Positions 1-28,898 of a stretch of 28,898 bases of DNA are shown here, in pieces; positions within the stretch are counted from its first letter, which is position 1, and every line of letters begins with the position of its first letter. The stretch is from Candidatus Hermodarchaeum yapensis (GTDB lineage: Archaea > Asgardarchaeota > Hermodarchaeia > Hermodarchaeales > Hermodarchaeaceae), in the NCBI GenBank assembly GCA_016840405.1, contig JAEOSK010000033.1, positions 1 through 28,898 on the forward strand, written 5' to 3'. The notes under the pieces are model-generated. The model searched no databases and was not told the DNA's origin. It saw nothing but the letters and a program-made list of their open reading frames with translations. The translations under genes were made by a program, and so were the position numbers.

Positions 1-324
1 GATGCAGCGGCTCAAATGGCAGAAATTGTCCTTCGGGGTGTTGATGTACACCCACTCATGAAACTTGCCCTCCAAGATGCTGATGAACGAGTGAGCCGAC
101 AAACGGTTGAGCCAGACTCGATCTTAGCCAATAAGACCTTAGGACAATTACGTTTGGAAGATCATGGAACCCGTATCTTTGCTGTGAAACGAAATGGCCA
201 TTGGACCTATGACCCAAGAGGACGATTCAAACTCCTTCCCGGCGACATTATCTATGCAGGTGGCTACAAGGAAGCTGTTGAGAAGCTTGAAGAAGTAGCC
301 CGCGGCGACCTGCAAGAACTATAG
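1..324 (+). CDS. TrkA-C (RCK_C) domain protein, 5'-truncated; probably an archaeal PhoU/TrkA-C family protein
   Basis: The frame is open from position 1. 'VEPDSILANKTLGQLRLEDHGTRIFAVKRNG...PRGRFKLLPGDIIYAGG' fits the TrkA-C pattern. Confidence 0.75.
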   Translation, partial: DAAAQMAEIVLRGVDVHPLMKLALQDADERVSRQTVEPDSILANKTLGQLRLEDHGTRIFAVKRNGHWTYDPRGRFKLLPGDIIYAGGYKEAVEKLEEVARGDLQEL

Positions 325-426
325 GACAGGTTAGCCACAGAAATTCTATTGCCAACCCTTTGACGCAAAGGCAAAACTTAGATATATCAGACTGAATGTT
401 TCACGAGGACATAGGTGATCTCAACA

Positions 427-1350
427 ATGGTTGAGAATCGAGATCTCATTATTGTCGGTTGTGGACCAGGCGGAATGACTGCAGGGCTGTATGCAGCTCG
501 AATGGGTTTACAAGCTGTAATTTTAGAAACCGGAATTTGTGGTGGTCGGATGATAAACGCTTGGCAGATCGAAAACTATCCCGGGTTTGAAAATATTAGT
601 GGAGGAAATCTTAGCATGAAGATGAAAGCTCAGGCAGAACACGCTGGGGCCGAAATCCGGGAAATGATTACTGTAGAGAAACTCCAACTCTCTGAAAATA
701 CAAAAATTGCAATTACCTCTGAGGGAACAGAATGGCATGCTCCTGCCATAATCCTAGCAATGGGGGCTTGCGATGCTGAATTGGGCGTACCCGGGGAAAC
801 CGAATACCATGGCCGAGGCATCAGTTACTGTGCAACCTGCGACGGCCCATTATTCCGAGGAAAAACCGTTGTTATCGTTGGGGGAGGAAACACCGCCGCT
901 ATGGACGCCCTATTCTTGACTAACATCGTAGAAAAGGTGTATTTAGTTCATAGAAGAGATGAACTGCGAGCAGAACAAGCCTATGCTGATCGATTAATCT
1001 CCACACCGAATGTGGAAATCTTATGGGATACTATTCTGCTTGAAGTCATTGGCAAGGATGTTGTTTCCGGAGCCAAATTACGAAACAAGAAGACAGGTCG
1101 TGAATGGGTTCAAGAAGCTGATGGCGTGTTTATTGCTGTTGGTTGTCAACCGAATAGCACCTTCTGTGAACCAGCGGGTATCCAGCTAGATAAGAGTGGC
1201 AATATCCTTGTAGATGCAAATCAACAGACCAACATTCCTGGTGTATATGCTGTAGGAGATATTACTGGAGAACCACGGCAAATTGTACGAGCGTGTGGGG
1301 ATGCCGTTAAGGCCGTCACTCATTGGTTAACCGTGAGACCACCTAAGTAA
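427..1350 (+). CDS. trxB: Thioredoxin reductase
   Basis: FAD motif GxGPGG, redox motif CATCDG, NADPH motif GGGNTA, HRRDELRA, and GVYAVGD. ATG 427 follows GGTGA; GTG 415 is an alternative start. Confidence 0.93.
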   Translation: MVENRDLIIVGCGPGGMTAGLYAARMGLQAVILETGICGGRMINAWQIENYPGFENISGGNLSMKMKAQAEHAGAEIREMITVEKLQLSENTKIAITSEGTEWHAPAIILAMGACDAELGVPGETEYHGRGISYCATCDGPLFRGKTVVIVGGGNTAAMDALFLTNIVEKVYLVHRRDELRAEQAYADRLISTPNVEILWDTILLEVIGKDVVSGAKLRNKKTGREWVQEADGVFIAVGCQPNSTFCEPAGIQLDKSGNILVDANQQTNIPGVYAVGDITGEPRQIVRACGDAVKAVTHWLTVRPPK

Positions 1351-1412
1351 AGTGTGCACGGAACCACAAGGTTTTAAGGTGTATCATGCGGTGAACGTCG
1401 GTTAACCCGAAT

Positions 1413-2612
1413 TTGGAGGAACAATGCTTGCGCAGGTTCAATAGAGCTCTGATTCTTGTGTTTGCCATTTTTGTGATGGCGAGCCCAATAGCCGTAATGG
1501 CGGCACCCACAAAACGAGATGTCATCATCGGGTTTTCAATTACCTGCATTGATGCTTCTGGAGGCGCCGTGTTACACCCAGGAGCAACCTTGCCAACGGT
1601 TTCAAACACTTTTTCCATTGCTAACGTGTTGAATACAACAGATACTTGGATCGACGCCGATCTCCTCCTTCCATTTACAGTCCTTAAAGAAAACATATCA
1701 GCCTGGATACAAGACCTGCAAGTTACTGAGGTTTCCAATCCTGATTTTGGGGGATTTCTTGCAAATTCTCAAGCTACAAATGCAACACTAACTGCTAGTG
1801 GTTATGCAGTTAGCACCCTCAACATGGTTAATGGGACAATGGAGATTAATAGCACGATTCTTGTCGACTTTATTGTAAGTCTTCAGCGAACGAATGCCAC
1901 CGAATACCCTGATGGGCTGGGTGGTTTTGCTGATACGATGAACAGTACCGCTACCGTGGCAGCAACCTTTTTTGCTCTTCAAATTCTGGATATTTACGGT
2001 GAGCTAAGCCAAATTAACAGCTCTCTCGCAATCGCATGGTTGAATTCCAGCCAAATTCTAGACCCCCCATCTTCACCTAGCTATGGCGGTTTTACGAATG
2101 GTTGGATTAGTTCTACAGCGGATTTACAAACGACCTTCATGGCGCTCTGGAGCTTACAAATTCTTGGCTCCCTCTCCATCATCGACCAGACGGCAGCGAT
2201 TAATTATATTCTCCCCCACTATCGAGATGACATCAATTATCCTCAATATTACGGAGGATTTGGGTTAACCTCGGATGACCCTGTCGCAACTCATTTGGCC
2301 ACCTATTATTCCATAGCAGCTTTACAGATTCTTGGCGCAGATGACCAATTAGCCGCTGAGGAAATTACTTCTTGGATTCTCAGCACACAAACTCTTGACG
2401 GAGGCTTCGCTGATTCTCCTCAGCAAACTGGATTTGCACCTCAGACAAATTTCGCCATTTCGTCGCTAGCTGCCCTCGATCAACTGGAAACATTACTTCT
2501 CCCTGTCAGTGCAGATCTCTATTTGTTTCCATGGTGGATTGTGGGGATCGTAGTAATCGTCTTAATTATTGTCATCTTCGTGATTGTCGCTCGTCGATCG
2601 GATTGGTTCTAA
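1413..2612 (+). CDS. Membrane-anchored, secreted prenyltransferase/squalene-oxidase-repeat (alpha/alpha toroid) protein
   Basis: Repeated 'xQ...GGF...T(F/Y)xAxxxLxxLG' units, an N-terminal signal peptide, and a C-terminal TM helix followed by RR. The start may be TTG 1428, after GGAGGA. Confidence 0.75.
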   Translation: MEEQCLRRFNRALILVFAIFVMASPIAVMAAPTKRDVIIGFSITCIDASGGAVLHPGATLPTVSNTFSIANVLNTTDTWIDADLLLPFTVLKENISAWIQDLQVTEVSNPDFGGFLANSQATNATLTASGYAVSTLNMVNGTMEINSTILVDFIVSLQRTNATEYPDGLGGFADTMNSTATVAATFFALQILDIYGELSQINSSLAIAWLNSSQILDPPSSPSYGGFTNGWISSTADLQTTFMALWSLQILGSLSIIDQTAAINYILPHYRDDINYPQYYGGFGLTSDDPVATHLATYYSIAALQILGADDQLAAEEITSWILSTQTLDGGFADSPQQTGFAPQTNFAISSLAALDQLETLLLPVSADLYLFPWWIVGIVVIVLIIVIFVIVARRSDWF

Positions 2613-2661
2613 AGCATTGGATGAACGCGCACCCTTTGACCATGACAGAGTGGGAGGAAGG

Positions 2662-2671
2662 TTTATTAAAT
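2662..2671 (+). promoter_or_regulatory. Putative TATA box for serS
   Basis: TTTATTAAAT preceded by a purine-rich BRE-like GGAAGG, about 35 nt before the GTG start. Confidence 0.45.
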
Positions 2672-2705
2672 CGTCAACGGGTGAGTCCTTTTTGAGGCAT
2701 AGACT

Positions 2706-4085
2706 GTGAGCGCATGGACAATACTAACAGCTGTTCGCGAAGACCCTGTGATTCTCCGTCGATCTCAACAACGTCGTGGCCTTGACTCAACTGTGGTTGA
2801 TGAAGCTGTCCGACTAGATACGGAATGGAGAAAAACGCGTACAGAGTTGGCTGAATTTCAGCGTCAGCGAAACCAGATTGCGAAGCAGATTGGAAAGGAG
2901 AAGGATAAAGAGAAGAAGGCAAAACTCATTCAGGAATCCAAACGACTTTCTGAGAAGGTCTCTGCAGGAGAAACACGGCTCGCTGAGCTTGAAACGGCAC
3001 GAAAGGAAGCCTTACATAGTATTGCCAATATTGTTCATGACTCTGTCCCTGATGGCATGGATGAAACAGAAGCTCGTCCAGTCAAATACGTTGGGAAACC
3101 TCGAGTTTGGAAAGAACATATTGACCAGTTCATTGAATCTGCCCAAGGACTCAAAGTAGAATACGAGGTCGTAGAAAAACAGCCTGAAAGCCATTATGAT
3201 ATCTCTGAGCACTCAGGAATGATTGATACTACTCGGGCAGCGAAGGTCGCTGGATCTCGCTTTTACTACCTCATTGATGACATTGTCTGGCTAGACCTTG
3301 GATTAGCCTTGTACGCCTTAGATAACATCACACAACATGGCTTCACTCCAATAATTCCACCGAACATGCTGAATCAAGCTGCCTACAGTGGAGTCACGGA
3401 TATCTCTGCCTTCGAAGACTCCCTATACAAGCTTGAAAACCAAGATCTCTATCTTATTGCCACCTCAGAACATCCTATAGCCGCCCAATTCATGAACGAG
3501 GTTCTAGAGATTAATGAGCTCCCTCTCTACCTTGCAGGTTACAGCCCCTGTTACAGGAAGGAAGCGGGAGCCCATGGCAAAGACACAAAGGGAATCTTTC
3601 GAGTTCACCAATTTTCCAAGGTTGAAATGTTCATGTTTTGTCTACCTGAAGATTCATGGAATCAACATGAAAAGATGATATCCATCGTAGAAAAAATTTG
3701 GAAACCCCTTGGCATTCCATTCCGAATAGTAATTCTGCCAAGCGGAGATTTTAGCCGTGTAGCTGCAAAAACATATGATCTTGAACTTTGGATGCCATCC
3801 CAGGGCAGATACCGTGAATTTGTTTCCGCAAGCAATTGTACAGACTACCAATCCGTCCGATTGAATACTCGGTATGCAGAAAAACGAGGTCACCCAACCA
3901 AAGGGTTTGTCCACACATTGAACTCCACTGTGATCGCTACCACTCGAACCATGACCGCGGTTCTTGAAAACAACATTCAAGAAGACGGACGGATCCTCAT
4001 TCCCAAACCGCTTCTACCTTATTTGAAACCCATCGAAGCAGCCCCTGATAAATACCTCATTCCAATTCACATGAAAAAGAGATAG
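2706..4085 (+). CDS. serS: Seryl-tRNA synthetase
   Basis: N-terminal coiled-coil arm, LIATSEHP, motif 2 'CYRKEAGAHGKDTKGIFRVHQFSKVE', SASNCTDYQ, and motif 3 'HTLNST..ATTR'. Confidence 0.96.
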   Translation: MSAWTILTAVREDPVILRRSQQRRGLDSTVVDEAVRLDTEWRKTRTELAEFQRQRNQIAKQIGKEKDKEKKAKLIQESKRLSEKVSAGETRLAELETARKEALHSIANIVHDSVPDGMDETEARPVKYVGKPRVWKEHIDQFIESAQGLKVEYEVVEKQPESHYDISEHSGMIDTTRAAKVAGSRFYYLIDDIVWLDLGLALYALDNITQHGFTPIIPPNMLNQAAYSGVTDISAFEDSLYKLENQDLYLIATSEHPIAAQFMNEVLEINELPLYLAGYSPCYRKEAGAHGKDTKGIFRVHQFSKVEMFMFCLPEDSWNQHEKMISIVEKIWKPLGIPFRIVILPSGDFSRVAAKTYDLELWMPSQGRYREFVSASNCTDYQSVRLNTRYAEKRGHPTKGFVHTLNSTVIATTRTMTAVLENNIQEDGRILIPKPLLPYLKPIEAAPDKYLIPIHMKKR

Positions 4086-4583
4086 GTAGCCGTAGTTTCA
4101 TGTAGTTTACCGTAGGTTATCGAAAATAGTGATTTTCAACTATTCTCATTTAATTCTGCAACCTGTTTGAATCAAATGGTTACCGAAAATGGGTGTAACC
4201 CCACACCCTCTATCCCGTCCACCACGAAGATTTTCGGGACTGCTTTTCGGCTACCCATGTACAATAGACTTAGGGGTTACCCCGGTTTAGGAGAACCCAT
4301 GGTCCATCGTATATGAGGGGATGGTGAAATTATAGGGAGGGGAGAAAGGGAGATAAGTGTGTTGGGGGGGCGTTGAATATGAAAAGTGCTAGATACACCT
4401 ATGTTGTCTTTATGTACTAATTTTCTTCTGAAATACTGGATACTTCCAATATTATCGGACAATATCTGCACATCCAACATCATTAACGACCGCTAAAATT
4501 ATTAGACATCTCCTCCCATTGCCTGAAAACAATTATTAACACTTAGAGCTAAGTTACCCTGTCCGTTGGGGTTGGTGACCTGC

Positions 4584-5432
4584 GTGCCTAAATCCTTAGT
4601 AATGCTCCGCGTCGTTGATACTGGCGAAATTGTACAGATTACTGATGGTGCGCCAGCAAAAACCCACATGAAAGCTGACGAGGTTCTCATTATCGTTGAT
4701 GACGATTCACGTCTCATCTGGATTTGGAAAGGGGCAGAAGCTCCTGTGCGGAGAAAATTCATCGCAGCTCGACGCGCCTCGGGTATCCGAGACCAGCGAG
4801 GTCTAGTGTATAAAATAATTTCAGAGGATGAGGGGCAAGAAGACTCCACCTTCATGGAGGCTATGGGTCAGCCACTCTCAACCAAACCTGATGAAGGGAT
4901 AACTGAAGCACCTTCTGCACCACCACAAATGCCTCGAGAACCAACACGCCCTGTTTATGAAACACCACCACCCTCTCCCGTTCAGGAGGTATCCCCAACC
5001 GAGTATAAGGAAGCCGTGGTTTCAGCCACTAGGAGACCAGAGCGACAACATGTTCATGTGCCCCGTCCTCCTTCGGATATCATTGAACAGGTTGAACAAC
5101 TAGAACCGGTCCCTGGTTTCCGACGAGAATTTGTTCTGATTGGATTTGATGCCTTCGGAATCACCGAAGAAACCACCAGTGTCTTAGGAAAGAAAACTGT
5201 AAAACACAGACTCCAACGAATCGACACATTACCTGAAGGCACGGTCTTTGCTCAGGGCTATACACCACGGGTGGTAATTAAGGACGGACAAGTGTTAGCG
5301 ATTGAATTCCTCAAACACCTGGAAGAAGAGGAATACCTTCATGAGAAGCCTTCAGTGAAGGAAGAAATGGCGCGACAAATTACCGAACTCATTGATGCGT
5401 CGAAAAAAGAAAAAACCGGTCAGAAATCTTGA
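4584..5432 (+). CDS. Single gelsolin-domain protein with a Pro-rich linker and a C-terminal extra domain (Asgard 1DGelX-like)
   Basis: 'DEVLIIVDDDSRLIWIWKGAEAPVRRKFIAARRA...ISEDEGQEDSTF' fits the gelsolin repeat (D...W.G...A...EG.E..F). GTG 4584 follows GGTGA; the ORF track start is 4566. Confidence 0.7.
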   Translation: MPKSLVMLRVVDTGEIVQITDGAPAKTHMKADEVLIIVDDDSRLIWIWKGAEAPVRRKFIAARRASGIRDQRGLVYKIISEDEGQEDSTFMEAMGQPLSTKPDEGITEAPSAPPQMPREPTRPVYETPPPSPVQEVSPTEYKEAVVSATRRPERQHVHVPRPPSDIIEQVEQLEPVPGFRREFVLIGFDAFGITEETTSVLGKKTVKHRLQRIDTLPEGTVFAQGYTPRVVIKDGQVLAIEFLKHLEEEEYLHEKPSVKEEMARQITELIDASKKEKTGQKS

Positions 5433-5454
5433 GAGAAAAATGTGAGGGGACACA

Positions 5455-5850
5455 ATGCAACAATTTGCGATGAGCGAAGAGGAAGCCAAGCAATTAGCGA
5501 TGTATCTGCGTGAGATTACGCTGTACACCGAACTGGAAACCCTAGCAGTGGTCACCAAAGCAGGACGAAGAGTAGCGTTTAGCTCAACCAAGGGCGTGGA
5601 TATTGATCCGGATTTACTCTCTGCCATTTCCGCCGTTCTGTTACAAACCGGAATTGAAGCAGTTTCCAAGCTTGAATTCGAACCACTGTTTGAATTAATC
5701 GTCCGCGGGGAAAAAGGGATTATCGTTGTAACGGATGCAGGACCATTAGTGTTGATTGGGGCCGGTGTGAAAATTGAATCCCTCGGTCACGTCGTATCAG
5801 TGTTTCGACACTTTGGTCGGGAAATTGCCGGTTTATTCGCTAAAAAGTGA
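5455..5850 (+). CDS. Roadblock/LC7 (MglB-like) domain protein
   Basis: About 130 aa with the pattern 'LAVVTKAG...DPDLLSAISA...ELIVRGEKGIIVVTDAG'. Confidence 0.85.
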   Translation: MQQFAMSEEEAKQLAMYLREITLYTELETLAVVTKAGRRVAFSSTKGVDIDPDLLSAISAVLLQTGIEAVSKLEFEPLFELIVRGEKGIIVVTDAGPLVLIGAGVKIESLGHVVSVFRHFGREIAGLFAKK

Positions 5851-5884
5851 GCATTTTTTCGAAGACAGCCCCTATTGCTGAGGG

Positions 5885-6481
5885 ATGACTGTATATCAAT
5901 TTCTCACTACGTGTGATAATCTCAAGCGTGTCCCTCGAACCGGGTGGCTCCTTCGTGGCATCCCTCCCTCTGCAGCAGAAAATGTGGCTGCACACTCTCA
6001 CACCATGACAATTCTTTCATACATATTAGCCAAACAAGCCAATGAAGAAGTCGATTTAACACGGCTGCTTCTCATGGCACTCATTCATGATTTGCCCGAA
6101 GCAGTAATTGGTGATATTCCAATCAGTGCTCAGCGAGCAGATCCCTCCTTCCGTGAGGCAAAAGAGAAAGCAGAAGACATAGCCATGGAAACGATTCTAA
6201 ATTCTCTCCCAGAAAAAATCCGTCTTCAGCTACAGAAGATTTGGAAAGAATATCTTCGTGGCGAGACACTAGAAGCGCGTCTGGTGGAGGGGGCAGATCG
6301 ACTTGCCACAGCCGTTCATGCTGTGGAATTAATTAAAAGCGGATATCCTTCAAACCGATTTATTCCCTTTATCGACCATGCTGAAGCGACCTTGACAGAG
6401 CTCCAAATTACTGATGTCGCGGATTTGATTGGCACACTTCGCCAAGAATTGGCAAGTACATCAGAAGCATCGAAGCCTTAA
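5885..6481 (+). CDS. HD-domain hydrolase (YfbR/HDDC2-like 5'-deoxynucleotidase)
   Basis: LKRVPRTGW, ENVAAHS, ALIHDLPEAVIGDI, and EARLVEGADRL. Confidence 0.88.
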   Translation: MTVYQFLTTCDNLKRVPRTGWLLRGIPPSAAENVAAHSHTMTILSYILAKQANEEVDLTRLLLMALIHDLPEAVIGDIPISAQRADPSFREAKEKAEDIAMETILNSLPEKIRLQLQKIWKEYLRGETLEARLVEGADRLATAVHAVELIKSGYPSNRFIPFIDHAEATLTELQITDVADLIGTLRQELASTSEASKP

Positions 6482-6511
6482 GCCCGAAAAGACTTACAGG
6501 GAGAAGAAACG

Positions 6512-6520
6512 TTTAAGATA
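6512..6520 (+). promoter_or_regulatory. Putative TATA box for aspS
   Basis: GAAGAAACG followed by TTTAAGATA, about 35 nt upstream of ATG 6555. Confidence 0.45.
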
Positions 6521-6554
6521 CGCAGCTGCTGAGAAACCGAAGGAAGTAAGGACA

Positions 6555-7916
6555 ATGGCACCAAAAGCAAAAGTCCCCGCTGAAAACCCAGAAAGGATTC
6601 TAAGACGAACTCATTACTCAAATGAGTTATCGCCCGAGATGGAAGGACAACAAGTAGTTATTCTTGGATGGGTGCAACGAATTCGGAAATTAAGTAAAAT
6701 CAGCTTTCTCATCGTTCGTGACCGAGAAGGACTAACCCAATGTACGTTGCCACATGCAAAAACTGCGCCAGAACTCCTTTCAATTCTTGATAGTTTAGAC
6801 AACGAGTACGCCATTGCCGTGCAAGGACAGGTAAAACAAGAAAAACAGGCCCGTCGGGGTGTTGAACTCATCCCAGATAAGATAGTGGTGGTTAATACAG
6901 CTCCAGCAACTCTCCCATTGGACACTTCCGGAAAAGTGGAGGCCGATATCGCAACCCGGTTTGATAATCGGGTTATCGATCTTCGACGCCTCGAAGCTCA
7001 ACTTACCTTTAAAATTCAACATTTCACTGTGACCCAGATGCGGCAGTATCTCGAAGCCGCTGGTTTCCGCGAAATCCATACACCAAAAATCGTAGCAACC
7101 GCGACAGAGGGAGGCGCGGACCTGTTCAGGGTACAGTATTTTGAAAAAAAAGCATTCTTGGCTCAAAGCCCACAATTCTATAAGCAACTATGTTTAGTGG
7201 GCGGATTTGATCGGGTGTATGAGGTCGCCCCGGTCTATCGTGCTGAGAAACACAATACGCCACGCCATTTGAATGAATACACAAGCTTCGATTACGAAAT
7301 GGCTTGGATTCAAGATGAAGAAGATGTAATGCAACTGGAAGAACAAATGCTTCATGAGGTTTTCACCGCTGTAAAACAAAAATTTGCGGAAGAATTAGAG
7401 CAGTTAAAGGCTGAGATTCATGTTCCCAAGTTACCGATTCGCCGCATTGAAGTGCGAGAAGCCATTGAATTACTAAAAGCAGAAGGATTGAATCTTCCCC
7501 CAGATTCAGATATTCCGAGCGAGGGAGAAGAACTCCTCTATCAACTCGTTAAGAAAGAGACTGGTGAAGAATTCTTCTTCCTCACAAGATATCCCACGGC
7601 AATTCGACCCTTTTACACGATGCCATTAGAAACTGATCCAACACTAACAAGAGGGTTTGATTTAGTTTACCGGGGAATGGAAGTCACAACAGGAAGCCAA
7701 CGTATCCATCGATACGAGTTGTTGGTCGAAAAACTCAAGGAAACGGGTTTGAAACCTAAGACCTTTGCATTTTATCTGGAGCCTTTTAAATACGGAGCCC
7801 CGCCCCATGGAGGATTAGCCATCGGCATGGAACGGTTGACGATGCAAATGCTCGGGTATGCCAACATCCGTGAAGCGGTTCTTTTCCCTCGCGACCGAAC
7901 GCGATTAGTCCCCTAG
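6555..7916 (+). CDS. aspS: Aspartyl-tRNA synthetase, archaeal type (probably non-discriminating)
   Basis: OB fold (GWV.RIR...FLIVRD), [30 protein letters not shown], and GAPPHGG.AIG.ER. The true start is probably ATG 6555 rather than 6429. Confidence 0.95.
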
Positions 7917-7993
7917 AATGGATTTTTTCCTCTTTTCCTTAACACTATTTAGTATCGAAGGGCAAAGCGGATACCTAAGAGGAGTTGGTTTCG

Positions 7994-8659
7994 ATGAAGC
8001 CTGGTCTTGAGGATAAGATGCGAGAACTTGTTATGGGCGAGAGTGCTTCTGCAGCACTTGAGGAATGGTCACAATTTCTAAGTGATTTAGAAGTCGTCCC
8101 TTACAACTATCGTGGGGATCATGTTGCTGAGGCTGTTGATGTTGCTAAACAGTTAGCACAGGAGACTTCTGCCGACCTAGATATTGTGGTGATGGCGACT
8201 TGGCTTCATGATTGCGCGAACCCTAACACTGCTGGTACTCCCCTCCCGACAGGCATAACCCATTGTGAGGCGTGTGCTAGCAAAGCGCGTGAATTTCTTG
8301 TAGGTGAGGGGGTTGACGCACCTACCGTTAAGCGTGTGTGTGATGCAATACGAAAACATGGAGGATACGCACTTGAAAAGCCACTTGAACCCATTGAAGC
8401 CCAAATATTGTGGGAAGCTGATAAACTCACAAAAGTGGGTCTTACATCAGTTATTCGTCAAATCATAAATGGAGTCAGATATGAGCCGAACCCCAGCATG
8501 AAAGGAATTCTTCAGAGAGTTCACAAATTGATGCCGTTATGCCGAAAGATTGCTGCCAGCGTGATGACAGAACCGGGTAAACGTATGGCAACAAAGCGGC
8601 TCAGGAATAATGAAGATTTCATAACCAGACTTGAAAAGGAATTATACTTCTTGGAGTAA
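7994..8659 (+). CDS. HD-domain protein
   Basis: H...WLHD...H...H...EADKL. ATG 7994 follows AGGAG. Confidence 0.82.
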   Translation: MKPGLEDKMRELVMGESASAALEEWSQFLSDLEVVPYNYRGDHVAEAVDVAKQLAQETSADLDIVVMATWLHDCANPNTAGTPLPTGITHCEACASKAREFLVGEGVDAPTVKRVCDAIRKHGGYALEKPLEPIEAQILWEADKLTKVGLTSVIRQIINGVRYEPNPSMKGILQRVHKLMPLCRKIAASVMTEPGKRMATKRLRNNEDFITRLEKELYFLE

Positions 8660-8714
8660 CAAATCGATTTTATTCAGGTAAGTTCAATAGGATAATCATA
8701 TACTGATTAGATAG

Positions 8715-8924
8715 GTGAGAATATTGTCGAAACCAAGCGATCAACTCACTGCATATATGCAAAAGAAGGGAGAGAATCTGGAAGAGCTAGCTGACCATCA
8801 CGCGGTGATTGGTGAAGTTAGTGAGGCAAAAGAGCTCTATGCTCAGGCACGAGCGATGTATGAAAGGATTGAAAATCAGGAACTCGTTTCCCGAATTGAT
8901 GAGAAGGCAAAGAAACTGAAATAA
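8715..8924 (+). CDS. Small helical hypothetical protein (single TPR-like hairpin)
   Basis: 69 aa. 'GEVSEAKELYAQARAMYERI' is TPR-like. A T-tract follows the stop. Confidence 0.5.
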   Translation: MRILSKPSDQLTAYMQKKGENLEELADHHAVIGEVSEAKELYAQARAMYERIENQELVSRIDEKAKKLK

Positions 8925-8950
8925 GTGCTTTTTTGAGCTTGTAAACCCTG

Positions 8951-9940
8951 TCAGAAAATGCTGATGATTCTTGTTGTGGGTTCGCTGCGAAGTTGAACCA
9001 CAATATGATCCTTATTACTTTCTAAAATTAACTGATCATTCATTGATAATTGGTTATGGAAAGACGTATTGGTTACGCTATCGATGTGTGTGTAAATGTA
9101 GTTGAAATTATGTTGCGAGTTAGGAGTGGAAATTGCCTCATTAGAATCAAAAAATACTAGAGGGCTTTTGGTGTTAGCGTATCGTAGGCAGAGCCACCGG
9201 AGAAGTTGGGGATTTAGGGGAGGCGGATCAACCATGAAAAGAGGTGGCATCCTGTCTGTGTGTTGAGCCAGCAATTTCAGTAGCAGTAAATTTGTCTTGA
9301 GTGTAGTTAGGGGCTTGTCATCTCCTGAGATGATAGTGGGCAAATAATGAATTCGGGAAAGGGAGATGTTGTCAAAATTCGACTCCATCAGCTCTTGGGG
9401 TAGAGCGTCAAGAAGTCGTTTGACCTCTAAATAGACTTCCTTGTGGTGTTTATAATATGGTAATGTGGTTTTCAGATAAGAAAGGGAAGGATTTCTAGAG
9501 GTGAGTAATGTTTTCCACATGATGACATGAAATAGGTTTCTGGCACTCGGTGAAAGAGGGGCGAACTCCTCGAAGAGGCTGATTAGGATCGTGATTTGCC
9601 AAGAAGGATGATTACCCTGCCCAAGGGCTAGCGTGTTAAACGTGATGGCATCGGTTGATACTTCGAGATGCCAGAGGGGGCTTTCACAGACTTGATTTTC
9701 AAAGTCACCTGCGTCTTGTCCCTTAATGACCAGAACGGGAAGTTTTTTGTCATCGCACAGCTGGATAAGGAGATTGTAATAGATGTCTTCGGCGCGAGAG
9801 CCAATAACAAAAAGGTTGGTTAGATCTTGGAGCGTGAGAGCAAAGGGATGAGTTAGTTGATTTTCAATTAAGTATCCGAGGAGGAGTAATCCGCTTGATT
9901 CTGGTGATTCAGGGTCGTATTGAGCGTCTTCGTCCGACAA
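8951..9940 (-). CDS. Hypothetical protein, possibly a degenerate HerA/VirB4-like P-loop fold
   Basis: 329-aa ORF. The motif order resembles HerA/DUF87 proteins, but there is no GxxGxGK. Confidence 0.5.
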   Translation of the reverse strand: MSDEDAQYDPESPESSGLLLLGYLIENQLTHPFALTLQDLTNLFVIGSRAEDIYYNLLIQLCDDKKLPVLVIKGQDAGDFENQVCESPLWHLEVSTDAITFNTLALGQGNHPSWQITILISLFEEFAPLSPSARNLFHVIMWKTLLTSRNPSLSYLKTTLPYYKHHKEVYLEVKRLLDALPQELMESNFDNISLSRIHYLPTIISGDDKPLTTLKTNLLLLKLLAQHTDRMPPLFMVDPPPLNPQLLRWLCLRYANTKSPLVFFDSNEAISTPNSQHNFNYIYTHIDSVTNTSFHNQLSMNDQLILESNKDHIVVQLRSEPTTRIISIF

Positions 9941-10120
9941 GTCGGTTTCCCTTATGCTTTGCAGTTTTGCCCCTTTTTTTAGGTATTCGTGATAATCTGT
10001 TAGAACGGACAGACAGCCAACAGAGAGGTCACTGAAACTAATCCTTGGTTTTTCCCAGCTTGCCGTTTCTTATTTAAACAAGAAGGTGCCAATGCACAAG
10101 CCACACAGGAAGCCGTATCC

Positions 10121-11032
10121 ATGAATCTACGAGCATTCATTACCATCATGCGTCCAGCCAATCCCCTATTTGGGAGCCTTACTGCCATCATCGGAGTACT
10201 GACCACTAACACGTTTATCATTTTCAACTTGATGTTAGTTCGTTGGACAATTATGGACCTACTCATCGTCCTAGTTCTAATTGCTCTAACCTACATTTTC
10301 ATCGCAGCAGCAGGAAACGTAATCAATGATATCTATGACCTGGAAGTGGACAAAGTGAACCGCCCTGATCGACCCCTACCAAGCGGTCAAATAACTATGA
10401 AACAGGCAAAAGCATGGACGGCCATTCTTCTTCTTCTCGGGCTGTTCTTCTCGGTTCTAACCATCCCATATTCTGCGATTGGTATCTGGACACTCGCCAT
10501 TGTCGGTCTTTTTGCCATTATTGGGCTTGCTTACGCAGCAAAGGGAAAGGTTATGGGGATATGGGGTAACTTCACCGTTGCCATAAGTTTCGCCTTTGGA
10601 CTTTTTTATGGGTCACTAATCGTATGGCCTAGCATCCCATTTGTCGTCTTTGTGTATTTCATCACTGCCGCGAGTGTTCTCCAAGGTCGTGAGGCAATTA
10701 AGGGGATAGAAGATGTTGAAGGAGATGCTCTTCGAGATGTCCAAACAATTGCCCGGAAATATAATGTGCGGACAGCAGCAATATTTGCGGCTGTATGTAA
10801 TATTGTTGGCATTATTGGTTTCCTTCTTCCTTGGATTGCGAACCTGTTGGGTTTGAATTGGACTGGCCCACTGTATGTCATCTTACTAATTCCTGGTATT
10901 GCATGTGTGGCTACTTCGGCTGTTCTGATATTACTATATCCTTCAAAGAATGCTTCGCGAGCCAGTTTCTTTGATAAAATCGGTGCGTATCTTGGTTTGT
11001 TGAACTTTCTGCTTGGAACCATCATCATCTGA
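10121..11032 (+). CDS. UbiA-family prenyltransferase, probably digeranylgeranylglyceryl-phosphate synthase
   Basis: MRP.N, GNVINDIYDLEVDKVNRPDRPLPSG, REAIKGIEDVEGD, and multiple TM helices. Confidence 0.88.
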   Translation: MNLRAFITIMRPANPLFGSLTAIIGVLTTNTFIIFNLMLVRWTIMDLLIVLVLIALTYIFIAAAGNVINDIYDLEVDKVNRPDRPLPSGQITMKQAKAWTAILLLLGLFFSVLTIPYSAIGIWTLAIVGLFAIIGLAYAAKGKVMGIWGNFTVAISFAFGLFYGSLIVWPSIPFVVFVYFITAASVLQGREAIKGIEDVEGDALRDVQTIARKYNVRTAAIFAAVCNIVGIIGFLLPWIANLLGLNWTGPLYVILLIPGIACVATSAVLILLYPSKNASRASFFDKIGAYLGLLNFLLGTIII

Positions 11033-11040
11033 TAATTGGA

Positions 11041-11745
11041 GTGGGATCAAGGCTGCGGATTGCTGCAACGAGTGACATTCACTGGCCCCAATATCAGGGA
11101 CTCTTCATTAAATCGCTCCGAGAACTGCCCTCCAAACTCGACCTTTTTCTTATTGCTGGAGATTTGGTTAATAGGGGAGGTTTCCGTGGGATGGCACCTA
11201 TAGTCGAGAAACTAGTTGAAGCAAACCTCAAGTGCCCTGTGATTGCCTGTTTTGGAAATGACGATTATGATTCTATTAAGGACAGCCTCCGTACAACCGC
11301 TGGTGACCGGATTACTTTTCTCGACGATGAACTAACAACTTTTGCAATTCGGGGAAAATTGGTTGCAGTTATTGGAAGTCGTGGAGTGTTGGATCAACCC
11401 ACGTTCTGGCAGTCGCGAAATGTTCAGGGGATTCGGGAATTATATGCAAATCGAGTGAAGAAACTGGATAGATTACTTGGAAAAGCCAAGGCTCAAACGC
11501 CTTATGTTATTTTACTTACCCATTATACGCCGACTTTTAAATCATTAAAAGGCGAAACTCAACGGACCTTTGCACAGATGGGGAGTCAGCGGGTTGAAGC
11601 ATTACTCAATAAGCATTCTCCAATGCTAGCTATTCATGGTCATGCTCACCGGGGATTACGCAAAGTCAAGCTAGACTCCGTTCAGGTCTATAACGTGGCC
11701 CTCCCCTTGAACCGACAAATTGTGACCATTAAAAGTCCTCCTTGA
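11041..11745 (+). CDS. Calcineurin-like metallophosphoesterase
   Basis: SDIH, AGDL, GNDD (GNHD variant), THY.P, and HGHAH. Confidence 0.9.
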   Translation: MGSRLRIAATSDIHWPQYQGLFIKSLRELPSKLDLFLIAGDLVNRGGFRGMAPIVEKLVEANLKCPVIACFGNDDYDSIKDSLRTTAGDRITFLDDELTTFAIRGKLVAVIGSRGVLDQPTFWQSRNVQGIRELYANRVKKLDRLLGKAKAQTPYVILLTHYTPTFKSLKGETQRTFAQMGSQRVEALLNKHSPMLAIHGHAHRGLRKVKLDSVQVYNVALPLNRQIVTIKSPP

Positions 11746-11878
11746 GGAATATAAACCAGATGTGCTTCGCGCCATCTTAGAGATTTAAGTCGGGGAGAAA
11801 ACTCTGATAGAGCGATGTTTAACCGTCTTTTAACGAATTCACGAAAACTATATGTGTAGTCCAACGGACGAAAAGGGC

Positions 11879-13387
11879 ATGTCCCAGCCAGCGGTGGATT
11901 CTCAAAGTAGTGGTTTTTGCCCATCCTGCCACATCAACATGGCAGAACGATATTGCCGAGAATGTGGCCAAGTCTTTTGTCTCCCTTGTTCACGGCAGGA
12001 CTTGAGTGAATTCTTCACGTGCCCAAGGTGTGGTCCAGACAATATTGAGGATCAAGAAGACGAAGTCATTTGCACAGAATGTGAGGAACCCGCCCAGCGT
12101 GCCACACGCCGCGTTTATTTATGTCCCAACTGTGGATCTGAGGAAATCACCCCAATTCACAATATGCGGCAAGACTTAGTAGGACGATTCCGCACAACCT
12201 ACTATCGACTACGAACAGGCCATGAGTTGCTGTCAGGATTTGCAGCTCGACTAAGAATTCTCCGATGGCGGGTACGTGAACTCAGAACAGCTAGTTTTCT
12301 ACATGACCCAGAGGTGGAAAAAGAACTTCTGGAATTAATGAAGTCAGAATTACCTAGCGTTCAGGAGCGAACTCTCTTTCGAGCTCGAAATGTTGTTGAA
12401 CGGCATAGAGCAAGTAAATACCGATTCATGAATCCAGAGCGATGGACAATAACAGAGTTCCCACTTCTTGCAGGCTTAATAGACGCCATCCAAGAAGATG
12501 TGTCAGATTATCAAGCCTACTGTCGCGACCTGGTCAACGGATTGGATGTCAAGCTTGCCACGATTGAAGCACGATTAACGCAAGTCGCTGAGTGGCATAA
12601 AATCTTCAACGATCACATCGAATATCTTCCCGTGTTAGAGAATGAACGGCCAGTGGCAGCCCTCCAACCTGTGAACTTGAACAAGACTGAGACGAGCGAA
12701 GGCATGGGAAATGGCATTCTCTTCGTTACGACACAGCGCCTCATCTTTCTTGGTCGGAAGGGTTTCTTTACAAAAGAGACACGTGTCGTTCACACGATAC
12801 CCTTGGGTAAAATTAGTGGTGTGACACTGCAGGGACGAATTCGACGACGTGTGCATATCGAGATCGATGAGGAAGAATTCAAAATTGGTGGAGCCTCCAA
12901 AGTTTTGGAAGCCATCCCGGATGCTATCACGCTGGCTTCAAGTTTTAATGAGCATAGCCTTGTAACAACTTCTGGTTCGCTTCGAGTGCTTAACCTGAAA
13001 GTGGATGTGTCGTCTCTCCGCGACGAGCTAGATACACTCATTAACTATGCTGTTTCGCCCGAAGAAATGGACGAAACCGGTGCTCCGGATGGTTCAAGAC
13101 CCTACCCGTATCCGGATGGATATTACCCCTATTATTCTCGAACAAGAGGGGCACACTCGGACGAGTTGGAACGTGACCCGCTATTCCAATTGGAGCAACA
13201 GAAATTCAGTATTGAATCCACAATTGAGCTCTTGAAACGTCAGTCGAAGGAAGGAAAACTGTCTGATGAGAATTTTTACAAACAGTATCGTTCCCTAACT
13301 GAGGAGCTCTTTTTGATTGAAGCAAAGATTGAGGACCTTCGTATACGTAGAAGGTATGATGAACGGTACCGCGATCAACACCGATGA
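11879..13387 (+). CDS. Multi-Zn-finger / helical / PH(GRAM/GLUE)-like / steadiness-box protein; putative ESCRT-associated adaptor
   Basis: Six CxxC pairs at the N-terminus, PH-like strands 'GILFVTTQRLIFLGRKGFF...IPLGKISGV', a PY-rich linker, and a C-terminus that aligns by eye with the steadiness box of the Vps23 in this window. Confidence 0.7.
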   Translation: MSQPAVDSQSSGFCPSCHINMAERYCRECGQVFCLPCSRQDLSEFFTCPRCGPDNIEDQEDEVICTECEEPAQRATRRVYLCPNCGSEEITPIHNMRQDLVGRFRTTYYRLRTGHELLSGFAARLRILRWRVRELRTASFLHDPEVEKELLELMKSELPSVQERTLFRARNVVERHRASKYRFMNPERWTITEFPLLAGLIDAIQEDVSDYQAYCRDLVNGLDVKLATIEARLTQVAEWHKIFNDHIEYLPVLENERPVAALQPVNLNKTETSEGMGNGILFVTTQRLIFLGRKGFFTKETRVVHTIPLGKISGVTLQGRIRRRVHIEIDEEEFKIGGASKVLEAIPDAITLASSFNEHSLVTTSGSLRVLNLKVDVSSLRDELDTLINYAVSPEEMDETGAPDGSRPYPYPDGYYPYYSRTRGAHSDELERDPLFQLEQQKFSIESTIELLKRQSKEGKLSDENFYKQYRSLTEELFLIEAKIEDLRIRRRYDERYRDQHR

Positions 13388-13400
13388 ATACCGTTAGAAC

Positions 13401-14030
13401 CTATTCCTGAACTTCTTTCTTCATGCGTTCAAGTTCTTTTCGGGTTCTTTCACGCCGTTCCTCAGATGTTTCCAGGACTTCTTCGCCTTCAGGAACAGAG
13501 GGGAGTTGCCCAGCTTCTTCCAGGGCAATCATCGTCTCAATGTCCTCAAGTTCCGCTTCTACATCGGCGTCCATTTCTTCGTCATCTAATCCGAGGCCTA
13601 GAATCTCTTCGGTGGCTTCAGCCTCCTCAATAAGGGCCTGGGTTTCGAGAATGACCTCACGAGCAATCTCAGGAGAGGCCGTTTCACGGAGATTTTGAAG
13701 TTCGGAACCAATACCCTGCAAAGCGCCAATAACTTCGGTTTCTCCTCGAGCTTGGTTGATAGCTTCGACACCACGTTCCATCAGATCAATTTCTTGTTCG
13801 ATCAGTCGAGCTTTGCGTAGATAGCGTTGACGGCGTCGGAGCTGCATCTTTGCAGCTTTTCGATCACCACGGCGTACATAGCGCGTTGCCTTGATTTTCG
13901 AGTCGCTAGCCTTTGTTTCATATTGCCGGCTACGGACTTCTAATTTATCGACAACTCGATGAATACGAGCGATTGTATCTTCTTTGGGTTCAGGCTTTTT
14001 CGGAAATAGTTTCTCCCAGAATTTTACCAT
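13401..14030 (-). CDS. ESCRT-III subunit, Vps20/32/60 (Snf7) class
   Basis: Amphipathic N-terminus (FWEKLF), 'GDRKAAKMQLRRRQRY', an acidic 'DVEAELEDIE' segment, and 'LPSVP' (MIM2-like). Confidence 0.88.
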   Translation of the reverse strand: MVKFWEKLFPKKPEPKEDTIARIHRVVDKLEVRSRQYETKASDSKIKATRYVRRGDRKAAKMQLRRRQRYLRKARLIEQEIDLMERGVEAINQARGETEVIGALQGIGSELQNLRETASPEIAREVILETQALIEEAEATEEILGLGLDDEEMDADVEAELEDIETMIALEEAGQLPSVPEGEEVLETSEERRERTRKELERMKKEVQE

Positions 14031-14033
14031 TGA

Positions 14034-14645
14034 CTAGCCCTCCTCCTTCAATCGCTGAATCTCAGATTCTAACTCTGAGACACGTTTTTCGGGTTCAGGA
14101 AGTGATGTACCGGTTTCGATCTCGATTTCAGAATCGAGTTCTTTGAGGGCATCTTTCACTTCACCATCAGTAACTTCTGTTGAGACTGCCATGCGTTCCA
14201 TTCCAGCTTCGGCAACTTCTTGGGTCATCTCGAAGTGCCGGAGGTTGCCTTCTATCTGGTCAACAAGCTGTGCAACCTCAGGAACTTTGACTTGGCTCTT
14301 CAGTCCTCCGAGTGCAGCGTTAAGTTGACCAAGAATCTTGGCGACTTCACCCATGGCTTCACTCTGGCGTAGTTGAGTTTGTAATCCTTCAATGCGTAGT
14401 CGATATGCATCTACGCTTAGGGCCCATTTCTGGAATCGCAGTTGGTGCTGCAAGTACATGCGCGTAGCATCCATATTTCCTGCGAGACGGTATTTCTTGG
14501 CCCGTTGGCGGCTTTTACTTGCCTCTTTTTCCAGCATCTTCCGTTGTAAGTCGAGCTTACGGCAAAAGACATCGAGACGGAAAATTAGCTTCTTTAAATC
14601 GGGTCCGCCGCCCAGCCAACTCATAAATCGGCGAATAGCAGACAT
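14034..14645 (-). CDS. ESCRT-III subunit, Vps2/24/46 (CHMP1-3) class
   Basis: 'GNMDATRMY', basic N-terminal and acidic C-terminal halves, and a C-terminal MIM1-like 'ELESEIQRLK'. Likely start is ATG 14645; the track gives 14675. Confidence 0.88.
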   Translation of the reverse strand: MSAIRRFMSWLGGGPDLKKLIFRLDVFCRKLDLQRKMLEKEASKSRQRAKKYRLAGNMDATRMYLQHQLRFQKWALSVDAYRLRIEGLQTQLRQSEAMGEVAKILGQLNAALGGLKSQVKVPEVAQLVDQIEGNLRHFEMTQEVAEAGMERMAVSTEVTDGEVKDALKELDSEIEIETGTSLPEPEKRVSELESEIQRLKEEG

Positions 14646-14754
14646 TGTTATTAACCTACCATTGACTCCCTTCAAATCAAGCTTATTATACTTTTGGCAT
14701 ACTCGCCTATAATTGCACGGTTTTGCGTATCGATTCGCAATAATTTCTGTATTT

Positions 14755-16371
14755 CTAGTGTCTCAGCACTTTCCCTGGAAACACTTTGTGAATGGTTTCT
14801 TGTTCGACAACTAACTCACCATTCACGATTACGTGAGGAATACCTTCTGGGAAGGCATGAGATTGCTCGAAGGTAGCTTTGTCTGCTACGGTGTTAGGAT
14901 TAAAAACGACAATATCAGCCCAAATGCCTTCACGGAGTAAGCCCCTGTCTTTTAATCCGAGGCGTTGAGCAGGAAACGAGGTCATTTTCCGAATGGCTTC
15001 TTCGAGAGTCAGTAATTGTTCTTCACGAACGTACTTGCCAAGAACTCGAGGGAAGGTGCCATAAAATCGGGGATGGACAGCACCTAAGTCCGGATTGTAG
15101 GGGATTCCTGCACCATCCGTTCCAAACATTTGATACCGGCTTTTCATAATGCGACGGATATCTTCCTCACCCATACTTTCAACAGTCATATAGCATGCAG
15201 CGTTTTCATCGATCAAGATCTCAATTAGAGTAGAAAACTCATCAGCAGATCCCGTCATTTGAGCGATTTTGGCAAGGCTTTTCGCCTGATAGGGTTTCCA
15301 TTTATCAGTGTAGCTTTGTGCCAGGTAGATGTGGTCATAGCCATTCGCCTGAACAAAACTCTCCCACTCACTCTGCTTTTCCTCCATCTCTTTACGGATA
15401 CGTTTGAGATCTTTGGGATTTTGAATACGTATTAGTAATTGTTCGATTCCTCCTTCATGCACCCACGGGGGCAGAAGTGTACGGAGTGACGTCATCCCCC
15501 GATTATAGGGATATTGATCACAAGTGATACTCACACCACGATTATTGGCATCCTCAATTAGTGTGAGGGTTTTTTTACTAGCCCCCCAATGAGGTCTTCC
15601 CGATACTTTGTGATGCGAGATATTCCCACCAACACATCCCGATTGCTCAGTGATTTCAATACATTCTTTCACAGAATCAACAACAGAGTCTCCTTCGTTT
15701 CGAATGTGCGAGAAATAGTACCCGTTGTGTTGAGCAGCAACTTTTGCCAGTTGGACAATTTCTTTGGTTTTTGAATAGGCCTGAGGAGGATAGAGTAACC
15801 CGGTTGATAAGCCGAAGGCGCCAGCTTTCATCGATTCATCCAAATATGATTTCATGCTCTCAAGTTCTTCTGATGTGGGGGGACGATCCTCTTCGCCAGG
15901 CTGTCCAGCAAACAACAGGGCATCAAATCCCACAAAGTAAGCCTGGTTAATAAAGCATGGAATCTTGTCCATAGTATCGAGGTAGGAGGCAAAAGTGTTC
16001 CATGTTATTTCGACACCGGCAAAGGGCGGAAACTCATCTGTAATTCGATTCTTTGCTTCTGCCTCTCGACCCTTAGGAATTGGAGCAAGGCTTGACCCAC
16101 ACTGCCCATTCACACACGTGGTAATTCCCTGCCGAATGTAGGATTCCATTTCCCCTGTTAATAGGCTGAAGGCATCCGAATGTGAATGCATGTCAATAAA
16201 GCCGGGACACACAATATGTCCAGAAGCATCAATGATCTTCTTGGCAGAACCGTCGATAGTTGGAAGGATTTTCACAATTTTTCCATCTTTGATGCCAACC
16301 TCGCCGGGAAACCATGGATTGCCAGTGCCATCAAGTAACCATCCATTCTTAATGAGAATATCAAATCGCAT
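14755..16371 (-). CDS. N-acyl-D-amino-acid deacylase (D-aminoacylase, amidohydrolase family)
   Basis: PGFIDMHSHSD, GITT.VNGQCG, SHIRNE, GTDG, and HPRFYGTFPRVLG. Confidence 0.92.
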   Translation of the reverse strand: MRFDILIKNGWLLDGTGNPWFPGEVGIKDGKIVKILPTIDGSAKKIIDASGHIVCPGFIDMHSHSDAFSLLTGEMESYIRQGITTCVNGQCGSSLAPIPKGREAEAKNRITDEFPPFAGVEITWNTFASYLDTMDKIPCFINQAYFVGFDALLFAGQPGEEDRPPTSEELESMKSYLDESMKAGAFGLSTGLLYPPQAYSKTKEIVQLAKVAAQHNGYYFSHIRNEGDSVVDSVKECIEITEQSGCVGGNISHHKVSGRPHWGASKKTLTLIEDANNRGVSITCDQYPYNRGMTSLRTLLPPWVHEGGIEQLLIRIQNPKDLKRIRKEMEEKQSEWESFVQANGYDHIYLAQSYTDKWKPYQAKSLAKIAQMTGSADEFSTLIEILIDENAACYMTVESMGEEDIRRIMKSRYQMFGTDGAGIPYNPDLGAVHPRFYGTFPRVLGKYVREEQLLTLEEAIRKMTSFPAQRLGLKDRGLLREGIWADIVVFNPNTVADKATFEQSHAFPEGIPHVIVNGELVVEQETIHKVFPGKVLRH

Positions 16372-16532
16372 AGAACCACCCTTGAGAACGAATAGGGATT
16401 TTGAACATTATAAGGCGTATCTTCATTCGATACTATTGCACCCTGAATAAATAACTAACATGCAGATCAATGTAGACCAATCAGATAAACCACAGGATAA
16501 CAAGGAATTACTTGTAGTTTCTTAGTTGCCTT

Positions 16533-17156
16533 CTAGATCCATTTAATTTTGGGTTCTTCTTTCTTCGATAGCATCGCGCGTGCTTCAGGGAGGTCCTTTG
16601 GATAGCCAAGTACGATAGGTCCGTAGATTCGTTCATTATCCACTAGTTCGAGGGTGTGTACGATTTCAGTATCACCTTTGACAAGTGATCCGAATCCCAC
16701 ATAGCAGCTTCCAAGACCAAGTGCATGGGCAGCAATCATAATGTTCTGGCAGGCAAGTGCACAACTAACCGCATATTCAGCTAGACCGATGACAAAGAGG
16801 ATGACCGGAGCAGAATAGTAAACCATGTCTTTGGGTTCGTCCATCACCTCTTGGAGTCGCATTGCTTTCTCGTACCATTCAGGAAACAGCTGTTGGGTTT
16901 GTTCTGTGCTTTTTTTCCAGATTGGCAACGTGGTCTGTAAGAGTTTTTGCTTGAACTCTGGATCCTCGACAACAACAAACCGCCACGGCTGAAAAAGAGG
17001 ATCCTTCTTGCCTTTTACCACCCTTCCCTGTGAAGGGGCCCGATTACCAGCCTCGATGATCGTCTTGATGATCTCCTTTGGAATTGGTTTGGGCTCATAG
17101 GCTCTCGTAGACCGTCGGGTGTTTATAGCCTCAATTACTAGGTTCGTCATTTCCAT
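16533..17156 (-). CDS. Nitroreductase family protein
   Basis: AINTRRSTRAY, RAPS, QPWRFVVV, and QNIMIAAHALGLGSC. Start is probably 17156 or 17150. Confidence 0.9.
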   Translation of the reverse strand: MEMTNLVIEAINTRRSTRAYEPKPIPKEIIKTIIEAGNRAPSQGRVVKGKKDPLFQPWRFVVVEDPEFKQKLLQTTLPIWKKSTEQTQQLFPEWYEKAMRLQEVMDEPKDMVYYSAPVILFVIGLAEYAVSCALACQNIMIAAHALGLGSCYVGFGSLVKGDTEIVHTLELVDNERIYGPIVLGYPKDLPEARAMLSKKEEPKIKWI

Positions 17157-17270
17157 CACTTTCCGAAGACTATAACCGGATATAAATAAAAACACAAAGG
17201 GTTTAGTTGTATCAGAAGAGATACAGACAACCACACACATCAAAATAATAACAAATTAGGTGGTGGAAAG

Positions 17271-17776
17271 GTGGCCCTAGACTTTTTCATAGCAATAGCT
17301 GAAATCGCGGGTATCTTTGTCGGTTTCGGCGCGCTCATGGCGTCACTCGCCGGAACGAGATCGAGGCTGCCCAACTCGCGCGGATTCGTGGCATGGTCAC
17401 AATCGGACTCGGATTGATCATCGTTGCCCTCATACCGGTTGGTCTTAACCTCTACGGGGTTAGTGATCACATCCTCTGGTTTATGTCCAGTCTCATCTTC
17501 TTTTCTCTCAACTGGATGGTCATCATCTTGTCTTTTCGAGATCCCATTAATAGAGACCTCCTGAATAGCGGGATGCGGGCCAGCCCCGTGATAACCGTGC
17601 TTTTTTGGCTCTTGCTTGAGATCCCACTTCAGCTTCCATTGGTTCTAACCATGCTTGGATTGTATCCACTTCTAGAACCCGCTTTCTACACAACCGCGCT
17701 CCTATTCAACCTGTTTCAAGCCGCATTCGCCCTTGTGCAACTCGTCTATTCGCAAGCAGTCCCTCCAAGTACCTAA
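17271..17776 (+). pseudogene. Frameshifted multi-TM membrane protein
   Basis: GTG 17271, after GGTGGTGG, gives MALDFFIAIAEIAGIFVGFGAL. One base is missing at about 17338. The other frame resumes GVTRRNEIEAAQLARIRG and runs into the 17393 ORF, and that frame has TGA at 17300 so it cannot start further upstream. Confidence 0.65.
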
Positions 17777-17886
17777 CACAACTGTCTGTGCAACAATTGG
17801 TTTTCTCCTTAGTGTACAATATACATTTGCCACATATACAACTTCTAAAGCTAGCGAACGAACCCTCAAAGGAGGGGCACCTAAAA

Positions 17887-18063
17887 ATGAATTTAATTAA
17901 AAATAGCACGTTCTAAATCGCCATATTATTGGGACTAGTAGGCATTATCCTGTATATTGCTGAATTCTTTATAGCCGGTCTTTTCCTCGGTCTCATCGGG
18001 TTCATCCTACTAGTAATTGCTTGGTTCCTGTTCATTCTTGGAGTTAGAACTACAGGCCTATAG
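17887..18063 (+). pseudogene. Small two-TM protein with an in-frame TAA at codon 10
   Basis: GGAGGGG RBS, then MNLIKNSTF*IAILLGLVGIILYIAEFFIAGLFLGLIGFILLVIAWFLFILGVRTTGL*. The TAA is at 17914-17916. Confidence 0.55.
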
Positions 18064-18165
18064 TGGCGGATATCCCTCATTTTTTTCATGTCACTCCCCA
18101 TTTTTTTACTCTACTCTACATCGTAGACTACTTGGCTACTTGAAAAAAGCTCCAAAAGGTTAGGG

Positions 18166-18290
18166 TAAGAAAATTAATTTGCAAAATTTGCTATCCGCTG
18201 GTGTACCCGCAAAGACCAAAGAAGGCGTTCTCAGGGGCGATAACCGCATAAGTTTTTCAGGGGTTTTCTTGGCTGATAACGGGAAAAAGC
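18166..18290 (+). repeat. Dispersed repeat, copy 1 (about 125 bp)
   Basis: TAAGAAAATTAA..GCAAAA.TTGC...CCCGCAAAGACCAAAGAAGGCGTT (core 18206-18229)...GGCGATAACC...GATAAC. Confidence 0.9.
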
Positions 18291-18465
18291 CAGCTGCAGT
18301 GTTATCTTGTCATCGTTCGTGAAAAGTCTGCCAAAGCCAAATGCCAACGATTATATTAATACTACCCGTTCAAGGGTGCTCAAGATAAAGGGGGTCACCT
18401 TTGCCAGCAAAAATATTTATTAGATTGAATTGCGAAAAAACTTCGTGAAAGAGGGAACGAAGTTC

Positions 18466-20349
18466 ATGGTCAGCGTGAATTCAAAAAAGTGGCGACAGGG
18501 GCTCATTCTTCTTGCGGCGCTTGGTTTATTCTTGGTGTGTTGGTGGGCAAGTGGACTTGTGCTCTCGAACACGAACCAAGCTCCATACATATCGCCTACA
18601 GAATGGATGCGGGATTACGGGCTAGAGAATAATCAAATGGGACGAGCCATCCTCGAAGTCCCAAATGGCAATGTTCTCATTGCAGGTGTCCTTCCAAACA
18701 GTAGCTTTTTTGCCATGGAACTAAATCCATTAGGTGAGGTTCTCTGGAACCAGCGCTATACCGGTTACACTTATTATCCCGATGAAGACGAATTCCTTTC
18801 TGAAGTAATCGAATTTGGCAGCAACCAGTATCTACTCGTAGGTGGACCATCTGAGGAGGAGTCGATAATAATTTGTATCGACGATGAGGGGAACTTCCTT
18901 TGGGATCGCATCTTCGACGGAGAACCTAGCTATCGTCTTAAAGGTGCCGCTACTACGCCGGAGGGTGGCGCAGTGCTTGTTGGTACTTTGGACAATGGTT
19001 CTAGTACGTATTATGGCTGGATCCACTGCATCAATAGCACCGGTGGAACCTTGTGGAATAGAACCATAGATGTTACATTCTATGAGTCGTTAGAAGCTGT
19101 CACCGTATGTCCCAATGATGATTTCATGGTTGTCGGGTATACAAATTCAGATCCTGACTGGGGCTCTCAATACTATGATATTTGGTTACTTCGAATCAAT
19201 AGCACTGGGATTATACAATGGAATCAGACTTACAATTACACAGTTGGTAGAGTTGCTCGCGCGATTGAACCTGCTCATGGAGACGGGTACCTAATTGCTG
19301 GCTATCAAGAAATGCTGTATGACACTGAACAAGTTTTCGCCATGGAAGTTGATGAAAGTGGAAATCAACGCTGGAGCGCTTTGTATCCAAGTGGTGACTC
19401 ACGTGCCACTGATATCGTTGTGTGTCCAACGGGTTACCTACTGGTAGGCTTCGGTAATTACCAAATTCCAGGTTGGCATTTTGATACGATTATCGCTCTT
19501 CGCATCGATGATGCGGGCAATCTACTTTGGAACTGGGCTCACGGGGTAAATCTTTGGTTTATCCGTTCTTGGGACAGATGTGCAGCGATTAGCAGTCAGG
19601 ATGGGGGCTTTTTCATAGTTGCATCCACGCGTGTTGAAAAGTACATAGCTCCTTTCGATTATACTAATGGTTGGGTAACACTCGTTACTCGGCTTCCTGA
19701 TCCACCGACGCCGAGTGTTACTTACGCACAATTGGCGTTTAATGGGATTCTTTGGGGAATTGTGGGATTGACAATTGTTAATGCGGTGATAATGCTCTAC
19801 GAGATATGGAAACGATATGGACCCGCGATGACGGCTCAATTCGATTTGAAAATGGTAGCTGTTACTATCGCCCTTAATGTGTCCCTGTTGTCCTACTACC
19901 TATTCATAGGTTCGCAATCTTCCATTGTTCTGCCTTATTCTACGGGCATCTTCTTCCGATACCCATTTCCTGTCCACCTTGGCAATTATGTTGATTTTAG
20001 CAGGGTGTTCCGTTTATTGGTCTCACCGGTTTTCGGATTGTCAATTCTGTTAGCCATTGGTGGGTTCATAATTCTCCAAATTGGTACTGTCCATGTCGCT
20101 GAAGCCGTGAAAACGAAATATCCTACTGGTTCCAAATATCTACCTTGGGTTCCTCTGTTCTTTTTCGTATCTTTTGCTTGGGTTGCCTTTGTTATAAGCT
20201 CTACTACGAGCATTCATTATTCATATGGTTCTTACACCTGGTTTACGGTTCCATTCTTACCTATGGTTCTTGCCTGTATGTTCGTTGGAATGCTTCCAAG
20301 TGTGTTCTACCTACACTTGAGGAATCGAGAAATTCGTCAACTAGTGTAG
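18466..20349 (+). CDS. Membrane protein with an extracellular beta-propeller-type repeat domain and several C-terminal TM helices
   Basis: N-terminal TM/signal. Repeated 'G..LW..(Y/F)...I.....G.LLVG' blades. About five hydrophobic C-terminal segments. ATG 18466 follows GAGGG. Confidence 0.8.
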   Translation: MVSVNSKKWRQGLILLAALGLFLVCWWASGLVLSNTNQAPYISPTEWMRDYGLENNQMGRAILEVPNGNVLIAGVLPNSSFFAMELNPLGEVLWNQRYTGYTYYPDEDEFLSEVIEFGSNQYLLVGGPSEEESIIICIDDEGNFLWDRIFDGEPSYRLKGAATTPEGGAVLVGTLDNGSSTYYGWIHCINSTGGTLWNRTIDVTFYESLEAVTVCPNDDFMVVGYTNSDPDWGSQYYDIWLLRINSTGIIQWNQTYNYTVGRVARAIEPAHGDGYLIAGYQEMLYDTEQVFAMEVDESGNQRWSALYPSGDSRATDIVVCPTGYLLVGFGNYQIPGWHFDTIIALRIDDAGNLLWNWAHGVNLWFIRSWDRCAAISSQDGGFFIVASTRVEKYIAPFDYTNGWVTLVTRLPDPPTPSVTYAQLAFNGILWGIVGLTIVNAVIMLYEIWKRYGPAMTAQFDLKMVAVTIALNVSLLSYYLFIGSQSSIVLPYSTGIFFRYPFPVHLGNYVDFSRVFRLLVSPVFGLSILLAIGGFIILQIGTVHVAEAVKTKYPTGSKYLPWVPLFFFVSFAWVAFVISSTTSIHYSYGSYTWFTVPFLPMVLACMFVGMLPSVFYLHLRNREIRQLV

Positions 20350-20413
20350 GAAATAGTGAATGAAAATTAAATTACTTGAAACAAGACTAACAAAGGTTTT
20401 CAATAAGTTATGA

Positions 20414-20540
20414 TAAGAAAATTAACCTGCAAAAATTGCCACCCACTCGTGCATACCCGCAAAGACTAAAGAAGGCGTTCTTGCGGGCGATAACCAGAAA
20501 AGTTTTCCAAGGGTTTTCTCGGGCGATAACCAAAAAAGGC
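20414..20540 (+). repeat. Dispersed repeat, copy 2 (about 125 bp)
   Basis: Colinear with copy 1. Core CCCGCAAAGACTAAAGAAGGCGTT at 20456-20479. CGGGCGATAACCA occurs twice (20484 and 20520), 36 bp apart. Confidence 0.9.
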
Positions 20541-20691
20541 GCCTTGGATGCCTATAGAACATGAACTTACTGGATTCGCACTCCTCCAAGCCATTAAGCA
20601 TTACTTGGACCCACACAACATCATGAACCCCAGAAAACTAGGTTTTGGAACCAGCAATCCCGAATCAGACCAAAAACGAGCAACTATTTAA
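20533..20691 (+). pseudogene. 3'-terminal fragment of an FAD-linked oxidase (GlcD/D-lactate dehydrogenase-like) gene
   Basis: Translates as KKAPWMPIEHELTGFALLQAIKHYLDPHNIMNPRKLGF, matching the family C-terminal signature K..LDP.NI(L/M)NP(G)K. Confidence 0.7.
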
Positions 20692-20725
20692 GAACGAATC
20701 TCACAAACATACACAGAGGATTTCA

Positions 20726-22411
20726 ATGAGACAGAATGGTTTCATATCAATCCTCCTTCTCAGTTTATTCATCACCCTTTCATTGATCGGACCTCTATTA
20801 GATGCCACAACTCCATTAACCGGTCAGAATGATATTGCAATTGGACAATCCTACACATCATTACAATCGGTTCTTTCTTTAGGGTCTCCATCGCCAATGT
20901 GGGATAGAGCACTTGGAAAAGACGATGGATGGGCTGAATCCTGGGAAATAATTCAACTTCAGTCGGGATATCTCTGTTTGGCGGGCACCTTTGCAGATGC
21001 AGCTGATTCTCCTAACGGCAATAACCCATATTTCGGTGTTTTCTATATGCCACCTGATAGTACAAACTTTGCAGCCTACGAAGGAGGTAGTTGGGGGGAT
21101 TCTGTGCTCTGCGAAGCACATTCAGTTGTCCAAACCGATGAGGGCTACATTGCACTGGCTGGTGTGGCTGACTGGTATGATTACAAAAACAAAGCATACA
21201 TGGAAATCTTCTATAACGGTTCAATGACTCCAGATACATGGTATAATGGATCTGTTTCCGAAGCGGCTTGGTCCATTATCGAACACTATCCCAAAGGTTT
21301 AGTTCTCGCAGGAGTAACAGAGAGCTTTGGTGCTGGAGGGAAAGATGTCTGGTTACTCCATACCGACCCCGATAGGTTTTGCACCGGCTCTTTTGGGAAT
21401 CGCACAGGTCTCTTATGGAATAATACCTATGGCGGTTCAGGGGATGATGAAGGACGTTGCGTCGTCAAATGCTCCACGGGGGGATTTGCCATCATTGGGT
21501 TTACTGACAGTTTTGGTTGGGGTGGCACCGACGGGTGGCTAATCCGTACTGATGCTGACGGAAATCATCTCTGGAATCGAATGTTTGGTACAATCAAGGA
21601 TGACGAATTATACTCCATCATTGAATGCCAATCTGGTGGGTACGCCATGATTGGCACTTCTCGCTATGCTCAGGATCCGGATATGTGGTCGACAATGTGG
21701 GTTCTTCGAATAAGTGCACTAGGATCAGTCCGCTGGCAGCACTTCTTTGGAGTACCCGACAGTTACTGTCGGGGCTATGACATTGTAGAACTTGACGATG
21801 GAACCTTTGCCTTAGCAGGATCAATCCAACAAGGCGCGTTTGACATGTGGTTAGTCCGCCTAGCCCAAGATGGAACTCCCTTAACGTTTCAAACATTTGG
21901 TGGTTCAAGTGATGATGAAGCTCGCTCCATCACAACAGTAGACTCTGGTGGGGTGGCACTGGCCGGCTATACTCAGAGTTATGGGGACGGTTACCGTGAT
22001 GTCTGGGTGGTTCGTGTTCCCGAAGATTACCCACCTACATGGGAATCCCCCCCCAGTAACCAGACTATCCTTTTTGATACCAGCTTTAATTACACGCTGA
22101 AAGTGACGGACCAATCAGAGATTGACCAGTGGTGGATCAGTAACACGGCGGAGTTTACCATTTCAGATGATGGTACTATCTCTAACCGAACTAGTCTTGG
22201 TGTGGGGACCTACCCCTTACTTATCCGAGTAAATGATATTTGGGGAAACAACGTGTCTGCAGTCTTTCATGTTCATGTTGTCCTGCCGGATCCTACACTA
22301 CCGATTCTCCCTCCCATGTGGCCATCCTTCATTTTTGCGTTAGTCATCGTGCTAGTTCTCGCCGCTCCCTTTCTCGTCTACTCTCATCTCAAGAAGCATG
22401 AAACGAAATGA
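20726..22411 (+). CDS. Cell-surface protein: signal peptide, beta-propeller repeats, Ig/cadherin-like domain and C-terminal TM anchor
   Basis: Blades of the form 'WN.T(Y/F)GG..DD....GG(F/Y)A..G.T.S(F/Y)G.G..D.W'. An Ig-like module 'PPTW...N...VND.WGN'. A Pro-rich linker, TM helix and basic tail. ATG 20726. Confidence 0.82.
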   Translation: MRQNGFISILLLSLFITLSLIGPLLDATTPLTGQNDIAIGQSYTSLQSVLSLGSPSPMWDRALGKDDGWAESWEIIQLQSGYLCLAGTFADAADSPNGNNPYFGVFYMPPDSTNFAAYEGGSWGDSVLCEAHSVVQTDEGYIALAGVADWYDYKNKAYMEIFYNGSMTPDTWYNGSVSEAAWSIIEHYPKGLVLAGVTESFGAGGKDVWLLHTDPDRFCTGSFGNRTGLLWNNTYGGSGDDEGRCVVKCSTGGFAIIGFTDSFGWGGTDGWLIRTDADGNHLWNRMFGTIKDDELYSIIECQSGGYAMIGTSRYAQDPDMWSTMWVLRISALGSVRWQHFFGVPDSYCRGYDIVELDDGTFALAGSIQQGAFDMWLVRLAQDGTPLTFQTFGGSSDDEARSITTVDSGGVALAGYTQSYGDGYRDVWVVRVPEDYPPTWESPPSNQTILFDTSFNYTLKVTDQSEIDQWWISNTAEFTISDDGTISNRTSLGVGTYPLLIRVNDIWGNNVSAVFHVHVVLPDPTLPILPPMWPSFIFALVIVLVLAAPFLVYSHLKKHETK

Positions 22412-22508
22412 TATTCGCTGAGAGGTAAGGATTAAGTCCTCCAGTGACTACCTGGCTGTTTTGAGAATCACGAGAGTCTATCCAAGAATACCATTAGGGA
22501 GTCTCTCC

Positions 22509-22559
22509 GCAAAATTTGTTTAATGCCAATGCAATCCCGCAAAGACTAAAGAAGGCGTT
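22509..22559 (+). repeat. Dispersed repeat, copy 3 (partial), directly upstream of vps4
   Basis: GCAAAATTTG...CCCGCAAAGACTAAAGAAGGCGTT. The 24-bp core (22536-22559) is identical to copy 2. Confidence 0.88.
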
Positions 22560-22601
22560 TTGTGGACTAGAGATAAAGTGTCTATTACAGGTTGATGGGA
22601 A

Positions 22602-23759
22602 TTGACCAGCGCAGCCATGTTCCAACTTGCAGAAAATAAAGCCAAAGAGGCTCTGACATTAGATCAGCAAGGAAAACGGTCTGCAGCAATGTCTAAGTAC
22701 ATTGAGGCCGCGGATATCCTCGTGCGTGTTCTAAAGGTGTCAAAGAATCCGCAGTTGCGGCGAATTGCCTTGGAAAGAGCTGATCAGTATGTGGCCCGAG
22801 CAAAGACCCTTCGGAGTGGTCGATTGCCAGCTAGAGGTCCTACTCCGGATTTTGAGGGTGTTGAGCTTGAGGATCAAGAGGATAAGGAGCTGCAAGACGA
22901 CATCGAAAGCATGATTATCAAGGAAAAACCGGATGTCAAGTGGGAGGATGTAGCAAATCTGGACGAGGCAAAACAGGCACTCCGTGAGTCAGTCATTTTG
23001 CCCATGTTACGACCTGATTTATTCACGGGCGCACGACGACCCTGGAAGGGTGTCTTATTATTTGGACCTCCTGGATGCGGAAAAACGCTCATTGCCAAAG
23101 CGGTCGCGAATGAAGCGGGATGCACATTCTTCAATGCAGATGCCGCTTCGATTGTTTCAAAATGGTTGGGTGAGTCTGAGCGCTTAGTCAAGAACCTGTT
23201 TGGATCCGCGCGGAAAGAGCAACCCGCCATTGTGTTTATGGATGAAGTAGATGCCCTCACAGGTGAGCGGGGCTCAGATCAGGTGGGGGGCGAGCGCCGG
23301 TTGAAAACCCAATTCCTTATTGAAATGGATGGGATGAAGAGTCGAAAGGGCGACCACATTGTGGTGTTAGGGGCAACCAACCGTCCGTGGGACTTGGATG
23401 CAGCGTTTCGTCGTCGATTCGAACGACGGATTATGGTTCCGATGCCCGAATTTGAAGCGCGAGTGAGAATTTTTGAGATACATACGAAGGGTATTGATCT
23501 TGCTCCGGATGTGGACTTCAATTCACTTGGTGAAAAAACAAAGGGATATGCTGGTTCCGATATCGCGTTGATATGTCGTGAGGCATCGCTTCAGCCAATT
23601 CGGGAATTAGATGCTTCGGGAGCAATTCGTGATAAGGAGATTCAAGCGCGTTCTGTTCAATTATCGGATTTTCTGGAAAGTTTGAGAAATATCCGGTCAG
23701 TGGTTTCACCAGACGAGTTGGCGCGGTATCTTGAATGGGATAGTAAACATGGTTCGTAG
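22602..23759 (+). CDS. vps4: Vps4 AAA+ ATPase (MIT + AAA)
   Basis: N-terminal MIT helices, Walker A GPPGCGKT, pore loop SKWLGESE, Walker B IVFMDE, and ATNRPWDLD.AFRRRFERR. Confidence 0.95.
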   Translation: MTSAAMFQLAENKAKEALTLDQQGKRSAAMSKYIEAADILVRVLKVSKNPQLRRIALERADQYVARAKTLRSGRLPARGPTPDFEGVELEDQEDKELQDDIESMIIKEKPDVKWEDVANLDEAKQALRESVILPMLRPDLFTGARRPWKGVLLFGPPGCGKTLIAKAVANEAGCTFFNADAASIVSKWLGESERLVKNLFGSARKEQPAIVFMDEVDALTGERGSDQVGGERRLKTQFLIEMDGMKSRKGDHIVVLGATNRPWDLDAAFRRRFERRIMVPMPEFEARVRIFEIHTKGIDLAPDVDFNSLGEKTKGYAGSDIALICREASLQPIRELDASGAIRDKEIQARSVQLSDFLESLRNIRSVVSPDELARYLEWDSKHGS

Positions 23760-24498
23760 GGGATTGATTGTGTCGAAGGAGAAGGCCAGGGAGCGTTCGA
23801 AAGAAAAGGAGCGGGATGAGCTCCGTGCAGATGTGTCGCTCACGGAAGAGGACTGGTTGGACCTTCTGAAGAAAACACGGGAACATGCAGAGAGTTTAGC
23901 TGAATCAGATGAGACGGCTGTTCTCGTGATGCCTATCACTGAGGAAGAAGAAAAAAAGCTCGAGGAACTAGCACGCAAAGCTGTCGAAAAGCTGAGTCGC
24001 CGATTTGTATGGATTGCCAAACGGGGTCGGTATGGGTTCATGTTTGTGATTCCTACTTCCGAGGAGGAAAAGGACCAATGGGGGGCAGAATGGGCAGGAT
24101 TTACCATTGATTGGTGTCGAGAAATGTTAATGCACATTGTCTCAACCCGGACACTAGTGATGTTCGATCCTTTCAATGAGATCCGTCCTGATCGCCATCA
24201 AGCCGTCAAAATTATTCTTGGTGTGTTAGTAAAAGAAGAGTTGGGACGTTGGGTTGATGAAGCGGAGGGCATCATTCGCATTACTTGGAAAACTGATGAT
24301 GAATGGGCGGATGAAATCCGTCGATGGGCGTTAAAAACGGGACGAACCACGTTTACCCTCTTTAAGCTTCAGGAATACCGGAAGGATTTGGCAACGCTTC
24401 CTAAATCTGAGCTCCGTTATATTTTACAACGTTTAGTGGAAAAGAAACAGGCTAAATGGTTGGATAGCGAACGAGAAGTTGTCGAGATTCAAGTATAA
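23749..24498 (+). CDS. vps25: ESCRT-II Vps25-like winged-helix protein with a charged N-terminal extension
   Basis: 'QWGAEWAGFTIDWC', 'ITWKT.DEWADEIRRWA..TG..TFTLF.L', and 'ILQRLVEKKQA'. It overlaps the vps4 stop. GTG 23770 is an alternative start. Confidence 0.8.
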   Translation: MVRRGLIVSKEKARERSKEKERDELRADVSLTEEDWLDLLKKTREHAESLAESDETAVLVMPITEEEEKKLEELARKAVEKLSRRFVWIAKRGRYGFMFVIPTSEEEKDQWGAEWAGFTIDWCREMLMHIVSTRTLVMFDPFNEIRPDRHQAVKIILGVLVKEELGRWVDEAEGIIRITWKTDDEWADEIRRWALKTGRTTFTLFKLQEYRKDLATLPKSELRYILQRLVEKKQAKWLDSEREVVEIQV

Positions 24499-24517
24499 CT
24501 GATCTGTTGTTAGTGGT

Positions 24518-25252
24518 TTAATCTGAGGGATTAAGTCCGGGGAAGAAGTAACGAGTGCCGTGAACGTAGGATTTGTCGATCTTCGCCGCACCCACGGATT
24601 CTAGACTTTTGAGGGCCGCATCAGCACGTTCACGATTCCATCCTGTTTTGGTCATTAAATCTTCAAGTGTGGTATATCCAGTGCGGCTGGCCATCGAGAG
24701 AATGGCAACTTGGTCATTGGTGAGTTCACGTGGAACGAGTTCAACGATTCGGATCCCTGAGGGTAATTTCCGTATACCAGGTATCAATTTGGCATTGGCA
24801 AGATTTTGAATGGCTTTGGCTATGTTGACTTGGGACACGCTCGTTTGGCGTTGCTTATTCACTAATAGGACGATTTCAGCAAGAGTCATAATACCCCCAG
24901 TGGCATCACGACGCCGTTTGGCGATATCGAGTATTTGTAAGCCTAGTTCATCGTAGAAACGCCCCCGTCCGGTAAGTCGTTCTACAAGCCCGGGTTTCTC
25001 TTTCATGTCTTCAGAGAAGGGAATTCCGGGGAGGGTTATGCCAAGTTCATGTGCTATGGCAGCTGCTTTTTCGCTATATTCGGGAGTGACTTCCAAGACT
25101 TCTCCGTAGGTTTTTTCAAAGGAGTCGGCTTTATCCTGTAGCTGTGAGATGGCTTGAAGCATGTGTTCAAGCTCTTTGAGCATAAGCTCGACACGTTTCT
25201 TCTTGTAAGCCGCATCCATTTCCATTTGCTTTTCAATTTCCCATAGACCCAT
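24518..25252 (-). CDS. vps22: ESCRT-II Vps22/Vps36 (EAP30) family protein
   Basis: MGL.., 'FYDELGLQILDI...TGGIMTL.E', 'ELTNDQVAIL', 'GWNRERA..AL', and 'YFFPGL'. GAGGAGG RBS before ATG 25252. Confidence 0.9.
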   Translation of the reverse strand: MGLWEIEKQMEMDAAYKKKRVELMLKELEHMLQAISQLQDKADSFEKTYGEVLEVTPEYSEKAAAIAHELGITLPGIPFSEDMKEKPGLVERLTGRGRFYDELGLQILDIAKRRRDATGGIMTLAEIVLLVNKQRQTSVSQVNIAKAIQNLANAKLIPGIRKLPSGIRIVELVPRELTNDQVAILSMASRTGYTTLEDLMTKTGWNRERADAALKSLESVGAAKIDKSYVHGTRYFFPGLNPSD

Positions 25253-25266
25253 GCAGGTGTTCCTCC

Positions 25267-25560
25267 TCATATTTGTCGCATGTAATTGAGCCAAGTTTCT
25301 GCTCGCATGGCAAACCGTCGCGCTTCTAATTCCTCCACATGTTGAGATAGATTAGTTCCGTATTTTGCCCAGAAATATTCGTACCATTCTTGGGCTTCAA
25401 GGGTGACGGAATGATTCGGACCAAGCATAGCTTCCGAGAAAGCCACAACCACGTCTAAATCTTCCAAGATGTATTCAGCGTTAATGCGCAGATTAGCTTT
25501 ATTGATAGCATTCACCAACCGTTCGCGCATTTCTGCAAATGAACGCATGGGATGTGCCAT
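25267..25560 (-). CDS. Hypothetical helical protein inside the ESCRT-I/II operon
   Basis: 97 aa, tightly packed (19- and 14-nt gaps) between vps28 and vps22/36, with GAGG upstream. Confidence 0.7.
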   Translation of the reverse strand: MAHPMRSFAEMRERLVNAINKANLRINAEYILEDLDVVVAFSEAMLGPNHSVTLEAQEWYEYFWAKYGTNLSQHVEELEARRFAMRAETWLNYMRQI

Positions 25561-25579
25561 CAGCGATCTGCCTCAACAT

Positions 25580-26227
25580 CTATTCATCGACCGCCATTTC
25601 TCGGAGCCGGCGCTTGAAGTCATTCAACCATCGGACGGTCTGGAATTCTAATTGTTTGGCCTCCTCTGGAGTGAGAGTATCGTTGGGATCTCGTTGTTGA
25701 AGTTGATTGCGCCAATCTTTCATTGCCACAAGGATCCAATAATCGGGAGGGAAGTTTGGATACTTAGTCAAGAGAATGATGGCATCATCAAGAAGAGGTA
25801 CAATAAGGCTCATCCGAGCCACATCACCGAGTTTGGCGATATCGATTAATGTGATAAGATCGGAGACAATGTCGGCTGTTTTAGCAGCCATTCTGGCGGA
25901 AGTCTGAGCTACTAATTCAACCTTTTGTTCACCTTCGGGAGCACGCTCCACGATTTGGAGCTTTTTAACAGCAGTAGGAAACCGTTCAGCAATTTTTTCT
26001 TCGTCGACAAACGTTTCCCAGCTTTCACCTTCAGCTTCAAGTAACTGTCGCGCTTTGACCGTGTCGCTGACAAGAGACTTTAGCTGACGCTTATACAAGG
26101 CCGGTTGAATATCTCCATCCTCAAATTTTTCTGCAATGCTGTCGAGTGTGGCAATCGTTCCAAAAACTTCAGCTTCTAGTTCAACGACCTTTGCTTTTTT
26201 TGGTCGTTTTCGCTCGCGTACTGCCAT
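25580..26227 (-). CDS. vps28: ESCRT-I Vps28
   Basis: N-terminal 'AEVFGTIATLDSIAEKFEDGDI...Y' and C-terminal bundle 'ITLIDIAKLG...PLL.D...W...L...D.LT.EEAKQL.F'. GAGGAG RBS. Confidence 0.9.
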   Translation of the reverse strand: MAVRERKRPKKAKVVELEAEVFGTIATLDSIAEKFEDGDIQPALYKRQLKSLVSDTVKARQLLEAEGESWETFVDEEKIAERFPTAVKKLQIVERAPEGEQKVELVAQTSARMAAKTADIVSDLITLIDIAKLGDVARMSLIVPLLDDAIILLTKYPNFPPDYWILVAMKDWRNQLQQRDPNDTLTPEEAKQLEFQTVRWLNDFKRRLREMAVDE

Positions 26228-26247
26228 TGAAATCTCCTCAGTCTGGA

Positions 26248-27015
26248 CTATTTGTATTTCTCGAGAGCCTTGTCAATTTGATAGAGCCGTCGTTTATACC
26301 GTTTGTATAACTTGGTGTACTCGGTTGAATTAATCTCAGCAGAGTCAAATTTCTGCTCAAGATTCTGTAATAAATCTTCAATTGCCAGTTTTTCGCTTTC
26401 TAGCTCTAACCGTTCCCGTTCCTTTGCATCCGTTGGCATGATTAGGGCATCAAGCTCTTCTTCGTCCGTTACTTCACCGGCGGTGATAGAGCCAGTGTCA
26501 ATCTGAGCAGCCATTCGAGCAATACGTTCATCGCGATCCTGAACTTTCTTTGACAATCTCGCGACTTCACGTTCCAACTGTTGATATCGCTGTTGGAGAA
26601 CTTCCTCCTCCTGAGGCATCTTCACCTTTGGCGCCTCGCGTGTCTTATCAGCCACAGGAGGTTCTCGGGCAAAAAGCCCCTTGATACTATTTACCACTTG
26701 GTAGACATGATAGTGAGGTTGCCACTGGGTGACGATGCGTAGATGAATAGCTCCTGACTCTGAATCAACTCGCGGATGCTTTGTAGGCATCAACATTCGA
26801 GCCACAGGTGGTTGAGCTGGAAAGTTTGGAGGCACAATAATCTCGACAAGGAACTCATCTTTACTTCGTGGTCCACCTTTGATTTTTCCTCTCCATCGGC
26901 GAAGATTCTGACCAACTGGAGTAAAGGTAGGTGCTCGCCGGTACATCAATTGTGCTTCACGAGCAATCGATAATTCTTGTTGACTTCGCATAGCCTGTGC
27001 CATAGTATACACCAT
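26248..27015 (-). CDS. vps23: ESCRT-I Vps23/TSG101-like protein (UEV + coiled coil + steadiness box)
   Basis: E2-like fold 'P.NFP.QPP...HPRVD..SGAIHL...W.P' with no catalytic Cys, a central coiled coil, and a C-terminal 'AIEDLL..L......I....Y.K'. Confidence 0.88.
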   Translation of the reverse strand: MVYTMAQAMRSQQELSIAREAQLMYRRAPTFTPVGQNLRRWRGKIKGGPRSKDEFLVEIIVPPNFPAQPPVARMLMPTKHPRVDSESGAIHLRIVTQWQPHYHVYQVVNSIKGLFAREPPVADKTREAPKVKMPQEEEVLQQRYQQLEREVARLSKKVQDRDERIARMAAQIDTGSITAGEVTDEEELDALIMPTDAKERERLELESEKLAIEDLLQNLEQKFDSAEINSTEYTKLYKRYKRRLYQIDKALEKYK

Positions 27016-27087
27016 CTTATCGTTATTCGAATCCTGCTAGTGAGAGCGGGCATTTAATCTTTGGCAACTAGAGTCCTGTACAGACTG

Positions 27088-27627
27088 TCATGTTGAAGTA
27101 GCCTTAGTTTTTCGCTTGGGGGCAACTTTTTCTTTCGTTGGAGTGCTTTCAACCGCCTGTTTAACCGTCACAAGGATATTGCTTTGGAGTTCTCGAAGAA
27201 ATTCTTCAAATCGTGTTTCAAACAAAGTAATCATTTCTTCTATCCGTTGAACGGCCTGTGTAAGAGTTGGTAAAAGCTCTTTTTGCAATTCAGCAAGAGA
27301 GGCATCCGATGTCTTGGCTGGTTTTTGTTTAGCTATTTTGTCCATCGATTTTTCTAAGGCTTCAAATTGGGAGGATAGAACACCCAGCCGTTCAACTGAA
27401 GATTCTGAAGCAATAGTGTCGTCAGCAACTAGCTTTTGTAGCGTTTTTACCTCACGTAGAAGTGCGCGAATATTAGCCTCCATTTTCAGATTCATCCGTC
27501 CCAGATCTGCATCTAATAAATTCAAGCCTTTCACAATTCGTTTAAGGGACTCAACGGTTGGAACTAGCCCTTTTGGTGTTTTAATGGCTTCAATTTCAAT
27601 AGCGTATTTAGGTGGTTCAGAGGACAC
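27088..27627 (-). CDS. Coiled-coil hypothetical protein upstream of vps23
   Basis: 179 aa with a heptad pattern and a basic low-complexity tail; non-ATG start. Confidence 0.7.
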   Translation of the reverse strand: MSSEPPKYAIEIEAIKTPKGLVPTVESLKRIVKGLNLLDADLGRMNLKMEANIRALLREVKTLQKLVADDTIASESSVERLGVLSSQFEALEKSMDKIAKQKPAKTSDASLAELQKELLPTLTQAVQRIEEMITLFETRFEEFLRELQSNILVTVKQAVESTPTKEKVAPKRKTKATST

Positions 27628-27828
27628 AGTAAGGATAACCCCCGAAGCTCTCGTTCAAGCTTATGCACCGCATGCTTTTAAGCTTTGATTTCTCTGCTTC
27701 AAAGTAATTGATTTGTTATCGATTTTGCGGCAAACCAGCCAATTTATTTTTTAATAGTCTGATTTCCAAAGTTTTTTATTATCGCACCTAGAAGAAGAGC
27801 CCGAGCGGAACTGACTAAGGGGCTGACT

Positions 27829-28077
27829 ATGACACAACCACCAGAGCGGTTTGTAATTCCATCGGTGACCGAAATCGGTCAATGGGATTGGACCGCGACT
27901 GCTAAATGTGTCGTCTGCGGCCTTCTTGTCCGCGAAGGACAACAATTAGTCTATTGTCCTAAGTGTGGCAACCCTGCCCATTATGCACATCTTGCAGAAT
28001 GGGTGAAAGTCAAAGGAACCTGCCCTATCTGTCGGAACCGTATAAACCTACGAAGGTTGAAACCGGTTAGAAAATAA
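27829..28077 (+). CDS. Stand-alone RING-finger protein (putative E3 ligase)
   Basis: CVVC-x11-CPKC-x3-HxxH-x3-W-x6-CPICR. Confidence 0.85.
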   Translation: MTQPPERFVIPSVTEIGQWDWTATAKCVVCGLLVREGQQLVYCPKCGNPAHYAHLAEWVKVKGTCPICRNRINLRRLKPVRK

Positions 28078-28092
28078 TCGGATGGTGAAAAT

Positions 28093-28329
28093 ATGCGAAT
28101 TGAAGTCGTTCCAGCGATTGGTGGTAGTGATCCAATTGCACTCGAAGTGGAGCCAAACACGACTATTGGAGAAGTCCGAAATCGCGTTGCACAAATGCGC
28201 CGTATACCGCCCAACATTGTCATTCTAGCATACCGCGGTGCACAACTGACCGATGAACAGACCGTCAAGAGTGTTGGCATCACCCCCCATGACAAGCTGT
28301 ACTTAATTACCCGCACCGAGGGCGGCTAG
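28093..28329 (+). CDS. Ubiquitin-like modifier
   Basis: 78-aa beta-grasp pattern (LEVEP.TTI..V, L.YRG.QL.D..T....GI) ending in TRTEGG*. GGTGA RBS. Confidence 0.93.
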   Translation: MRIEVVPAIGGSDPIALEVEPNTTIGEVRNRVAQMRRIPPNIVILAYRGAQLTDEQTVKSVGITPHDKLYLITRTEGG

Positions 28330-28370
28330 AGTCTGTTAACCAACTCGGTTTCAATCTCAGTTGCCCCTCG

Positions 28371-28383
28371 ATTTCTTCTTTTT
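28371..28383 (+). terminator. Putative oligo-T terminator of the RING-ubiquitin transcript
   Basis: ATTTCTTCTTTTT about 40 nt after the ubiquitin stop. Confidence 0.4.
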
Positions 28384-28406
28384 CAGCTACACGTAAGAAG
28401 TTTGGT

Positions 28407-28568
28407 GAAGACTGCGTTAGCCATAAGTGAACTACCCCGACCTGACGGTCGGTGTTTCCTGCTTCATACCATCGACTTATGCCGACTGGTCCACAGGCTC
28501 TACTCGCCGTTCCGGCGATGTTGCCCGGTCACCGGAGACCTTGGTTCTCAGTCCCCAACCGGGACCTC
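28407..28568 (-). ncRNA. IS200/IS605 right-end / TnpB omega-RNA (reRNA)-like scaffold plus putative 3' guide
   Basis: The minus strand reads ...CGCCGGAACGGCG...GCCTGTGGA-hairpin-ATGAAGCAGGAA-ACACCGACC(GTCA)GGTCGGGGT-AGTTCAC|TTATGGCTAACGCAGTCTTC. This is the recalled motif order of tnpB-element right ends. Confidence 0.75.
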
Positions 28569-28589
28569 AAAAGAGGAGTCTTATCGTGC

Positions 28590-28597
28590 TATTTAAA
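28590..28597 (-). promoter_or_regulatory. TATA box (TTTAAATA) for the minus-strand RNA
   Basis: Consensus archaeal TATA box about 25 nt upstream of the first stem of the RNA. Confidence 0.6.
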
Positions 28598-28750
28598 CGC
28601 CCCTAGGTTAATCCACATCTTCAAGAATCTGTGTATCTCGAGAAATTAAATAGAATAAGATGTGATGGTTTCATACGAAAAGGTATTTACCACAAATGAA
28701 GCTTGTAACTGTACCGGGGACCGGCTTATCTAGGTAGAGGCGCTGTCCAC

Positions 28751-28898
28751 ATGCTATCAGAAGAAGACTACTGGGCAAGATTAGCTCTTGAAGCAAAAAA
28801 CATGGAAACCGAGGAACCTTCCTTCCAACCTGTCCAAGGCGATTTACGACGCTGGCAGGGATTCATTTTGGGGACGGGTATCTACGACAAGGGTGTCT
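28751..28898 (+). CDS. Ubiquitin-conjugating enzyme E2 (UBC fold), 3'-truncated by the window edge; absent from the ORF track
   Basis: MLSEEDYWARLALEAKNMETEEPSFQPVQGDLRRWQGFILGTGIYDKGV matches the E2 N-terminus (RL..E...dl..W...I.G...Y..G.F). The catalytic Cys lies outside the window. Confidence 0.82.
   Translation, partial: MLSEEDYWARLALEAKNMETEEPSFQPVQGDLRRWQGFILGTGIYDKGV

Follow-up and report, generated by a model that had tools for sequence, protein, structure and literature searches.

The gene at positions 11879 to 13387 (+ strand) of the 28,898-bp stretch of Candidatus Hermodarchaeum yapensis DNA analyzed here (the window) is the local orthologue of Znr_CC_PH_SB (asCOG cog.011556, also Znr_PH_CC_SB), an Asgard-specific protein family. 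We consider its product probably an ESCRT-I-docking, membrane-binding adaptor, with a probability of about 0.7. Neither the family nor this role is new: Makarova et al. (2024, mBio 15:e00335-24, PMC10936438) have already proposed that Znr_CC_PH_SB is likely to be part of ESCRT-I and that its PH domain binds membranes. The earlier note on this DNA had proposed an ESCRT-I subunit or an ESCRT-0-like adaptor. The ESCRT-I part is supported by profile matches to the Vps23 core and by synteny at 14 of 14 other loci, and the ESCRT-0 part is not supported, with FYVE matches in 0 of 22 family members.

Gene and ESCRT locus

The frame is free of stops and encodes 502 amino acids plus the stop codon. The ATG at 11879 was preferred over the ATG at 11852 because all orthologues share the N-terminal start MSQPAVD. 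Close homologues number 36 (50 to 100% identity), and a family profile search recovered 145 cluster representatives at E≤1e-3. The features of Znr_CC_PH_SB are all present, namely, three Zn sites, a helical region, a PH domain, a steadiness box (SB), and an ESCRT neighborhood, and the domain order (three Zn sites, CC, PH, SB) and Asgard restriction are those of cog.011556. The link to a published member is indirect: homologues from archaeal family f6 align end to end with the protein (residues 2 to 498, E values of 1e-35 to 1e-47) and are 67 to 83% identical to a 36-amino-acid stretch of ThorAB25_08990|SB, so that homology is drawn from this stretch via f6. The Lokiarchaeum protein is about 650 amino acids long; the one described here is shorter because its linker is short, and there is otherwise no essential difference.

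The gene ends 13 nt from an ESCRT-III (Snf7 family) gene at 13401 to 14030 (− strand; Pfam Snf7, E=2.9e-17), the two lying tail to tail, and a second ESCRT-III gene follows at 14034 to 14675 (− strand; Snf7, E=7.6e-17). Farther along are an EAP30/Vps22 gene (24518 to 25294), which has no PH/GLUE part, as the earlier note stated, and the genes for Vps28 (25580 to 26227, − strand; Pfam VPS28, E=1.4e-13) and UEV-Vps23 (26248 to 27015, − strand; UQ_con, 2.7e-15; Vps23_core, 3.9e-5). The latter two carry steadiness-box hairpins and are candidate docking partners; we infer that the protein pairs with both. A 97-amino-acid open reading frame between Vps28 and Vps22 (25267 to 25560) was considered as a possible separate Vps28 C-terminal domain, such as is reported at the equivalent position in Heimdallarchaeota AB_125; it matches no Pfam family at E≤1 and does not resemble the local Vps28. 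With a dedicated RING E3 gene (27829 to 28077) and a ubiquitin gene (28093 to 28329), one contig contains ubiquitin, a RING E3, UEV-Vps23, Vps28, Vps22, Vps25, Vps4, two ESCRT-III genes, and the adaptor.

Domains of the protein

The AF2 model of the protein has a mean pLDDT of 81.7. The sequence features listed in the earlier note, among them the segments YCRECGQVFCLPCS, RRVYLCPNC, and PYPYPDGYYPYY, were all found where it placed them, and its reading of the domains as a Zn module, a PH domain of the GRAM/GLUE/bacterial-PH type, and a Vps23-type steadiness box holds. The Zn module (residues 14 to 87; 11918 to 12139, + strand) consists of six CxxC pairs (C14/17, C26/29, C34/37, C48/51, C65/68, and C82/85) plus S87. 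All 12 Cys residues are invariant among 25 sequences spanning the phylum and are predicted to form three Cys4 zinc sites.

The helical bundle, the "CC" part of the family name, spans residues 93 to 245 (12155 to 12613, + strand) and comprises three long AF2 helices (93 to 137, 144 to 175, and 191 to 245; pLDDT of about 85 to 97). Across the phylum, R136 and E147 are invariant in the bundle and F140 and W189 almost so.

The PH domain (residues 256 to 354; 12644 to 12940, + strand) contains the strand motif GILFVTTQRLIF at residue 279 (nucleotide 12713), as noted earlier. It matches Pfam bPH_3 above the cutoff (E=1.4e-5; 25.9 bits versus 23), and VIA-align returned PH-fold matches at Z scores of 10.5 to 13.1 across residues 245 to 360. 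The best was the MTMR2 GRAM-PH domain (Z=13.1, rmsd 2.6, 107 residues aligned), followed by Lam6 (Z=11.8), the EAP45 GLUE domain 2hth_B (Z=11.4, rmsd 3.4, 105 aligned), and the bacterial PH domains 3hsa/3dcx (Z of about 10.8). The domain is thus of the same broad PH-fold class as Vps36/EAP45 GLUE (2cay and 2hth) but closer to the myotubularin GRAM-PH. The Pfam GLUE model matches 1 of 22 members, a rare fusion variant alone. Six positions (R287, K299, R320, R322, R323, and R324) form a basic cluster, with K or R in at least 73% of sequences.

Two helices follow the PH domain (residues 356 to 392, AF2 helices 356 to 372 and 378 to 392; 12944 to 13054, + strand), in which F356 is invariant and R369 conserved. 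With the whole model as the query, Foldseek placed RhoGEF DH-PH tandems on top, at an rmsd of about 18 to 24 Å and TM scores of ≤0.25. VIA-align fits the PH part only, and rows spanning residues 94 to 360 have an rmsd of 11 to 14 Å; a DH-PH identity was rejected, and the resemblance is one of helices followed by a PH domain, with no DH domain.

A disordered Pro/Tyr-rich linker, RPYPYPDGYYPYY (residues 393 to 433; 13055 to 13177, + strand), has pLDDT values of <50 at residues 399 to 430; among family members, its length ranges from 29 to 467 residues. It leads to the steadiness-box helical hairpin of Vps23 type (residues 434 to 500, AF2 helices 434 to 457 and 463 to 500; 13178 to 13378, + strand). 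In this region, the only significant PDB matches of the family profile are yeast Vps23 core constructs (2p22_A, E=5.1e-6; 2caz_A, 2.4e-5; 2f66_A, 4.3e-5), with no other coiled-coil protein reaching significance. The profile also picks up the SBs of further Asgard proteins whose own Vps23_core matches are weak. The gap-free match to the local Vps23 that had been pointed out, in the region of the LEQQKF segment at residue 438 (nucleotide 13190), covers 44 residues with 10 identities and 24 positives; with a BLOSUM62 score of 54, no other diagonal of the two proteins scores as well. In 200 shuffles of Vps23, the best score was 25.5 ± 5.7 with a maximum of 46, placing the real match about 5 SD above. 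Composition-adjusted BLASTP of the protein against the local Vps23 returned no match (best E=12); the likeness shows only by ungapped scoring and profiles. By these comparisons, the hairpin is homologous to steadiness boxes of the Vps23, Vps28, and Vps37 type.

Distribution and related systems

Of 301 genomes of the phylum, 192 encode a family member; among the 90 high-quality genomes, 69 do. At all 14 other loci surveyed, representing at least eight archaeal families, the homologue has an ESCRT-III gene no farther than about 3 kb away, mostly as an adjacent, convergent neighbor and often together with Vps4-Vps25-Vps22. This synteny persists across families at 21 to 27% identity. The gene-neighborhood survey that the earlier note had called for therefore ties the homologues to ESCRT loci.

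Znr_CC_PH_SB is no strict companion of Vps28. The two occur together in f1 (16 of 18 genomes versus 17 of 18 for Vps28) and f9 (64/68 versus 67/68) and also in f18, f15, and f20, but apart in f4 (0/29 versus 29/29), f21 (0/21 versus 20/21), and f13 (0/11 versus 9/11). In f6, the family is found in 72 of 76 genomes and Pfam-detectable Vps28 in 6 of 76; two f6 loci (L041 and L043) have a weak Vps28-N-like stretch beside Vps22. In genus g27, the Zn-CC-PH module occupies the equivalent place in the locus, yet what it is joined to is an EAP30/Vps22 winged-helix core and not the SB, which gives Rosetta-stone support for the adaptor reading. Another SB protein, cog.002441, is listed by Makarova et al. 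(PMC10936438) as two winged helices, an SB, and three Zn ribbons.

Among published members, the Lokiarchaeum GC14_75 protein is encoded one gene away from Vps20. Hatano et al. (2022, Nat Commun 13:3398, PMC9192718) used a "steadiness box protein" in yeast two-hybrid (Y2H) assays, in which the Loki and Thor proteins may bind Vps28 and the Loki protein binds Vps22. Both proteins of that study, ThorAB25_08990 "SB" and the "freestanding steadiness box protein" of Lokiarchaeota, belong to the same family as the protein described here, although its identity to the ThorAB25_08990 branch is only about 25%. The genomes differ as well: unlike Thorarchaeota AB_25, the one described here combines a separate full Vps28, UEV-Vps23, a RING E3, and ubiquitin at a single locus.

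Relative to eukaryotic ESCRT-I, the Vps23/TSG101 core (2p22, 2caz, and 2f66) is homologous to the hairpin and aligned over both helices, whereas a UEV, a proline-rich region, and a stalk helix into the hairpin are missing. The Zn, helical, and PH domains occur in no eukaryotic ESCRT-I subunit, and Vps37 was not matched by the family profile in the solved-structure search. Yeast Vps36 likewise combines a PH fold with zinc fingers, and the membrane-docking role proposed for the protein at the ESCRT-I/II junction is that of Vps36. The C terminus of Vps36, however, consists of EAP30 winged helices instead of a steadiness box, and its zinc fingers are inserted into the PH domain, while the Zn module here is N-terminal. 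A Pfam search found no EAP30 region in the protein, which excludes a Vps36-type combination of GLUE and EAP30.

Proposed adaptor mechanism and alternatives

As an ESCRT-I adaptor, the protein would plug its C-terminal hairpin into the steadiness-box headpiece of Vps23 and Vps28, at the place of eukaryotic Vps37; in lineages with an SB-Vps22 fusion, the hairpin would plug into SB-Vps22 instead. The PH domain would tether the complex to an anionic membrane surface via R287, K299, and R320-R324. The helical bundle and the Zn module, which is acidic and B-box/RING-like, may bind a further partner, which could be ubiquitin, an ESCRT subunit, or the protein itself. In this way, the protein would provide in trans membrane binding of the Vps36 GLUE type. 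Several observations count against an ESCRT-I role. The stalk coiled coil that leads into the hairpin in Vps23, Vps37, and Mvb12 is missing, and disordered residues 399 to 430 precede the hairpin instead; co-occurrence with Vps28 is imperfect in f4, f21, f13, and f6; and the Pfam Vps23_core match of the protein (E=6e-4) scores 20.1 bits, below the gathering score of 26.8. Furthermore, Hatano et al. found that Odin Vps23 and Vps28 already assemble on their own into a 2:1 trimer (PMC9192718), which counts against a third ESCRT-I subunit.

Alternatively, the protein might act by a CdvA-like route, as a membrane anchor with ESCRT-III or ESCRT-II as its direct recruits and no part for Vps23 and Vps28; the PH domain would then correspond to the membrane-binding part of CdvA and the hairpin to a CdvA-like coiled coil. 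The constant neighbor is indeed an ESCRT-III gene and not Vps23 or Vps28, and the family is found in f6, where Pfam mostly does not detect Vps28, but is unfound in several Vps28-bearing families. Pfam CdvA matches one member at E=0.0098 and another SB protein at 4e-4, Makarova et al. (PMC10936438) and a 2023 bioRxiv preprint link the SB to the CdvA hairpin, and the Loki interaction with Vps22 (PMC9192718) fits the same route. We nevertheless regard it as rather unlikely: the significant solved-structure matches of the profile are to the Vps23 core only, the protein itself has no CdvA match at E≤10, and the Vps28-N-like stretches in f6 mean that an SB partner may exist there.

A second alternative concerns the Zn module, which looks B-box/RING-like and not FYVE. 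The first four CxxC pairs have a B-box-like spacing (C-x2-C-x8-C-x2-C-x4-C-x2-C-x10-C-x2-C), zf-B_box matches 9 of 22 family members, and an ANCHR-like B-box matches 3 of 22. Against solved structures, the family profile gives weak RING matches (RNF4, 1.6e-5; COP1, 1.7e-3; also TRIM31), and the top 50 of a wide VIA-align search with the module are almost all RING, B-box, U-box, or ZZ domains, including TRIM B-box-coiled-coil entries. This weak evidence suggests that the first Zn sites are B-box/RING-like instead of plain ribbons. That the module is a genuine cross-brace of the B-box/RING kind into which a ribbon has been inserted, making the protein a TRIM-like (B-box plus coiled coil) reader of ubiquitin or E2~Ub, and that Zn-CC-PH might be the source of the Vps36 GLUE region, we hold to be quite improbable; if the cross-brace reading were true, ubiquitin signaling, membrane binding through the PH domain, and ESCRT-I docking through the SB would be coupled in one chain. 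A main role in the ubiquitin system, with a functional RING/B-box binding E2 or ubiquitin as a TRIM-like ligase or a ubiquitin receptor on ESCRT-I, is very unlikely. It can draw on the matches above, on RING being among the domains drawn in the Hatano et al. Supplementary Fig. 8 according to its legend (with CC, PH, and 23-SB; PMC9192718), and on reported ubiquitination of an Asgard Vps23 SB. The structural Z scores, however, are all ≤4.7; Foldseek with the isolated module found nothing at E≤1e-3 (the top results were zinc inserts of PriA and MetRS, E of 0.07 to 0.2); and every Pfam B-box match is under the gathering score. The window already contains a dedicated RING E3 and a ubiquitin gene, and the family is abundant in f6, including close relatives of Thorarchaeota AB_25, while Thorarchaeota are reported to be without ubiquitin (PMC9192718).

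An ESCRT-0-like role after the pattern of Vps27/Hrs, with a FYVE-type finger for PI3P and a PTAP-like motif in the linker for the Vps23 UEV, is largely refuted and has very little chance of being correct. The segment CRECGQVFCLPCS superficially resembles the FYVE core, Pfam FYVE (PF01363) reaches E=0.011 on the protein, far under the cutoff, and the linker is Pro-rich. The sequence contains none of the PI3P-pocket motifs WxxD, RRHHCR, and RVC, however, and no basic RRHH run, with AERYCRECG in that place; the earlier note had itself remarked on the missing pocket. FYVE matches none of the 22 members at E≤0.01, and FYVE structures (E of 0.05 to 1.5) rank behind RING in the profile search, so a FYVE identity was rejected. 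A PTAP-like UEV-binding motif was also rejected, since P[ST]xP is not enriched in the family linkers (25 observed versus 20.5 expected) and is absent from this protein. Finally, a generic coiled-coil or SHOCT-like tail with coincidental ESCRT-III adjacency, which the earlier note had named as the contrary case and to which the Lys/Glu-rich hairpin and the blindness of BLASTP to the Vps23 likeness might point, is refuted by the Vps23-specific profile matches and the 14/14 synteny at 21 to 27% identity, and SHOCT (PF09851) is not among the Pfam families matched at E≤10.

Because Asgard Vps22 lacks GLUE and no Vps37 has been found, Znr_CC_PH_SB is the leading candidate for the membrane tether of archaeal ESCRT-I/II. 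The question of such a tether has already been raised in the literature for this family; the window adds no new idea to it, but an orthologue that is well supported and whose locus is unusually complete. Asgard ESCRT is the best available model for the origin of eukaryotic membrane sorting.

Gene model, domain architecture and published family

The target, a member of the published Asgard family Znr_CC_PH_SB, is encoded by a 502-codon open frame at 11879-13387 (+). An alternative ATG lies upstream at 11852; because all close homologues share the N-terminus MSQPAVD, the start is likely at 11879. Translation confirmed the earlier note's description of the gene, with every quoted motif in place: six CxxC pairs in residues 14-85, GILFVTTQRLIF at residue 279 (nt 12713), the linker RPYPYPDGYYPYY, and the C-terminal stretch LEQQKF... 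from residue 438 (nt 13190). In an AlphaFold2 model computed from 16 orthologues (mean pLDDT, 81.7; pTM, 0.62), a beta-rich zinc module (residues 1-92) is followed by three long helices (93-245), a seven-stranded sandwich with a capping helix (258-354), two further helices (356-392), a disordered stretch (399-430), and a helical hairpin (434-500).

The central inference of the earlier note, that one protein may plug into ESCRT-I and provide membrane or cargo recognition, is the published view of the family. In Makarova et al. 2024 (PMC10936438) the family appears as Znr_PH_CC_SB / Znr_CC_PH_SB, asCOG cog.011556; its members combine three zinc ribbons and a coiled coil with a PH domain and a steadiness box (SB), and it is reported as absent from eukaryotes and probably ancestral in Asgard archaea. 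In their words it is "a likely ESCRT-I component," and its PH domain "is expected to be membrane associated"; in their table, the Lokiarchaeum member is one gene away from Vps20. In Hatano et al. 2022 (PMC9192718), ThorAB25_08990 is labelled "SB" in the sequence file, the legend of Supplementary Fig. 8, which depicts selected Asgard ESCRT-I-like proteins, counts RING, CC, PH, and 23-SB among their domains, and yeast two-hybrid results point to a possible interaction of Vps28 with the "steadiness box protein" of both Loki and Thor, and to binding of Vps22 by the Loki protein. A 36-aa stretch of ThorAB25_08990 is 67-83% identical to homologues from family f6 of the phylum, which align with the target end to end. 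A 2023 preprint also uses cog.011556 as a "Steadiness/Vps23 box" asCOG.

Steadiness box, PH domain and zinc module

The ungapped alignment of the target C-terminus to the local Vps23 was reproduced (44 residues, 10 identities, 24 positives; BLOSUM62 score, 54). No other diagonal of the two proteins scores higher, and shuffled Vps23 yields top diagonals of 25.5 ± 5.7 (maximum, 46), which puts the match about 5 SD above them; composition-adjusted BLASTP of the same pair did not report it. When the family profile was searched against all PDB sequences, the SB region gave only three significant matches, all to the yeast Vps23 (Stp22) ESCRT-I core and aligned across both hairpin helices (2p22_A, E 5.1e-6; 2caz_A, E 2.4e-5; 2f66_A, E 4.3e-5), which upholds the call of a Vps23-type steadiness box. 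Among 1.84 billion representatives, the profile also finds the C-termini of other proteins with weak Vps23_core matches. Pfam Vps23_core matches the target, taken by itself, below cutoff (E 6e-4), and 5 of the 22 family members show a match; SHOCT gave none.

Pfam bPH_3 matches residues 276-340 above cutoff, and VIA-align on the model returned PH folds over residues 245-360: MTMR2 GRAM-PH (Z 13.1, rmsd 2.6, 107 aligned), Lam6 (Z 11.8), the EAP45/Vps36 GLUE domain 2hth_B (Z 11.4), and bacterial PH domains (Z about 10.8). The assignment to GRAM/GLUE/bacterial PH domains is therefore right, and within the predicted fold GLUE is not singled out. K/R is kept phylum-wide at R287, K299, R320, R322, R323, and R324; judged from the alignment, this cluster is what would be expected of an anionic-ligand site and does not prove lipid binding.

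Across 25 sequences that are otherwise about 30% identical, the zinc module keeps all 12 cysteines and S87 without exception, so three Cys4 sites are predicted. The FYVE resemblance drew no support: FYVE matches none of the 22 family members, a PDB profile search ranks the RING fingers RNF4 (1.6e-5) and COP1 (1.7e-3) ahead of FYVE domains (0.05-1.5), and the basic RRHH pocket is absent, as the earlier note had itself remarked. Matches to zf-B_box (9/22 members) and ANCHR-like B-box (3/22) are all below cutoff. For a model of residues 1-105 (pLDDT, 80.9), Foldseek found no match at E ≤ 1e-3, and the top 50 of 48,161 chains in VIA-align are almost wholly RING/B-box/U-box/ZZ (Z ≤ 4.7). The module is tentatively read as B-box/RING-like.

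Locus and distribution

Around the target, the window carries an Asgard ESCRT/ubiquitin locus. As claimed, 13 nt separate the stop codons of the target and a convergent Snf7-family gene (13401-14030, -), after which comes a second Snf7 gene. Also encoded are Vps4 (22602-23759), Vps25 (23731-24498), EAP30/Vps22 (24518-25294; devoid of any PH part, in line with its reported lack of GLUE), Vps28 (25580-26227), and UEV-Vps23 (26248-27015). Adjoining the ESCRT-I genes (27829-28329, +) are a small RING E3 (27829-28077; Prok-RING_1/zf-RING_2, above cutoff) and a ubiquitin gene (28093-28329; PF00240, E 5.9e-12). Close relatives of this genome carry Thorarchaeota labels; true ubiquitin is reported lacking in Thorarchaeota (Hatano et al. 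2022, PMC9192718). Between Vps28 and Vps22 lies a 97-aa ORF (25267-25560, -) that matches no Pfam family at E ≤ 1 and does not resemble the local Vps28; Heimdallarchaeota AB_125 has a separate "Vps28 C-terminal region" gene at the matching position. A predicted coiled-coil ORF of 179 aa (27088-27627, -) immediately precedes UEV-Vps23 on its strand; it shows weak coiled-coil Pfam noise only and could be an ESCRT-I stalk partner.

Close homologues (50-100% identity) are labelled Thorarchaeota, Hermodarchaeia, or Promethearchaeota. The family profile finds 145 representatives (89 at E ≤ 1e-10), most of them full length (480-900 aa). Zn-CC-PH-SB is the commonest architecture in a tally of 180 proteins, and the family occurs in 192 of the 301 phylum genomes, including 69 of the 90 of high quality. 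In all 14 loci sampled from at least eight families, the homologue has an ESCRT-III gene no more than about 3 kb away, in most cases as its convergent neighbour; many of these loci also have Vps4, Vps25, and Vps22 alongside. The outcomes that the earlier note had set against its proposal, a generic coiled coil and no ESCRT linkage, were therefore not what was found. A genome profile search reported "1 TAG" within the match for four same-genus orthologues (L003, L004, L008, L010). These copies are 487-489 aa and end slightly earlier, so that the match overruns the gene's own stop, and TAG recoding was rejected.

Place in the ESCRT machinery

The family's architecture, conservation, and synteny are observed; its mechanism we infer. 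The hairpin would enter the Vps23/Vps28 steadiness-box headpiece at the place of eukaryotic Vps37, the PH domain would bind the membrane, and the zinc module and helical bundle may bind a further partner or self-associate. Some evidence argues against an obligate ESCRT-I subunit. In searched genomes, the family is absent where Vps28 is common in families f4 (0/29 versus 29/29), f21 (0/21 versus 20/21), and f13 (0/11 versus 9/11), whereas f6 has it in 72/76 genomes and Pfam-detectable Vps28 in 6/76. Unlike in Vps23 and Vps37, no stalk helix runs into the hairpin of the AlphaFold2 model, and Odinarchaeotal Vps23 and Vps28 reportedly form a 2:1 assembly by themselves (Hatano et al. 2022, PMC9192718). 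Makarova et al. 2024 (PMC10936438) describe an SB-Vps22 fusion, cog.002769, which the f6 pattern would fit; two f6 loci (L041, L043) have a weak Vps28-N-like stretch adjoining Vps22.

The Vps28 mismatch, the missing stalk helix, and the reported 2:1 assembly keep a CdvA-like role, with direct anchoring of ESCRT-III or ESCRT-II, in contention. That the zinc module acts in the ubiquitin system is possible, though the grounds for it are weak, and the window already encodes a dedicated RING E3. The ESCRT-0/FYVE/PTAP reading was rejected on the FYVE result and on the lack of P[ST]xP enrichment in the linker; of the earlier interpretation, that part fails and the ESCRT-I adaptor reading holds.

One genus (g27) has a variant, seen in two genomes (L036:9401-11206, +, G053:C138; L045:9016-10842, +, G044:C95); a third contig is too short to decide. 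This orthologue occupies the equivalent locus position, converges on the same ESCRT-III gene, and keeps Zn-CC-PH. Its C-terminus is an EAP30/Vps22 winged-helix core (PF04157, E 1.8e-11) in place of the SB, and its PH region matches the Pfam Vps36 GLUE model below cutoff (E 1.8e-4). The domain order is thus Vps36-like, beside a separate Vps22. This fusion is a natural experiment that supports a role for the family at the ESCRT-I/II junction.

Follow-up and report, generated by a model that had tools for sequence, protein, structure and literature searches.

A 223-nt element with a putative trans-acting omega-RNA, very probably derived from an IS200/IS605 insertion sequence, beside the ubiquitin gene of Candidatus Hermodarchaeum yapensis

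The window, by which we mean the whole stretch of 28,898 nt analysed here, comes from Candidatus Hermodarchaeum yapensis and contains an Asgard-type ESCRT/ubiquitin gene cluster. Vps28 (25580-26227) and an E2/UEV protein with a Vps23 core (26248-27015) are encoded on the minus strand, and a RING finger protein (27829-28077) and a ubiquitin with a GG C-terminal end (28093-28329) on the plus strand; a 179-aa open reading frame at 27088-27627 had no Pfam match. A truncated E2-like gene starts at 28751. The contig's last 144 nt (28755-28898) and the first 144 nt of C40, another contig of the same genome (G000:C40:1-144), are identical, indicating that the two contigs abut and that the E2-like gene runs on into C40. 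Positions 28335-28426, which lie after the ubiquitin stop codon and before the insertion site described below, hold conserved non-coding blocks, TTATGGCAAACGCAG and CGAGGGGCGACTGAGATCGAAACCG (minus-strand reading), which are kept in 11 genomes of the same genus, and the ubiquitin gene is followed by an oligo-T run on the plus strand. Blocks and oligo-T run may together represent a 3' UTR or a terminator element. The mini-transposon that is the subject of this report is inserted right beside these blocks.

The original prediction placed a stand-alone, promoter-driven guide RNA of the TnpB omega-RNA type on the minus strand of the ubiquitin-E2 interval. Read on that strand, all the motifs it listed are present: a TATA-like TTTAAATA (28597-28590), an outer stem CCCGGT...ACCGGG with an inner GGGGAC/GTCTCC stem (28563-28524), the hairpin TCGCCG-GAA-CGGCGA (28518-28504), GCCTGTGGA (28498-28490), ATGAAGCAGGAA (28467-28456) and the hairpin CCGACC-GTCA-GGTCGG (28452-28437). 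They lie within one mini-transposon unit of 223 nt (28649-28427, minus strand) that has TCTAT directly at its 5' side. This target or transposon-adjacent motif (28650..28654; family consensus TTTAT) adjoins the left end (28598..28649), which contains a CGAGA box, a subterminal hairpin in degenerate form (28633-28614) and GGATTAACC, for which the family consensus is GGGGATGAATC. A predicted archaeal promoter (28590..28603), consisting of a BRE-like GGGGCG followed by the TATA box, is separated by a 21-nt spacer (28569..28589) from a transcription start that we infer near 28568 from spacing alone. The putative omega-RNA scaffold (28427..28568) is 142 nt long and ends in GTAGTTCAC; it comprises the domains P1 (28563-28524), P2 (28518-28504), P3 (28497-28458) and P4 (28455-28434) and the tail AGTTCAC (28433-28427), which forms the right-end boundary. 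The flank in guide position beyond it (28403..28426, TTATGGCTAACGCAGTCTTC...) is ordinary host intergenic DNA, since the same sequence is found in the empty sites of relatives. No real open reading frame is present in the 223 nt, the opposite strand having chance frames of 59-65 aa only, and the element has no tnpB in cis, in agreement with the original reading.

The flagged stretch is not a product of chance, because it folds better than all shuffles (149 nt at -61 kcal/mol, better than 200 of 200 shuffled sequences; z = -2.7) and recurs 13 times in the genome. These 13 copies, found by similarity in the 2.7-Mb, 86%-complete genome, share 77-85% identity and each ends in GTTCAC; a covariance model added a further two, which are more divergent and have the same layout (C60:13685-13823 and C73:58858-58989), bringing the number of copies of this architecture to 15. 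Another 18 copies came from seven genomes of the same genus, with ten of them in a single genome, G010. The covariance model R1 (alignment A1), built from 30 copies, scores 130-160 bits on the 13 copies and 158.8 bits (E = 5e-39) on the scaffold in the window. When matches in same-genus genomes are counted with R1, which takes in tnpB 3' ends besides short copies, G010 has 12, nine other genomes have one to four, and four have none. Both the number of copies and their positions vary between species of the genus.

The order of parts is common to the family: T(T/C)TAT, CTAAA.CC.CGAGAAGA, a hairpin, GGGGATGAATC and GTGGAG-TTTAAATA in the 5' part, then a variable spacer of ~21 nt and a 3' part running from GAGGTCC... 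to ...GGTAGTTCAC. Outside the element, TTAT is the sole conserved flank sequence among the 30 copies (majority identity 0.77; flank positions further away reach 0.34). No obvious left end had been seen originally; conservation among the copies in fact reaches 28649, ~80 nt further upstream, and takes in a hairpin at the left end. The subterminal palindromes are alike at both ends of the family, ...CCCGTCC-GTCA-GGGCGGGG-ATGAATC on the left and ...CCGTCC-TTCA-GGTCGGGG-TAGTTCAC on the right, and there are no inverted terminal repeats. RNAalifold gave no consensus for the left-end alignment, in which the hairpins are out of register, and single-sequence DNA folds were used instead. As single-stranded DNA, the left-end hairpin of the window copy is weak, at -2.7 kcal/mol compared with -5.6 to -6.7 in two other copies.

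Both ends of the short copies have homologues in eight full-length tnpB elements of the same genome. On the right, the last ~95 nt of the scaffold are homologous to the 3' ends of the eight tnpB genes, which R1, with its 30 source copies, matches at 77-91 bits, and this bears out the predicted omega-RNA-type right end. The tnpB stop codon is the TAG within GTAGTTCAC, and the short copies retain ...KQEAPSFRAG-stop in the tnpB frame; these ~95 nt are the remnant of a tnpB 3' end. Sequence identity between the scaffold and the omega-RNAs of this genome's tnpB copies is no more than 67-76%, and the tnpB genes that come nearest are fragments. On the left, the terminal region and the TATA box are homologous to the left end and promoter of the eight elements, where the same left end leads into TTCAAATA and, after about 22 nt, the ATG of tnpB (ATG-CTC-AGA-ACC-TTC-CGG-TAT-CGC, MLRTFRYRLYPN), an arrangement that corresponds to a leaderless tnpB promoter. 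We recognised this homology by reading the aligned upstream regions of the tnpB genes; when the leftmost ~150 nt of the short copies were compared by BLAST with the full-length loci, only chance matches of 9-13 nt appeared.

These comparisons change the meaning of two features that had been emphasised originally. The 'dedicated promoter' does exist in the sense that the element has its own conserved TATA box, but the occurrence of the same left end and TTCAAATA upstream of eight full-length tnpB genes identifies it as the parent insertion sequence's promoter for tnpB, situated within the left end. The box is TTTAAATA in most short copies versus TTCAAATA in all eight full-length elements, and the change from TTCAAATA to TTTAAATA may have been a promoter-up change in a guide-only lineage. 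Similarly, to call P1 an 'extra 5' domain' was misleading, as the full-length tnpB elements carry a hairpin there too, though a shorter one; the larger P1 of the short copies reads as an elaboration rather than an addition. P1 and the first tnpB codons share ...AGAACC... and ATCGCC, strings that are too short for statistics, and P1 could possibly derive from these codons.

Candidate proteins for such an RNA are encoded elsewhere in the genome, which has 28 matches above the cut-off of PF07282 (the Cas12f1-like TNB domain of TnpB), representing several TnpB lineages that are distinct by sequence. The TnpB of contig C59 (P0002, C59:43431-44636) is an intact protein of 401 aa with HTH_OrfB, OrfB_IS605 and TNB domains, and its motifs GVDVG, VESLN and DRD keep the catalytic D-E-D. 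The TnpB of contig C67 (P0001) matches ISDra2 TnpB (PDB 8H1J, 8EXA) at about 7e-68, with D-E-D aligned. Full-length tnpB genes of the cognate family are mostly damaged, with fragments of 238-302 aa (C14:139092-142333, C40:33715-34973, C40:46807-48076, C36:14335-15556 and C67:32595-33826), and that of C59 alone looks intact. At the C36 locus an in-frame TGA follows the start, at the C67 locus ATA replaces ATG, and the C14 locus consists of two tnpB copies in tandem. A different TnpB-like gene, with a 482-aa open frame, lies ~1 kb from a short copy in convergent orientation (C36:9048-9230, C36:10290-10432). The expectation that a TnpB is encoded elsewhere therefore holds, in that genes with an intact D-E-D are present; the suggestion of a nuclease-dead, TldR-like protein does not, as the C59 and C67 proteins keep these residues.

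A profile search found no Y1 TnpA (PF01797) in this 86%-complete assembly; within the genus one genome of 14 has the domain, and eight genomes from other genera of the phylum have it too. One genome, G029, has an intact tnpA followed by a broken tnpB and by a right end, matched by R1, whose last bases are GGGUAGUUCAC, an arrangement indicating that we are dealing with a genuine IS605 family. In three genomes from other families of the phylum (G027, G031 and G037) R1 has 10-29 matches each, at 36-70 bits, so that this right-end/omega-RNA family appears to be abundant well outside the genus. Two of the three, G027 and G031, carry Y1 tnpA genes.

The ubiquitin-E2 interval is empty in all 11 same-genus genomes that we compared, with both sides of the element aligning. 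The empty interval measures about 27 nt between CCTTTTCG and TTATGGCAAACGCAG, and the occupied window has a 26-nt flank ending in TCTAT, the 223-nt element and then TTATGGCTAACGCAG. By this comparison the window copy is a species-specific insertion. A second case gives the insertion point to the nucleotide: the copy at C73:34233, occupied as ...GAATTCAAGTTTAT/CATATGC...GTAGTTCAC/AACCCCAAACACC (slashes mark the joints), corresponds in G002 to the empty site ...GAATTCACGTTTAT/AACCTCAAACACC, and the site is also empty in G005 and G010. The empty joint, GTTTAT/AACC, is exact in these three genomes and there is no duplication, which points to insertion 3' of TTTAT without duplication, the signature of IS200/IS605. 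The copy at C14:111552-111772 is orthologous, with the same flanks, to one in another species (L054, G005:C26:9262-10006), and at least some copies are therefore older than that speciation.

We conclude that the segment 28649-28427 is, very probably, a palindrome-associated transposable element (PATE), a MITE-like deletion derivative of a tnpB-only IS200/IS605 insertion sequence. According to this explanation, the tnpB frame of the parent has been lost and the left end, with its hairpin and leaderless tnpB promoter, is fused directly to the scaffold and right end. The resulting element inserted 3' of T(T/C)TAT, without target duplication, between the ubiquitin and E2 genes of this species only. 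Its TATA box would initiate transcription near 28568, and the product would consist of the ~142-nt scaffold and a guide copied from the flank. A TnpB supplied by a full-length copy elsewhere would bind the scaffold RNA in trans and, after excision of the element, the complex would cut the restored joint of TTTAT and flank, so that recombination could reinstate the element. We assume here that the scaffold is recognised by the intact C59 TnpB. Whether the element gives rise to an active trans-acting omega-RNA is a narrower matter, on which the sequences incline us slightly towards a positive answer. The explanation as a whole, a PATE with an omega-RNA that is retained selfishly, we hold with considerable confidence, the element being kept for its own sake and not as a host function.

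One alternative is that the element is an inert DNA relic, its hairpins being single-stranded DNA signals for TnpA only, with no functional RNA made or used. The hairpins of the left and right ends are indeed similar, like TnpA substrates, and the G005 copy of the orthologous pair is substituted at five family-conserved positions. However, TnpA-type transposition requires subterminal hairpins only, and P1, P2 and P3 covary as well. The covariation check proposed for the scaffold stems came out positive: RNAalifold finds four domains, P1-P4, with 36 consensus pairs, and 13 of these show compensatory changes. In the alignment 95.2% of cells are paired, compared with 23-45% when partners are slid, and the covariation score is 0.263, compared with 0.193 after shuffling and at most 0.093 after sliding; none of 500 shuffles attains the observed pairing or covariation values. 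Many one-sided changes give U-G pairs, which assigns the fold to the minus strand. Where short and full-length copies differ in the P2 stem, every change is compensated (CAUCGCCGGAACGGCGAG versus CACCGAGGGAACCUCGGG). The GUUC of the tail and the GAAC of both the P2 loop and the P1 loop are invariant across copies.

The distribution of conservation also speaks against an inert relic. Majority identity is 0.97 in the 9-nt right-end tail, 0.91 in the RNA core (P2-P3), 0.86 in the BRE/TATA region, 0.79 in P1, 0.77 in P4, 0.68 in the left end, 0.49 in the spacer and 0.32-0.34 in the flanks, with the drop to 0.32 occurring directly past the CAC of the right end. The central core is thus conserved above the left end, and a TATA-like box is kept in 26 of 29 aligned copies, 18 of which have the consensus form TTTAAATA. 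Promoter and core are therefore constrained beyond the needs of TnpA, which is an argument for the RNA being important to the lineage, and we regard an inert relic as unlikely.

The same conservation could be taken as a sign of the domesticated RNA-guided system that was proposed originally, in which a stand-alone guide-RNA gene kept by the host would direct a TnpB, or a TldR-like protein without nuclease activity, to some host target and so, for instance, regulate the ubiquitin/E2 cluster. Across the family, promoter and RNA core stand out as the most strongly conserved parts, the window copy combines a top-scoring scaffold with a decayed left-end hairpin, and TnpA was not found in the genome. 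The empty site in 11 of 11 same-genus genomes, however, largely refutes this reading. The RNA had been described as retained, and a left-end hairpin and empty sites in relatives had been named beforehand as evidence to the contrary; both were found, and together they identify a non-autonomous IS605 derivative and not a domesticated system. Moreover, the promoter comes from the parent insertion sequence, D-E-D is intact in the cognate TnpBs, and copy number and positions differ by species, as expected of mobile DNA. The guides point in the same direction: in all 14 copies tested, the 24 nt after GTTCAC match their own locus only, with no second target flanked by a TTTAT-type TAM in the genome. 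In the C14/C26 pair, the single orthologous pair compared, the scaffold (91.5% identical) is no better conserved than the flanks (85-92%), and left end plus promoter are 84.5% identical. Nothing here indicates domestication by the host, and we consider it highly improbable. A tempting false lead is thereby removed, as the ubiquitin/ESCRT cluster here gives no evidence of an RNA-guided system that has been domesticated.

The chance that the scaffold is a housekeeping structured RNA (SRP RNA, RNase P RNA, a snoRNA-like RNA or an intron-containing tRNA) resembling a transposon end is negligible: it is GC-rich with several stems and a TATA box nearby, and its GCCUGU and GGUGA motifs are reminiscent of the SRP Alu domain, but a search of the whole window with Rfam 15 gave nothing at gathering score, one of 28150-28800 at E <= 10 returned a single chance-level match to an unrelated sRNA, a tRNA/tmRNA scan found none, and an RNA with 15 copies per genome, variable flanks and a site absent in relatives is not of this kind, multiple copies and empty sites being the grounds on which we rejected an SRP-like RNA.

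Returning to the PATE with an omega-RNA, one might go further and regard the short elements as a satellite lineage reduced to guide RNAs. With an optimised promoter (the consensus TATA box) and a larger 5' hairpin, they would outcompete the parent tnpB elements for TnpB in trans, and would in effect be hyperparasites of an RNA-guided transposon in an Asgard-type archaeon. In a rarer version of this idea the host would co-opt single copies resembling that in the window, with an intact RNA and a decayed left end. We offer this as a speculation and think it doubtful.

What the genome provides is a clean, natural and minimal cassette, an archaeal promoter plus a 142-nt omega-RNA, in ~15 copies with different guides, together with at least one intact ISDra2-like TnpB. 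This combination is a possible test case for trans-acting omega-RNAs and for the physical separation of guide-RNA genes from the nuclease gene. A separation of this sort has been discussed as a stage in the origin of CRISPR-Cas12.

Three known systems can be set beside the element. TldRs are nuclease-dead relatives of TnpB that have been exapted as RNA-guided repressors and work with a guide RNA. As in those systems, the window scaffold is of the TnpB type and would operate apart from a functional transposase. In contrast to them, the TnpBs encoded here have retained the catalytic residues, the guide has no match beyond its own flank, the locus is not fixed in relatives and the RNA is encoded apart from the protein.

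The likeness to ISDra2 of Deinococcus radiodurans, known from cryo-EM (PMC10097598), begins with the close TnpB homologue (E = 7e-68) and extends to the RNA. The window scaffold, like the ISDra2 omega-RNA, has multiple stems and stops at the right-end boundary with the guide after it, and its last hairpin (P4) has a tetraloop at -20..-17. CAGG at -35..-32 pairs upstream, as in stem 2 of ISDra2 (PMC10097598), and UUC at -5..-3 of the tail could pair with an upstream invariant GAA(C), for which the P2 and P1 loops offer candidates, as in the ISDra2 pseudoknot (PMC10097598). The scaffold of the window is longer (142 nt versus 116 nt), the motif is TTTAT rather than TTGAT, and the RNA would be made from its own promoter, whereas that of ISDra2 is cut from the tnpB mRNA.

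The closest counterparts are the PATEs themselves. They were first defined in the archaeon Haloquadratum walsbyi as core-deleted IS605-type elements, some of which keep part of the tnpB C-terminal region (PMC3119063). Meers et al. reported that PATEs often encode omega-RNAs requiring the TnpB of other elements in trans, and omega-RNA-encoding PATEs were noted in Geobacillus stearothermophilus (PMC10055086). The kind of element found here has thus been described already, and the concept is published. Like PATEs, the element in the window has no protein gene and no inverted terminal repeats but has subterminal palindromes at both ends; its family inserts beside a short motif without duplication, is present in many polymorphic copies, and shares its ends with full-length tnpB elements of the same genome, the right end being the omega-RNA scaffold. 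It differs in that the leaderless tnpB promoter is joined to the 5' edge of the scaffold, producing a compact 'promoter plus guide-RNA' cassette, in the consensus TATA box TTTAAATA of most short copies, in a P1 that is enlarged relative to the parents, and in its host, which carries an Asgard-type ESCRT/ubiquitin gene cluster.
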